A stretch of DNA of 64,000 nucleotides from an uncultured Acidobacteriota bacterium (GCA_963713825.1 CAVQNG010000025.1:736001-800000), one strand, 5' to 3'; counted from the first letter of the stretch, positions 1 through 64,000 are shown. Notes: generated by a model from the sequence alone, not told the origin. A program made the numbers and translations.

Positions 1-876
1 TCCGCGACGGAATACTACGATCCCGACAATGAGCTCCTGGATGTCTCCTTGCCCGTTCGCCTCGACCCGGCGGGAAGGTTCGAGTTCTACATTCCGGTTG
101 TCGAGGGCGCGACCGGCTGCGTGGCGCTCGAGGATTGCGCCTGGAAGACGATCGATTCGCCCTTGGAGAATCTGGGTTTTTACCGCACTCTGATGCTCGA
201 CGGCTGCTTGATGCCCGTCACGGTCACCCGTGGTTACACGGATAGTACCAACACGCTTTCGGCGACTGCGGCCGGCTACCTGGTCGACGCAGACCTGGGC
301 CATTTGATCTGTGGAATGGTCGACGGAGAGCTGGTACCCGATGAGCATCCGGAAAGCCTCGACATGTTGATGGCAGCGGCCTTCTGGGGAGGAGCCGCTG
401 ACAAGACGAGCCCGGTGGCCCTTGACGAGTTCATCAACGCGAACACCTACCTGGGGATCAACTCGTACGTAAGAGTCGGGGGGACCAAGAAGAAGCCGGA
501 GTTGGAATTCACCTACTTCGACTTCACTCCCTTCAGTTATGACCGCGCTGCTACCCATCCCGCGGGAGGAGTGGATCCAGGAGAGGGTTTGCCGCCCATT
601 CCGTCGAGTGCCACGGTCTTGGGGCTTGCGACAGAGGAGCCGACGTTCGAAATTGTCACTCCTTTGATTCTGTTCTCGGGATCTCCTCCTGGAGTAGATC
701 TGGAGACTGTCGCAGTCCCGGTCTGCAGGGATGGAGTGATGCTCGGGCCCTGCCTCGGCGGCTCCGGGGATGAAGGCCATTGCGGGCCGGCGAACTACTT
801 CGAACAGGCCACGGAAGATGCTCGCAAGATCGTCTGGTTCGTCCACAACTGGCACATTCCAGAGATCGCGTACTGA
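1..876 (+). CDS. Uncharacterised protein, 5'-truncated by window edge; paralog of the 1316-2782 protein
   Basis: Frame open from position 1. It shares blocks with the next gene: LDPAGR/RNAAGR, IDSPLENL/LDSPVENM, AAAFWGGAADK/AASLLGTAASK, DARKIVWFVHN/DAIRSVQFIHN. Confidence 0.8.
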   Translation, partial: SATEYYDPDNELLDVSLPVRLDPAGRFEFYIPVVEGATGCVALEDCAWKTIDSPLENLGFYRTLMLDGCLMPVTVTRGYTDSTNTLSATAAGYLVDADLGHLICGMVDGELVPDEHPESLDMLMAAAFWGGAADKTSPVALDEFINANTYLGINSYVRVGGTKKKPELEFTYFDFTPFSYDRAATHPAGGVDPGEGLPPIPSSATVLGLATEEPTFEIVTPLILFSGSPPGVDLETVAVPVCRDGVMLGPCLGGSGDEGHCGPANYFEQATEDARKIVWFVHNWHIPEIAY

Positions 877-1315
877 AACAAGCTGTCCAATCGGGCGTTC
901 GCCTCGCTCGATCGCCAGGTGGCGGAGCCTTTTGAAGGCCCCGCCGCCTCTGCGTTGGGAAGACTCGGCAGTCGAACCCGTCAAGTTGCTTGATCTGCCG
1001 AACGTCGATCTCAGGAACCGGACTGACAAAGATGTCAGCAGGTCGGTTGCGTATTGGTACCGGACCGCCGCCGGTGGCAGCTATCTGCTCGTCCGTAAGA
1101 CTTGATTGCAGGATAGAGCAGTTGATTCGCTCTCCATGTAGCCTGTAAATAGTTACAAATAAGGCACTTAAGCTGAATGACTTGCGACGTACTACATGGT
1201 CATGTTTGGCGTAGTCTGCTGGCTCGCTGCTTGCTACGGAGGTCTCCACCGACATCGAGCAAGGGCTGCGAGTGGGAGGTCGATGCAATCGTTTCAGCAG
1301 GAAGGAGGAGGCACG

Positions 1316-2782
1316 ATGCGAACCTGGAGAGTTGGATGGATGATTGTGACGGCCGCGGTGCTGCTCCCGGCGGTCCCGGCGATCGCGCAGGATCACGGCA
1401 GCGGCGGTCACGGTGGTGGTAGTGGCGGCGGTTGTGGCGACCTGTTCGGCGATCTGATCCATATTCTGCGTGACGATGTCACCGGTCAGCCCATACTGGC
1501 GAAACGCTGGATAGAGATGCCGAAGGAAATACCGGGATACGGCTGGGGCTACTGCCCGATCCCAGTGGACATCGACGGGGTGGAGCTCGGCTTTGCCCCC
1601 CTGAGCTGTGACGTCGATCCGGCGGACGAGGCCAGGGTCGTGGAGGTCGACTACTTCGGCCGTCTTAGCGGCGGGCGCGTCAAAGAGCGCAACATCCGCA
1701 TGCACTTCGACGAGGTGATTCGCAAGATCCGCCACTCGGAGGTCGTCGACCGAAACGCGGCAGGACGATTGAAGATGGGTGAGGGTTGCGATCTGGGCAG
1801 CGATCCGATCACCTGTTCTTTGTGGATCGAGCTCGACTCGCCCGTGGAGAACATGGCCGTCTTCCATCGCCTGATGAAGTACGGCCATTTCCAGACGGAT
1901 CCCAACGAGGAGGATCTCTGGGCCCATGGGGATCCTGCGGCGGGTACGGAGTACCACCCAGCGCTGCGGGCCAACGATTGGGGGAAATTCGTCGGCGAGC
2001 TGGTTCACTTGGTACCAGGAAAAGTCGGTGAGGAGGCGGAGTGCTTCTACCCCAACCCCGACTCGCTAGCTCCACCGGACGTGCCCTTCAATCCGCAGTG
2101 CGCAGTGCCACACAGGTTGAAGAAGCATGACTTCAATCAAGCGGCCTCGCTCCTTGGCACGGCAGCGAGCAAGGACGGTTGGGTGACCGACCACCTGGTC
2201 CAGTACCTCGGGCGCATCCTCAGGCTCACTGTCGATACAACCGACAATCCGTCAGGCGGTAGCCTGCCGACCAAGAAGACCCTGCCGGCCCTGGTCCGGG
2301 AATGCCAAGTGGAAGCTGGCTGGGACCCCGATCCCGATTCGGAGGATCAAGTCGAGCCGCCGTATGTTTTCACCGACTGCGAGGTCGTCGAGGCGATTCC
2401 TGCCATGGAGAACTACGAGCTGTTCGTCGATCTGCAGGAGGAGTTCGTCGACTTCGGCAAAGTGAATTTCAAACGCTGGCAGCGCTATCGCGACGAAGCG
2501 GGAATTCCCCTCGAAGTCGCTGTCATCGAGCCCCTGGGCTGGGTGCAGGAGCCCTGCGACTTCGATCCGGGTTCCGAAGAGCCCTATTGCGCAGCAGCGT
2601 CCTGGATGCCGGTGCAGGATCCTGGCGTACCGCTGATCGAGTGGCTTCGCTCTGTCAACTCCGGATTGGGTAGTGGCAGGGACATCGACGGCTTCGTCAA
2701 GGCTACGAACGACGCCATCCGTTCGGTACAGTTCATCCATAACTACCGCATCCCAGTCGACCTTTGGGACTTCGACTACTGA
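1316..2782 (+). CDS. Uncharacterised exported acidic, Cys-rich protein
   Basis: GGAGGAGG RBS before ATG 1316; Sec signal ending AIA-Q; His/Gly linker followed by GDLFGDL; paralogous to the upstream gene. Confidence 0.85.
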   Translation: MRTWRVGWMIVTAAVLLPAVPAIAQDHGSGGHGGGSGGGCGDLFGDLIHILRDDVTGQPILAKRWIEMPKEIPGYGWGYCPIPVDIDGVELGFAPLSCDVDPADEARVVEVDYFGRLSGGRVKERNIRMHFDEVIRKIRHSEVVDRNAAGRLKMGEGCDLGSDPITCSLWIELDSPVENMAVFHRLMKYGHFQTDPNEEDLWAHGDPAAGTEYHPALRANDWGKFVGELVHLVPGKVGEEAECFYPNPDSLAPPDVPFNPQCAVPHRLKKHDFNQAASLLGTAASKDGWVTDHLVQYLGRILRLTVDTTDNPSGGSLPTKKTLPALVRECQVEAGWDPDPDSEDQVEPPYVFTDCEVVEAIPAMENYELFVDLQEEFVDFGKVNFKRWQRYRDEAGIPLEVAVIEPLGWVQEPCDFDPGSEEPYCAAASWMPVQDPGVPLIEWLRSVNSGLGSGRDIDGFVKATNDAIRSVQFIHNYRIPVDLWDFDY

Positions 2783-2904
2783 AGCGGCGGCAATCCGGTG
2801 CTCCGCTGGTCTGGGAGTGCTGCTGATCCGGGCCGGGGGTTCTCCAACCTTCGGCCCGCTGTTCTTGTGGCAACGCTCCGGGGACGTCTCGGGTTCGGGC
2901 TCGG

Positions 2905-4236
2905 TCAGTGTTCCCTCAGTCGTCGGTAGAGGGTGCGCTCCGAGATTCCCAGCCGATCAGCCAGCTGGGCGCGCGAGCCGTCGAAGCGACTGCCCATCCA
3001 TTGGATGTAGCGGGTTTCGACATCGTCGAGAGATAGGATTCGGTCGATGTCGATGGGGATCGGCATCTCGCAGCCCACGTTTGTGTCGTTCGTCCCGATC
3101 AGGGGCAGGTGCTCCCGGTCGATGCGGCCGCTATCGCTGAGTAGGCAGGCGCGTTCCAGCATGTTATGCAGCTCGCGAACATTGCCTGGGAAGCTGTGAG
3201 ACCGCAGCACCTCGAGGGCCTCGTCGGTCAGGTGGCAGTGGCCGCCGCAGCCCAGGCGATCGAAGATGCAAGCGGCCAGCAACGGAATGTCCTCCCATCT
3301 CTCGCGCAGCGTCGGCAGGTGGATCGGAAAGGCACTGATCCGATAGTAGAGGTCTTCGCGGAACTGCTCGGCCTCGACCAGCTTCGTCAGGTCGCGGTGG
3401 GTAGCGCAGACCAATCGGAAGTCGGAGCGCCGCTGCTCGACGCTGCCGACCCGCCGAAAGGTGCCAGTTTCGAGCAGTCGCAGCAGCTTGACCTGCAGCG
3501 ACAGCGGAATGTCCCCCACTTCGTCGAGGAAGAGGGTGCCCTCGTTGGCCACCTCGACCAGACCTCGCTTGCGCTCATGAGCCCCGGTGAAGGAGCCCTT
3601 TTCGTGGCCAAAGAGCTCGCTCTCGAACAGTGTTTCGGTGAGCCCCGAGCAGTCCAGGGGTACGAAGGGACCGCTGCTCCGTGAGCTCAACGAGTGAACC
3701 GCACGGGACACCAGATCCTTGCCGGTACCCGATTCGCCGAGCAGCAGCACCGTCGTCGGGGTGTCAGCGACCCGCGTTACGAGGTCGAGCATGCGCTCGA
3801 AGGCGGGTGATCGCCCGACCATCTGTCCGTCTCGAGAGGACTTGAGGCTGGCGATCTGTTGCGGGGCCAGCACCTCCAGATAGAAGCGGATTCGGCCACG
3901 GTTGTCGCAGAGCGGATGCACGGTGACCGACTCGTGTTGCTCGCCTTCGGCGGTGTGGTGGATGTGCAGCGCCGGACACCGCGTGCCGCTGGCTCGGGCT
4001 CCGGCCAGGGGACAGCTTTCGCCGAGCTGGTCGCAGGGAATCCTGTAGTGGTGAGAGACCTCGTAGCAGTGCTTACCACAGACCCGATCGCCCTCCGCGA
4101 AGTGTTCGCGGTAGGCCTGGTTGGCAGCGACGATCTGATGTTCATCGTTGATGATGACCGCCGGCTCGCGAAGCCCCTCGAGCACCGAGGGCAGCGTGAC
4201 GTCCGAGAGGGGGGAGATTCTGTTGCTATCGATCAT
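2905..4236 (-). CDS. PAS-domain sigma-54-dependent transcriptional activator (Fis-type HTH)
   Basis: Walker [41 protein letters not shown]-terminal [15 protein letters not shown]. Confidence 0.95.
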
Positions 4237-4245
4237 GTTTGACTC

Positions 4246-4710
4246 TCAGCGGCCGGGGCCGTTGCCTCTCTGCCCGTGTCCGCCGCGTCCCCCCATCGCT
4301 CCCTGACCGGGACCCCCCTGCCAGGCGCCGACGCCATCCCAGAGCGGGATACGGTGGAGCGTGCGCAGGCGCAGCATGGTGTGGCGGGTCAGGTTCTGGA
4401 CCTTGTGCACCTTGGCGGGTCCATCATCGGCTGGGAAGACTCGAGCTTGTATCTGGTCCCCCTGTTCGACCTGGAAATCAACTTCATCTAGGGCGGCTTT
4501 GGGTGCCAGCAGGAGGTCCATTTTCTTCCCCTCTGCTCCCGTGGGTGCGAGGGTTACCGACAGGACTTCGAGATCGCCCTCACCCGGTGCCGATGCGACG
4601 CTCAGAACCGTGCCCTCGACCGTGATGAGCGAGGAGCGCAGATCGTCCTTGGAGCTGGCCCCGATCAGCATGAGCACCGCAAGGCAGATTGCTGCAAATC
4701 GGAGCCTCAT
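4246..4710 (-). CDS. Exported OB-fold-like protein with Gly-rich tail
   Basis: ATG at 4710 overlaps the upstream TGA (ATGA). Signal peptide MRLRFAAICLAVL; TVEGTV...GDQIQARV...LR...PLW pattern resembles small MamS/MamX-like OB-fold proteins (recall, unverified). Confidence 0.7.
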   Translation of the reverse strand: MRLRFAAICLAVLMLIGASSKDDLRSSLITVEGTVLSVASAPGEGDLEVLSVTLAPTGAEGKKMDLLLAPKAALDEVDFQVEQGDQIQARVFPADDGPAKVHKVQNLTRHTMLRLRTLHRIPLWDGVGAWQGGPGQGAMGGRGGHGQRGNGPGR

Positions 4711-5621
4711 CGCACGGGTCCCCGGGTACCTACGGTTGGTGTCGAGACACCGAAGGAAGTGCCGAAGAGAATCGTGAAGTCCTGAGCGGCGTCCGTTAGC
4801 CCGAGAGTAGTGAGAAGGCGCCAGCGCATCTTGCCAAGACTGCGCAGGCCGAAGCCCAATGCCGCCCTTGAGCCCAGGCCATCGACGACTTCGGGATTGC
4901 CCTCCACCCAACCCGACAGGATCAACCGGCCGCCCAGTGGTTCACTCTCGACACCGACGTAGCCCTCGACAACGTCGTTCAGGGTCTGCCAATCGGGATC
5001 GCCCAGGTAGTTCCAGCCGAAACCGCCGAAGCCCGTGGCGGACCAGAACCGGTACTCACTTGTCAGACCGAGGTAGGCGTCCCACTCGCCGGTGCCGAGC
5101 CCTTCGTCGGGATCGGCGGTCGGTACCTTCACTTGCGCTCCGAGATCCATTCGAAAGACCTTGGCACCACCTCCCATCAGGCGCCGGCTGCCAGCCAATC
5201 GAACATCTCCCAGGCCGGAGACCCACTCGTCCTCGACGGTGGTGACCGGGTCCGAGGTCTGGCCGTCGCTCGAGTCGGATCCGGTGCCCCCGGCCGAGCC
5301 GTTGCCGGAATTCGAAGAGATCTGGCTGGCGCTCTGCCCGCCAGATCCGTGCGGTCCTCGCGGCTTTCCCGGTACCGGTCCCTGTCCACTCGGGATGGGT
5401 GCGCCGAGTTCCTTCCGCAGAAAGCCGACGTCGGCTCTGAACTGGTACTTGTCGCCGGTCACGAAGGTGAGCTGGCCAGCTTGGGCAGCGGTATCAGTGT
5501 CGGTACCATAGCTCGCCTGCGTGATTCCACCCAGTAGGAAGAGCTCACCACTGAAAGCGACTACTGGGGTCGACGCCAGCAGGGCCGCGACGATGAGGAG
5601 AACGACAGTTTTGTCAGACAT
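4707..5621 (-). CDS. Putative outer-membrane beta-barrel (MetA-pathway/transporter-like) protein
   Basis: Signal peptide from ATG 5621; SGLGDV...KVPTAD...GLGTGEWD motif typical of this family; alternating beta strands; Gly/Ser-rich insert. Confidence 0.7.
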   Translation of the reverse strand: MSDKTVVLLIVAALLASTPVVAFSGELFLLGGITQASYGTDTDTAAQAGQLTFVTGDKYQFRADVGFLRKELGAPIPSGQGPVPGKPRGPHGSGGQSASQISSNSGNGSAGGTGSDSSDGQTSDPVTTVEDEWVSGLGDVRLAGSRRLMGGGAKVFRMDLGAQVKVPTADPDEGLGTGEWDAYLGLTSEYRFWSATGFGGFGWNYLGDPDWQTLNDVVEGYVGVESEPLGGRLILSGWVEGNPEVVDGLGSRAALGFGLRSLGKMRWRLLTTLGLTDAAQDFTILFGTSFGVSTPTVGTRGPVR

Positions 5622-5677
5622 GATCGATTCAGCGGGTCGTCGAGCAAGATCGAGTGTCGAATACGGCATACAGCACC

Positions 5678-5692
5678 GCAATTCCTGTGCCA
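5678..5692 (-). promoter_or_regulatory. Sigma-54 (-24/-12) promoter for the 5621-4246 genes
   Basis: Minus strand reads TGGCACAGGAATTGC, matching TGGCAC-N5-TTGC, about 57 bp upstream of ATG 5621. Confidence 0.85.
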
Positions 5693-5730
5693 TCCTGAGC
5701 CCTCGATTCGACACCTTCGAGCGCCCGATG

Positions 5731-5760
5731 TTCGACAATTTCGTCGAATACGGTCCTCGG

Positions 5761-5778
<18 letters not shown>
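5731..5778. promoter_or_regulatory. Candidate tandem enhancer (UAS) sites
   Basis: TTCGACAATTTCGTCGAA palindrome, then TACGACGATTCTTGCCG 31 bp later; the same pair occurs at 9547-9594. Confidence 0.6.
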
Positions 5779-7134
<1,356 letters not shown>

Positions 7135-7145
7135 GCCTCTGCCTT

Positions 7146-8762
7146 TCAGTCGATTGGGAGCTTCATCACCGCTTCTGCTCCGCCATCTTCGAGATTGACT
7201 AGGGTCACCGATCCTCCATGGTCCTCGGCAACCCGCTTGACCAGTGCCAAGCCAAGCCCGGTGCCGGAATCTCGGCCCGTCACGAAGGGATCGAAAAACC
7301 TGCCGTCCAACTCCGGGTCGAGCCCTGGTCCCTGGTCCTGAATGCGAATCAGTGCCATGCCGTTGTGCTCTGCCGCTTGCACGGCAATCCGCCCCCCAGA
7401 GGGGCTAGCCTGAATAGCGTTGCGAATGAGGTTGATCATGGCTCTGTGGATGGATTGCCGGTCAATCCTCGCGGAAGCCGAGCCGGAGACCTCCTCGAGC
7501 AGCACGCCTCGATCGGCAGCTTCTTCGGACATCAGGTCCAAGACCTCCCGCGCGATGGTCACCAGATCGGTTTCGGAGCGCCGGTCGGACACCGGGCTCG
7601 CCAATTCGAGAAAACCCCGCAGAACTCCTTCGAGGCGGCCAATCTCTGCCCGAATGCGACCGGCAATGCGCCGCAACTCGGTGTTGTCGGGCAACTTTCT
7701 CTCGAGGCGTTGAGCTGCCAGGCCGATGGCGTTCATCGGGCTCCGAACTTCGTGGGCCATTCCCGCCGTCAAGGCACCGGCGGCAGCCAGTCGCTCGCTG
7801 CGACGTCGTGCAGTCTCGGCCTCGGCTAGCCGTTGACTGGCCTCCTCACGCTCACGGGCGCGCAGTCGACTGACGACGGCGAACCCGGCCGCGCTGACGG
7901 CGAAGCCGGTCAGGATCAGCCCGAGTAACAGGGACCTCCACATGGTCTGCGAGGCCGTTCGTTGGAGTCCGCTACCGTCCAAGCCGACGCGTAGGGCAGC
8001 GCTGGTTCCGGCCGGTGATTCGATGGGCATTTCCACTTCTAGAGCGGTCTGCCCGCGGAGATCGAAGAGTCGCTGGTTCGATGGCGGCCTCGGTGGCACG
8101 GCGCCATCGTCCCAGGCGACGTCGACCACATTCCCAGAAGGTTCCTCGCGATAGCTGAGGTAGAGCACCCCTCCTGCGCCTACCAGTCTTTGCAGCAGGT
8201 TCTCGACCCCGAGCCGACGCGCGAAGGTTCGGGCCGTAGACGGATGAACTCGGACCAGCACTACGCCTCCGGAGGGCGTTCGCACAGCAGCGCCCAGATG
8301 CTCGACACCGTCTTCGAGTGAGGTGCCCAGAACAACCTCATCGGCGTCTTTGTTGAAGAGGTCTTGTAGCTCGTCTTTGACCCTTTCGGGCACCCCTTCC
8401 CCCAGGAGCTGGCGTTCTTGCTGGTCTGAGTCATAGAAGACGACCGAGTCGAGGCCGTTGTTGGCCGCCAGATCTTCGAGCAGCTCCTGGTCGTCTCTCC
8501 CAGCCTGTCGCAGCTCCGCCAGGAGGCGCGCGTTGTCGAGCATCTTCCAGGCAATGATCTCGTCGAGCTCGCGGCTGGCATGGGATGCGGCCACCAGCCC
8601 TGGTCCGAGCGACCTCGCCAGGACGGTGGCTTGTGCGGTGAGCGCTGCCTGGACCTGGCTGCGCTGATGGCGCGCTTCGAGGATAGTCCAGCTGAATAGC
8701 AGGACAGCCAGCAGCAGGGAGAAGACAACTAAGGTACGGGCGCGAGCTGGGCTCACGGGCAC
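7146..8762 (-). CDS. Membrane sensor histidine kinase
   Basis: Two TM segments flank a periplasmic domain; H-box AHEVRSP, N-box NLIRNA, DQGPG, GTGLGL. Confidence 0.95.
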   Translation of the reverse strand: MPVSPARARTLVVFSLLLAVLLFSWTILEARHQRSQVQAALTAQATVLARSLGPGLVAASHASRELDEIIAWKMLDNARLLAELRQAGRDDQELLEDLAANNGLDSVVFYDSDQQERQLLGEGVPERVKDELQDLFNKDADEVVLGTSLEDGVEHLGAAVRTPSGGVVLVRVHPSTARTFARRLGVENLLQRLVGAGGVLYLSYREEPSGNVVDVAWDDGAVPPRPPSNQRLFDLRGQTALEVEMPIESPAGTSAALRVGLDGSGLQRTASQTMWRSLLLGLILTGFAVSAAGFAVVSRLRAREREEASQRLAEAETARRRSERLAAAGALTAGMAHEVRSPMNAIGLAAQRLERKLPDNTELRRIAGRIRAEIGRLEGVLRGFLELASPVSDRRSETDLVTIAREVLDLMSEEAADRGVLLEEVSGSASARIDRQSIHRAMINLIRNAIQASPSGGRIAVQAAEHNGMALIRIQDQGPGLDPELDGRFFDPFVTGRDSGTGLGLALVKRVAEDHGGSVTLVNLEDGGAEAVMKLPID

Positions 8763-8799
8763 ATCCTAGCGCGCTGTCGGGGTTCGAGCGAAGCGCAGA

Positions 8800-8829
8800 A
8801 AGGCAAAGGGGGCGGTGCCGACCGCCCCC
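8800..8829 (-). terminator. Intrinsic terminator after the 9381-8860 gene
   Basis: GGGGGCGGT/ACCGCCCCC 9-bp stem at 8808-8829, followed on the minus strand by TTTGCCTTT. Confidence 0.65.
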
Positions 8830-8859
8830 GAGCTCGTGTTGTGTGTGCTGCTGATCGTG

Positions 8860-9381
8860 TCAACCTCTGCCGTTGCCGCCGCGGTTTCCACCACCGCCAC
8901 CGCCTCCACCACGGTTGCCGCCACCCTGGCCTCCGCCCTGGCAGTTGCCGTTTCCAGTCCCCTGGTTGTTCCCACGCTGATGTCCCGCTCCGGAGCCATC
9001 CCGGAGCCGCTGCTGGGTCCCGACCATCTGGCCACCCTGGTTCTTGTAAGAGCTCATCTGTCTGTTGCGTTTCACCTTCATCGATTGCACCTGTCCAGCC
9101 TGGCCCCCAGATCCCTGCATGACCCGGGCCCGAACCTGGTCTCCGACCTGCACGCAATCGGCGCACTGGCCTGCTCGACCCAGCCTCAGCTGCATCTCCT
9201 CGCCCTGTCGGGTTCTGATGGTGAAGTGATCGAACTCGCCATCGTTCTGGGTCTGTTGCTGCTGTTGGAGTTGGATCACCTCTCCTCGCACCTTCTGGGT
9301 ACTCTCCTGAGCCGAGAGGGGGAGGGTGGTGTAGAGGGCCGCCACGATTATCAGGGTCATGATCTTTGCTGCTCGTTTCAT
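8860..9381 (-). CDS. Exported OB-fold-like protein with Gln/Gly/Asn-rich tail
   Basis: GGAGG RBS, ATG 9381, signal ending LSA-Q; VRGEV...VGDQVRARV resembles the 4246-4710 protein; CADC motif; RGGGGG tail. Confidence 0.8.
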   Translation of the reverse strand: MKRAAKIMTLIIVAALYTTLPLSAQESTQKVRGEVIQLQQQQQTQNDGEFDHFTIRTRQGEEMQLRLGRAGQCADCVQVGDQVRARVMQGSGGQAGQVQSMKVKRNRQMSSYKNQGGQMVGTQQRLRDGSGAGHQRGNNQGTGNGNCQGGGQGGGNRGGGGGGGGNRGGNGRG

Positions 9382-9455
9382 GGTTTCGTTCCTCCGCATT
9401 TCCGCAGTGGGTCTGGTTTGTGAGTCCTCTTTCATGCCCATCAACGGTGGGATAT

Positions 9456-9471
9456 AGCAGAGTTCGTGCCA
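9456..9471 (-). promoter_or_regulatory. Sigma-54 (-24/-12) promoter for the 9381 gene
   Basis: Minus strand reads TGGCACGAACTCTGCT (GG-N10-GC). Confidence 0.8.
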
Positions 9472-9546
9472 GATCTTGAGAGCGTTGTAACTGTTGAGTT
9501 GAATGCTACTTATGAGAGAGGCGTCGCGTTCTCGACGCTTTCTCGC

Positions 9547-9594
9547 TTCGACAATCGCGTCGAATGAGAGGCCTGGCTTCGACGGATCTTGCCG
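9547..9594. promoter_or_regulatory. Candidate tandem enhancer (UAS) sites
   Basis: TTCGACAATCGCGTCGAA, then TTCGACGGATCTTGCCG 31 bp later; mirrors 5731-5778. Confidence 0.6.
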
Positions 9595-9662
9595 CCCGGA
9601 TCGGCGTTGGGATCCGGCATGCTCGCTGAGCGAGACGCTTCTTTGCGCCTGCTCTCCCAAGG

Positions 9663-9693
9663 GCTTGTGATTTTCTTCACAAGCTGTTATGAT
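9663..9693 (+). promoter_or_regulatory. Sigma-70 promoter overlapped by a CRP/FNR-type palindrome
   Basis: TTGTGA-17bp-TATGAT with an extended -10 TG; GCTTGTGA-TTTTCT-TCACAAGC contains TGTGA-N6-TCACA. Confidence 0.65.
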
Positions 9694-9699
9694 CCTTTC

Positions 9700-9910
9700 A
9701 AGTTAGCTCGAAAGAGCTGGAGAGTATTGACTGGGAGGTTCCCCTTTCGAAGAGTGTTTTCCTACCAACTCTATCGGAGATCGCAAGATCTCGAACGCCT
9801 CTAGATACTCCTATCCCATTCCCTGGAAATCACCAGGGTAAAGTCGAAACCAACCAACCTACAACGGAACCTCCCAATCCTCTCTCTCCGATCGCAAGAT
9901 CGGAGGGGGA
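9700..9910 (+). ncRNA. Candidate structured ncRNA or cis-leader of unknown family
   Basis: Three GNRA-capped hairpins, an 11-bp long-range stem TGGGAGGTTCC/GGAACCTCCCA, a nested TTTCGA/TCGAAA stem and an upstream promoter; no credible ORF. Confidence 0.6.
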
Positions 9911-10187
9911 GCTCCGCGCTGTCTCCTGAGACCAGCAGAATCAGTGATGGGGCCGGTCGAATTTCTTCTCGCCCGCCTCGATGCGGGCCTCCAGACGGTT
10001 CTGTCTCGGGCAGAGCATCCAGACGCAGAGTCTTCCCGGCTACCGTAAAGATCACCGCGCCCCACGATGTTTGTTGATTGATCGTCCCCATGACATTGGG
10101 GATCGAAGTCAGGAATGCTGCAGTTCGTTGGATTGCCCAGTTCGAGTGCGCCGTCTCTGTCCCAGTCTGGCTTAGACTATCCCAGCG

Positions 10188-11273
10188 ATGTCGACCAAAA
10201 AGGAAGGACTCGGTGACAATGAGAGCTTCGAAGTGAGCCGCGATCCAGCATCGATCCGGAGCGGCTCGAGGCAGGCACCTTTCTTCTCGGTCGTGATTCC
10301 CGTACTGAATGGAGGGCCGGTGTTTCGAGAGTCTCTCGCAGCGCTGCACCGATCGTCCTTCAGGGACTTCGAGGTGTGGGTTGTGGATGACGGCTCGACC
10401 GATGGTTCCGTCGCGGCGGCCGAAGAGTCAGGGGCTCGTCTCCTGGGGACTCGGGGACGGCAGGGACCTTCCGTGGCCCGCAATCTGGGGGCTGAGAAGG
10501 CTCGGGGGGAGTTCCTCTTGTTTGTCGATGCCGACTGCAGTGTCGGGCCGGAGACGCTGAGCCTGGCGGCAGCCGCGTTGCGCGCCGACGAATCACTGGA
10601 TGCTCTGTTCGGGTCCTACGATGACGAGCCGGCCGCCCCCGGATGGGTGGCACAGTACAAGAACTTGCAGCACCACTGGGTTCATCAGCAGGGAGCCCCC
10701 GATGCCTCGACCTTCTGGGCCGGTTGCGGCGCGATTCGCCGCCGAGTCTTCCTGGACCTGGGGGGCTTCGACGAGGTTCGCTACCCTCGGCCCACCATCG
10801 AAGACATCGAGTTGGGTTACCGACTACGGGCCTCGGGCCGGCGCATTCGCCTCGCCAAGGAGGTGCAGGTCAAGCACCACAAGGCCTGGTCTCTGCAGAG
10901 CGTCGTTCAGAGCGACCTTTTCGACCGGGGAATCCCCTGGAGTGAGCTCCTCGCCGGTCGTGAAGGACCCGCCAAGGAGCTCAATCTCGGCTCGGGCGGT
11001 CGGCTGAGCGTGGTCTCGGCCGTTCTGTTGCTGGCCTCCTTCGTCCTGATTCTGTTCGAGCCACGCTGGGCTCTTCTGGCTGGCCTCGCCCTCGCAACCT
11101 TGCTCTGGCTGAATAGGGACTTCTACAGGTTTCTATCGTCCAAGCGAGGACCGGCCTTTCTACTCGTAGCTCTACCTCTGCATTGGCTCTACTACCTGAA
11201 TTGCGCCGTCGCGTTTCCTGTCGGCCAGTTGCGCTACCAATGGCGTAAGTTGCTGAAGGCAGTAGGGGCTTAG
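10188..11273 (+). CDS. Family 2 glycosyltransferase with C-terminal membrane helices
   Basis: SVVIP, VDDGSTD, FVDAD, IEDIELG motifs; hydrophobic C-terminus. Confidence 0.92.
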   Translation: MSTKKEGLGDNESFEVSRDPASIRSGSRQAPFFSVVIPVLNGGPVFRESLAALHRSSFRDFEVWVVDDGSTDGSVAAAEESGARLLGTRGRQGPSVARNLGAEKARGEFLLFVDADCSVGPETLSLAAAALRADESLDALFGSYDDEPAAPGWVAQYKNLQHHWVHQQGAPDASTFWAGCGAIRRRVFLDLGGFDEVRYPRPTIEDIELGYRLRASGRRIRLAKEVQVKHHKAWSLQSVVQSDLFDRGIPWSELLAGREGPAKELNLGSGGRLSVVSAVLLLASFVLILFEPRWALLAGLALATLLWLNRDFYRFLSSKRGPAFLLVALPLHWLYYLNCAVAFPVGQLRYQWRKLLKAVGA

Positions 11274-11376
11274 GGGAATGGGCGAGGGCCCCACAGCCTC
11301 AAAGGTAGGCCGGAGGCAGGATGGACTCCTCAACCCCCAAGCCCCAAGGTTCGGCCGGAAGGTACGGCCGGACGCC

Positions 11377-12888
11377 TCAACCCTCATGGTGGGATGGGCG
11401 ACTGGGTCGTGCATCTTCTGGGATGCCCCCGATCAGGGCGAGCGTCGCGCTGTACGTCACGATGCCGGCGAGCAGTCGCAGAAGCCAGGACGAGCTCGGT
11501 CCCAGCCAGAGGAGCAGCGCTGTCATCACCGCGGACGCCACGATCGGTTTGATCAGGAGGCCGAACGCAATATCGACTTTCAGCCGCCGACAAGCCAGGT
11601 AGTCGAGAGTCAGGATGAGCCCTTCGGCGATCACCGTGGCGACAGCTGCCCCCATGATGCCGTGCCTGGGGATGAGAATCAGATTCAAGACGATGTTGAG
11701 AGATGCGGCGATCGCCTGGATCCACATCAAGACCCGGGTCCGGTCGTGGGCCAACAAAGTAATTCCCAACAGGCCGTGCAGGAACATGAACGCGACGCTG
11801 ACGAGGAGCAGGCGAAAGGCGTCGGCTCCCTCGCCGTACTCGGGACCGAACAGATTGACGAGAAGCGGGCCGGCGAGGAGGATCCCGCCTGTAGCCATGG
11901 GGATTGCGAGCGCGGCGCAAAACTCGAGGGCTCGATTGACGAGCTGACTGACCTCCTGGGACGATCGGTGGGCGGCTCTGGAGAGAGCGGGTAGATAGGC
12001 CACCTGCAGGGAGTGGCCGATGAGGATGACGAGAAAGCAGATTCGATAGGCCGCTGTGTAAAGGCCAACGGCGATCTCCCCAATCAGCAGGGAGAGTAGG
12101 ACGACATCGAAAACGTTGATCAGGGCGCGGAGCAATTGGCCAATGACGAAAGGGACCGAGGCTCGAAAGATCGACCGGGCCTTGTCCAGATCGGGGGTCC
12201 AGGGAGATCCCTTGAAGAGAGGCACGGCCAGATAGGCAGCCCCAACAAGCTCACCGAAGAGGACGCAGATCGGCACCCAGAGAATATTCTCGGGTCCGCG
12301 GACGACAAGAAAGAGCGCCGCCACATAGACGGCCTGTCCCAGGATCAGGCTGATTCCGACGCGACGGTTTCTCGCCAGCCCCTTGTACACCCAGCCGGTG
12401 TCCAGGGACAGGGAGATGTAAGTGAGGGCGGTGAGCATGACGACCCACTTGACGATCTCCGGCTTGTCGAGCACCAGGGTTCCCAGATAGGTCAGCAGAA
12501 AGACCCCGCTTGCAAGAGCCAGACGCAGCACGATGACCCCGCCGGTCACGGGCGCGATTTGACCTGGGTGGCGGGCCACCTCGCGTGCCCCCACAGGACC
12601 GAAACCGGCCCTCAGAGCAATTGCGAAGTAGCTGCAAACTGCGGTGGCGAAGCCGATGACGCCGAATCCGTAGACTCCGAGTCGGCGCGCGAGATAAGCG
12701 GTGCCGATGAAAGCGACCGCCTTCGAAATGACGATTCCGCTGCCCAGGGATAGAAAATTGTCCAACACGGTACTGGACCCCATTGGACTGTCGGGCGATT
12801 GGCTCCGATTGTCCGAGGTCGAGCCTTCGAGACCATGATCGATCTGGGTACCGTCGGCGTCGGGGAGTTCGGATTCAGCAGCGGCCAA
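11377..12888 (-). CDS. Wzx/MOP-family oligosaccharide flippase (start uncertain; alternative ATG 12783)
   Basis: Many TM helices; LARRLG..FG, VGLYTAAYR, LNLILIPRHGIMGAAVAT signature. Confidence 0.9.
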   Translation of the reverse strand: MAAAESELPDADGTQIDHGLEGSTSDNRSQSPDSPMGSSTVLDNFLSLGSGIVISKAVAFIGTAYLARRLGVYGFGVIGFATAVCSYFAIALRAGFGPVGAREVARHPGQIAPVTGGVIVLRLALASGVFLLTYLGTLVLDKPEIVKWVVMLTALTYISLSLDTGWVYKGLARNRRVGISLILGQAVYVAALFLVVRGPENILWVPICVLFGELVGAAYLAVPLFKGSPWTPDLDKARSIFRASVPFVIGQLLRALINVFDVVLLSLLIGEIAVGLYTAAYRICFLVILIGHSLQVAYLPALSRAAHRSSQEVSQLVNRALEFCAALAIPMATGGILLAGPLLVNLFGPEYGEGADAFRLLLVSVAFMFLHGLLGITLLAHDRTRVLMWIQAIAASLNIVLNLILIPRHGIMGAAVATVIAEGLILTLDYLACRRLKVDIAFGLLIKPIVASAVMTALLLWLGPSSSWLLRLLAGIVTYSATLALIGGIPEDARPSRPSHHEG

Positions 12889-13013
12889 AGGTTTGAGCTC
12901 GAGAAGAGGGTGCGATCGTTTTCCGGGTCGTGGTGCGTTGAACTCTATCCTCTCCGGCTGTTCAGCGGGAGGGAGCCGGCGATCGTGGGTCGGGATAGGA
13001 TAGGCGCCGACTC

Positions 13014-14831
13014 ATGAGCAAGACCATCATTATCGGCGCCGGTCCGGCCGGTCTCACCGCGGCCAATGAGTTGCTCACTCTGGGCCACCCCGCAGAAGTC
13101 TACGAGATGGATGCGGTGGTTGGCGGGATCTCTCGCACCGCTCAGTATCGCGGCTATCGATTCGATATCGGCGGACACCGGTTCTTCACCAAGGTTCCGG
13201 CGGTCCAGGAGCTGTGGGAAGAGGTGCTCGGCGACGATCTCTTGGAGCGCCCCCGGCTCTCCAGGATCTACTACAACGACAAGTTCTTCGACTACCCCTT
13301 GAAGCCTCTGAACGCACTGCGGGGACTCGGACCGATCGAAGCGGGTCGAGTGGGCCTGAGCTATCTCTGGGCTCAGGTGGCGCCTCACCCTACCGAGAAC
13401 AACTTCGAGGAGTGGGTCTCCAACCGGTTCGGCCGTCGTCTTTTCGAAGTCTTCTTCAAGACCTACACAGAGAAGGTGTGGGGCATGCCCTGCACGGAGA
13501 TCAGCGCTGACTGGGCTGCGCAGCGCATCAAGAACCTGGACCTGTTCAAGGCAGTCAAGAATTCTCTGATCGGCTCGGTGGGTGATCGGGAGGTCATCAC
13601 GACGCTGATCGACCGCTTCCACTATCCGCGACTCGGTCCTGGAATGATGTGGGAGCGTCTCACCGAGCGACTAAGGGAATCGGGCACACCTGTGCACCTC
13701 GAGACTCCGGTGCAAGAGCTGCATCACCGCGACGGCCGAATTACGGCCGTCACGGTCGGAGCGGCCGACGGTGGAGGCAACAGGGAATTGCCGGCAGATC
13801 ACGTCATCTCTTCGATGCCCCTCCGAGAGCTGCTATTGAGCTTTTCTCCACCGCCGCCGGCCGAAGTCCGGCAGGCGGCGAACCGACTGCGATACCGCGA
13901 TTTCCTCACGGTGATTCTGATCGTGCGACAGAAAGATGTGTTCCCCGACAACTGGATCTACATCCACTCGCCGGATGTCCGGGTCGGTCGCGTACAGAAT
14001 TTCGGCAGCTGGAGCCCCGAGATGGTGCCCGATGCTTCGACGACCTCACTCGGACTGGAGTACTTCGTTCAGGAGGGCGATGACCTGTGGAGCTCCTCTG
14101 ACGAGGCCCTTCTCGAGCTCGGAGCTCGGGAGCTGGCCGTCCTCGGTCTGGCTCCGGAGGAGAGCGTGGTTGACGGCACCGTCGTCCGCATGCCGAAGGC
14201 CTACCCGGTCTACGATGACGCGTACAAAGAGGCGCTGGCCCTGATTCGAGGCTATCTCTCCGGCTTCCCGAATCTGCAGGTCATAGGACGCAACGGCCAG
14301 CACCGCTACAACAATCAGGACCATTCGATGCTGGCGGGGATGCTGGCGGCACGCAATGTTCTCGGCGAGTCGCACGATGTCTGGGCGGTCAACGTGGAGC
14401 AGGAGTACCACGAGGAGGTCTCGGACGGCGAGGGGAAGGTCAAGGACCGGTTGACCCCCGAGCGCCTGGATCGACCCGAGCTCGAAGAGCTCATTCAGCA
14501 GGCGTTTGCGCGCTTCGATCCCATCGCTCTAGGTACGGCGGTCGGTTCCGTTGCCGCTCTCATCCTCTTTGCGAGCACAGTGGCGCTCCTGCTCGAAGGC
14601 AGTGATCCGCTGGGCCCGACGCTTTCGCTTCTGGGTCAGTTCCTGACCGGCTATCAGGTATCCTGGACTGGAGCGCTCGTCGGTTTTGCAGAGGCCGGAG
14701 TGCTCGGGTTCGGGCTCGGCTGGCTGATGGCCAAGATGATGAATCTGCTGGTGGGTGCGACCGAAAGGTCGATCCGCCGCCGTCTGGAGATTGGAGAGGT
14801 CTTGGATCCACTGAATGCCGGAGAGCTATGA
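13014..14831 (+). CDS. FAD-dependent oxidoreductase (UDP-galactopyranose mutase/HemY-like superfamily) with a fused C-terminal membrane domain
   Basis: IIGAGPAGL, FDIGGHRFFTK, GRNGQHRYNNQDHSM; last ~110 aa hydrophobic. Confidence 0.88.
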   Translation: MSKTIIIGAGPAGLTAANELLTLGHPAEVYEMDAVVGGISRTAQYRGYRFDIGGHRFFTKVPAVQELWEEVLGDDLLERPRLSRIYYNDKFFDYPLKPLNALRGLGPIEAGRVGLSYLWAQVAPHPTENNFEEWVSNRFGRRLFEVFFKTYTEKVWGMPCTEISADWAAQRIKNLDLFKAVKNSLIGSVGDREVITTLIDRFHYPRLGPGMMWERLTERLRESGTPVHLETPVQELHHRDGRITAVTVGAADGGGNRELPADHVISSMPLRELLLSFSPPPPAEVRQAANRLRYRDFLTVILIVRQKDVFPDNWIYIHSPDVRVGRVQNFGSWSPEMVPDASTTSLGLEYFVQEGDDLWSSSDEALLELGARELAVLGLAPEESVVDGTVVRMPKAYPVYDDAYKEALALIRGYLSGFPNLQVIGRNGQHRYNNQDHSMLAGMLAARNVLGESHDVWAVNVEQEYHEEVSDGEGKVKDRLTPERLDRPELEELIQQAFARFDPIALGTAVGSVAALILFASTVALLLEGSDPLGPTLSLLGQFLTGYQVSWTGALVGFAEAGVLGFGLGWLMAKMMNLLVGATERSIRRRLEIGEVLDPLNAGEL

Positions 14832-15145
14832 CGCGAAAGAGCACAGCTGATGAAGAGACCCTGATCCGCTCCGCCGTGGCGCGCTTGCGAGCCGGCATCT
14901 TGGCCATCGCCTGCGGCCTTCTGGCCGGCACCGGACTCTTCGTCGCCACCGTGTGGCTCGTTCTCCAGGGCGGAGAGACGGTCGGGCCGCATCTCGGCTT
15001 GTTGCGCTACTACCTACCTGGATATTCGGTCACCTGGCCTGGCGCTTTCCTGGGCTTCTTCTATGGTTTTCTTCTCGGCGTCATCGTCGGTGGCATGACC
15101 GGTTGGATCTACAATCGAGTGGCTGACTGGAGACAATCTCGATAG
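14828..15145 (+). CDS. Small membrane protein homologous to the C-terminal domain of the preceding gene
   Basis: ATGA overlap; GPHLGLL..YLPGYSVTWPGA vs GPTLSLLGQFLTGYQVSWTGA. Confidence 0.8.
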   Translation: MTRKSTADEETLIRSAVARLRAGILAIACGLLAGTGLFVATVWLVLQGGETVGPHLGLLRYYLPGYSVTWPGAFLGFFYGFLLGVIVGGMTGWIYNRVADWRQSR

Positions 15146-15220
15146 AGGGCAAGCTGGAGAGCCGTCAATCTCGCCGGCCGAGGGCGGTCGGTCTATGAAC
15201 CCGGGGGGTCTCGCAAGACG

Positions 15221-16006
15221 ATGGAGCTAAAGGGTCGGATCGCGCTGGTCACCGGCGCCGCTCACCGGCTGGGCAAGGCTGTCGCGACGGCTTTGGCAGC
15301 AGAGGGATGCCACCTGGTCGTCCACTTCGGCCGCTCGGCGCGACAAGCCGCCCAGACCGTCGACGAATTGTCGGCCGTGGGGGTAGAGGCGGTGGCGATG
15401 GCAGCCGACCTCTCGCAGGAGGACGAGATCGAGGGGCTCTTCTCGCGGGTCGAAACCCAGTTTGGCAAGCTCGACATTCTCGTCAACAGCGCGGCTAGTT
15501 TCGAGCAGCAGGCATTCGACGCTGTGCGAGCCGAAGACTGGGATCGGGTCATGGCGGTGAATCTGCGAGCCCCTTTTCTCTGCACCCGACAAGCCGCCCG
15601 GCTGATGAGAGCGAGCCGACGGGAAGAAGAGCTGCCGGCACTGGTCGTAAACATGGTCGATCTCAGCGCCGTCTCGCCCTGGCCGGGGTACGTCCAGCAT
15701 GGCGTCAGCAAAGCGGGATTGCTTCAGTTGACTAGAATCGCTGCCAGGGAGTTGGCTCCGGGGGTACGAGTCAACGCGATTCTGCCGGGCGCAGTCCTCC
15801 CCCCACCCGGGATGGAAGCGCAGAGTGAGCAATGGCGGAAGATGGGCGAGCTTCTGCCGGTCGGTCGGACTGGTGAGCCTTCCCAGGTTGGTCGAACGGC
15901 AGTTTTCTTGGCGCAAAACGACTTCATAACCGGCGAAGTGATCTTCGTCGACGGTGGAGAGCATCTCCTTGGTGCGGGTCATCGTCGGTCGGTCGAGGAG
16001 ATCTGA
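15221..16006 (+). CDS. Pteridine reductase-like SDR (FolM/PTR1 type)
   Basis: VTGAAHRLG, LVNSA, catalytic region HGVSK; lies next to folB and folK. Confidence 0.82.
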   Translation: MELKGRIALVTGAAHRLGKAVATALAAEGCHLVVHFGRSARQAAQTVDELSAVGVEAVAMAADLSQEDEIEGLFSRVETQFGKLDILVNSAASFEQQAFDAVRAEDWDRVMAVNLRAPFLCTRQAARLMRASRREEELPALVVNMVDLSAVSPWPGYVQHGVSKAGLLQLTRIAARELAPGVRVNAILPGAVLPPPGMEAQSEQWRKMGELLPVGRTGEPSQVGRTAVFLAQNDFITGEVIFVDGGEHLLGAGHRRSVEEI

Positions 16007-16033
16007 GTTACGAATCCCAGGAGCGCTCGATTC

Positions 16034-16402
16034 ATGACAGACGACAAGCTATTGATCAACGATCTTCTCCTGAGGGGCATCGTGGGCCTCAACGACTGGG
16101 AGAGAGAGAAGAAGCAGGACATCCTGATCAATCTGACGGTCTTTGTGGACACCAGGGCCGCTGGTGAGTCCGATGACATTGAAGATTCGGTCAACTACCG
16201 CACGCTCACGAAGGCCATCATCCAGTATGTGGAAGGATCTTCCCACTACCTGGTGGAGACGCTGGCGGCAGCGATAGCGAAGATCGCGATCGTGGACTTC
16301 GGAGCCCAAGGTATCCGAGTTCGCGTCGAGAAGATGGGTGCCTTGCGTTTTTCTCGCTCGGTCGGTGTGGAGATCGAGCGCCGCCGCGCGGATTTCGATT
16401 GA
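16034..16402 (+). CDS. folB: Dihydroneopterin aldolase
   Basis: IVGLNDWEREKKQ, SVNY, LVETLA, VRVEKMGA. Confidence 0.92.
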   Translation: MTDDKLLINDLLLRGIVGLNDWEREKKQDILINLTVFVDTRAAGESDDIEDSVNYRTLTKAIIQYVEGSSHYLVETLAAAIAKIAIVDFGAQGIRVRVEKMGALRFSRSVGVEIERRRADFD

Positions 16403-16405
16403 GCC

Positions 16406-16930
16406 TTGGGCACTCCTGCTTTCTCTCCGACACTGCTCTTGATGGGTTCGAACATCGAGCCCAGGGTCAATATCGCCCGCGCTGCGACCTTGCTGCTCGA
16501 GTCTTTCCCGCAGGTCCGTTTTTCGCGCGTCTTCGAGACTGAGCCCGTCGGAGCAGCGGACGCGCCCTGGTTTCTCAACGCTGCGGCGGCGATCTCGACC
16601 GATCTCAGTCCCCTGGAATTGAAATACCAGCTCTTACGGCCATTGGAGTCGAGCCTCGGGCGGCGACGTTGCTCCGACCGGAATGCCCCGAGAACCATCG
16701 ATCTGGACATCGCCATGTGCGGTGACCTTGTGATGAAGGTCAAAGCGGAGGGTCTGGAGATCCCAGATCCTCAAATCTTGAACACAGCTCATATCGCTCT
16801 GCCTCTGGCCGATCTCGCGCCTGAAATGTTGCATCCCATCACTGGACAGTCCTTACGGGAGATTGCCGCGGGCCTGACCGGTGGTGCCTCGGTGAAGCCG
16901 GTTGTTGATATGGAATTGGGCGGGGTGTGA
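16406..16930 (+). CDS. folK: 2-amino-4-hydroxy-6-hydroxymethyldihydropteridine diphosphokinase
   Basis: MGSN, ETEPVG, FLN, PRTIDLDI, PLADLAP...HP. Confidence 0.92.
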   Translation: MGTPAFSPTLLLMGSNIEPRVNIARAATLLLESFPQVRFSRVFETEPVGAADAPWFLNAAAAISTDLSPLELKYQLLRPLESSLGRRRCSDRNAPRTIDLDIAMCGDLVMKVKAEGLEIPDPQILNTAHIALPLADLAPEMLHPITGQSLREIAAGLTGGASVKPVVDMELGGV

Positions 16931-16966
16931 GGGCAATTCCGATGTGGACTCCGATAAGGTTCCAAG

Positions 16967-19817
16967 ATGCGTAGGCCCGTGGCTCGCCTGACCCGATCGT
17001 GGATGGTCCTGGTAGGGCTGCTGATCTGTTCAGCGGCCTACTCTCTACCAGCGCCGACCCGCTTGGAGTTCATCGGCGAAGCTCTTGTCCCACCCGGTTC
17101 GCAGGTGGAGGGTCGGAGTGTGGGTGGTCTGTCGGGGATTGCCTACGAGCCGAGCTCGGACCGATTCTTCGTGGTTTCGGACGAACCCGGGAATCGCTTC
17201 CCAGCCAGTTTCTTCGTTCTGGAGATCGACCTGAAAGAAGGTCGGCTCGAGAAGGGGGCCGTGCGCGTCACAGATGTGGTGACGCTGCAAGATGAACCTG
17301 GTCAGCCCTTCCCGACAAATGGCGTCGATCCGGAGGGCGCTGTTTTCACCTCTGATGGCAACCTCCTCATTTCGTCCGAGGGTCAGGCCAGCGCCGGAGT
17401 TCCTCCATTCGTGCGTGAGTTCGGGGTCGATGGCCGACCGATAAGAGCGTTCGAGCTACCATCCCGGTACCTGCCGTCTCCTGGCCACGGAGTGAGGCAC
17501 AACCTTGCGTTCGAAGCCCTCACCATCAGCCCCGACAGCCGATACGCCATTGTGGCTACTGAGAACGCTCTGGCGCAGGATGGGCCGAAATCCTCCCTGG
17601 AGACCAGGAGCCCTGCACGGTTGGCTAGATTCGACATGCGGGGCGGGTCACTGGTCGACGAGTATTTGTATTGGGTAGAGCCAGTGGCCAGCCCGGCCAC
17701 CCTGACAGACGGCCTCGAGGTGGCCGGTTTGGTGGAACTGATCGCCCTGGACGAGACTCGTCTGTTGGCGCTGGAGAGATCCTTCTCGATGGGAGCAGGC
17801 AACGCGATTCGCCTCTTCCTGGTCTCGCTGGAAGGAGCCACGGACATCAGCAGCCATGAGTCGCTGGCGGCGATCGATCTCGAGACGGTTCGGCCGGTGA
17901 CCAAGCAACTACTCATCGATCTTGATGACCTTGGCGTCAGTTTGGACAACCTGGAAGGCATGACTTTCGGCCCGCAGCTCGCCGATGGGCGGCGCAGCCT
18001 GATTCTTGTTGGTGACGACAATTTCAACTACCCGATCCAGGTCTCGCAGATCCTTGCCTTCGCTGTCGGCTCAGAGCCGATGGGCATTTCTCAGGCTCAG
18101 GGGGCTGGTCACACGTCGCCGCTGGAAGGTCAGTGGGTGGGAGGGATCGCCGGTGTCGTGACGGCGCTGCAAGGGGGCCGGGAGGCAGGTTTCTGGATGC
18201 AGGAGTCGGAAGGCGAAACGGCACCTGACACATCGCAGGCCATTCAAGTTCTGGCAGAACAGGCCGGTGATGTCTCGATCGGTGACCGGGTCGAAGCCTG
18301 GGGTCGCGTCGTAGAGATGGACAACCGATACGGCCTGACCGTCACGGTGCTCGAGGCGAGCTCGCTCGAGGTCCTCGAGAGTAATGTCGACCTGCCGCCT
18401 GGCGGTCCAGATTGGTGAGGCAGGCAGAAAGCCGCCTGGCTCGGTGGTGGACAACGATGGCTTGCAGTGGTTCGAGCCTGAGTTCGACGGCCTCGACTTC
18501 TGGGAGAGCATGGAGGGAATGAGAGTCGAAGTTCGACGGTCGACCGTTGTCGGACCGACCACTCGACATGGCGATGTTGTCGTGATCGGAGATTCGGGAC
18601 TGATCGCGTCGCACAGGACCAGCGCTGGGGGCGTCCTCCTACGGCCCGGTGAGATGAATCCGCAGCGCTTGGTCGTTGACTCGTTTCGAGTCGGAGGAGC
18701 TCCGTCGACGGCAGTCGGTGATCGCTTCGACGGCGAGATCGTGGGTATCCTGGACTACCGATTCGGAGCGTATCGCCTGCTTGCGACGCAGCCCCTCCCC
18801 GAAGTGACGAGTCGACGACGGGAGGTAGCTCGAAGCCGGTTGACCGGGGGGCGCGGCAGCCTGACCCTTGCCACCTACAACGTCGAGAACCTGGATCCGT
18901 CGGCCGGCCGTGAGCGCTTTCGGAAACTCGGGTTGGTGATCGTCGATCACTTGCGAAGTCCCGACATCCTGGCTCTGCAGGAGGTCCAGGACAACAGCGG
19001 TGCCGAGGACAACGGCGTCGTCGAGGCGGATGAGACGTTCGAGGGACTGATTCAGGCGATCGGTGCGGCCGGAGGACCGACCTACGACTACGTCCAGATC
19101 GATCCAGTGGATGGTGCTGACGGCGGGCAGCCCGGGGCCAATATTCGAGTCGGATACCTATTCAACCCCGCTCGAGTCCAACTTCGCCGCCGCGGTTCAG
19201 ATACGACGTCGGGGCCATCGACAGCCGCCACTCTGGGCGCGCGTGGAGCCGGGTTGTCGGTGAATCCCGGTCTCGTCGAACCGCAGCATCCTGCCTTCTC
19301 GGGTGACGAGGCCCGAGGTTTCGAACCGGGTCGCAAGGCGCTGGCGGTGGAGTTCGAGTTCCGAGGCGAGAAGCTCTTCGTGGTCAACAATCACTGGAAG
19401 TCGAAACGGGGTGACGAGCCGATTTTCGGCGTCCGCCAACCGCCTTTCTGGTCCACGGAAGATCAGCGCTCACAGCAGGCAGCGGTCATTGGTGGATTCG
19501 CCCAAGCACTCACCAGGTTGGATCCGTTGGCGAGAGTGATCGTGCTGGGAGACCTCAACGACCACGAGTTCCGAAGCCCACTGCGGGTCCTGGAGGGGGC
19601 CGGTCTGGTGAATCTCATGGGACTGGTACCCGTGGCGGACCGATACTCGTTCAACTACCGTGGCAACTCGCAGCTCCTGGACCACGTGCTGGTCAGCCGC
19701 AGCCTGTACGACACGGCGAATCCCGAGGTCGACGTCATCCACATCAACGCCGATGTCGCCGCCGACGAGAGAGCGAGTGACCACGATCCGGTCGTGGTGC
19801 GGCTGCATCTGGATTGA
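16967..19817 (+). pseudogene. Exported phytase-like esterase + OB + endonuclease/exonuclease/phosphatase fusion, split by a frameshift near 18400
   Basis: ORF 16967-18418 (GGLSGI, DPEG, DNLEG, DDNF) and ORF 18384-19817 (TYNVENL, LQEVQDN, GDLND, SDHDP) join as LPP-[g]-AVQIGEAGRKPP when one base is removed. Confidence 0.7.
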
Positions 19818-19833
19818 TGGGTCCGACGGGGTT

Positions 19834-21303
19834 TCAGGATTCGGATCCGTCGAGGAACTGTCTGGCGAACTCGACGAACGTGTGAGCGTCGCTGAAATTG
19901 CTGACGATCCCCACCGAGATACGGACGGCACCGGTACTCTTGCCGTCGATGCACAGTCGGAAGTCGTCGTAGGTCATGCCTTGGTCCGAGCTCGTGAAGC
20001 AGGTGACGAGCTCCTGCTTGGAGAGTCCCAGCGCCATTTCGCCAGCGCCGGGATTGCAGAAGCAGCCCGTGCGCAATGAGATCATCTTGGCGCTGGCCTG
20101 CTCTTCGACGATGTCGTGGTCGATGACTCGGCCATTCGCATCGTAGAAGTTCAGGGTGATCGTGCCGCCGCGCTGCTCGGAGGCCCGCGGGCCAAAGATC
20201 TGAATCAGCGGCCGACCATTCTCGTGTCTCAGGGCGCCGAGGGACTCGATGAGCCAACTGGTCAGGCACGCGACCCGTAGGTGAATCTGATCCAGCCCGA
20301 CCTTTTCGAGGAAGTCGAGACCGATGTCGATGGCCGGGATGTTGGCGTAGTCCAGGGTGCCGTCTTCGAATGCGGCGGATCCAGCCGCCATGGTGTGACG
20401 GTCGGCTTGGACCGATGCCACCTCGATCGTACCGCCGGCGAACCAGGGCCGATGGAGCTTCTCGAGGGCTGGCCACCGCGCAATGAGTGCGCCGACACCG
20501 GTGGGGTAGCCAAACATCTTGTAGAACGACAGGGCAACATAGTCCGGATGGTAGCGATCCAGGTCGAGCCGGTTGGTCGGCACGAAGGCGGCGGCATCGA
20601 GGAGCACGTCCCAACCGTGATCCTGAGCCCTCTCGATCCACTCCAATGGATGTTGAACTCCGGAGAAGTTCGACTGGGCAGGAAAGGCGAAGAGGTTGTG
20701 GCCACCCTGCTTGGCGAGGCTCCAGGAGGAGTCCAACAGCGCTTCCGGTACCCGCATCTCCGGAGGAGCGACCGGAATATAGGTGGTCCTCGCCCCGTGG
20801 GCCCGGTCGAATTCGCGGATGCCGTTGACAGAGTTGTGATTGTCGAAGGTCAGGAGGAACTGGTCCCCGGGCTCGAAGGGATAGGACTCTCCGACCAGCT
20901 TCAGAGCGTGGCTCGCATTGGCGGTGAAGACGACGCCGTACTCACTGGGCGAAGCGTTGAAGAACTCGAGAATGTGCTGCCGCGTCTTCTCGACGAGCTC
21001 GGTCGTTCCGAGTGAGGTGGGATTCGTCGAGTGGGGATTGCCAAAGACCGTATCGCGCAGGAGGGCGGAATGGCGCTCGATCTGACGCTTGCCGTAGAGT
21101 CCACCGCCTGTGTAATCCAGGTAGACGTGGCCGTGGCGGTCGAGTCGCTCGAAATCCGTCTTGCGAAGCTCATCCAAAACGGCGGTCTCGCCGAAATCGG
21201 GACACGATTGCTGGAAGGCCTCGTAGGCCTGCTGGTGCTTCGAGGGCGAAGTGCCGGAGTCAGTCATGGTCGGGAAGAGTGGTGGGTTCGTGGCTGCGGG
21301 CAA
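19834..21303 (-). CDS. Class V PLP-dependent aminotransferase/cysteine desulfurase (Moco sulfurase N-domain-like); alternative start ATG 21267
   Basis: YLDYTGGGLY, GNPHS, LDAAA, SFYKMFGYPTG, RTGCFCNPG. Confidence 0.9.
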   Translation of the reverse strand: MPAATNPPLFPTMTDSGTSPSKHQQAYEAFQQSCPDFGETAVLDELRKTDFERLDRHGHVYLDYTGGGLYGKRQIERHSALLRDTVFGNPHSTNPTSLGTTELVEKTRQHILEFFNASPSEYGVVFTANASHALKLVGESYPFEPGDQFLLTFDNHNSVNGIREFDRAHGARTTYIPVAPPEMRVPEALLDSSWSLAKQGGHNLFAFPAQSNFSGVQHPLEWIERAQDHGWDVLLDAAAFVPTNRLDLDRYHPDYVALSFYKMFGYPTGVGALIARWPALEKLHRPWFAGGTIEVASVQADRHTMAAGSAAFEDGTLDYANIPAIDIGLDFLEKVGLDQIHLRVACLTSWLIESLGALRHENGRPLIQIFGPRASEQRGGTITLNFYDANGRVIDHDIVEEQASAKMISLRTGCFCNPGAGEMALGLSKQELVTCFTSSDQGMTYDDFRLCIDGKSTGAVRISVGIVSNFSDAHTFVEFARQFLDGSES

Positions 21304-21379
21304 AGGCTAGCGGATCCCGGCATCCTCGATCAAGCATATTGCGACTATAATTCCGCCACTCCGCACTTCTCTCCACGCC

Positions 21380-22615
21380 ATGACGACCTCGACGCAGACT
21401 CAGTCCCAGACCGGCGAGGCGAAGGGTGCCCTTGAGATCGCCGAATCTCAGGCGGCTTCGGGAAGGACGACACTGGACCCTGCAACGGTACCTCGCGAGC
21501 TGGGACGTGTGGAGGCGGTGGAGTCCGGACCGACGCTGATCTGTATCGGAGGCCTGCACGGTAACGAGCCGGCGGGGGTCCTGGCGATCGATCGGGTTCT
21601 CCAACAGATCTATCGACGGGAGGAAGGCCTCTGCGGGCGCATGGTGGGAATAGCCGGAAATCTCCGAGCGCTGGCGGCTGGCCGCCGCTACGTCGAGCAC
21701 GATCTCAACCGGGCCTGGCGACCAGGTCGGGTGGAGCAGCTACAAGCGCTGCCTGGACCTCTGGATGGCGAGGACCAGGAGTTGGTCGAGTTGAATGCGG
21801 TGTTGAGCGGAGTCCTCGACGAGGCGCCGGGCAGGATCTTCCTGCTGGATCTGCACACGATTTCGGGACCAGGACCGGCGTTCGCCATTCTCGACGACAC
21901 TTTGCAGAACAGAGAGGTGGCACTGGACTTTCCCGTACCTCTCGTCCTGGGCCTCGAGGAAGAGTTGAGCGGAACCTTGGCCAACTACATGACCGCACGG
22001 GGAGTTACGGTCGTTGGATTCGAAGCCGGCCTGCACGATGACCCGATGTCTGTGGATCGGGCGGCCGCTGCTATCTGGATTGCCCTGGACTCCTGTGGGA
22101 TCTTCGAGCACGAGAGCCGCTTGGAGGTAGCGGCGGCGAGAGATCTGCTGCAGCAGCAGAACGGGTGCCCAGCCCGGATCGTCGAGGTGCGATACCGACA
22201 CAGTGTCGAGGCTGGAGATAGCTTCGAGATGGACCCCGGGTTCAGCAGCTTTCAGCCGATCGAGGCCGGGCAGGAAATAGGCACCGCCAGCCGGGGTCGA
22301 GTCGAGGCCCCCCGTTCGGGCCTGCTCCTCATGCCGCTCTACCAGGATCAGGGGAATGACGGGTTCTTCTTGGTGAACGAAGTCCGGCCTGCCTGGCTAC
22401 CATTCTCGGCCGCTGTGCGGCGAGTGGGAGTGGAGCGTTTTCTGCATCTGCTGCCGGGTGTCGAGCGCCATCCAAACCGGCGGCAGACCTTCATCGTGGA
22501 TCGTCGCTACGCTCGCTGGATGGCGCCACAGCTCTTCCATCTGCTGGGATTCCGTCAGGAAGGCAAAGACGGTCCGTGCTTGACCATGACCCGGCGCCGT
22601 GACCAGCTGCGCTGA
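21380..22615 (+). CDS. Succinylglutamate desuccinylase/aspartoacylase (M14) family protein
   Basis: GLHGNE, DLNR, LDLHT, FEAG. Confidence 0.88.
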   Translation: MTTSTQTQSQTGEAKGALEIAESQAASGRTTLDPATVPRELGRVEAVESGPTLICIGGLHGNEPAGVLAIDRVLQQIYRREEGLCGRMVGIAGNLRALAAGRRYVEHDLNRAWRPGRVEQLQALPGPLDGEDQELVELNAVLSGVLDEAPGRIFLLDLHTISGPGPAFAILDDTLQNREVALDFPVPLVLGLEEELSGTLANYMTARGVTVVGFEAGLHDDPMSVDRAAAAIWIALDSCGIFEHESRLEVAAARDLLQQQNGCPARIVEVRYRHSVEAGDSFEMDPGFSSFQPIEAGQEIGTASRGRVEAPRSGLLLMPLYQDQGNDGFFLVNEVRPAWLPFSAAVRRVGVERFLHLLPGVERHPNRRQTFIVDRRYARWMAPQLFHLLGFRQEGKDGPCLTMTRRRDQLR

Positions 22616-22650
22616 CGAGAACCACAGGGTCCGGTGCTAGACTTCTCGCC

Positions 22651-24405
22651 GTGACCATGCCTGCTGCTGCAGTCCGCGGCGCGGACGTCATCCAACACTC
22701 GTTCGACGAATTCCAGACCCGATTCAGGGCCGTTACGAGGCGTGCCATGGAGCGCTTCGAGAACCGCGACTGGGACGGCATTCGTCGGGATACGGTCAAG
22801 AGACTCGGCCTCCAGCCGCAGGCCGTCGGGGAGACGTTCGAGGCGCTGCAGGATCAAATCGGGGAGAAGATCTCCGACCGGGAGCTGTGGCCGGCGATGA
22901 AAGAGGCCTACTCGCTGGCCATTCTCGGACGCAACGATTTCGAAGTCGCCCAGACGTTCTTCAACTCCCTGACCCGGCGGGTCTTTCCACACGTCGGAGT
23001 CGACCCCAGCATCGACTTCATATCCGACGATTTTCCCCTCCCCTACAGGGGTTGGGAGATGGCCAGCACGCGGCTCTATGCCGTTCGACAGGTCGATTCT
23101 GGAGTCGTTCGAAGAGTTCTGGAAGACGCCGCTTTTCGCGTTGCATTCTCCGATCTTCATGGCGATGCCACGTTGGCTGCCGACCGTCTGCGGCGAGACA
23201 TTGTCCTCGCTTTCGGCTCGGAGAAAATCGAGGCCCTGGACATTCTTCGACCCGTGTTCATTCGCAACAAGGCCGCCTACATCATCGGCCGGGTGCGGCG
23301 GGGTGAGCGGATCCTGCCGCTGGTGATTGCCATCTTGAATCGTCCGGGAGGCTTGCGGGTCGATGCCGTTCTGACCAGTGAGGAGGACGTCAGTATCGCT
23401 TTCAGCTTCGCCCGCTGGTACTTCCATGCGGACATCGCCAGCCCACGTCAGGTGATCGGATTTCTGCACTCGATCCTGCCGCGCAAGCGAATCGGTGAGC
23501 TCTATCTGTCCCTGGGCTACAACAAGCATGGCAAGACCGAGTTCTACCGCGACCTGATGAAGGACATCGACGCCTCGCAAGAGCGTTTTGTCGTCGCCCC
23601 CGGCCAGCCAGGGCTCGTCATGTCGGTCTTCACGCTGCCCTCGTTTCCATTCGTCTTCAAAGTGATCAAGGACTTCTTCCCGCCCTCGAAGCAGGTGACC
23701 CGTGAGGAAGTCATCCAGAAGTACCGCGATGTCATGCTTCATGATCGAGTGGGGCGCCTGGTGGATTTCCAGGAGTTCGAGCACCTGACCTTCCGCCAGG
23801 AGAGGTTCTCCGAGGAGCTGCTCGAAGAGCTCTTGAGGGTCGCTTCCCAAACGGTCTCACTCCAGGGTGGAGAGGTGGTGATTCGCCACCTCTATATCGG
23901 CCGTCGCGTGACGCCCCTGGATATCTTCGTGAACGAGGCCTCGCCAGAGGAATCGCGAGCCGCGGTCATCGACTGGGGAGTGACGCTCAAGGACCTGGCA
24001 GCGGCCAACGTCTTCGCCGGCGATATGTTGCTGAAGAACTTCGGGGTGACGCGCCACAATCGGGTCGTCTTCTACGACTACGATGAGATCTGTGCGCTGT
24101 CCGCTTGTCGATTCCGGAAGATTCCTCCGCCACGAAACGACTTCGAGGCGATGGCTCCGGAGCCATGGTTCTCCGTCGCCGATGAGGACGTCTTCCCCGA
24201 AGAGATGAAGAGCTTCCTCGGACTGCGGGGTGAGTTGGAGGGTGTGTTCATGGAGCACCACTCCGATCTGTTCGAGGCTGAGTACTGGCGTCGAACCCAG
24301 GAGAGAATCGTTCAGGGAGAGATCATCGACATCTACCCCTATTCTACGGACCGACGACTGAGGGCCGATCCGCAGGCACCGGGCTCGGGTGCCAGCTGGG
24401 GGTAG
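22651..24405 (+). CDS. aceK: Isocitrate dehydrogenase kinase/phosphatase
   Basis: AQTFFNS, RNKAAY, KHGKTEFYR, HDRVGR, GDMLLKNFGVTRH, RVVFYDYDE. Confidence 0.95.
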   Translation: MTMPAAAVRGADVIQHSFDEFQTRFRAVTRRAMERFENRDWDGIRRDTVKRLGLQPQAVGETFEALQDQIGEKISDRELWPAMKEAYSLAILGRNDFEVAQTFFNSLTRRVFPHVGVDPSIDFISDDFPLPYRGWEMASTRLYAVRQVDSGVVRRVLEDAAFRVAFSDLHGDATLAADRLRRDIVLAFGSEKIEALDILRPVFIRNKAAYIIGRVRRGERILPLVIAILNRPGGLRVDAVLTSEEDVSIAFSFARWYFHADIASPRQVIGFLHSILPRKRIGELYLSLGYNKHGKTEFYRDLMKDIDASQERFVVAPGQPGLVMSVFTLPSFPFVFKVIKDFFPPSKQVTREEVIQKYRDVMLHDRVGRLVDFQEFEHLTFRQERFSEELLEELLRVASQTVSLQGGEVVIRHLYIGRRVTPLDIFVNEASPEESRAAVIDWGVTLKDLAAANVFAGDMLLKNFGVTRHNRVVFYDYDEICALSACRFRKIPPPRNDFEAMAPEPWFSVADEDVFPEEMKSFLGLRGELEGVFMEHHSDLFEAEYWRRTQERIVQGEIIDIYPYSTDRRLRADPQAPGSGASWG

Positions 24406-24424
24406 AGCAGGGTCGACGCGAGCC

Positions 24425-25537
24425 CTAAGTCTTCTCGCCGTACTGGTCCGTCATCCATTCCCGGTAGGTCTCGTCCATCACCGAGCGCCACCACGGTTCG
24501 TTGTCCACAAACCAGAGGACCGTCGAATCCAGGCCCTTGGCAAAGGCGATGGTCGAGCCGAAGCCGAGCTCGCCTTCGAGCCGACTCGAATCGATCGCGT
24601 ACCGACGATCATGCCCGGGTCGGTCGGTCACGAACTCGATGACCGACTCGCAAGAGCGACCCTGGGACGGCGGGGCCTCGGGATATCGATCGGCAAGCTC
24701 GGGTCTCTCCGCGAACAGCTTGTCAACAGAGCGGCAGAGCAGATGGACCAGGTCGAGGTTCGTCTGTTCGTTGCGACTGCCGATGTTGTAGATCTCTCCA
24801 ACACCGCCCCGTTCGAGGATCAATTCGATGCCGCGGCAATGATCGTCGACGTGGAGCCAATCCCGGACATTCTCACCGTCGCCGTAGACAGGGAGTGCCT
24901 TGCCGACCAACAGATTGACGATACACAGGGGAATGAGCTTCTCAGGGAACTGATAGGGACCATAGTTGTTGGAGCAATTGCTGATGCTGGTTGGCAGGCC
25001 ATAGGTGTGCTGATAGGCCCGGACCAGGTGGTCGGAGGCCGCTTTGCTGGCCGCGTAGGGCGAGTTCGGAGAATAGGGGGTCGTCTCGGTAAAGGCTGCT
25101 TCCGAAGGGCCGAGTGATCCGTACACCTCGTCGGTGGAGACGTGATGGAAGCGGGGGCTCTCGAAATCTCGATCAGGACCTTCCAGCCAGACCCGACGGG
25201 CTGCCTTCAGGAGGCTATGGGTGCCGTTGATATTGACATCGACGAAGATGTCGGGCCCGGAGATGGAACGATCGACATGCGACTCCGCGGCCAGATGAAC
25301 GATGGTGTCGAGAGATTCCGTTCGCAGCAGCTCTTCGACCCGTTTCTGGTCCCGGATGTCGCCGTGCACGAATCGGTAGCCTGGGTGAGCAGTCGCTGCC
25401 TCCAGGTTGGCCAGGTTGCCGGCGTAGGTCAGCGAATCGAGAACGACCAGTCGATCGTCCGGGTGCTGCCGGATCCAGTAGTGAATGAAGTTCGAGCCGA
25501 TGAACCCGGCACCGCCGGTCACCAGGAGTCTAGGCAT
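24425..25537 (-). CDS. rfbB: dTDP-glucose 4,6-dehydratase
   Basis: LVTGGAGFIGS, AAESHVDRS, STDEVYG, YAASK, DRPGHDRRY. Confidence 0.96.
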   Translation of the reverse strand: MPRLLVTGGAGFIGSNFIHYWIRQHPDDRLVVLDSLTYAGNLANLEAATAHPGYRFVHGDIRDQKRVEELLRTESLDTIVHLAAESHVDRSISGPDIFVDVNINGTHSLLKAARRVWLEGPDRDFESPRFHHVSTDEVYGSLGPSEAAFTETTPYSPNSPYAASKAASDHLVRAYQHTYGLPTSISNCSNNYGPYQFPEKLIPLCIVNLLVGKALPVYGDGENVRDWLHVDDHCRGIELILERGGVGEIYNIGSRNEQTNLDLVHLLCRSVDKLFAERPELADRYPEAPPSQGRSCESVIEFVTDRPGHDRRYAIDSSRLEGELGFGSTIAFAKGLDSTVLWFVDNEPWWRSVMDETYREWMTDQYGEKT

Positions 25538-26408
25538 GGTCAGGTTCTCCCAACTCGGCCAACATCGAGCGCAGAGCGATCCGCCAATGTGGTGGCCGGA
25601 TCGCGAGCTGAGTCCAGGTCGCAGTCTTGTCCAGCACGCTGTACTGGGGACGTCTTGCCGGCGTTGGATAGTCGCGGGTGGCGATGGGTCGAATTTCGAC
25701 GGGCCGGTCGAGGAGGTGACAGGAAAGTGCTTCTTCCTGGATTGCGACGGCGAAATCGTACCAGGAGGCGACCCCGGCATCCGTCCAGTGATGCAGGCCC
25801 CGCAGGTCGCTCGAAGCTGCAGCCTGCCATATCGCTACGGCCAGTCCCTTCGCCCATGTTGGCGTGCCGATCTGATCGGCGACAATCTCGAGATCTTGTC
25901 GGCCGTTCAGCCGCTTCAGCAGCGCTGTCACGAAGTTGCTCCCGAAGCTGGAATAGAGCCAGGCCGTGCGCAGGATCAGGGCGGCACCGTTCGTAGCCTC
26001 GAGCACGTACTCCTCTCCACGTCGCTTGCTGGAGCCATACACATTCTGCGGATTCGGCGTGTCCAGCGGCTGATACGGGCGGCTTTGCGCGCCATCGAAG
26101 ACGAAGTCGGTGGAGATATGAAGGACCCGAGAACCGTGCCTGACCGCGGCTCGGCCGACGTTTCGGGCGCCCTCGGCGTTGACCTGGAAGGCGAGGTCAC
26201 GCTCTTGCTCGGCGCGGTCTACTGCGGTGTACGCGGCGGCGTTGACAATCAGGTCCGGCTCGAGCTCGGCGACCTTTCGGTCCACACTTTCGACGTCGGT
26301 GATGTCGAGATCGCTTTGCCTGCAGCCAGTCAGCTCGAAGGTGGCCGGCGCAGTCCGCAAGATCTCGCACCCCAACTGCCCGTCGGCGCCGGTGAGGAGA
26401 ACCTTCAA
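25530..26408 (-). CDS. rfbD: dTDP-4-dehydrorhamnose reductase
   Basis: LTGADGQLG, AAYTAVD, STDFVFDG, YGSSK, DQIGTPT; TTG start overlaps the rfbC stop. Confidence 0.94.
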   Translation of the reverse strand: MKVLLTGADGQLGCEILRTAPATFELTGCRQSDLDITDVESVDRKVAELEPDLIVNAAAYTAVDRAEQERDLAFQVNAEGARNVGRAAVRHGSRVLHISTDFVFDGAQSRPYQPLDTPNPQNVYGSSKRRGEEYVLEATNGAALILRTAWLYSSFGSNFVTALLKRLNGRQDLEIVADQIGTPTWAKGLAVAIWQAAASSDLRGLHHWTDAGVASWYDFAVAIQEEALSCHLLDRPVEIRPIATRDYPTPARRPQYSVLDKTATWTQLAIRPPHWRIALRSMLAELGEPDHA

Positions 26409-26965
26409 GGGAAGCACTCCGCGGCCTGGAACCGGACGCCAGCGGCATCCTTGGCAGAGACCTTCGGCGGCAGGTTCGAAGTCAAGGGCCAGTCGATCGC
26501 GAGATCGGGGTCGTTCCAGATCACGGTGCGCTCGGCTCCAGGCGAGTAGAAGTCGGTGCATTTGTAGAGCACTTCTGCCTCTTCGCTGACGACGTAGAAG
26601 CCGTGCGCGAAGCCGGGCGGCACCCAGAGCATCTCTCTGTTCGTAGCACTCAGGGTCGCTCCGACCCACTGTCCGAAGGAAGAGGAGCTCCGTCGCAGGT
26701 CGACGGCGACATCATAGATTTCCCCGACCACCGCTCTGACGAGTTTTCCCTGCGCCCGGTCGATCTGGTAGTGAAGTCCGCGCAGGCACCCAGCTGTGGA
26801 CTGGGAGTGGTTGTCCTGAACAAATCGTGCCTCCAACCCTTCCTGGGAGAAAGTCTGGGCGTTCCAGCTCTCGAAGAAAAAGCCTCGTTCATCTTCGATC
26901 AGCCGAGGACGAATGCGTAGGACGTCTGGGATCGCCGTCGCCATGACCTCGGGAGCCAGGCTCAT
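26405..26965 (-). CDS. rfbC: dTDP-4-dehydrorhamnose 3,5-epimerase
   Basis: DERGFF, QDNHS, LRGLHYQ, GFAHGF. Confidence 0.96.
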
Positions 26966-27873
26966 CGGTCTTCTCTCAGGGCTGCCAGCAGATAGGTCGC
27001 GTAGCCGCTCTCACCAAATCCAGCCGCCAGCTGGTCCAGGTCGGAAGCCGTGATGAAACCCATTCGGAAGGCGATCTCCTCGGGGCAGGCGATCTTCAGG
27101 CCTTGGCGCTTCTCGATCACTCTCACGAAGACGGCCGCGTCCAACAGGGAGTCGTGAGTTCCGGTATCGAGCCAGGCCGTTCCACGCCCGAGAATCTCTA
27201 CAGCGAGCTGACCGCGCTCGAGATAGGCTCGGTTGACGTCGGTGATCTCGAGCTCGCCGCGCGCCGACGGTTGTAGTGCCTTGGCAATTTCGACCACCTG
27301 ATGGTCGTAGAAGTACAGGCCCGTTACCGCGTAATGGGACATGGGGCTGGCGGGTTTCTCGACGATGTCGAGAGCCTTCCCATCGGCGTCGAAGCTGACG
27401 ACACCGTAGCGCTCGGGATCCGTAACGTAGTAGCCGAAGACGGTAGCGCCTTGCGTACGACTCGCTGCAACCATGAGCTTGTCTGCCAGTCCTTCGGCGT
27501 AGAAGATGTTGTCGCCGAGAATCAACGTGACCGGATCGCCGGCGATGAACTTCTCGCCAATGAGGAAGGCTTGCGCGATGCCCTTTGGCTCCTCTTGAAC
27601 GGCATAGTCGAGTGAGATGCCCCACTGCGAGCCGTCGCCCAGAAAAGACTCGAAGGCAGGCTGATCACGGGGTGTCGTAATGACCAGGATGCTCCGGATA
27701 CCCGCCAACATCAGGGTGGACAGCGGATAGTGGATCATCGGCTTGTCGTAGACCGGCATGAGCTGTTTGCTGACTCCGTGGGTCAGTGGCAGGAGTCGCT
27801 TGCCGGCCCCTCCGGCCAGGATGATGCCTTTGTGAATGTTCCCAGACGAGTCTGGTCTCGGATTGTCTGCCAT
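26962..27873 (-). CDS. rfbA: Glucose-1-phosphate thymidylyltransferase
   Basis: [39 protein letters not shown]; start uncertain (27873 or 27924). Confidence 0.96.
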
Positions 27874-27907
27874 GACCTTCAGGCTCCTCGCAACAGCCGG
27901 TTCGAAT

Positions 27908-30900
27908 TCAGTGCTTGACCCCACGGCTCCAGTGGTTGCCCCAGTATAGGGCTAGAGGCCTCAGCAGGGGAAAGAACAGCTCGGCTGCCGAGCGTACGCG
28001 TCGTTGCCGCAAGCCCCGACCGAGGTCTGCATAGATCCCAGGCTGCATCATGTCTTTGGTCATGTCGAGCAGGGAGTAGTTCTCGCCCAGAAAGCTCCAC
28101 CCGAAACCTTCGCTCTGGCAGCGTCTGACGAGTGCGCCGAGGTCGTAGTCATGGCTGTGGAAGACGACGGCATCCTCCTGGTAGAAAATCGACGCGCCCC
28201 GCTCGACGGCACGGCGCTGCCACAACTTGTCCTCCATGATGGGTGCCTGGCCGAAGGGGATCTCTTCCCAAGCATCGCGTCGAATTGCCGCGTTGACGGT
28301 TGAGAAACCGATGCCGAAGAACCGCGCGATCCAGCGCTCGGACTCGCGGGTGAAGTAGAAACGCTCACCGCAGGAGTCCCAGTAGAACCGGTCAGCGGTC
28401 TCTGGTAGCTCCTGAATCGCACCTTGAACGGCCGCGTACTCGGGGCCTGCAAGGAGCGGCTCGGTCAGTGAGCTCAGCCAGTCTTCGGTCGCTGGAATGG
28501 CATCTTGGTTCAAGAAGACCAGGACGTCGCCGTTCGCAGATCGGGCACCCAGGTCCCTCGTCAGCCCATGGTCGAACTCCGACTTTCGAATCGAGATCAC
28601 CTGGGCCCCGAATTGCTCCATCGTCGCGACGTCCTTCGCTGACGAGCCTGAGTCGACGCAGATCAGCTCGACAGATCTCGCTGTTTGCTGGTGCGAGATG
28701 GCGGCCAGGCAATTGTGGAGCCGCTCCCCGCCGTTGTACGTCGGGATTACCACCGAGATGTCTACTGGCTGCCTGCCGTGCTTGGCGGTCGAGGGTTCGA
28801 CGACGGGCCGATTCGGAGAGCCTGCGTCTCCGATCTCGCGCGCCCCGATGCTCAACGCATGGTCGGCCGCACTCCGCAGGAGCTCTTCGTACCCGGCCAG
28901 CTGAAGGGCCGCACTCGCCTCCCAGGTGTAACTTTCTTCGACCAGGCGGCGGCAGTTCAGGGACAGGGTCGCGACGAGATCGTCGTTGTCGAGGGTCGAG
29001 ATCGCTGCCCGGGCGAAATCGGCGGGCTCGTCCGCGATCAGCAGATGCTGCTCGTGGCGGCATTCGATGCCCTCGGCTCCCAGGCGGGTGGAGATCACCG
29101 GTGCACCGCAAGCGAAGGCCTCGAGAATCTTCAGGCGGGTGCCGGACCCGGCGCGTATCGGCGCCACGAGTGCACGATGGTGTCGGTAGTACGGTGCGAG
29201 CTCGGGGACCTCGCCGACGACATCGACTCCTTCCAGCTCGCCGAACCGGTAGAGAGAGTCAGGCGCATTGGCGCCGACCACCGAGATCTCCGTTCCAGGC
29301 CGGGCGCGCAGGATCTCCGGCCAGATTGCAGCGAAGAAGTGCTCGATCGCGTCCAGGTTCGGTAGATGCTCGAAGTTGCCCACAAACAGCAGGCGCTGGT
29401 TGCGCTCGCTGATCGGTGAGGGTCGGTAGGCGTCGGTGTCTACGGCGTTGGGCACGACCCGCAGCCGCCGATGGCCATCGGGAAGATAGGCCGCCAGATA
29501 CTCGGCGTCTTCGGCGGACATCATCTGGACCTGGTCGGCTCTTCTCACCACTTGGAGCTCGTATCGGACCTGCCGCATCCAATCGCCGAAGGAGTGACCG
29601 AAGGCCCGCGAAGCGGCGAATCGCTCGTGAAACCCTTTGCGTCGGCGGCGTCCGAGCGAGCGGAAAGCGATATCGATCTCGCTCACGGCTACCTTGACGC
29701 GACTGAACTCGGGCAGGCCGTACTGACCGAGCTCCGTGTACTCGAGTTGCAGGATGTCGATCTTTTCCTCGGACAGAATCTGGGCGATCCGTCGGGCCAG
29801 CTCGTCAGAGTGGAAGAGTCGCTGACTCGGAGCATCTAGGCCGAGGCGGTCGCGGCTGAAGTCGGGCTCCCAGTGATGGAGGTGGACCTTCTTGGCGAAG
29901 GGCTCGAGGGCCTGCTGTTGGGCCACATCGTCGTCCTCCCGGGTGAAGACGATCAGGTGGAGGTCGCAGTGCTCGGCAAGGCGTCGAATCAGATTGAACA
30001 GCCGGACCGCGCCTCCATGGCTCGGTGGGTAGATGGAGTAGGGGCTAACCATGAGCACCCTTGGGCGGCGCTCCGAAGTCCGATTCGCTAGACCGCCGCG
30101 ACCTGGATCGAGCAGGGCCTCGCCTGCGGGTCTTCCTCTTCCGCGCCTGATTCTGGCGGCGACTTGCTCGCTAGAGGTCGAGAACAGCAAGAGCAGCCAT
30201 CCGAAGCTCTTGCTGGTGATCGACAGGGCTTTGCGAAGGACTCTGAGCGGCGCCTCGAACGCCCACCGAGTAGCGCGCCTGATGCCTTGCAGTCCACTTC
30301 GCGCGGCTTCCTTGGGAGACTGTCGAAGACCCGCTGCTACTCGTATTGCGGCGGTTCTGAGGCCGAGGTAGCCGGCCCACGAAGCGAGCAGGGAGCGCCC
30401 CACCTTGGAGCCCTGCAGGTCGTCCAGGTCGGTCTTGGCGCTCTGCCACTGCTCATAGAGCCAGTATTTGTCTTGCAGGGTCTTCTCGTGCTCGTCTCGC
30501 GCTGCCGCCAGAGTGCGCTCCAGCCGACTCTTCTCGTGGTCGAGGAGCTCGGCGGATTGAGCGGACCGTTCGCGAAGCGCTTCCTTTCGTTCGACCCGCT
30601 CGGCAAGCTCGAGAGTCTGTTTTTCGTATTCTCTGGTCTGCTGCTCCAGAGCTTCGATGCGCTCACGGTTGTTCTTGTGATCCTCGGCAGCCAGCTTCTT
30701 CAACTGCTCTTGCTGTTCGGCGAGAGTCTGGTTGGTCGCGACGAGATCTCGATTGGTTGCTTGCAGCTCGCCAATGGTCTCTGCCTGCTCTCTCACTCGA
30801 TCGTCGAACTCGTCGAGTAAGCCTCCTACTCTCTCGATCTCGGCTTCGTAGGTTGCCTTGTCCGCGGCGTGGGATTGCTCCAGCAGCTCGTTGTGCTTGT

Positions 30901-31915
30901 CGAAGTCGGTCTGGCGCTCCGCCAGTGAGCGCTGGGCCTCTGACAGCTGTGCCGAGACCTCTGCCACCTCCGATTCCCTTCGGCCGAGGGAATGCTCCAA
31001 GGACCTTTCGCGCTCGCCGCCAATCAAGGATCCGAAGGCGCTGCTGGCGCGATCGAATTCGACTCGCACACGGACGAGCTGTGCCATCGGTCGGCTGGCC
31101 TGTGGCGCTTCCTTCAATTGGCGGAGAGCCTCGAAGCTATCCATGACCCAGGGCGATACATCTGGGTTGAGGCCCATATCCGAGGCGGAGCTGGAGTGGT
31201 GCCGCAGCGAGGGGGACAGGAACTCCTCGATCTCCTCTGACGCCCCTTTCGGTTTCTCTGGCCAGACGATCCCTAGGCCTTGGGTCGCTCGATTGACGAC
31301 TGTGGACCAATCCTGCAGAAGAGCCTCGTAGTCCATGAAGGCTCGCGGCATCCCTCGCGTGGCTTTCTCCATGTCCAGTACATGGCGAAGCCAGAGGATG
31401 AGCGACTTGGAGGTGTCGAAGTCGTCGCGGCGGGCCAGCGACGCGGCGACCTCCAGCGGATTGCGGTTGAGCAGCAACGGCAGAGGCTCGGCTCCGAAGT
31501 TTTCGAGCAGGCTCATCCAGAAAGGCACGAACCGGCAGATGCGAGGATCCTTGATGACGAAGAGCGAGGAGTCGGAGAAGTCCTCCTCCAGCACCCCTAG
31601 AATCTCGTCAGAGAAGCTCTTGCCCGCAGCGGTCTCGAAGAATGCAGCCGGGAACTCCCGCGGATCATCCCAGGCGGAGCCGGCCGCGGCCAACATTCTG
31701 TCGTGAATATCGACCAGCTTGGCCGATTCCCAGAAGCCGGTGTCGTTGACCCCAGGGACCGGTTCCAGCAACTTGGCGGGTAGGTCGGCGCCGAGCAGGC
31801 TCAGGACCCGGGTGATCGCCGAGGTACCGCTACGGTGCATTCCGAGCACCAGGATGGCTTGGCGGGCAGGTTGTTTCTTCTCAGCTGGCAAGGCTTCCTC
31901 GCTCCAGTCGCCCAA
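27908..31915 (-). CDS. Multidomain sulfotransferase / coiled coil / GT4 / GT2 (rhamnosyltransferase-like) protein
   Basis: [13 protein letters not shown] and [10 protein letters not shown] (PAPS-type sulfotransferase); about 200 aa E/Q/R-rich heptads; [11 protein letters not shown] (GT4); VDSGSS, FDHGLTR, LNQDA, MED (GT2). Confidence 0.88.
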
Positions 31916-31968
31916 TTACAGCAGATCTGAGACGAGGTTCAAGTCGAGGGCGGCCTGGTCGGCGTTTG

Positions 31969-32949
31969 TCATTCAAAGGGTAGCCACGGCTTGGGTGGCC
32001 CGGCTTCCGGTAGAGGCTGATATCGCGGCATCCTGAAGGGCACGTCGATGCAGGCCAGAAAGAAGGCGCGGAGCGTGGCGCGGGTGCAGCGTTGATAGAG
32101 GTGGTCGGCTTCCGATGTTCCGCCATCGGTGCCTCGTGTGTTGGCAAAGTAGACCCGCAGCCCCTTTCGCAACCCAGGGTGGCCCGCATGCTGGTAGTGA
32201 ATGATCGCTTCCGAACGACCCTGAGCCGCGAATCGATTCACCATCCATTCAGGCGTGATGCGGCTGGCATCGACCCAGTGGCGAATTCGAGCGGCCGGGG
32301 TATAGACAATCTGACCACCACCACGCTCGATGCGCAGACAGTGCTCGATCTCTTCGCATGAGTTCAGGGAGCGGCCTTTGCGACCCAGATGGGGGCTGAA
32401 CGGGCCGAAGCGCTCGAAAGCCTCGGCTCGATAGGCGATGTTGGCACCGCGTGGATACTCGTTGTAGGTCAGGGGCAGGATCTCCGGGCCCTTGTCCCAG
32501 ACGGTCAGGTAGGGAAGGAACCGATCGTCCAACCAATCCGGCAGCTCGCCCTGGAACAGGGGCTCGACCGGGCCGCCAGCGCAGAGGACTCGAGGATGGG
32601 CGAGAGCTTCTGCGATCCCCGAAACCCAGTCCTTGGCAGGAAAGGCGTCGTCGTCGAGAAAGGCGAGAATCCGACCGCGAGCGGCGCGAATTCCGGCGTT
32701 GCGGGTGGCCGAGAGCCCCACTTCCTTCTCGACCATGACCCGAACTCTCTCCGGGTTGGCCTTCTCGAGTCCTCTCGCCAGCTGCAGCGTGTCGTCCGTG
32801 GAGTTGTTGTCCACGATCAGGAGCTCCCAATCCACGTTGGGGGCCTCCATTTCGAGCATGGTCGCGCCTGCGTCTGCAAGCAATCGGGATCGGTTCCGTG
32901 TGCAGACGATAACGCTGACTTCCGGACCGGAGCTCATGGAGTGGATCAT
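31969..32949 (-). CDS. Family 2 glycosyltransferase
   Basis: SVIVCTRNR, VDNNSTD, FLDDD, GANIAY. Confidence 0.92.
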   Translation of the reverse strand: MIHSMSSGPEVSVIVCTRNRSRLLADAGATMLEMEAPNVDWELLIVDNNSTDDTLQLARGLEKANPERVRVMVEKEVGLSATRNAGIRAARGRILAFLDDDAFPAKDWVSGIAEALAHPRVLCAGGPVEPLFQGELPDWLDDRFLPYLTVWDKGPEILPLTYNEYPRGANIAYRAEAFERFGPFSPHLGRKGRSLNSCEEIEHCLRIERGGGQIVYTPAARIRHWVDASRITPEWMVNRFAAQGRSEAIIHYQHAGHPGLRKGLRVYFANTRGTDGGTSEADHLYQRCTRATLRAFFLACIDVPFRMPRYQPLPEAGPPKPWLPFE

Positions 32950-33052
32950 ATGCGAGGATGCGGCGGGTTCATTCTCGAAGTCTGCCGCTCCGGATGTCGC
33001 GACTTCACAGTCTCAGCAATGAGGTGCGGACCAGCTCGTACCGCGGGATAGG

Positions 33053-34231
33053 ATGACATGCATGGTCGACGTGCCCGAGGGTGGTGAGCCGCAGTCTGCC
33101 AAGAACGTGATTTCCCAGGTCCAGAAGAAGGTGCCACGACTCCTGGTCATCGATCACCGGATGGTCACGCCGGATCGGGATGCGGGTTCGCTCCGAATGT
33201 GGCGCGTTCTCGAGATTCTGAGGTCGCTGGGAAGCGAGGTGACCTACGCAACAGCCGACCTGAGTGTGTCGGGTCCATGGGCAACTCGGTTGCAGGAGAT
33301 GGGGGTGAAGGTGCTACGGCCCCCTTTCAGCCTGTCGCTCAGACGACACTTGCGCCGGGATGGCGCCCGCTACGATGGGACCTGGCTGTGTCGCGTTGCT
33401 GTTGCGCAGCGATATGTTCCCAGCATTCGGAAGTACTGCCCCGAAACGAAAATGATCTTCGATACCGTGGATCTTCATTTCCTGCGCGAGCAACGGGAAG
33501 CCGAGCTGTCCGGTGACGCCAGGGCCAAGAAGCAGGCCGCCGAGACGCGTCGGGCCGAGTTGTCTGTTATCCGGCAGGTCGATGCGACGATCCTGGTAAG
33601 TCCCGACGAAGCCCACATCGTTCATGAAGAGTGTCCGGAAGCCAACTTGCGAATCCTGTCGATGATCCATGAGCCGCTCTCGGAAGTGGCGGATTTCGAA
33701 GCCCGTCGGGGGCTCCTGTTCGTGGGTGGATTCGAGCACCGTCCCAACCAGGATGGTGTGGAGTGGTTTGTTTCGAGAGTTCTGCCGAAGATCCGTCAGT
33801 CGCTACCCGAGGAGCCTTTCTGGATCGTCGGCAGTGGAGCAACCCGGCATATGCAGCGCATCGCCGCTCCAGGAGTGACCGTCGTAGGGTGGGTGCTCGA
33901 CCTGGCATCGATCTACGCTCGTGCCCGGGTTTGCGTCGCGCCGCTACGCTACGGAGCGGGTGTGAAAGGGAAGATAACCCAGGCTCTAGCCCATGGGCTG
34001 CCCTGTGTCGCCACACCCGTCGCCTGTGAGGGGATGCCCCTGAATCACGAAGAGAGCGTCCTGATGGCTGACGATGAGACCTCGTTCGCGGCGGAGGTAG
34101 TGCGACTGCATCAGGATCGCGACATGTGGCAATCGCTGTCGTCAGCCGGCCTTCAGATCGTCGCAGAGCACTATTCGAGAGAGCGGGCCAGAGACGAAGT
34201 CGCCGATCTCCTGGGCCGGTTCATCCGGTAA
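33053..34231 (+). CDS. Family 4 glycosyltransferase
   Basis: PDRDAGSLR, DTVDLHFLRE, FEHRPNQDG, PLRYGAGVKGK. Confidence 0.92.
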   Translation: MTCMVDVPEGGEPQSAKNVISQVQKKVPRLLVIDHRMVTPDRDAGSLRMWRVLEILRSLGSEVTYATADLSVSGPWATRLQEMGVKVLRPPFSLSLRRHLRRDGARYDGTWLCRVAVAQRYVPSIRKYCPETKMIFDTVDLHFLREQREAELSGDARAKKQAAETRRAELSVIRQVDATILVSPDEAHIVHEECPEANLRILSMIHEPLSEVADFEARRGLLFVGGFEHRPNQDGVEWFVSRVLPKIRQSLPEEPFWIVGSGATRHMQRIAAPGVTVVGWVLDLASIYARARVCVAPLRYGAGVKGKITQALAHGLPCVATPVACEGMPLNHEESVLMADDETSFAAEVVRLHQDRDMWQSLSSAGLQIVAEHYSRERARDEVADLLGRFIR

Positions 34232-34281
34232 TCTAGTAGACTGCGCGCCGCCGTTCTGCGAGTCCTGTCCGGGTCGAGACC

Positions 34282-35700
34282 ATGGTATCTGTGCTGCCAA
34301 TCCAAGCTTCCCAAGAGATCTCCAACCGGTCGCTCATCCCAGGTTGGTGTCTGGCGATATTGCTGCTGCTCGCCTTGGCAGGCTGCGCGACCGAGCCAGC
34401 CAGTGAGCAGAACGACGTGCCGATGCAGGTCCAAGCTGAGCCTCATCCGGTCATCATCTTCGACATCGATACACTGCGTGCCGATCGCCTGGGTTGCTAC
34501 GGCAACTCCAGGCCGACAAGTCCGGTCATCGACTCGCTCGCCGAAGAGGGCGTGCTCTTCGAGTGGGCTTTCAGCCAGGCCCCGACGACGCCGCCGTCCC
34601 AGGCTTCGATTCTGACGTCGCTCTACCCTTCGGTGCATGGCGTCAAGGGCAGAAAGGACCGTCTCGCAAAGGAGATTACAACCCTGGGCGAAGTCTTCTC
34701 AGACTTCGGCTTTGCCACGGGTGCGTTCGTGGATGGCGGCTACATGAATCGAGGCTTCGGGCTTCTACAGGGCTTCAAGACCAAGGTCGATCGTCGCGGC
34801 GGGCTCGAAGTCATCGGTCCGCAGGCCCTCGAGTGGATGCGTGAGCATGCCGATGAGAACTTCCTGCTCCTGGTCCACACCTACGATGTCCATACTCCGT
34901 ACGATCCTCCCGAACCCTGGCGCTCTCAGTTCCTCGAGGGAGTGGCTCCGCCGACGCCCGGCTTCGAGCCCACCGCCCTGGCAATGGAGACCATCCGACA
35001 GAGCGGCGACACCGATCAACCCCTGACCTTGCCCGACAACGATGTGGCCTATGCACTGGCGCTCTACGATGCAGGCATCCGTTACGTGGATGACTGGATC
35101 GGCCGATTCGTCACCGAGCTGGAGGCTCTCGGGATCTTCGATCGAGCCACCCTGGTTGTGATCTCGGATCACGGCGAGGAGTTCCAGGAGCACGGCTCGG
35201 TACTGCACGAGAAGCTCTACTCGACGGTAACCCGGGTGCCTCTGATCATTCGATCGCCGATGGCCCTGGGTGGTTCTCAGGTCTCCGATGTGGTGGAGAC
35301 CATCGACCTCATGCCGACGCTTCTGGAGCTGGTCGGGGCTACAGCCCCGGAGCAGGCACAGGGGCGCAGCGCGGCGCCTCTGCTGAGAGGAGAGGAGCTG
35401 GAGCCCAAGTCGGCGTTCAGTGAGTCGAGGTTCTTCGGTCGGCAGCGCGCTGTGACGAGCTCCGCAGAGCGCCTGATCTTCAGTCAGGATTCAGGCCGCA
35501 TCGAGCTCTATGAGTACAAGCGGGACATCCAGGAGCAGGAGGATCTCGCCAGCCGCGATCCCAACACCGTGTCCCAGCTCAAGCGCGAGCTCACGGACTG
35601 GTTCGATTTGATGCGGAGCACCGAGGTGGCGACATCCGGCTACGGCGAGCTCGACCCCGAGGTCGAAGAGCAGCTGCGGGCTCTCGGCTACCTCGATTAG
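34282..35700 (+). CDS. Sulfatase-like hydrolase/transferase, lipoprotein
   Basis: Lipobox LAGC; DTLRAD, TTPPSQAS, SDHGEEF, C-terminal LRALGYLD. Confidence 0.9.
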   Translation: MVSVLPIQASQEISNRSLIPGWCLAILLLLALAGCATEPASEQNDVPMQVQAEPHPVIIFDIDTLRADRLGCYGNSRPTSPVIDSLAEEGVLFEWAFSQAPTTPPSQASILTSLYPSVHGVKGRKDRLAKEITTLGEVFSDFGFATGAFVDGGYMNRGFGLLQGFKTKVDRRGGLEVIGPQALEWMREHADENFLLLVHTYDVHTPYDPPEPWRSQFLEGVAPPTPGFEPTALAMETIRQSGDTDQPLTLPDNDVAYALALYDAGIRYVDDWIGRFVTELEALGIFDRATLVVISDHGEEFQEHGSVLHEKLYSTVTRVPLIIRSPMALGGSQVSDVVETIDLMPTLLELVGATAPEQAQGRSAAPLLRGEELEPKSAFSESRFFGRQRAVTSSAERLIFSQDSGRIELYEYKRDIQEQEDLASRDPNTVSQLKRELTDWFDLMRSTEVATSGYGELDPEVEEQLRALGYLD

Positions 35701-35728
35701 GCCCGACGGCAGGGCCCGTGGCCCGAGA

Positions 35729-37174
35729 TCATTGGATATAGCCGAGAGCCTTCAAGCGCTCTCGTTCTGCATCGGTCAGCACGCTGTCACCCGACGCTGT
35801 CACTCCTGGCTCTTCCCTGTGGAGCTCCTGGGCCATTGTTCGGTTGGCCTTCACCAGTTCTTTGAGCTCCTTGCGGAGGCGAGCCGTCAGCTCCGGGTGG
35901 GATTCTGCGAGGTTGGTTGTCTCGCCCGGATCCTGCCGGAGATCGTAGACCTCCTCGGTGCCAGCTTTCAGGTCGTGAATGATCTTGTGGTCGTCGGTCC
36001 GCATGGCGAAGCGCATTCGGTTCAGCTTGTTCTGGCTCAGGGCGGCTCGCTCGGTGAAGGGGTCGCCCTGGATCAGGGGTACGAGACTCCTGCCCTGGAG
36101 CGGATGCGAGGCTTGCAGACCAATCAGATCGAGGACGGTTGGTAGCAGGTCCACGATCTCGATCTGGGTGTCTATTCTGGTCCCTGCCAGGTGCTGTCGA
36201 GGCAGCTTCAGAAGCAGGTCGACCCGCACCGACTCGTCGTAGATCTGACTGTGCAGGAACTTGCCGTGCTCCTGGAACTCCTCGCCGTGATCCGAGGTGA
36301 GCACGATGAGGGACCTGTCATAGAGACTCTGTTCCTCGAGGAGGCTGAAGAGCTTCCCCAGGTCGCGATCCAGGTAGCGGACGCCGGATTCGTACAGCCT
36401 GCGAAGGCTCGCGACGTGCGCGTCGGGAACGACGCGTCCTTCACGGTCGGCTTCGAGCAGGAATTGCGTCGCGCAGCGCCCCTGGTCGTCACAGAAGGCG
36501 TCCTTCTCGACCGTTCCCAGATCGTCACGGAACCTGGCGGGGGAGTAGTAGGGCAATCGATTGCGCCCCTGCTGAAAGAAGTCCGAGTGGGCATCCATGT
36601 AGTGCAGGAAGAGAAACAGGGGCCGTGGGTCTTCGGCTGCCGCGGCCAGCGCTTCCGCGGCGCTGGCGTTGACCCTGTCTGAATAGGTCAGCCGGTGCGG
36701 CAGTCGCTGGTAGTCCTCGAAGCCTCGCCCGAATCCGAATTCGGCCTTCAGCCAGTCATTGGTCACCCTGCCAGTGGTCCGGTAGCCGGCCTCCTGCAGG
36801 ATTTCGGACAAAGTCTGGATGCTGCCGGAGAGGCTTTCCTTCGGTGTCGTGACGCGATGAACCTGGGGATACAGGCCAGTGAACATCGACATGTGCGAGG
36901 CCAGGGTGAAGGGCATGGGGACCACGACCTTGGTCAAGAGCACCGAATCGACTGCGAACTGATCGAGGCTGGGCGTCAGGGAGGGTTCCTCGCCCCGCGT
37001 TGCGCCCAGCGCATCCCAACGCAGGGTGTCCAACGAGATGAAGATGATCGGTGGCAGCTCTCGAGTGGTCTGCCGCGACCCGCAACCGGGTAGCGCGATA
37101 GCAGCCAAGGTCAGCGTCAGGGCGGCGGCTCGCAGGAGGCGTTGTCTGCACAGTGAGGCGAAGGGGCGGGACAT
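35729..37174 (-). CDS. Sulfatase-like hydrolase/transferase, probable lipoprotein
   Basis: LPGC; DTLRWD, FTLASHMS, SDHGEEF, LKALGYIQ. Confidence 0.9.
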   Translation of the reverse strand: MSRPFASLCRQRLLRAAALTLTLAAIALPGCGSRQTTRELPPIIFISLDTLRWDALGATRGEEPSLTPSLDQFAVDSVLLTKVVVPMPFTLASHMSMFTGLYPQVHRVTTPKESLSGSIQTLSEILQEAGYRTTGRVTNDWLKAEFGFGRGFEDYQRLPHRLTYSDRVNASAAEALAAAAEDPRPLFLFLHYMDAHSDFFQQGRNRLPYYSPARFRDDLGTVEKDAFCDDQGRCATQFLLEADREGRVVPDAHVASLRRLYESGVRYLDRDLGKLFSLLEEQSLYDRSLIVLTSDHGEEFQEHGKFLHSQIYDESVRVDLLLKLPRQHLAGTRIDTQIEIVDLLPTVLDLIGLQASHPLQGRSLVPLIQGDPFTERAALSQNKLNRMRFAMRTDDHKIIHDLKAGTEEVYDLRQDPGETTNLAESHPELTARLRKELKELVKANRTMAQELHREEPGVTASGDSVLTDAERERLKALGYIQ

Positions 37175-37185
37175 GGGTCGAGTCT

Positions 37186-38601
37186 CTAGTCGATGTAGCC
37201 CAGAGATCGGAGTTGTTCCAGAGTGTCGTCGTCGAACTCCATGGTTTCATCGGAGACGGAGGTGTCGATACCTGCTAGCTCTCGTTCCATCAGGTCGGTC
37301 AACTCGGCAACCAACTCGGGCCGCTCCGCCGAAAGATCGACCTTCTCGTCGGGGTCGGCGCGGAGGTCGAAGAGTTGGACGAACCCGTCGTAGCGTCGAA
37401 TCAGCTTGAACCTTCCGAAGGTGATGGCGCGCGAATCGGGTCCGTAGGCCGGCGATTCGGCGAGCGATGGCTGCGGCTCGCAGCTCGGCGCTTCTTGGCT
37501 GCTGGTCAGAAAGGCGGTCAGGCTGTTGCCTCTCAACCCCTCAGGAATCGGCAGACTCAGCGCCTCCAACGAGGTCGGAACGACATCTACCAGTCGGGCC
37601 GGGCACTCGACGCGTCGGCCCTCGTCGATACCGGGCCCTCGGAAAATCAGGGGAACGTGCAAGAGCTCCTGGTACATCGAGTGGCCATGACCGATGCCCC
37701 AGAATCCTCGCGGATCCTGTGCGAGCTCCCTCTCTTGCTTGGCATGGTCCCAGAACTCCTCACCGTGATCCGAGGTCACGATGATCAGAGTTTCTTCCAA
37801 CTGTCCGGCCTGTTGTAGGGCATCGAGCAGGCGTCCGATCTCCGTGTCCACGTAGCGCAGAGCGCCATCGTAGAGGGCCAGCTTGTGGTCCCGAAAGAGC
37901 GTGAAGTTCGGGCCCTTGAAATTGTCGTGTGAGCCGAAACGCCAGTCTGTGTATTTCTTGTCGCGGGGTCCCGGAAGCTCCTTGCCGAACATGGTGAAGA
38001 AGGGCTCGGGCGGCACGAGCGGCTGGTGCAGATCCATGTACTGAACGTAGAGGAAGAACGGCTCGCCTTCCACAGCGGTGAGGAAGTCCAGCGCACTGTC
38101 GGTCAGCGTGGTTGCATCCGTCCTTTCGACTTGCGCCACATCGAAACCACGCTTGAAGCGGCCAAAGAGGTAGGGGTTGGCCGACACCAGCGCCGTGCGG
38201 AAGTCGGCATCCGAGAGGATTTGTCCCAGGGTCCGAGTCTCCTTGCGCAGTTGCCGGACCTCGGAATCACTGAGGTTGCGAACCTCTCCGGTGATTCCGG
38301 CCCCGTGCTCGCTCGGGTAGAGCGATGTGAGCAGGCTGGCGGTCGCCGGAACCGTCCAGTTCGATTGCGAGAGTGCCAGGTCGAAAACAACACCCTCTGA
38401 AGCCAACTGGTCGATCCGGGGGGTTGTCGGACGATCGTTGCCATAGAGGCTCATCCGATCGGTGCGCAGCGTATCGAGGCACAAGATGACCAGGTTGCGA
38501 GCCGACGGGGTGGTACCCGGATCGGGGTCATTTGGCGTGCCGCACGAGATCTGGATGAGGCCGAGCCAGGCCAAGAAGACGGCGGTGCAGGAGGTTCTCA
38601 T
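37186..38601 (-). CDS. Sulfatase-like hydrolase/transferase, probable lipoprotein
   Basis: Start taken at ATG 38601; ISC; DTLRTD, WTVPATAS, SDHGEEF, LRSLGYID. Confidence 0.88.
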   Translation of the reverse strand: MRTSCTAVFLAWLGLIQISCGTPNDPDPGTTPSARNLVILCLDTLRTDRMSLYGNDRPTTPRIDQLASEGVVFDLALSQSNWTVPATASLLTSLYPSEHGAGITGEVRNLSDSEVRQLRKETRTLGQILSDADFRTALVSANPYLFGRFKRGFDVAQVERTDATTLTDSALDFLTAVEGEPFFLYVQYMDLHQPLVPPEPFFTMFGKELPGPRDKKYTDWRFGSHDNFKGPNFTLFRDHKLALYDGALRYVDTEIGRLLDALQQAGQLEETLIIVTSDHGEEFWDHAKQERELAQDPRGFWGIGHGHSMYQELLHVPLIFRGPGIDEGRRVECPARLVDVVPTSLEALSLPIPEGLRGNSLTAFLTSSQEAPSCEPQPSLAESPAYGPDSRAITFGRFKLIRRYDGFVQLFDLRADPDEKVDLSAERPELVAELTDLMERELAGIDTSVSDETMEFDDDTLEQLRSLGYID

Positions 38602-38791
38602 CTGTGATTTGGAGAGCATGCTTGACTGGTGGGGACCGAGCCCACCCATGTTCGAGCAGGTCGATCTTCGGTCCGCTCCGAGACTATCGCAAACGTGGAA
38701 CCTACCGGTATTAAGATGCGGCAGGGTCGGCCTTACGGGCCGGATGTGGGTTTGACGCTCCAGGGTGAAGCTGGTAGGAAATGGACTACTC

Positions 38792-40606
38792 ATGAAATGC
38801 CGAGGGTACAGACTTGGTGTTGTGGCTCTGGTGATTCTGGCTGGCCTATCTGTTGCCAGCTGCTCGGGCCCTGATCGTCCGCAGTCGGTGGTGGTAATCA
38901 CCATGGACACGACACGTGCCGATCACCTGGGTCCGTACGGCTACGACGACGCTCAGACTCCCACCATCGAGCGTCTCGCTGCCGATGGAACGCTCTACGA
39001 ACGGGCCTATTCGGTCACCGCGGAGACACTTCCCTCCCACTCCAGCATCTTCTCCGGCCTCTATCCTCCCAGTCATGCGGTGCGTTTGAATCTCTCCTTC
39101 AAGCTGGCCGACGAGGTCACGACGCTGGCTGAGGTCCTGCGGAGAGAGGGGTTTTTCACGGCGGCAGTCACCGCCGCCTCCGTCCTGGAACGTCGCTTCG
39201 GGCTCAATCAGGGCTTCGAGGTTTACGAAGGGCCGGAGATCGACGAGCAGAAGCCGGGCCGGCTCACCGAGTTCAGTGCCGAGGTCGTGACCACGAAAGC
39301 CCTCAGCGCTATCTACGAGCATGGCGAGGGTCCGTTCTTCCTCTGGGCCCACTACTACGATCCGCACAGCCCCTTCGAGCCCAGATATCCCTTCCAGGCC
39401 CCGGATGGCACGCCACCAGAGAGCGTTGAGCTCTACGATCTCGAGATCGCCTATACCGATTATTGGATCGACCGCTTGCTCGAGGGTCTCGAGACTCACG
39501 TCGGACTGGAGGACACGCTTATCGTCTTCACTGCCGACCACGGCGAAAGCCTCGGCGATCATGGCGAGTCGTATCACACGCTCTTCATCTACGATTCCAC
39601 GGCCCACGTGCCCATGATCTTGGTCGGTCCTGGTGTTCCCAGGGGCCAGCGAGTTGCCGAAGTGGTTTCCTCCGTGGACCTCTTCTCGACCGTGCTGGCT
39701 CTCCTGGGGCTCGAGGCACCTCCGAGCAATTCGCGGATCCTTCCCGGTCTACCCGTCAGCCCCGAGACTGCAACGGTCGATCGGGTGGCCTATAGCGACT
39801 CCATGACGCCACCACTACGGTACGGCTGGCATTCCCTGGAGGCGGTCCGCACCGATGAATGGTTCTATATCCGCGCTCCAGACGAGGAGCTCTATCACTT
39901 CGACGGCAGGGACCCCGGCCAAGTGGCCAACCTCTTCCAGGTCGAGGAAGAGGCAGCATCGGAGATGCGGCAGGTCCTGGCCGGGACCAAAGGAGCGATG
40001 CCTTCCGTGGCCGACGACCAGGTGGCCGAGCGCATGACCAGCGAGGCCGAACGGCAGGCGCTCGAGGCCCTGGGCTACATTGACAGCGGGTCGGACTCCG
40101 CAACGGATGCGGAATCCAACGTTCTGGATCCGAAGGACATGGTAGAGGTGGAGGAGGCCATCCAGCTGGCCAGGCTCGCCAGCCGCATGGGCCGCCTCGA
40201 GACTTCCGAAGATCTCTTGAGCTGGGCGACCACGGCCGACCCGGAGAACTTCACAGTCTGGATGCAGCTCGGCAAGACCCGTCTCGCCGCGGGCAATCTG
40301 GAGGCCGCTCTCGAAGCGCTGTATCGCTCCCTGGAGATCAAACCCGAGTCCTGGGAGGTCCAGGTCCAGGTGGCGGCAGCGGAAGAGAAGCAGGGCAACC
40401 TGAAGGCCGCCGAATCGATGCTCGACAAGGCACTGGCAACCAGCCCGTTCCCGGTCGAGGTCTGGCGATCTCTCGTCAAGATGCGCCTTCAGTCGGGTGA
40501 CCGAGATGGTGCTACCGACGCACTCCGCGAGATCTTGGAGTTGGAACCCGACAACGAGCGGGCCCGCAAGACCCTGGAAGCCATGCCTGCGGGCGAGGCC
40601 CAGTAA
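38792..40606 (+). CDS. Sulfatase-like hydrolase/transferase with C-terminal TPR repeats, lipoprotein
   Basis: VASC; DTTRAD, ETLPSHSS, ADHGE, LEALGYID, then TPR-like helices (ALYRSLEIKP, ILELEPDN). Confidence 0.9.
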   Translation: MKCRGYRLGVVALVILAGLSVASCSGPDRPQSVVVITMDTTRADHLGPYGYDDAQTPTIERLAADGTLYERAYSVTAETLPSHSSIFSGLYPPSHAVRLNLSFKLADEVTTLAEVLRREGFFTAAVTAASVLERRFGLNQGFEVYEGPEIDEQKPGRLTEFSAEVVTTKALSAIYEHGEGPFFLWAHYYDPHSPFEPRYPFQAPDGTPPESVELYDLEIAYTDYWIDRLLEGLETHVGLEDTLIVFTADHGESLGDHGESYHTLFIYDSTAHVPMILVGPGVPRGQRVAEVVSSVDLFSTVLALLGLEAPPSNSRILPGLPVSPETATVDRVAYSDSMTPPLRYGWHSLEAVRTDEWFYIRAPDEELYHFDGRDPGQVANLFQVEEEAASEMRQVLAGTKGAMPSVADDQVAERMTSEAERQALEALGYIDSGSDSATDAESNVLDPKDMVEVEEAIQLARLASRMGRLETSEDLLSWATTADPENFTVWMQLGKTRLAAGNLEAALEALYRSLEIKPESWEVQVQVAAAEEKQGNLKAAESMLDKALATSPFPVEVWRSLVKMRLQSGDRDGATDALREILELEPDNERARKTLEAMPAGEAQ

Positions 40607-40712
40607 CCTTCCAAAGCCACTCTCGGGCAGTGTTCCGCTGCTTGGAGTCCTCACAACTTGTTGGACCCCTGGCGTCTATGTAGCACGGAGCACAGACATA
40701 TTCCTTCTCGTC

Positions 40713-40861
40713 TATACTTCAGCTGAAAGAAAAGAAAGTTCCTAAGGAGAGCACCTCGCGATGATCTCGAGGCTGAATCCTGTGCAGCATGCCCTGGTGG
40801 CAACCCAAGTGGGCTCTGCCGAGGGGAGTGCTGTGCAAAACCTGACAGAAAGGAGTAGGGA
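40713..40861 (+). promoter_or_regulatory. Conserved promoter/leader copy 1 of the S74 fibre genes
   Basis: TATACT 40713, CCTCG-N9-CGAGG 40754, TGGCA box, AAACCTGACAGAAAGGAG RBS block. Confidence 0.6.
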
Positions 40862-42535
40862 ATGCGAGCGCGAGTAGTGGTAGGTCTTGTTGTCATCAGT
40901 CTGGTCGCGGCGGTAGGTGCCGCTGCTCCAGGGTCCGGTGCCAAGGCAGTCGCAACCGAAAGCGTGTCGGCGACGGGCCTTTCAATCACGCCGCAGGTTG
41001 CCTACGAGCAGGCGATGCTGCGAATCACAGGCCCCCAGGGCTACCACGGGAGGCAGAAGTTCGAAGCTGGAGCTGCCATTCAGGCGGACCTGACCTCCTT
41101 TGGCAGCAAGTCGTCCCACGGGAACCGTCAGCAACGTGGAGTTCGAGAGGAGCTCGCCGAGCGGACAGCGATGCCCAATGGACGGTACAAGTTCGAGGTG
41201 GCCTTCATGGCCGGCGGCAAGAAGGTCGGCGTCCATTCCGGAATGTTCTTCGTCGAGGGCGGTCTTACCGTCAGCCGGGATTCCAAGAGGTCGCAGCTGG
41301 CGCAGGTCCGTCAGGATCTGGGTCGGGAGCGACAACAGATGGCTGCCAAGGGATCGCGCCCCCAGATGTCGTCGGAAAAGCGTGGATCGGGGCTCAGGAG
41401 CGGCAAGACCGAGGCACCCATGTCCACGGAGGCACCGGTCACGGAGGGCTATCCCATCGCCGATTACATCGTTCTGTACCCCTACTCTGTTCCTACAACT
41501 TGGCTGGGCCTGGTGGCGTACGACTATCTCACCTATCAGTACGAGTCGATGTCGATCTCGAACTACGCTGGCGACCTCAGGATCGCCGACTACTACTACC
41601 CGTCCTACTTCAATCCTTACATTCGGGATCTCATGACCGTGACTAGCTACGGCAACGTCGGCATCGGCACGACCGCGCCCTATAACAGGCTGGAGGTGAC
41701 TGGCTACCCCTCGCAATTTGGGATCGGCTACGATGGATACTACAGTTCGGTGGGTGTCGGGTTTGCGGGTTTTTGGCTCTATGACGACGACTACGAACCC
41801 ATCGCCACGTTCAACCATAACGCGGATGCCTTTACCCTGGTCGTCGATGCTGAGGGCGTGGGCGTGGGCGACTTCCCCTACGTCTACCCTTATGGTTTCA
41901 CTGTCCCCGCTGTGGATCTCCATGTAAAGGACGAAGATCCCCAACTCCTGATCGAGTCCAGCTCAGGCACGACGGCGGGCCGTACCTTGGCCTACATGAA
42001 GAATCCCGGCGATGTCCGGATGTTCTGGGAGAACACCGACTCTGGAGACATCTGGCAGATGTCGATGCTCTCGACGGTGCTGCAGATGGCGACGCCGACC
42101 GGCAATGGAAAGTTTCGGGTCCGGAAGAGCGGCGGCTTGCAGGCCTTGAATGGGTCAACCGAGATAATGGCCCTCAACTCGACCGGGGACCTGACAGTGA
42201 AGTCGGTGACCGAGACCTCCAGCCGAGAGGCCAAGAATGGATTCGAATCCGTGGATGGGCTCTCGGTCCTGGAGAAGGTGGCAGCCTTGCCCATCTCAGA
42301 GTGGAGCTACAAGGTCGACAACCCCGGGGTGCGGCACCTCGGTCCGATGGCCGAGGATTTTCATGCCGCCTTCGGCCTGGGCAAGACCGGCAAGGGCATC
42401 ACCTCGGTCGACACCACGGGCGTGGCCCTGGCCGCCATTCAGGGCTTGAATCAGAAGCTGATGGAGAAGAACGCCCAGCTGGAGCAGCGCTTGCTCGAAC
42501 TCGAGGAGATGGTGCAAGCACTGGCCGAGCACTAG
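40862..42535 (+). CDS. Secreted tail-fibre-like protein with C-terminal S74 intramolecular chaperone, copy 1
   Basis: Signal peptide; GNVGIGTTAP repeat; TSSREAK...WSYK...HLGPMAEDF...GVALAAIQGL followed by a coiled coil. Confidence 0.88.
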   Translation: MRARVVVGLVVISLVAAVGAAAPGSGAKAVATESVSATGLSITPQVAYEQAMLRITGPQGYHGRQKFEAGAAIQADLTSFGSKSSHGNRQQRGVREELAERTAMPNGRYKFEVAFMAGGKKVGVHSGMFFVEGGLTVSRDSKRSQLAQVRQDLGRERQQMAAKGSRPQMSSEKRGSGLRSGKTEAPMSTEAPVTEGYPIADYIVLYPYSVPTTWLGLVAYDYLTYQYESMSISNYAGDLRIADYYYPSYFNPYIRDLMTVTSYGNVGIGTTAPYNRLEVTGYPSQFGIGYDGYYSSVGVGFAGFWLYDDDYEPIATFNHNADAFTLVVDAEGVGVGDFPYVYPYGFTVPAVDLHVKDEDPQLLIESSSGTTAGRTLAYMKNPGDVRMFWENTDSGDIWQMSMLSTVLQMATPTGNGKFRVRKSGGLQALNGSTEIMALNSTGDLTVKSVTETSSREAKNGFESVDGLSVLEKVAALPISEWSYKVDNPGVRHLGPMAEDFHAAFGLGKTGKGITSVDTTGVALAAIQGLNQKLMEKNAQLEQRLLELEEMVQALAEH

Positions 42536-42595
42536 AGGATAGAGCAGCGTGATGTTGGCATAGCTGCCGCAAATCTCATACCGCATCGCTTTCCT

Positions 42596-42637
42596 GGGCG
42601 CGTCTCCGACCTGAATCGGAGACGCGCCCCTTTCTTT
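42596..42637 (+). terminator. Intrinsic terminator
   Basis: GGGCGCGTCTCCGA/TCGGAGACGCGCCC stem followed by CTTTCTTT. Confidence 0.85.
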
Positions 42638-42695
42638 GAACCCCGGGCTCGGGCCCGATTGTGAAATCCGTCACAGTTCTACACCCTCCCTCCGA

Positions 42696-42839
42696 TATAC
42701 TCGTTTCTATCGAGTCGATGTAGTTTGGTGGGTAATGCCTCGTGGCGATTTCGAGGGTTTCTAACCAGATGTTCCGTGGCAGGTCGATGCGGCCGAGTCG
42801 GCGGGAGATTTCTAAAAACCTAACAGAAAGGAGACAGGA
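42696..42839 (+). promoter_or_regulatory. Conserved promoter/leader copy 2
   Basis: TATACT 42696, CCTCG-N9-CGAGG 42738, TGGCA box, AAACCTAACAGAAAGGAG. Confidence 0.6.
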
Positions 42840-44402
42840 ATGAGGACAAAAGTAACTTGTGGATTGTTCATGCTTGTGTTGGCGACCCTGCCGGTCCTGG
42901 CGCAACCTGTGGCGACGGAAAGCGTGTCGGCAGCCGGCCTTTCGATCGCGACCGGAGTTGCCTACGAGGAGGCAACGCTGCGAGTGACAGGCCCAAATGG
43001 CTATAGCCTCAATCAGAGATTCGAGGGTGGTAGCCCAATCATGGTAGATCTGCTTGCCGAAGGTAGTTTCGGTAGGCCTGGAATGTCTGCGCTCAAGCGC
43101 AATGAGGTAGAGATTGGCCGAGGATTGACCGACGGTCTGTACAGGTTCGAAACGATCTTCTTGGCCGGCGGCAAGAAAGTCGACGTCCATTCGGGGACCT
43201 TCTTCGTCGAAAGTGGACTGGCGATCAGTCGAGATGCCAAACGGGCAGATCTGGGCGAGGTGCGTGACGATCTACTCCTCGACGCCGAACATCTGGCGGA
43301 CAGTCAGACAGTGGCAGACAACGTCGATGGTCTGTCTTACACGGAATCATACGCCGCACAAGATCACATCGATATTTTTGATGGCGCCAACGACGGGCTG
43401 ACGTTTCTGTCTCTCGATTCGGACACGAGCGGTGGAAGCCTGATCAACTACATGTTCACGTATAACGACAGCGGTGTTTTTAAGATCGGAACCAGTACCA
43501 ACAGCTCCCGGCCCGTTCCTGATGTGAACTTGGTCAACATCGATTCAACCGCAAAAGTCGGAATAGGTACCACGACGCCAGAAGCATTCTCCCGAATGCA
43601 CATCCGTGGCGCGACATCGGGTCTCATGGTGCTCGAAGAGGGCGATACTGGTCTTGAGACATGGGTAGGACCCTTCGATGACAAGTTCTTGATTGATGGT
43701 ATAGGTGGTGGGATCGAGGTTGGCATCTTGAATAGCAACGGGAATTTTGGGATTGGCACCTTCACTCCCGAAGCCAAGCTTCATATTGAGGACAACGAGC
43801 CTCAGATTCTGGTGAATTCGACCGGAGCGACCACAGGCCGCACCCTCGCCTACCTGAAGAACAACGGTGATGTGAGGTTCTTCTGGGAGAACACCAACTC
43901 CGGAGACATCTGGCAGATGTCGATGCTCTCTACGGTCCTACAGATGTCGTCACCCACCGGGGTGGGAAAATTCAGGGTGCGGAAGAGCGGCGGCCTGCAG
44001 GCGTTGAATGGCTCGACGGAGATCATGGCCCTCAACTCGACAGGTGACCTGACGGTCAAATCGGTGACCCAGACCTCGAGTCGCGAGCAGAAGCTGGGAT
44101 TCGAGTCGGTCGATGGGATCTCGGTCTTGGACAAGGTGGCCGGACTCCCGATCTCGGAGTGGAGCTACAAGGCCGACAATCCGTCGGTTCGCCACCTCGG
44201 TCCGATGTCGGAGGACTTCCACGCGGCATTCGGCCTCGGCAAGACCGACAAGGGTCTGACGTCAGTCGACACTGCCGGCGTGGCGCTGGCGGCCATCCAG
44301 GGCCTGAACCAGAAGCTGGAAGAGAAGGACGCCAGGATCGGCGAGCTGGAGCAGCGACTGCTCGAGCTCGAAGAGCTGGTGCAGGCGTTGGCCGAGCACT
44401 AG
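42840..44402 (+). CDS. Secreted tail-fibre-like protein with C-terminal S74 chaperone, copy 2
   Basis: Signal ending VLA-Q; KVGIGTTTP and GNFGIGTFTP repeats; TSSREQK S74 domain. Confidence 0.88.
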   Translation: MRTKVTCGLFMLVLATLPVLAQPVATESVSAAGLSIATGVAYEEATLRVTGPNGYSLNQRFEGGSPIMVDLLAEGSFGRPGMSALKRNEVEIGRGLTDGLYRFETIFLAGGKKVDVHSGTFFVESGLAISRDAKRADLGEVRDDLLLDAEHLADSQTVADNVDGLSYTESYAAQDHIDIFDGANDGLTFLSLDSDTSGGSLINYMFTYNDSGVFKIGTSTNSSRPVPDVNLVNIDSTAKVGIGTTTPEAFSRMHIRGATSGLMVLEEGDTGLETWVGPFDDKFLIDGIGGGIEVGILNSNGNFGIGTFTPEAKLHIEDNEPQILVNSTGATTGRTLAYLKNNGDVRFFWENTNSGDIWQMSMLSTVLQMSSPTGVGKFRVRKSGGLQALNGSTEIMALNSTGDLTVKSVTQTSSREQKLGFESVDGISVLDKVAGLPISEWSYKADNPSVRHLGPMSEDFHAAFGLGKTDKGLTSVDTAGVALAAIQGLNQKLEEKDARIGELEQRLLELEELVQALAEH

Positions 44403-44462
44403 AGGATAGCGCAGCGTGAGGTTGGCATAGCCGCCGCAAATCTCACGCCGCATAGCTTTCTT

Positions 44463-44500
44463 GGGCGCGTTTCCGGGCTGACCGGAGACGCGCCTTTTTC
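44463..44500 (+). terminator. Intrinsic terminator (homologous to 42596-42637)
   Basis: GGCGCGTTTCCGG/CCGGAGACGCGCC stem followed by TTTTT. Confidence 0.85.
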
Positions 44501-44548
44501 TCTCTGGTCCCTTGGTCGAATCATCGGCGACTTGCTCGCCGCGTCCGT

Positions 44549-44697
44549 TATACTGAATTTGTTCGAGTCAGCTGTGCATTCGGGGGGAATGCCTCGTGCC
44601 AAACTCGAGATCTCATCTCAGACGAGAGGCCCTTGGCAGGCCGATATGGCCGTGTCCATGGGACAAGTCTAGGAACCCCTACGAAAAGGAGGAGGCG
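44549..44697 (+). promoter_or_regulatory. Conserved promoter/leader copy 3
   Basis: TATACT 44549, CCTCG-N9-CGAGA 44592, TGGCA box, AACCCCTACGAAAAGGAG. Confidence 0.6.
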
Positions 44698-46431
44698 ATG
44701 ACGGCGAGAGCGATAGTCGGATTGGCGTTGATGAGCCTGGTGGCGGTGGCATCCGTGGCCGCACCGGGGCCGCAGGCTCGAGTGGTAGCCATCGAGAACT
44801 TGTCGGCAACGGGCCTTACGATCACTCCACAGATCGCTTACGAGCGGGCGACCCTGCGCATTCAGGGCCCGCATGGCTACGTGGGTCGGCAGAGGTTCGA
44901 GGTGGGGGAGCCCATCCAGATCGACCTGGCCTCCTTTGGCAGGAGATCGGCCGGACTCCGGCACCAGAGACCAGGCCTGCAGGACGAACCGGCGAATCGG
45001 GTTGCGATGCCCGACGGCCGCTACAAGCTCGAGGTCGTCTTTGTGGCTCGCGACAAGAAGGCGGGTGTCCACAACGGGATGTTCTTTGTAGAACAGGGCC
45101 TGGCAGTCAGTCGGGACGTCAAACGGGCTCAGCTGGCTACCCTGCGAGGCGACCTGGCCAAGACTCGTCAACAGATCGCAGCAGGCAATCGGGGTGGAGC
45201 ACCGATGTCCGTCGAGCGCCCCGGCCGTCGACTCTCCGGCGAGGGGACCGGTGGGCCGATATCGTTCGAGGCTCCAATACCCGAGGGCGCCGGCTTTGCC
45301 GACTACCTATCGGTATACCCGGTCTTGCGCCCCAACTACACCTGGTCGGCCCTGGGCAATCAACCAGGGCCTTACTCTTCGGCGGCTTGGTCGATGATCC
45401 ACTCCTACGGCTACCTGGGCTTTTATTACGGTGGGTATCCCTATCCCCTGGACCACATTGCCGGCTATCCGTACCCACAGGTCAGCTTCACTCCCGCCTA
45501 TGGCTACTACGGAACCAGGGTCGGAATCGGCACGACCACGCCGGTGGAGACGCTGGACATCAATGGTGCCTACGCATACTGGGGACAGTTCGGTATCACC
45601 GGATATGGCGGCTACCGAAGCTACGTGGGTGTCGGGGGCCTCGGTCTGTGGCTGTACGACGACGACTATGAGCCGATCGTCAACTTCAATCACGGGGCGG
45701 ATCCGGGGACCTTGGTGGTGGATGCCGAGGGTGTGGGCGTCGGCGACTTCTCCTACGGCGTTCCCTTGCAGGATCTTCACGTCAAGGCGGACGAACCGCA
45801 GCTGCTCGTGGAGTCCACCGCCGGGACGACTACTGGCCGCACTCTGGCCTATATGAAAAATCCTGGCGATGTTCGGATGTTCTGGGAGAACTCGGATTCC
45901 GGGGACGTCTGGCAAATGTCGCTTTTGGCGACGGTACTCCAGATGTCGACCCCGTCTGGAGATGGCAAGTTTCGCGTTCGCAAGAATGGGGGCTTGCAGG
46001 CGTTGAACGGCTCGACCACCATCCTGGACCTCAACGCTACGGGCGATCTGACGGTCAAGTCGGTGACGGAGACTTCCAGCCGCGACGCCAAGCGGGGGTT
46101 CGAGACCGTGAATGGGCTGTCGGTTCTCGAGAAAGTGGCCGCCCTGCCCATTAGCGAGTGGAGTTATCGTGCCGACAGCCCTTCCGTGCGCCATCTCGGT
46201 CCCATGGCCGAGGACTTTCATGCCGCGTTCGGTTTGGGCAAAACGAACAAGGGACTGACGTCAGTGGACACTTCAGGTGTGGCCCTGGCGGCGATTCAAG
46301 GCCTGAACGAGAAGCTGGTTGAAAAGGACGCCCGGATCGCCGAGCTCGAATCCCGGCTGCAGGGGGTCGAGGAGATGGAACTCCGACTGCTAGAGCTCGA
46401 GCAGATCGTCGAGACTCTGGTGGAGCATTGA
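44698..46431 (+). CDS. Secreted tail-fibre-like protein with C-terminal S74 chaperone, copy 3
   Basis: AAGGAGGAGG RBS, ATG 44698; signal peptide; RVGIGTTTP; TSSRDAK S74 domain. Confidence 0.88.
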   Translation: MTARAIVGLALMSLVAVASVAAPGPQARVVAIENLSATGLTITPQIAYERATLRIQGPHGYVGRQRFEVGEPIQIDLASFGRRSAGLRHQRPGLQDEPANRVAMPDGRYKLEVVFVARDKKAGVHNGMFFVEQGLAVSRDVKRAQLATLRGDLAKTRQQIAAGNRGGAPMSVERPGRRLSGEGTGGPISFEAPIPEGAGFADYLSVYPVLRPNYTWSALGNQPGPYSSAAWSMIHSYGYLGFYYGGYPYPLDHIAGYPYPQVSFTPAYGYYGTRVGIGTTTPVETLDINGAYAYWGQFGITGYGGYRSYVGVGGLGLWLYDDDYEPIVNFNHGADPGTLVVDAEGVGVGDFSYGVPLQDLHVKADEPQLLVESTAGTTTGRTLAYMKNPGDVRMFWENSDSGDVWQMSLLATVLQMSTPSGDGKFRVRKNGGLQALNGSTTILDLNATGDLTVKSVTETSSRDAKRGFETVNGLSVLEKVAALPISEWSYRADSPSVRHLGPMAEDFHAAFGLGKTNKGLTSVDTSGVALAAIQGLNEKLVEKDARIAELESRLQGVEEMELRLLELEQIVETLVEH

Positions 46432-46610
46432 CGGTACCGGGGTGCAGGGACCGTGACGACATCCCTGGAGATGGCTGATCATGCCTACAATGTGGCCGTG
46501 GATGACAGCACAACTGGACTCGGCGTGGCGGAGTTTGGCGTAAAATGACACTGTCTACGTATAGATAGTCAGTGGAACCGAGACAAATGCAGTTTCTGTT
46601 ATAAGATAGC

Positions 46611-46639
46611 TTGACAAACCCGGAAAGGCTTTGTAGGTT
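46611..46639 (+). promoter_or_regulatory. Sigma-70 promoter
   Basis: TTGACA-17bp-TAGGTT with an AT-rich upstream region. Confidence 0.7.
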
Positions 46640-46691
46640 GAGTTGAGCAGAGGTACATCCGGAAAAGGTGACGTCGAAACGGAGGATTGCC

Positions 46692-47348
46692 ATGACCAAG
46701 ATCAAGTACACAGTTTTGCTTGCAGCCCTAGTTGTTCTTTTGCCCGCAATGGCCAGCGCCAATGCCCTTGATGTCAACGCCAACGCGGCGCTGACGGGCT
46801 CGGTCGGGACCGCCTGTGGTGGCAGTCCTTGTGGCCTCGAGGTCCAGATTACGGACCAGGACCAGGCCTACGTCGCTTCGACCCATCCGGATGCGGAATC
46901 TCACGTCGTTATTACCTTCCGAGTCGACCCCAACGACATCGTGTTGCCCGACTATGGGCCGGACGACAAGCCTGGACGGATTCGTGTCCTCAAGGCCTTC
47001 AACGATGCGGCATCCTCTCGCCAGCATATGTTCGTCACCGTAAAGAGGGGTGCATCGGCCTACAGGTTGGCGGTGCTGCAGCGGAACAACAACGGGGACT
47101 TCGCGTTCATCGGAGAGTTCTTCCTGGGAAACAAGGACAGCGAGATCAAGATCGATTGGACAGCGGGGAACCCTGGTACTGTCGTGGTCTACCGAGATGG
47201 CACTGAGTTTGCCAGGAGAGAGACCCTCAACTTCGCGAACCACAACATCGACGAGGTCCGCCTGGGTGCTCCTGGTGGCGATCCTGATGCCATCACTGCT
47301 GGAGTCTCGGGAAGCGTCTACCTGGACGAGTACGTTTCGACCCGTTAA
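46692..47348 (+). CDS. Secreted beta-rich (ConA/LamG-like) protein, monocistronic
   Basis: GGAGG RBS, ATG 46692; signal ending ASA-N; beta-strand pattern ending IDEVRLGA...SVYLDEYVSTR. Confidence 0.8.
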   Translation: MTKIKYTVLLAALVVLLPAMASANALDVNANAALTGSVGTACGGSPCGLEVQITDQDQAYVASTHPDAESHVVITFRVDPNDIVLPDYGPDDKPGRIRVLKAFNDAASSRQHMFVTVKRGASAYRLAVLQRNNNGDFAFIGEFFLGNKDSEIKIDWTAGNPGTVVVYRDGTEFARRETLNFANHNIDEVRLGAPGGDPDAITAGVSGSVYLDEYVSTR

Positions 47349-47376
47349 GCCTGTCTACCTGTCCGATTATGTCGAA

Positions 47377-47410
47377 GGCCCTCTGTGGTTACACAGGGGG
47401 TCTTTTCTTT
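47377..47410 (+). terminator. Intrinsic terminator
   Basis: GGCCCTCTGTG/CACAGGGGGTC stem followed by TTTTCTTT. Confidence 0.85.
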
Positions 47411-47511
47411 GCCCGGCGATCGTTGCCGAGTGCTTGCCGAAGCCAAAAAGCTCTGGCACAATCGACGCGTTCTGAGGCTACCCTCCCCTGCCTCGGTGCA
47501 GGGACAAGATC

Positions 47512-48813
47512 GTGAAAAAAGCTACGAGTGCTCTTCTCCTGACCGTGCTCACGCTGGCTCTGCTGGAAGTCGGTTCGTGGGTCTACCTGTCCGTTTTCGA
47601 GGATCTGACCTACGCTGATCTCGCGGCAGAGAAGAACAGACAAGTCAATATCGTCATGGCGGGGAAGAACCCCGGCGACGTGAGGTTCTGGAACAACCAG
47701 AAATTTCAGCTGCATCCCTATTTCGGATATACGCTCGAGCCCTGGAGCGCTGACGGCGTCAACAACGCTGGACTGATCTCCGAGAAGACCTACCCTTACG
47801 TGTCGGACGGAAGCTCCCTTGCAGTGGGTGTCTTCGGTGGTTCGGTGGCAGGGAACATCTTCTTCCATATCGACAAGGTGCGTCGGCAGCAGCTGGAGAA
47901 GCTCCTGCTTCCCCTTGTCGCCGAGAAGGGATATACGAGCGTTGAATTCCTGAACTTCACGCTGGGAGGCTACAAGCAGCCCATCGATCTGTTCAACTTC
48001 ATCTACTACCTCGAAACGATCGACGTCGCCATATTCATCGGCGGGTTCAACGAGGTCCATCAATTCAGCACCAACGTGGAGGACCATGAGTTTCCAGCCG
48101 ACTTCCCGAAGTGGAAGTACTGGAGAACGCTAGGGGAGGGAACCTTCAGCCCAGCCGAGCTCAGGCTCATCGGCCGACTGGCGAGAAATCGCGATTGGCA
48201 GAACGCTGTGACCGGCTTTGCGTCGGCACCCGTGTTGAATCGCAGCATGTTCGTGCACATGCTCTGGAGAGCGGCAACGGCTGTCCTGATGAAATCGGTG
48301 AATGAGAGCAGGGCGGAGTTGGATGAAGAGGAGGGCAACGAGCGTGTCTATCCTCAGGTCGCCGACAGCGGTGACTTGGAAGATATCGCTGGTGTCTTTC
48401 TCGACAAACTCGGCAGTTATATCAGAAGCGCTGACGCGGTCGGGCGGGCTGGTCAGGTGCTGACTTTGTTCGTCATTCAGCCCAATCAGTACGTTCCGAG
48501 CTCGAAGCCGCTCAGCGACGTCGAGAAACGTGACTTCTTGACCAGCGAGAACCTGCCCCAGGTCATCTCTGAATGGTACCCGCGAATCCGCGAACTGTAT
48601 GGCGAGCTCGGTGCAGAGGGCATCTTTACCGTCGATTTGACTGAGGTGTTCTCCGATACGCAAGAGACCACCTACGCGGACGAGTGCTGCCATCTCAATG
48701 CTCTGGGTCGCAGAATCGTAACCGACAAGATTTTCGAGTCCATGATTTCCAGGGAAGGGTTTCTGGACACTCTGCCGAGGACGGATCAGCGGCAAAGGAA
48801 CGAGCTGCGATGA
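47512..48813 (+). CDS. Membrane-anchored SGNH-fold protein (possible glycan O-acyltransferase/esterase)
   Basis: N-terminal TM, HPYFG, VFGGSV (block I), GGFNE (block III), DECCHLN (block V). Confidence 0.7.
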   Translation: MKKATSALLLTVLTLALLEVGSWVYLSVFEDLTYADLAAEKNRQVNIVMAGKNPGDVRFWNNQKFQLHPYFGYTLEPWSADGVNNAGLISEKTYPYVSDGSSLAVGVFGGSVAGNIFFHIDKVRRQQLEKLLLPLVAEKGYTSVEFLNFTLGGYKQPIDLFNFIYYLETIDVAIFIGGFNEVHQFSTNVEDHEFPADFPKWKYWRTLGEGTFSPAELRLIGRLARNRDWQNAVTGFASAPVLNRSMFVHMLWRAATAVLMKSVNESRAELDEEEGNERVYPQVADSGDLEDIAGVFLDKLGSYIRSADAVGRAGQVLTLFVIQPNQYVPSSKPLSDVEKRDFLTSENLPQVISEWYPRIRELYGELGAEGIFTVDLTEVFSDTQETTYADECCHLNALGRRIVTDKIFESMISREGFLDTLPRTDQRQRNELR

Positions 48814-50216
48814 GGACATCCCGTTGGCGGGTAGCGTTGCTTCTTCCGATGGCAGGTCTGGCGCTCGGATGCTCGGGAAGTCCAGAAGGGGTCGTGGTCG
48901 AGAGTTCCTGCGATGGATGCAACGTCCTCCTGATCTCCATCGACACCCTGCGAGCGGATCATCTGGGCACCTATGGGTACGGCAGGGAGACCTCACCCGC
49001 CATCGATGCGCTGGCGTCCGAGTCGGTGGTCTTCGAGAGGGCCTACAGCACCTCCTACCACACCGCCGATTCCCACATGTCCATCTTCACCTCGCTCTAC
49101 CCGTCGGTGCATGGAGTGCGAAACAGCAAGGGTAAGACAGGGCAGGTGCTCTCGGCTTCTGTCCCGACGCTGCCCGAGATTTTCCAGGCCAATGGGTACG
49201 CCACTGCGGGGTTCCACGGCGGCGGCAATGTCTCTGGCTTCTACGGATTTGCCAGGGGCTTCGAGAAGTACAAGCGAACAGATGAGGTCGGTGACGCCAT
49301 TGCCTGGATCCAGGAGACGGGTCCCAGACCTTTCTTCGCGTTCGTCCACACCTATCACGTTCACGATCCCTACACTCCGCTGCCACCGTATGACTCCTGG
49401 TTTGCTGAAGACTATGACGGCCCCATCTCCGCCGATCGAGAGTCGCTGCTGGCGCAAACGGACGACGAGAGCTTCAACGAGCTGCGGGATGTCTTCTGGA
49501 ATCAGATCGATCCGTCGAGCCAAGCAGACATCGAGCACCTGAAAGCCCTCTACGACGGCCAGATTCGAGACATCGACGGCCGCATCGGGGCGTTGATCGA
49601 GGCCGCGTTGGCGGCCGATGAGAGAACGGTCGTCGTGTTGCTCTCGGACCACGGTGAGGAGTTTCAGGAGCACGGCAAGTTTCTTCACGACCAGCTCTAT
49701 GAGGAGTTGCTGTGGGTACCGCTCATTCTCCGTTTGCCTTCCGGTGAACGGAGTCGGGTCGAGGAGCGGGTCAGCCTCATCGACATCGCCCCGACATTGT
49801 TGGACCTGCTGGGCCTCGAAGCTCCGGCCCAATTCCAGGGCGCCAGCCTCCTCCCAGTCCTGGCGGGTAAGGAGGACCGACCCCTGATCTACGGCGAGAA
49901 GGTTGTGCGAGCTCCGGGGATCGACGATGAAGCAGAAGACGGTGAACCGGGGATTCGGGCGGCCCTGATCTCCGACGACTGGAAGGTCATCACTGCCAGG
50001 TCCCAGGAGTTGTACTATCTACCCGACGATCGGCTGGAGCAGAGCAACCTGGCTGCGAAGAGTCCGAAGATGAGAGGCCTTCTCAAGCTGCTGGCGGATG
50101 TAAACCGACGCAACGCCGCGCTCCGCAAAGAGCTTGGTACCGGTCGAGGAGAACGACAAGGGCTGGACGAGGAGACCCTCGAAGAGCTCGAGGCTTTGGG
50201 CTATCTGGGGAACTAG
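48810..50216 (+). CDS. Sulfatase-like hydrolase/transferase, lipoprotein
   Basis: ATGA overlap at 48810; ALGC; DTLRAD, HTADSHMS, SDHGEEF, LEALGYLG. Confidence 0.9.
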   Translation: MRTSRWRVALLLPMAGLALGCSGSPEGVVVESSCDGCNVLLISIDTLRADHLGTYGYGRETSPAIDALASESVVFERAYSTSYHTADSHMSIFTSLYPSVHGVRNSKGKTGQVLSASVPTLPEIFQANGYATAGFHGGGNVSGFYGFARGFEKYKRTDEVGDAIAWIQETGPRPFFAFVHTYHVHDPYTPLPPYDSWFAEDYDGPISADRESLLAQTDDESFNELRDVFWNQIDPSSQADIEHLKALYDGQIRDIDGRIGALIEAALAADERTVVVLLSDHGEEFQEHGKFLHDQLYEELLWVPLILRLPSGERSRVEERVSLIDIAPTLLDLLGLEAPAQFQGASLLPVLAGKEDRPLIYGEKVVRAPGIDDEAEDGEPGIRAALISDDWKVITARSQELYYLPDDRLEQSNLAAKSPKMRGLLKLLADVNRRNAALRKELGTGRGERQGLDEETLEELEALGYLGN

Positions 50217-50228
50217 CCACGAGCCGGC

Positions 50229-51341
50229 CTAGGGGGATTTCGCCGCCAGTTGCCTGAATAGCGCCGCGTACTGTTCGGTGACAGCTTGCCAGCTGTAGCG
50301 AGCTGACGCCAGGGCCGCGGCGCGACGGGCGGGGTCCTCCCTGAGATCCGGGTCGCCAGTCAGAGCCTGCAACTGTGCGGTGAGAGTCGATGGCCGCCGG
50401 GCATCGAAATAGAGGCCGGTTTCGGCAGCCACCTCCCGATTCTCGGGCGTGTCGTTGACCACGACGCAGTTGCCATAACCCATCGCCTCGACAAGGGCCG
50501 GATGGGTGCCTCCGACCTCGGTGGCATGGATGTAGGCCAGCGAGTGGGAAAGCAACTCCTGATAGCCCTGTCCATAGATTGGTCCCGGGAACAGGACTCT
50601 GGGGTCAGCGCCCTCCGTAAAGCCTCGAACGAACCGATCTGCGTAGGGGGCCCCTCCCACCATCACGAGGGGCAGGTCGCCATCCACAGCCCGGTAGGCC
50701 TCTGCCACGCGGTGGGGATTGTTCTCGGGCTCGAACCGGCTGACGTACAGGAAGAACCGCCGTGACTCGAGGCCAAGTCGCTGCATCGTCTCGCCCGGCT
50801 GCAGGGGCTGCGGATCCACTCCGTATTTCAGCACCGTCGAGTCGGCCTTGCGGTTCTCGAGGTAGTACTCGCGAATCACTTCCGCATCGGTGATCAGGGT
50901 GGTGGGGACCAGGACCGCCAGTCGCTCGGATAGCGAGTACGCCAGCCGTCCCAGAGGGCCCCACTTGGCTCGTTGTCGCTCGATTCCATCGACATGCAGA
51001 GCCACCGGAGTGCCGCCAACTCTCAGCAGGGGAACGAAGATGGCGTTGACCGAGTTGACGACCAGCGCGGCGTCGAAATCTTGGCGTGCAGCATGTAGGC
51101 AGGCGAGCAGTGTGTGGATCGGAGTATCCAGGTACTTGGTTCGCACGGTCGGTAGGACGGTGAGCTTCACTCCTCGGTAGCAGCCCATGTCGCGAGGTGT
51201 GTAGTGACTGCGGCAGTAGACCGTTACATCGAGGCCCGAACGAGCGAGCCGAGTAGAGAGCTCCTCCATGAGGGTCTCGTAACCACCATAGCGGGCCGGA
51301 ATCCCGCGGCTGCCGATCAGGGCTACCTTCAAGGGGCTCAA
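50229..51341 (-). CDS. GT4 glycosyltransferase with DUF1972-type N-terminus (WchF-like)
   Basis: IGSRGIPARYGGYET, RFEPENN, EVGGTHPALVEAM; start uncertain. Confidence 0.88.
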   Translation of the reverse strand: MSPLKVALIGSRGIPARYGGYETLMEELSTRLARSGLDVTVYCRSHYTPRDMGCYRGVKLTVLPTVRTKYLDTPIHTLLACLHAARQDFDAALVVNSVNAIFVPLLRVGGTPVALHVDGIERQRAKWGPLGRLAYSLSERLAVLVPTTLITDAEVIREYYLENRKADSTVLKYGVDPQPLQPGETMQRLGLESRRFFLYVSRFEPENNPHRVAEAYRAVDGDLPLVMVGGAPYADRFVRGFTEGADPRVLFPGPIYGQGYQELLSHSLAYIHATEVGGTHPALVEAMGYGNCVVVNDTPENREVAAETGLYFDARRPSTLTAQLQALTGDPDLREDPARRAAALASARYSWQAVTEQYAALFRQLAAKSP

Positions 51342-52336
51342 AGAGGAAGTCCCTTTCGAAAGAACCATCGATTGATGGCCGCATCGCTGACCGTGCACCG
51401 ACTACGGATCACATGTCGACGGCGGCGGATCTCTCGCCGATGTTTCCAGAGCCATCCATAGGCAGCAAGAGAGCTCCTCTCCATGAGCAGCACATAGGCG
51501 AAGGCGGCCAGGTCGCGAAATAGGGCCGGGACACCCGTCAGCAGAAGATTCATGCCGTTCTGGTGATAGCACCGCAAGAGGTAGCGGTTTTTCAACGAGT
51601 GCATGTTGACCTGCTGGGACATCTTCCGGCGCCGACTCGGCAGGTTGTGCCGGCGATGCTCGCAGAGGGCGCCGGGCTCATAGAGAACCTCCCAACCCCG
51701 TTCCTGGAGCCGGAAGCAGAGCTCGGCATCCTCGCGGAAGGAGTGGAACTCGGAGAGAAAGATCTCGCCGTCGACGGCCGCATCGTCCAACGCCTGGCGA
51801 CGAAAGAGCGAAGCCGCACCCGTGGCGCCGAACACCCTGTCGGCGAGCGTCCATCGCCCCTCGACCGGTTCGCCCGAGCCGCGATCGAAATGGCGCCAGG
51901 TGGGTGACAGGACCATGCCGCAGGCGTCCAGAAGCTCTGCTTCGGATGAGTGTCGGGGCCGGGTCAGCCTGCCGGCGAGAGCACCTACCCGAACGTCGGG
52001 ATGCTTCACTGCTCGTTCGAGGAGGCGCGAGACGTAGTGTGGATCCGGTCGGGCGTCGGGGTTCAGGGTCAGCACCCACGGTGCCTCGGTCTGAGCCAGC
52101 GCTTCGTTCATGCCGCCAGCAAAGCCAAGGTTCGCTGACAGGGAGCGGTGCACCAGCGGAATTTCAGGCGGGTGCTCCCGATCGACAACACCGACGCTGT
52201 CGTCGGTACTGGCGCAGTCCACGACCACCAGCTCGAGTGGTCTGTGGCGCAAGGCGCTCACCGACTCGAGGCAGCCTCGCAGGTCGCCCTCGGAGTTGAA
52301 CGTGATGATGCAAACGGCGACTTTCCCCGCTTCCAC
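51338..52336 (-). CDS. Family 2 glycosyltransferase
   Basis: VDCASTD, NLGFAGG, LNPD, REDAEL. Confidence 0.92.
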   Translation of the reverse strand: MEAGKVAVCIITFNSEGDLRGCLESVSALRHRPLELVVVDCASTDDSVGVVDREHPPEIPLVHRSLSANLGFAGGMNEALAQTEAPWVLTLNPDARPDPHYVSRLLERAVKHPDVRVGALAGRLTRPRHSSEAELLDACGMVLSPTWRHFDRGSGEPVEGRWTLADRVFGATGAASLFRRQALDDAAVDGEIFLSEFHSFREDAELCFRLQERGWEVLYEPGALCEHRRHNLPSRRRKMSQQVNMHSLKNRYLLRCYHQNGMNLLLTGVPALFRDLAAFAYVLLMERSSLAAYGWLWKHRREIRRRRHVIRSRCTVSDAAINRWFFRKGLPL

Positions 52337-52339
52337 GAC

Positions 52340-53311
52340 TCAGCCTCCTGATGCTTCCGAGTGGGGTTCATCATGGGGGCTCCGACTGCGGGAGCGAGGT
52401 AGCTTCCAACCGGTCAGCGCTCCGAGGAGCAGCTCGGACAGGCCGCTGAGCGCTTCACGGCGTGAGGCAGCGCGACTCGGCTTTCGAAGAACCAGCAACG
52501 GCATCCTGACCGTGGCTGCGGCTGCAGTCAGCGATCGGGCGACGATAGCCGACGCCTTCGAGTGGTGCTTGCCCAAGTATCGCCCCAGGTTCCGGTAGTA
52601 GGTCCAGAGGAATGGGCCGTATCCCAACTTCGGCACCGTGGCTCCGAGCCGGTGCTCGAAGCTCGCAGCGGGCCAATAGACCAGGGTCCGACCAGCCATC
52701 AGCAGACGCCGCGCCAGATCGACGTCCTCGAACCAGGCCGGAAAGAACTCCGCGTCGAAGCCACCGATCTCTTCCAGAGCGCTGCGTCGCAGGGCGAGGG
52801 CGGCCGCGGCCGGTTGTTCCACGACTGTTCCTGCAGACGGCTCGTCCGCCGGTCCCTGACCGGCTGGAATCATCAGCGACTGGAGAAGGAGGGTAGAGGA
52901 GTGTGGGATGGGACGAAGCTGCCATCGATGCTGGGTGCTGCCGTCTGTCGACACGAGCCTGGGAGCCAGGCCCGCAGCCTCGGGATGATGCTCCAGACCT
53001 TCGATCAATCTCTCCAAGGCTGCCGGCGCTGGCCTGACATCGGCGTTGAGGATCAGAATTATCGGCGCCTCTGTCACTTCGAGGGCGGCGTTGACAGCGC
53101 CTCCGAAACCGAGATTCCTTTCCGGCTCGAGGAGCCGGGCGCCGACGAGCCCTCCTCCCAGAGATCTGGAGTTGTCAACGACGATCAGCTCGAATCGGCT
53201 GTCTACGGGCCAGGCCTCCGCAAGCTTCAGAAGCTCTTCGTCGCAGTGCCAATTGACCGCGATTCCTGTCAGGACCGGGCCTGTGGTGCGACCTGGAGTA
53301 GTAGTTGACAC
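52340..53311 (-). CDS. Family 2 glycosyltransferase
   Basis: VDNS, NLGFGGAVN, LNAD, FEDVD; start taken at GTG 53311. Confidence 0.88.
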   Translation of the reverse strand: MSTTTPGRTTGPVLTGIAVNWHCDEELLKLAEAWPVDSRFELIVVDNSRSLGGGLVGARLLEPERNLGFGGAVNAALEVTEAPIILILNADVRPAPAALERLIEGLEHHPEAAGLAPRLVSTDGSTQHRWQLRPIPHSSTLLLQSLMIPAGQGPADEPSAGTVVEQPAAAALALRRSALEEIGGFDAEFFPAWFEDVDLARRLLMAGRTLVYWPAASFEHRLGATVPKLGYGPFLWTYYRNLGRYLGKHHSKASAIVARSLTAAAATVRMPLLVLRKPSRAASRREALSGLSELLLGALTGWKLPRSRSRSPHDEPHSEASGG

Positions 53312-53321
53312 TCCGCTAACT

Positions 53322-54254
53322 CTACTCGGGTTTGTGTCGGTGATCGACGCCGATTTGTGGCTCACCCGTGTTGGCGAAGAGGCTGAGGTTGGTCGCGGCT
53401 CGCACCCAGCCATCCAGGATACCGACAGATTTTCGAACGTCGAGATCGACAGCTGCCCGTCCAAGGTCGAGCATGTCTCGGCCGAGGAGCTTCGGGAGGT
53501 GACTCCAGAACGTTCGGCCCTGGGTTCGAGCCAAGACCAGGTACCGATTGCCATAGATCAGGCTGTAGCGGTGCATGGGCTGCTTCTTGGTGGTTGTCCC
53601 ACTGGCGTGAAAGGCTCGCGCTGCCGGTACCGAGAGGGCCGTGTAGCCGGCAGCTCGGAGTCGGCAGGCGAGGTCCACATCCTCGTAGTAGGACTCGAGT
53701 CGGACGTCGAAGAACTCCGAATCCGCCAGGGCCACTGCGTCCAGTGCCGCGCGCTTGTAGAGTGCTGCCGTAGCTGACACGCCAAAGGTCTCCTCTGCCG
53801 GCAGGCTGACCGTCGGAGCAGCGTCCCCGTGACCCTTTTGGATAGCCTGCCAGCTGCGGTTCCATTCGAGGCCCCGCCCATCCACTCGGTCCGGTTGCAG
53901 CATCTGCAGGTTCAGTCCTTGAGCAGCGGCGGCCCGCGGCGCTGCGCCCAACGCCGCGATCAGGGTGGAGGCCCAATCGGGCTCGATCGTGGCGTCGTCA
54001 TTGAGCAGCGCGACGTATTCCGAGGTGCTCACGGCGATGCCCAGGTTGCAGGCCTCGGAAAAGCCAACTCCACGGTGGGTAGCCACGAGCTTCAGTCCCG
54101 GTACCGATTCGAACCGCGGCTCCATGGTTGGAGGGTGAACCAGAAGAACTTCGACTCGCACACCTTCCGAGGCAGCTGCCGACTCGAGGCAGTCCTTCAG
54201 ATAGTGGCTGGCCCCCAGGGAGGGGACCACGAAGGTCACGTCAGGATTCGGCAA
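53322..54254 (-). CDS. Family 2 glycosyltransferase
   Basis: GFSEACN, LLNDD, YEDVD. Confidence 0.9.
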   Translation of the reverse strand: MPNPDVTFVVPSLGASHYLKDCLESAAASEGVRVEVLLVHPPTMEPRFESVPGLKLVATHRGVGFSEACNLGIAVSTSEYVALLNDDATIEPDWASTLIAALGAAPRAAAAQGLNLQMLQPDRVDGRGLEWNRSWQAIQKGHGDAAPTVSLPAEETFGVSATAALYKRAALDAVALADSEFFDVRLESYYEDVDLACRLRAAGYTALSVPAARAFHASGTTTKKQPMHRYSLIYGNRYLVLARTQGRTFWSHLPKLLGRDMLDLGRAAVDLDVRKSVGILDGWVRAATNLSLFANTGEPQIGVDHRHKPE

Positions 54255-55056
54255 AACCTTCCGAGTACCGTTGCAGGACTTCGTCTGTCGGTCCTGCGGC
54301 CTTCAATTGTCCGCGCTCGATCCAGATGGCTCGAGTGCAGTGATCGGCAATGGCCTCCATTTGATGGGATACCAGGAGGATCGCCGTGCCTTGCGACCGG
54401 AATTCATGGATCCTCGCCAGGCACTTTTCCTGAAACCCCGCGTCGCCAACGGCCAGCAGCTCGTCGATCAACAGGATGTCGGGCCGGAACATGGTCGCCA
54501 CGGCAAATCCGAGGCGGGCCAGCATGCCGCTGGAGTAGTTGCGAATCGGCAAATCGATGAACTCTTCGAGCTCGGAGAAGGCGATGACCTCGGCGAGATG
54601 AGCCTGCACGACCCGACTGGAGTAGCCGAAGAGAGCTGCATTGAGGAAGACGTTCTCCCGGCCGGTCAAGTCGTAGTGGAATCCGGCGCCCAGTTCCAAG
54701 AGGGGAGCGACCTGTCCTCGCACCACAACCCGGCCGCCCGTTGGTGTCAGAACCCTGGAGATCACTTTCAGAAGTGTGCTCTTGCCGGCTCCATTGCGCC
54801 CCACGACGCCGACAAACTCTCCAGGCCGGATGTCCAGGTCCAACGATCGCAAGGCCCAGAGCTCACGATGCTCGAGTTTGCCGGTGATGCGCTTCAGCAC
54901 ATACTCCTTGAAGCTGACGATTCTCTCGGTCGGCATCGAGAAGCGGACTTCGATGCTGGTCAGAGCGATCGCGGACTCGACGGTCTGGGGACTCTCCCGG
55001 GAGGGGGCCGGTGCCGTGTCAGCTACGGTAGTCAAAAACGCTCCTCTGGGTGGCAA
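54241..55056 (-). CDS. wzt: Polysaccharide ABC exporter ATP-binding subunit (Wzt), no C-terminal carbohydrate-binding module
   Basis: GRNGAGKST, LELGAGF, YSSGM, IDELLAVGD. Confidence 0.93.
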   Translation of the reverse strand: MPPRGAFLTTVADTAPAPSRESPQTVESAIALTSIEVRFSMPTERIVSFKEYVLKRITGKLEHRELWALRSLDLDIRPGEFVGVVGRNGAGKSTLLKVISRVLTPTGGRVVVRGQVAPLLELGAGFHYDLTGRENVFLNAALFGYSSRVVQAHLAEVIAFSELEEFIDLPIRNYSSGMLARLGFAVATMFRPDILLIDELLAVGDAGFQEKCLARIHEFRSQGTAILLVSHQMEAIADHCTRAIWIERGQLKAAGPTDEVLQRYSEGFAES

Positions 55057-55900
55057 ACACCCACCATCCTACGGCCAGGGAGGCCAGGCTGAAGCCAATG
55101 GCAGCCAGCCAGTTCTCGACCGGTGCCACACGGCCCAGAATGACCGGGTCTCGGACCAGGACCACGAGGTGATAAAGGGGATTGAGGAGGAAGTACTTCT
55201 GAAACTGAGGCGGCACGATCTCCAGTGGATAAATGATGGGAGTGGCGTAGAGCCACCCAGTGAGCAGCACCTGGTAGGTCAGCTTCACGTCGTGAAAAAA
55301 GGCTCCCAGGGTAGCGACCAGGAGACCTACCCCCAACGCGAACAGGGCGGTGATCAGCATGCCGAGTGGGATGGTCACGAGAGCCCAGGACAGAGGATGA
55401 TGCAGGAAAAGCATGATCCCGAAGAGTGGAATCAGGGCGATCGCCCAGCTCACGAGATAGGTGATCACCGTGGCAACTGCGAAAGCGCTGCGGGGCACAT
55501 AGATGCGGCTCGCCAGGCCCAGGCTGGCAACGGTCTCTTCCACGATCTGTAGAGTCGAACGATTGAAGAAATCGAACAACAGCAAGCCCGACAAGATGTA
55601 GAGAGGATAGGGGTAGTCGCCGGCCTCGAAACGAAACACCTGGGAGAAGACGATCGTCAGGATCGTCATCAACATCAACGGTTCGAGCAGGGTCCAAAGG
55701 ACTCCGAGAATGGACCGCTTGTACCGGAGCTTGATGTTGCGTCGACTCCACTGCAGGACCAGATCCCAGAACCGGACCAGCTCCTGGGCTTCTTCGATCG
55801 CTGGATGAGGTCTCTTGGCGGAGTCGTAGACTTGCCGTCGTAGCGCAGGCGAAGTCGGGGCTGAGGTGGAAGAGAGAGTCATCGACCGACTTCCAGTCAC
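55019..55900 (-). CDS. wzm: Polysaccharide ABC exporter permease (Wzm)
   Basis: KLRYKRSILGVLW, TPIIYP, LNP; about six TM segments. Confidence 0.93.
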   Translation of the reverse strand: MTGSRSMTLSSTSAPTSPALRRQVYDSAKRPHPAIEEAQELVRFWDLVLQWSRRNIKLRYKRSILGVLWTLLEPLMLMTILTIVFSQVFRFEAGDYPYPLYILSGLLLFDFFNRSTLQIVEETVASLGLASRIYVPRSAFAVATVITYLVSWAIALIPLFGIMLFLHHPLSWALVTIPLGMLITALFALGVGLLVATLGAFFHDVKLTYQVLLTGWLYATPIIYPLEIVPPQFQKYFLLNPLYHLVVLVRDPVILGRVAPVENWLAAIGFSLASLAVGWWVFATQRSVFDYRS

Positions 55901-55976
55901 GGAGCTCGGGTACTCAGGGTCAACCCCACCTAGCCGAGCGGCTCAGGACGATCCGGAGCTCTGATCCCACAGTCGC

Positions 55977-56213
55977 CTATGGGACTTCGGGCTCGTCATT
56001 CTCGTCGTCGGGAGCGACGACCGATTCCGTCCACTCCCGCTCGTCGCCAGCCTCGAAACCGTCTTCGTGGATGGCGGGCTCTCCTTCGGACGTGACGCTG
56101 GCTTCCGGATTCGGAGCCTGGTCAGTTTCACCTTCTGGCGAGGAGCCGCTGCAGGCGACGAGGGAGGAAACCAGCAGGATGGCAGCGAAGATCGTTGAGA
56201 AACGCCGTTTCAT
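55977..56213 (-). CDS. Small acidic lipoprotein carrying an IHEDGFEAGD..EW motif
   Basis: MKRR + hydrophobic stretch + LVAC lipobox; disordered Pro/Glu/Ser linker. Confidence 0.75.
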   Translation of the reverse strand: MKRRFSTIFAAILLVSSLVACSGSSPEGETDQAPNPEASVTSEGEPAIHEDGFEAGDEREWTESVVAPDDENDEPEVP

Positions 56214-56579
56214 GATGATTCGATCCTATACCACCGGGCTCCTGGTTGACCGTGAGAAGTCACACCTGTGATCGGCAAGGCATGGAGTGCCTCGACCCCA
56301 CTTGAGAATCGACCCTGTGTCTCAGAGTGCTTCGACGCTGGAGAGGTTCCAGCGGCAGTCCGAACTGGAGGCTTGTGGTATCATTGCAATTCGTGTTTTT
56401 CACGTCTTCCATCGCAACGGTTGCGTGCCCGGTCCCTGCACTTGGGCCCCTCCTACCAGCGTGACTGTTCAGTGTTAGTCCCCTTCGATGCTTCGGAAAC
56501 CAGGTGAGCTCTGAGTTGCTCGCTTTGTTCGTCGTGGTCCCACAACCGAACTTAAGCCATACTGGAAAGGAGTCTAGAA

Positions 56580-57167
56580 ATTAGTAAGGATATTCAGCCC
56601 CGCGTAAATCGCCAGATTCGAAAGAGTCCGGTGCGGCTCATCGACGTCGACGGTGCCCAGTTGGGCGTAGTGCCATTGGAGGATGCCCGCAAGAGGGCCG
56701 AGGACAGCGGTCTGGATCTCGTCGAGGTCGGTGCCGGTGCAAACCCGCCGGTTGTCCGAATTCTCGATTGGGGCAAGCTCAAGTACGAAAAAGAGAAGAA
56801 GGCCCGTGAGGCCAGGAAGAAGACCCACGTCATCGAGGTCAAGGAAGTGAAGTACCGGCCGAGCATCGACGAGCACGACTACGAGATCAAGACGAAGCGT
56901 GCCCGCCGGTTCCTCGAGACCGGGAAGAAGGTCAAAGTGACCATCTTCTTCCGCTATCGCCAGCTGCGCAGGCCAGAGCTGGGAGTGCAGATCTTGGACA
57001 AGGTAACCAAGGCATTGGCCGACGTCGGAACCGTCGAGTCGAGGTCTCGTCTCGATGGGCGTCGAATGGTCATGGTCCTGGCTCCGTTGCCGACAGAAAC
57101 CCAGAAGAAGCAACAGGACACGGCCTCCAAGAAGAGCCAGAAGCCGTCTCCCGCCGCAACACCCTGA
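56580..57167 (+). CDS. infC: Translation initiation factor IF-3 (ATT start)
   Basis: AAAGGAG RBS, then in-frame ATT-AGT-AAG...RVNRQIR; VRLID, GLDLVEV, KEVKYRP, KVKVTI. Confidence 0.95.
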   Translation: MSKDIQPRVNRQIRKSPVRLIDVDGAQLGVVPLEDARKRAEDSGLDLVEVGAGANPPVVRILDWGKLKYEKEKKAREARKKTHVIEVKEVKYRPSIDEHDYEIKTKRARRFLETGKKVKVTIFFRYRQLRRPELGVQILDKVTKALADVGTVESRSRLDGRRMVMVLAPLPTETQKKQQDTASKKSQKPSPAATP

Positions 57168-57182
57168 TTCTCAGGAGCTCCC

Positions 57183-58511
57183 TCAGGAGGACTCTGTCTC
57201 CGCTACCGCTCTGACCGCCCGCTCGATAGCTCCCGGCTCCAGTTCCTCCAGCTCATAACGGACATTGGCGACCGGCTTGTTGATCTTGAGGACTCTCCCA
57301 AGCTCGATGGGAGTGCCCTCCACCACAACATCCGCGTCGACAGCGTTGATCGTGGCCTCCAATTCGCGGATCTGGTCCTCACCGTAGCCCATTGCGGGTA
57401 GGACCCTTCTCGAGTTGGGATAGGCCTCGTAGGTGTCCTTGATCGAGCCGACGGCGTAGGGAACAGGATCGACGATCTCGGCGGCACCTGAGTTCTGAGC
57501 CGCGAACCAGCCGGCCCCATAGCTCATCCCACCATGGGTCAGAGTCGGTCCATCTTCGATGACCAGGGCCCGCTTGCCGCGAATCAACTCTGGCTGATCC
57601 ACGGTGATGGCGGAGCGACACTGCACCACTTCCGCTTCGGGGTTGTAGGCCTGGCAGTTGTCCAGCACGGTCTGCAGATCCTCGGGGTTCGCCGTCTCCA
57701 CCTTGTTGACGATCAACATGTCGGCCAGCAAGAAGTTGGTCTCGCCAGGGAAATAGCTCAGTTCGTGGCCCGGCCGGTGGGGGTCCACCAGGGTCATGAA
57801 GAGGTCGGGTCGGTAGAAGGGTGTGTCGTTGTTGCCCCCGTCCCAGAGGATCAGGTCGGCTTCCTTCTCCGCCTCCCGCAGGATCTTCTCGTAGTCGATT
57901 CCGGCATAGACGACGAAGCCGTTGTCGATGTGCGGCTCGTACTCCTCGCGCTCTTCGATCGTGCATTCATGGCGGTCGAGGTCCTCATAGGCGGCGAACC
58001 TCTGGCAGATCTGCTTCGATAGATCTCCGTAAGGCATGGGGTGGCGGACCGCCACCACCTTCTTGCCGAGTTGCCTCAGGATCCTGGAGACGTAACGACT
58101 GGTCTGCGACTTGCCGACACCCGTTCGCACGGCGGTGATCGCGATGACCGGTTTGGAGGAAGCCAACATGGTCTTGCTCACCGAGCAGACTCCGAAGTGG
58201 CTCCCCCAGCCGATCACCCGACTGGCCTTGTCCATGACGTAGTCGAAGGGCACATCCGAATACGAGAACCAGACCTCATCGACCTTCTTCTCCCTGACGA
58301 TCGCTTCCAGGTCCTCCTCTGCGTGGATGGGGACGCCCTCCGGGTAGAGGTCACCTGCTAGCTCGGTGGGGTAGGTGCGACCCTCGATGTCGGGAATCTG
58401 GGTGGCCGTGAAAGCCACGACGTCATAGTCGGAGTTATCGCGAAACAAGCAGTTGAAATTGTGGAAATCACGTCCTGCTGCACCCATGATCACAACCCTG
58501 GTACGTGCCAT
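57183..58511 (-). CDS. P-loop protein of the cyclic 2,3-diphosphoglycerate synthase-like / ArcE arginine synthetase family
   Basis: GAAGRDFHNFN, RTGVGKSQT, RHPMPYGDL, TIEEREEYE, WDGGNND, EDGPT. Confidence 0.8.
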   Translation of the reverse strand: MARTRVVIMGAAGRDFHNFNCLFRDNSDYDVVAFTATQIPDIEGRTYPTELAGDLYPEGVPIHAEEDLEAIVREKKVDEVWFSYSDVPFDYVMDKASRVIGWGSHFGVCSVSKTMLASSKPVIAITAVRTGVGKSQTSRYVSRILRQLGKKVVAVRHPMPYGDLSKQICQRFAAYEDLDRHECTIEEREEYEPHIDNGFVVYAGIDYEKILREAEKEADLILWDGGNNDTPFYRPDLFMTLVDPHRPGHELSYFPGETNFLLADMLIVNKVETANPEDLQTVLDNCQAYNPEAEVVQCRSAITVDQPELIRGKRALVIEDGPTLTHGGMSYGAGWFAAQNSGAAEIVDPVPYAVGSIKDTYEAYPNSRRVLPAMGYGEDQIRELEATINAVDADVVVEGTPIELGRVLKINKPVANVRYELEELEPGAIERAVRAVAETESS

Positions 58512-58849
58512 CGATCGTTCCTCCTGGAGTCTGACTGAAAGGTGTTCGAAGCAGACCTGCGGTGGCCAGACTACCCCTAATCGGATCGTTGATCAAACCC
58601 CACCTGTCCGGGCGGGGTTCGAGCCTGCCTGAGAAGTCGTGGCGGCACCCCTCGGTAGATGAAACAATGCACTCCCAGTGCCGATCCACCCCTCGGTGGT
58701 AGAACCTCTTGCTTCGGACCCTCGTCGTCCTGCAGAGAGGTGAGCGGGTGAGGCCGGCGGCTTTGCGATGCTGTGGATTCTGAGATAATCGGCGGAGACT
58801 TTAGGTCCTGCCGCACGTCCGTGCTTCCAGACACAAGGAGACTGAACTC

Positions 58850-60499
58850 ATGAGCCCGACACCTGTGCCCCGTCCGATCGGAGAAGTCGCAGCGGATCTC
58901 GGAGTAAGACCCGAACACCTGGTGCCCTATGGCGATGACAAGGCGAAGATCCGGCCCGAAGCGCGAGACAGCGGCAGGGCGCCCGGCAAGCTGGTTCTGG
59001 TCTCGGCGATCACACCGACCAGCGCTGGAGAGGGCAAGACGACCACCTCGATCGGTCTGGCTCAGGGCATGGCCAAGATCGGCAAGCAAGTCTGTCTGGC
59101 GCTTCGTGAACCCTCTCTGGGACCGACATTCGGCTTGAAGGGGGGCGCCACAGGTGGCGGCAAGTCCGTTCTGGTGCCGACAGCCGACATCAATCTCCAT
59201 TTCACGGGTGACTTTCACGCCATCACCTCGGCCAACAATCTGCTCGCTGCGATCGTTGACAATCACATCTACCACGGCAAGAAGCCGAGGATCGATTCTC
59301 GGCAGGTCCTCTGGCGTCGGGTCATCGATCTCAACGACCGAGCCCTGCGCCACGTCGTGATCGGCCTTGGCGGCAAGCTGCAGGGTGTTCCCCGAGAGAC
59401 CGGCTTCGACATCACGCCGGCCTCCGAAATCATGGCTGTGCTCTGTCTCGCCGAGAACGAAAATGACCTCAGGGCACGTCTGGCCAGGCTGCTCGTGGCC
59501 TTTACCTACAGAAACGAGCCGGTAAAGGCCGCCGACCTGGAAGCCGTCGGCGCCATGATGGTTCTTCTGAGGGATGCGCTGATGCCGAATCTCGTGCAGA
59601 CAGGTGAGGGTGTTCCGGCGATGGTTCACGGTGGGCCCTTCGCCAACATCGCCCACGGCTGCAACTCGGTCATCGCCACCAAGATGGCCATGGCGTATAG
59701 CGATTGGACGATCACCGAAGCCGGATTCGGCTTCGATCTCGGGGCGGAGAAGTTCTTCGATATCAAGTGTGTTTCCGCCGGCCTCGATCCCGCCGCTGTC
59801 GTCTTGGTGGCAACGATCAGGGCGCTGAAGCGGCATGGAGGGGTGGCCAAGGCGGACTTGGACAAGCCGGATGCGCAGGCCGTCGAGCGTGGCCTGGGCA
59901 ATCTTCGCAAGCACGTCGAGAACATTCGCGCCTTTGGAGAAACCCCCGTGGTGGCCCTCAACAAGTTCGGTGCCGACACCCCTGACGAGATTGCGGTGGT
60001 GCGTGAGGCCTGCGAAGCCATGGGGGCTCCGTTTGCCGTGTCGGATATCTTCGACAAAGGAGGCGACGGCGGTGTCGAGTTGGCCGAAACCCTCGTCCAT
60101 CACGCCGAGAAGGCATCAGGTCCTTTCCGACCGCTCTACGATTGGTCGGAGCCGGTGAAGAACAAGATCGGCAAGATCGCTCGGTCCATGTATGGAGCCA
60201 GCGAAATCGCCTATACCAAGCCCGCGGAGCGCCAGCTCAAGAGGATCGAAGAGTTGGGCTACGACAACCTGCCGATCTGCATGGCCAAGACGCCGACCTC
60301 GCTGACGGACGATCCGACTCTAGCGGGGAGACCGACGGATTTCGGTATTACGGTGCGTGATTTCGTGGTCTCGGCCGGAGCCGGATTCGTGGTGCCGCTG
60401 CTGGGCGACATCATGCGTATGCCTGGCCTGCCGGTCACGCCGCAGGCGAGTCGGATGGATCTGGAGGATGGAGAAGTGAAGGGCCTGCTGGGAGGCTGA
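58850..60499 (+). CDS. fhs: Formate--tetrahydrofolate ligase
   Basis: TPTSAGEGKTT, KGGATGGG, INLHFTGD, HGGPFANIAHG, MPGLP. Confidence 0.97.
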   Translation: MSPTPVPRPIGEVAADLGVRPEHLVPYGDDKAKIRPEARDSGRAPGKLVLVSAITPTSAGEGKTTTSIGLAQGMAKIGKQVCLALREPSLGPTFGLKGGATGGGKSVLVPTADINLHFTGDFHAITSANNLLAAIVDNHIYHGKKPRIDSRQVLWRRVIDLNDRALRHVVIGLGGKLQGVPRETGFDITPASEIMAVLCLAENENDLRARLARLLVAFTYRNEPVKAADLEAVGAMMVLLRDALMPNLVQTGEGVPAMVHGGPFANIAHGCNSVIATKMAMAYSDWTITEAGFGFDLGAEKFFDIKCVSAGLDPAAVVLVATIRALKRHGGVAKADLDKPDAQAVERGLGNLRKHVENIRAFGETPVVALNKFGADTPDEIAVVREACEAMGAPFAVSDIFDKGGDGGVELAETLVHHAEKASGPFRPLYDWSEPVKNKIGKIARSMYGASEIAYTKPAERQLKRIEELGYDNLPICMAKTPTSLTDDPTLAGRPTDFGITVRDFVVSAGAGFVVPLLGDIMRMPGLPVTPQASRMDLEDGEVKGLLGG

Positions 60500-60514
60500 A
60501 GAAATAGATCAATC

Positions 60515-60538
60515 GGGGGGTCGTCCGCGACCCCCTTT
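60515..60538 (+). terminator. Probable terminator after fhs
   Basis: GGGGGTCG/CGACCCCC stem followed by TTT. Confidence 0.65.
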
Positions 60539-60558
60539 CATCGGTCAGCCTATCGAGA

Positions 60559-61035
60559 TCATTCGACCTGCACGGAGTCCAGATAGAGCACGAGCTCACG
60601 GATCTTCCGATGGGCCCGTTCTTCTGCCGTCTCGTCCCCGCCGGGAGGTTCCGCACCGGACGTCTGAAAGACGTCGCCCCACACCGGCATCTCCTTCATG
60701 CCGTGTCCGCGAATCTGCTCGCGGCCGTCGATAGACTTCATGACACGGTCGGCGGGAAACGTCCCGCCGCTCTCCTGGGTGAGGAGTGTCAGGTCGGTCG
60801 GTTGGACAGTCAGAAGCTCAGCCAACGTGCCGTCGCCCTTGGCTTTGGCGCCGTGACAGTTGATGCAGTAGACCCGATAGGTCACCCGTCCTTTGGCGAC
60901 CAGGAAGGCTGAGTCCTCGGTTGCACCGTCGGCGGGTCCGGCCACGGAAAGCACCAGGAGTATTGCGGCACACACGAGGATCGCGCCGCGCCCGGCGGCG
61001 AATAGGAATTGGCCACGGTCTTCGCGGTTTTTCAT
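60559..61035 (-). CDS. Monoheme c-type cytochrome
   Basis: Signal peptide, CINCHG, HG..EMPVWG distal Met. Confidence 0.92.
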   Translation of the reverse strand: MKNREDRGQFLFAAGRGAILVCAAILLVLSVAGPADGATEDSAFLVAKGRVTYRVYCINCHGAKAKGDGTLAELLTVQPTDLTLLTQESGGTFPADRVMKSIDGREQIRGHGMKEMPVWGDVFQTSGAEPPGGDETAEERAHRKIRELVLYLDSVQVE

Positions 61036-61321
61036 GGCTACCTCCCCCTCCTTGCAGGGTCTGTCGAGGTCCTATCTGTCTCAATACCGTAAGACTACTC
61101 CTCTGGCGTCGATTTCACAATGCAGCAGCCAAGGCTCCTGGCGGTTCTGTTGGCGGCCGGACTATTGAGCCTCGATGCCGTTTTCTGGCGGCGCACGAGG
61201 CTTCGGCGCAGGTCGACGTCTTGATCGCGAAGGAGGGTCGATCCATAATCTCCTGCACTTACTAGCGAACGGCCAGGCCTGCCACGAGCACCCCTGAGGC
61301 CGGAAGGAAGATCCGACGATC

Positions 61322-62389
61322 ATGCGACAGCTCATCGAAGAGATCGAAGCTTGGAGAAGACAGGGCTTCGGAGTGGCCTTGGCCACAGTAGTCAAGGTCT
61401 GGGGGTCGGCACCCCGCCCTCTGGGCTCGAAGATGGCAATCCGGGATGACGGGCAGATGGCTGGCTCGGTCAGCGGCGGCTGCATCGAGGCGGCAGTCTG
61501 TCAGGAAGCCGAGAGGGTGCTCGCTTCGAGTCAAAGTACTTTGGTGAGCTATGGAGTGGAGGACGAGGAGGCCTGGAGCCTGGGCCTGAGCTGTGGCGGT
61601 GAGATCGAAGTGTTCATCGAGAGGGTGCCTGAGGTGCAGGAGGTCATGCTGGAGGCGATTCGACGCTCTATCACGGACCAGGAGGAGTTAGTAGCGTTGG
61701 CGACTGTCGTGGCGGGCCCGGGCACTGGGTACCAGCTCTTGGTTTGGCCAGGCGGTCAGACGCTCGGTGATCTCGGTTCGCCGCGACTGAATCAGCGGGC
61801 TGCCCTCTACGCCGAACAGCTGATTCCTACCCAACAATGCGGCCGCAAGACCTTCGACCGCGAGGCTCACACGGTGGATGTCTTTTTCGAGGTTCTGGCA
61901 CCGCCCCCGAGATTGGTGGTCATTGGTGCGGTTCACGTTGCGGCCCACCTGATCGAGTTCGCGGGGGACCTCGGTTTCGAGACGATTCTGGTAGATCCAC
62001 GGTCGGCATTCTTGGAACAAGAGCGGTTTGCCAAAGCAGACCAACTCGTCGGGGCCTGGCCGCAGGAGGCTCTCTCGGAGGTTGGAATCGACGCGAGTAC
62101 TTTCGTCGCAGTGCTCAGCCACGACCCCAAAATCGACTTGCCGGCCATCGAATCGGCCCTGCGCAGCCCTGCCCGGTACATCGGAGTCCTCGGTTCGAAG
62201 AAATCACACCGGAAGAGGGTATCGACACTCTTGGAGAGGGGATTCTCTGACGAGGAACTGAGACGGTTGCACGCCCCCATTGGGCTCGATCTCGGTGGGC
62301 GTCGGGCGGTGGAGATCGCCCTGGCCATCGCTGCTCAGATGGTCGCGGTCCATCATGGCCAGTCAGGCTCTCCAAAGAATGCCGGATAG
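61322..62389 (+). CDS. xdhC: XdhC/CoxI-family molybdoenzyme maturation factor
   Basis: WGSAPR, GSVSGGCIE, GLSCGG, SHDPKID, APIGLDLG. Confidence 0.93.
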   Translation: MRQLIEEIEAWRRQGFGVALATVVKVWGSAPRPLGSKMAIRDDGQMAGSVSGGCIEAAVCQEAERVLASSQSTLVSYGVEDEEAWSLGLSCGGEIEVFIERVPEVQEVMLEAIRRSITDQEELVALATVVAGPGTGYQLLVWPGGQTLGDLGSPRLNQRAALYAEQLIPTQQCGRKTFDREAHTVDVFFEVLAPPPRLVVIGAVHVAAHLIEFAGDLGFETILVDPRSAFLEQERFAKADQLVGAWPQEALSEVGIDASTFVAVLSHDPKIDLPAIESALRSPARYIGVLGSKKSHRKRVSTLLERGFSDEELRRLHAPIGLDLGGRRAVEIALAIAAQMVAVHHGQSGSPKNAG

Positions 62390-62978
62390 CTCGACCGTCA
62401 CGGGTGTGCTGCTGGCTGCTGGCCCTTCACGGCGATTCATGGCGGCGGTGCCGAAACAGCTCTGGCCCATCGATGGCGAACCTCTCGTCGCGAGAGTCGC
62501 GAAGGCTGCCCTGGAATCGAGAGTCGCGGAGCTCATCGTAGTCGTCGGGCACGAGGCGGACCGGGTCTCTGACGTTCTGGCAGGGCTCAGGGTCAGAATC
62601 GTCGCCAACCCGGCATTCATGGAAGGTCAGGCCAGCTCTGTGAAGTCGGGTCTCTCGGCGATCGGTCTCGAGGCCTCGGGAGCGCTGTTCATCCCGGCGG
62701 ATCAACCGCTCCTCGGCTGCGACTTGATCGATCGGCTGATCCTGTCGTTCGAGGTCACCGGTGGGCCGATCGTGGTGCCAACCTTCGAGGGAGAACGAGG
62801 CGCACCTGTTCTCTTCGCTCGAAGTCTCTTTCATGAGTTGGCAGGGTTGGTGGGAGACGCAGGAGGGCGGCAGCTGTTCTCGCGTCACGCCGACAACGTT
62901 GTCGAGCTGCCACTCACGGACCCAGCTCCGCTGATAGATGTAGACACTCCGGAGGATCTGGAGAAGCTCGGTCTCTAG
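62379..62978 (+). CDS. MocA-like molybdenum cofactor nucleotidyltransferase
   Basis: [31 protein letters not shown]; ATG 62379 overlaps the xdhC end. Confidence 0.88.
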
Positions 62979-63613
62979 TCGGCTCGGGTGCCGAACATCC
63001 TGTCTCCAGCATCACCCAGCCCCGGCACGATATAGGCCCTCTCGTCCAGTCGTTCATCGACCGCGGCCGTTACGATGGGTACCTCCGGGTGGTGAGCGTG
63101 GAAGTTCGTGATGCCTTCCGGCGCGGCCAACAGGCTCACCACCTTGAGTGAGCGTGGTTCTTGCAGCTGGATCCGATCAACGGCAGCGACCGCCGTGTTG
63201 CCGGTCGCGAGCATCGGATCGACGAGCAGCACGTCTCGCTCGTGGAGGTCGCCTGGCAGTTTGAAGTAGTACTCGCTGGGGCTGTGTGTCGTCTCGTCTC
63301 GTCTCAGCCCGATGTGTCCCACTCTGGCCGACGGCAGGATATGCAGCATTCCGTCCAGGAGGCCCAGCCCGGCCCTCAGGACCCCAACCAGGACGATCTT
63401 CTTGCCATCCAGCAAGGGCGCCCGAGTTTTCGCCAATGGCGTCTCGATCTCGTGCAGAGTCAGCGGCAGGTCGCGGGTGACCTCGTACGCGAGCAGCATG
63501 CTGATCTCGGAGAGCAGGGCTCGGAACGAAGCGGTACAGGTCTGCTTCCTTCTCATCAGCGTCAGCTTGTGTTGAATGAGGGGATGGTCCACTACCGTAA
63601 CGCTGCCTTGCAT
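62975..63613 (-). CDS. upp: Uracil phosphoribosyltransferase
   Basis: [33 protein letters not shown]. Confidence 0.97.
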
Positions 63614-63655
63614 GGGTTCTCCTTGAAGTCTGTGGGCCAACGGCCACCGAAGATG

Positions 63656-64000
63656 CTACCGCATCGATTCGCCGGCCTTGCCTTCCGGCAGGCCGCCCAG
63701 ATCGAACGAACGGGCGAGGGTATCCGCAACGGCCAGGCCATCCAGCGTCGGTAGCAGACGGGATCGATCGATCGTCGCCAGTCCGCTCTCGACGAGTCGT
63801 TCGATCGTCACTCGGTTGCTCTCCCACAGCGCCGGCCCCAGTCCGTCGGGCAGGTCCGCGAAGTCGACTCCGGCGTAGGTTCTCAGTCCCATCATCAGAC
63901 GCTCGAGAACGAGACTTCCGGCGCCCAGTTCCTCATGGCTCTCGATGGGCAAACGGCCTTTTCCCAAAGGTGCCATCCAACCCTTGATCTTGCGAGCATT
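63656..64000 (-). CDS. hemW: C-terminal part of radical SAM heme chaperone HemW (truncated by window edge)
   Basis: Frame open to the window end; ERLMMGLRT..GVD and LLPTLDGLAVAD resemble the HemN_C region. Confidence 0.7.
   Translation of the reverse strand, partial: NARKIKGWMAPLGKGRLPIESHEELGAGSLVLERLMMGLRTYAGVDFADLPDGLGPALWESNRVTIERLVESGLATIDRSRLLPTLDGLAVADTLARSFDLGGLPEGKAGESMR

Follow-up and report, generated by a model that had tools for sequence, protein, structure and literature searches.

The window analysed here is a 64,000-nucleotide stretch from an uncultured Acidobacteriota bacterium (GCA_963713825.1, CAVQNG010000025.1:736001-800000), and within it a predicted RNA of ~210 nt lies on the plus strand at 9700-9911. 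Upstream of the RNA, on the opposite strand, runs a signalling cluster (2905-8762, minus strand) made up of a PAS-domain sigma-54 activator (2905-4236), an NtrC-type response regulator (5761-7134) and a histidine kinase (7146-8762), with which we also count a small ORF with a signal-peptide-like start at 8860-9381; this adjacency to the RNA was not seen in other genomes of the genus. On the other side, outside the RNA, is the decayed remnant of a convergent DUF1684 gene (9947-10103, minus strand). When the intact 311-aa DUF1684 protein of the same genus was used in tblastn, amino acids 197-229 (82%) and 288-310 (78%) were recovered in different frames with the middle missing. Two small ORFs here, at 9859-10065 on the minus strand and 9981-10175 on the plus strand, were considered and set aside, as their translations look non-coding and the region is DUF1684 debris. 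A polysaccharide cluster abuts the remnant, with a GT2 gene at 10188 and a flippase at 11377-12888, and 5.3 kb downstream of the RNA lies an SDR/FabG-like gene (15221-16006, plus strand).

The locus had been described from its sequence as an unannotated structured RNA with its own promoter, and this description is borne out. The minimum free energy (MFE) fold of the plus strand reaches -84.2 kcal/mol (z = -5.91), a value as good as which was found in 0 of 200 shuffles, and the TTGTGA-17-TATGAT promoter lies upstream; the fold of the window RNA is non-random. The minus strand folds with z = -3.38. Every hairpin previously described could be read directly in the window sequence at its coordinates. 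The first of these, P1 (AGCUC-GAAA-GAGCU, 9705-9718), is also in the MFE fold and is specific to the class of copies to which the window belongs (class A, defined below). A closing stem of 11 perfect base pairs, P2, joins the Shine-Dalgarno-like strand UGGGAGGUUCC at 9732-9742 to GGAACCUCCCA at 9866-9876, which contains the anti-Shine-Dalgarno-like CCUCC; the claim of a perfect stem here was correct, and it pairs in 98.3% of the cells of the family alignment. Inside it are three hairpins, likewise as predicted: P3 (AGAGU/ACUCU, 9751-9755 with 9768-9772), whose loop bears an invariant CCUACC at 9761-9766; P4 (GAGAUC-GCAA-GAUCUC, 9777-9792); and P5 (CCCUGG-N6-CCAGGG, 9821-9826 with 9833-9838), directly after which comes the conserved GGGUAAAG. 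A second invariant CCNACC, in the overlapping form CCAACCAACC, occupies the unpaired 3' junction at 9850-9859. One proposed element did not survive, namely a second stem pairing 9745-9750 with 9844-9849, which is missing from the MFE fold and contributes no pair to the best 45 pairs by mutual information (MI).

The RNA start near 9700 is taken from the position of the -10 element and its end is placed at the 3' hairpin. This hairpin is present and capped by GCAA as had been claimed; its extent in the MFE fold is 14 bp at 9880-9911, where 13 bp at 9881-9910 had been given. It carries no U tract and may act as a terminator or as a stabiliser. Conservation of this particular hairpin is limited to the genus, where it shows G-U and compensatory changes, while other genera have different hairpins at the 3' end, some of which are canonical terminators. 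The assignment to the plus strand is confirmed by the first covariance model (R1), which scored 207.9 bits on the plus strand (match 9703-9878) against 27.7 bits on the minus strand. The earlier argument that the GNRA loops by themselves fix the strand cannot be kept, because the GCAA loop of P4 occurs in the window copy only, four same-genus relatives having UCAA in its place.

Public sequencing data give a hint of expression. Part of the stretch is contained in 13 runs recorded as RNA, four of which were mapped onto the window, the others holding small shares of it. For two runs of one study (X2 and X3) the contigs on 9200-10600 are confined to 9717-9870, the core of the RNA, and one of these core contigs, 154 nt long, shows 0 differences to the window. 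In the other study, pieces from X1 are spread over much of 9661-10523 and leave a hole at 10048-10050, and a 684-nt contig from X4 follows the core to 9894 before becoming unlike the window and like a same-genus variant. These contigs, which carry no information on RNA ends, strand or level and could include DNA carry-over, hint at an abundant core transcript, and the bare flanks in X2 and X3 add a weak hint to the same effect.

A structured RNA family of one order

Acidobacteriota are abundant in soils and sediments and remain mostly uncultured, and to our knowledge almost no regulatory RNAs have been characterised in them. A BLAST search with the RNA against its own genome returned the locus itself as the sole match; across the genus the region was found in four of five other genomes at 82-92% identity, and partially in two further genera. 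Model R1 reached further, finding another copy of the RNA on contig 3 of the window's genome as well as matches in 35 of the 45 genomes of the family, often two per genome, and in 60 of the 151 genomes of the order. A second model, R2, was built from 48 matches and scores the window copy at 149.2 bits. It found matches in 114 of the 151 genomes of the order (95 of 126 when restricted to high-quality genomes) and in 55 of 64 genera. All 12 families of the order had at least one match, with uneven coverage, one genus standing at 0 of 19 and one family at 7 of 21. A class-level sample gave R2 matches in 14 of the 36 genomes belonging to the order and in 0 of the 114 belonging to other orders of the class, the latter drawn from ten other families.

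An exact-pattern scan using one genome per species reported 86 stretches, with 80 loci among the matches listed, and R2 confirmed 62 of these 80. The record titles of the 62 true loci name Acidobacteriota, Acidobacteria or Thermoanaerobaculia except in four cases (one Solirubrobacterales, one 'uncultured bacterium' and two 'Candidatus Multivoradales'). The remaining 18, with titles such as Dehalococcoidia, Thermococcus or Planctomycetota, are chance occurrences with no real R2 match. The RNA family is thus confined to one order of Acidobacteriota, by record titles Thermoanaerobaculia. One unpublished genome (G006, locus L046) contributes a single row to alignments A4 to A6 and a single item to the family, order, promoter and neighbour counts, and no statement here rests on that genome alone.

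We then have the question of whether the predicted helices are supported by covariation, on which alignment A6 (111 matches, 102 of them distinct, with covariation computed over the 102) is informative. Model pairs were complementary in 88.6% of cells against 72.6% in shuffled alignments, and the covariation score of 0.385 compares with 0.142 for shuffles, 0 of 500 of which reached 0.385, and with 0.05-0.08 when the partners were slid. Double changes occur in 29 of the 33 pairs, so the compensatory changes looked for among homologs were found across 102 distinct copies, and an earlier 48-row alignment gave a similar result. It should be considered that these alignments are biased towards the model because they were fitted to it, a bias which is partly countered by the slid-partner control and by an alignment made with MAFFT. 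In the latter, which covers seven genomes, the promoter, P1 and P2 are invariant (P1 except for its loop) and P5 changes from U-A to C-G in two of the seven rows.

The helices differ in their support. Paired cells amount to 98.3% for P2, 95.3% for P4, 89.1% for P5, 76.6% for P1 and 63.1% for P3, so that P3 is weak across the family; the low figure for P1 arises because the 5' ends of the copies with sigma-54 promoters are not homologous to it. P4 shows double changes in six of six pairs and supplies top MI pairs, and P5 changes from U-A to C-G or G-C in 16-23 of the 102 rows. P2 has a double change somewhere in nine of its 11 pairs, yet its sequence scarcely changes, five positions being G-C in 98-100 of the 102 rows. 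These data support the closing stem P2 and the inner hairpins P4 and P5. The top 14 pairs of the MI analysis all fall inside the model structure, and in a search for extra helices or pseudoknots (MI with APC) none of the 45 top pairs was both high-scoring and Watson-Crick.

Letters outside the helices are conserved as well. They comprise CCnACC twice (9761-9766 and within 9850-9859), uCCCcu and GGGUAnAnCCa. Both copies of CCnACC, together with uCCCcu and CCUCCC, are each at least 90% conserved, CCnACC and uCCCcu in unpaired columns, and in CCNACC it is the central base which varies while the flanks are invariant. In the closing helix, GGGAGGUUC/GAACCUCCC, the sequence likewise hardly varies. 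The original prediction had noted unpaired segments rich in C, A and U, with a repeated CCUA motif; the segments are C/A-rich and a motif is indeed repeated, its family-wide invariant form being CCNACC, present twice.

Rfam 15 at gathering score gave 0 matches in the 64-kb window and 0 in the loci of 20 relatives holding diverse members of the family. With E relaxed to 10, two noise matches were all that appeared over 9350-10250, and the relatives gave unrelated noise that differed from member to member. The original prediction had found no match to a known RNA, and the comparison with Rfam, 6S RNA included, agrees, as no family matched in the window. The 6S RNA (RF00013) merits mention since it resembles the present RNA in length, in having its own promoter and in wide conservation; it is however a rod with a central bubble where the window RNA has a multi-branch junction, and the 6S gene of this genome lies elsewhere (contig 5, 66.9 bits). 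Two Acidobacteria-specific Rfam motifs, Acido-1 (RF01686) and Acido-Lenti-1 (RF01687), are like the present family in being candidate non-coding RNAs that occur in this phylum alone (PMC2864571); neither matched over 9350-10250 at E up to 10 or in the 20 relatives' loci at gathering score. A literature search that took in passages of PMC2864571 and the main text of PMC5737381 turned up no description of the RNA, and the main text of PMC5737381 does not contain 'Acidobacteri', 'mutY', 'sigma-54' or 'dnaA'. What lies at 9700-9911 is a member of a previously uncatalogued, strongly conserved structured RNA family of ~170-210 nt.

Two promoter classes and a shared palindrome

The promoter TTGTGA-17-TATGAT had been placed just upstream of the RNA, and a promoter scan upheld this, with the site at 9665-9693: it is the only such site within 1 kb (0.4 expected), and a preceding TG makes it an extended -10 promoter (TGtTATGAT, 9685-9693, plus strand) with a -35-like TTGTGA at 9665-9670. 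Overlapping the -35 region is a perfect palindrome, CTTGTGA-N6-TCACAAG (9664-9683), which spans about -35 to -18, has its centre ~26.5 nt upstream of the predicted start and is invariant in seven genomes of three genera. Just upstream of this promoter on the plus strand there are also two short terminator-like hairpins with T-rich tails, at 9622-9634 and 9651-9664 (two found, 0.7 expected), and no plus-strand gene precedes them.

Over the 102 distinct copies the window's promoter type is the minority. A sigma-54 type was found for 76, the palindrome with an extended -10 for 22 (hereafter class A), and neither for four, two of which have no upstream sequence. The sigma-54 pattern, GGCA[CT]-N5-TTGC[AT] (-24/-12), ends 0-27 nt upstream of the RNA in 76 of the 102, and the control counts were 0 of 102 for the reverse complement, 1 of 93 for windows far upstream and 1 of 90 for windows downstream. 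In class A, TGnTAnnnT ends 9-11 nt upstream of the model start in 22 of 22. The palindrome TTGTGA-N6-TCACAA occurs in 26 of the 102 true upstream windows, and in 0 of 93 and 0 of 90 control windows.

The window's genome holds one copy of each kind. Its second copy stands behind a -24/-12 promoter of sigma-54 type, and no -24 GG/-12 GC element is present directly upstream of the window copy; a gene for RpoN is also there. When a FastTree tree was rooted on a sigma-54 copy, all 22 palindrome copies grouped in one clade that contained no outsider (support 0.926), and the window copy is therefore a derived paralog with a replaced promoter. The palindrome is not restricted to the derived form, as it also follows immediately on the -12 element, lying over the expected start, in four same-genus sigma-54 copies, one of which is the second copy of the window's genome.

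At both promoter types the palindrome is placed where a bound protein would block polymerase, and because of this we regard it as a likely operator for a dimeric transcription factor acting as a repressor. Its half-sites are ones which we take to resemble CRP-family sites. Perfect TTGTGA-N6-TCACAA sites number only three in the 5.4-Mb genome, with 0 for a reversed-pattern control, and the other two have no matching -10 element and no RNA homolog beside them, so that no regulon can be defined. These two sites lie at contig 1: 337005-337022 and contig 5: 532324-532341 of the window's genome (G000; L165 and L166), the former ~8 kb from hfq and beside an apparent minus-strand tRNA gene. Separately, at four loci (L142-L145) a conserved inverted repeat, ACTGT-N7-ACAGT, was seen ~60-80 nt upstream of the -24 element, and this may be an enhancer site for the activator of the genus's second RNA copy. 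A sigma-54 activator domain was found in 0 of 60 tested ORFs of 23 sigma-54-class loci.

Gene neighbourhood and candidate functions

The reading which we think somewhat better than even is that the family is a stand-alone, signal-controlled, trans-acting regulatory RNA working through conserved C-rich single strands. The common form carries a sigma-54 promoter and lies just upstream of mutY. In the window's clade that promoter has given way to an extended -10 sigma-70 promoter lying under the palindrome, where a dimeric factor would bind and repress transcription of the RNA. The helices may then serve to hold two CCNACC motifs, UCCCC and ACCUCCC single-stranded in a fixed arrangement, and the C-rich motifs might pair with G-rich RNA targets or bind a partner. 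A novel sRNA was one of the possibilities raised in the original prediction, and it is supported by family-wide conservation, by the fold, by the RNA's own promoters and by the lack of any Rfam match. Hfq is present in the genome and CsrA was not found in it. Several points can be brought against this reading: the mutY linkage of the sigma-54 form could signify a cis or co-transcriptional role, an invariant closing helix with an ornate junction is found more typically in RNAs that bind protein or ligand than in sRNAs that simply pair, and a U-tract terminator is missing from the window copy, with a terminator-like site at only six of the 22 class A copies. When three unpaired segments were scanned by duplexfold against 3597 crude start windows, with accessibility and conservation ignored, the predicted duplexes were no better than those of shuffles (crude calls of 5317 ORFs; six mononucleotide shuffles per segment).

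A possible but less likely explanation is that the RNA binds protein, as a sponge or as the scaffold of a ribonucleoprotein, with the CCNACC motifs and the GGGAGGUUCC/GGAACCUCCC helix as recognition sites and with regulated transcription of the RNA titrating the protein; candidates would be proteins of KH, S1 or cold-shock type, Hfq, or a ribosome-associated factor. The lack of any excess of predicted mRNA duplexes is consistent with this, as is the presence of Hfq, and the conservation pattern gives it further weight, P2 being conserved in sequence far beyond the need for pairing while P4 varies freely. The motif copies per RNA are just two or three, though, and known sponges carry far more. 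No RNA-binding protein gene recurs among 60 ORFs at 23 loci either, and CsrA was not found. It is because the Shine-Dalgarno/anti-Shine-Dalgarno-like helix is invariant and the middle base of CCNACC variable that we keep protein binding in consideration.

The gene neighbourhood bears on an unlikely alternative, that of a leader acting in cis, as a riboswitch or as an attenuator under protein control, in which the junction senses a signal and the downstream hairpin is the expression platform. It would control mutY where the promoter is of the sigma-54 class, and SDR, GT2 and other genes in the window's class. A conserved junction followed by a variable hairpin is indeed a riboswitch-like architecture, and another argument for a leader is that 61 of 69 testable sigma-54 loci (0 of 22 in class A) have mutY downstream in the same orientation and no further than 1.6 kb away, at a median distance of 140 nt from the RNA to the best protein match. 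Upstream, the sigma-54 copies have differing neighbours (dnaA, sppA or an AstE/RimK cluster). In many loci a GC-rich hairpin with a U tract stands between RNA and mutY, a further point for a leader. Terminator-like sites, found after 42 of 74 sigma-54 copies, count towards an independent gene. Against this, mutY has its own promoter: a TTGGCN -35 inside a GCCA-N3-TGGC palindrome, followed by a TAGAMT -10 ending ~6 nt before the ATG or GTG start, with no Shine-Dalgarno sequence, so that an RNA reading through would translate mutY poorly. The pattern was seen at L130, L059, L114, L046, L058 and others, 50-180 nt after the RNA, and its palindrome could be a factor-binding site. Given the hairpin with U tract and the separate -35 and -10 lying between them, mutY appears to be a separate transcription unit, probably a leaderless one judging from the position of its -10. 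Tandem copies of the RNA, present at 10 loci among the pattern-scan matches listed, also fit poorly with a leader; a record titled Thermoanaerobaculum sp. (L112) has such a tandem.

Class A has no fixed downstream gene. SDR genes lie 44-97 nt after the RNA at eight loci, a spacing which would suit a leader, GT2 genes 252-310 nt after it at four loci including the window, and a GFO/IDH/MocA gene and an LPG-synthase gene at one locus each, besides unassigned ORFs. These families are unrelated to one another and do not make a coherent co-oriented set. Six of the 22 class A copies face an intact convergent DUF1684 gene and are well conserved all the same. The suggestion that the RNA might be a structured leader of the GT2 gene at 10188 is rejected: GT2 is downstream in only four of 30 loci examined, the downstream gene is convergent in six, and the 280 nt between RNA and GT2 in the window are DUF1684 pseudogene debris and therefore not a structured leader. 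For the sigma-54 class a cis role stays alive because of the mutY linkage. As a separate observation, an SDR/FabG-like gene of the kind found at 15221-16006 directly follows the RNA in three other genera, which suggests that the GT2/flippase block was inserted between the two in the window.

Slightly further down the scale we place a speculative reading, rather unlikely on present evidence, in which the RNA is no simple pairing sRNA but a structured riboregulator, acting on the translation machinery or itself sensing a signal. Here the invariant helix GGGAGGUUCC/GGAACCUCCC would imitate a Shine-Dalgarno/anti-Shine-Dalgarno duplex with the twin CCNACC motifs flanking it, and the RNA might act as a mimic of, or a trap for, the 16S 3' tail, ribosomal protein S1 or a small ligand. 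If so, one order of Acidobacteriota would possess a sigma-54-controlled global switch with a second input through the operator of the paralog. That the locus is no functional RNA at all, and instead a chance-structured intergenic remnant or mobile repeat, is hardly credible: nothing supports it positively, the one point in its favour, function aside, is that the transcript ends are unmapped, and it has to contend with conservation over 55 of 64 genera with compensatory changes, with conserved promoters, and with one to three copies per genome which sit at syntenic sites and are not dispersed, BLAST against the own genome returning the locus only.

Relation to known regulatory RNAs and significance

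The RNA family is new, its general kind is known and its promoter history is unusual. For a stand-alone trans-acting RNA with C-rich single strands, the reading we prefer, the nearest parallels are the C-rich base-pairing sRNAs RsaE/RoxS, 6C, IsrR and LhrC, which are reported to be stand-alone RNAs with several conserved C-rich unpaired motifs on hairpins, some of them multicopy and with transcription set by a signal-responsive regulator (PMC5419742, PMC6486639, PMC9410917, PMC4132741). The present RNA differs from them as so described in being larger, in having a closing helix and multi-helix junction, and in carrying CCNACC in place of UCCC or CCCC. It also belongs to another phylum and shows no sequence or model similarity to them.

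For the pairing of promoters, the closest analogy is with GlmY/GlmZ of enterobacteria, two homologous sRNAs of ~150-200 nt per genome whose promoters are sigma-54, sigma-70 or both across species. There is no homology: no Rfam model matched, the fold is different and we saw no link to glmS or RapZ, and here the sigma-70 paralog bears a putative palindromic operator. CrcZ/CrcY and Qrr are sigma-54-dependent sRNAs with -24/-12 elements directly upstream and tandem or multiple copies, features which the present family shares, and CrcZ has C/A-rich unpaired motifs. In contrast to these, the family matches no such model, has no enhancer-binding-protein gene beside the RNA (0 of 60 ORFs at 23 loci) and is missing the A-rich Hfq/Crc motif of CrcZ, and the window copy has no sigma-54 promoter.

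The family numbers more than 100 distinct members, has a fold backed by covariation and occurs across nearly the whole order; it is a ready candidate for an Rfam entry. It also records an evolutionary event in which a paralog exchanged a sigma-54 for a sigma-70 promoter and kept its RNA core, the same palindrome being found at both promoter types inside one genus. Two promoters, one putative operator and a set of invariant motifs provide handles for experiment. The ancestral form is tightly linked to mutY, with dnaA close by in several genera, a hint of some connection with DNA repair or replication.
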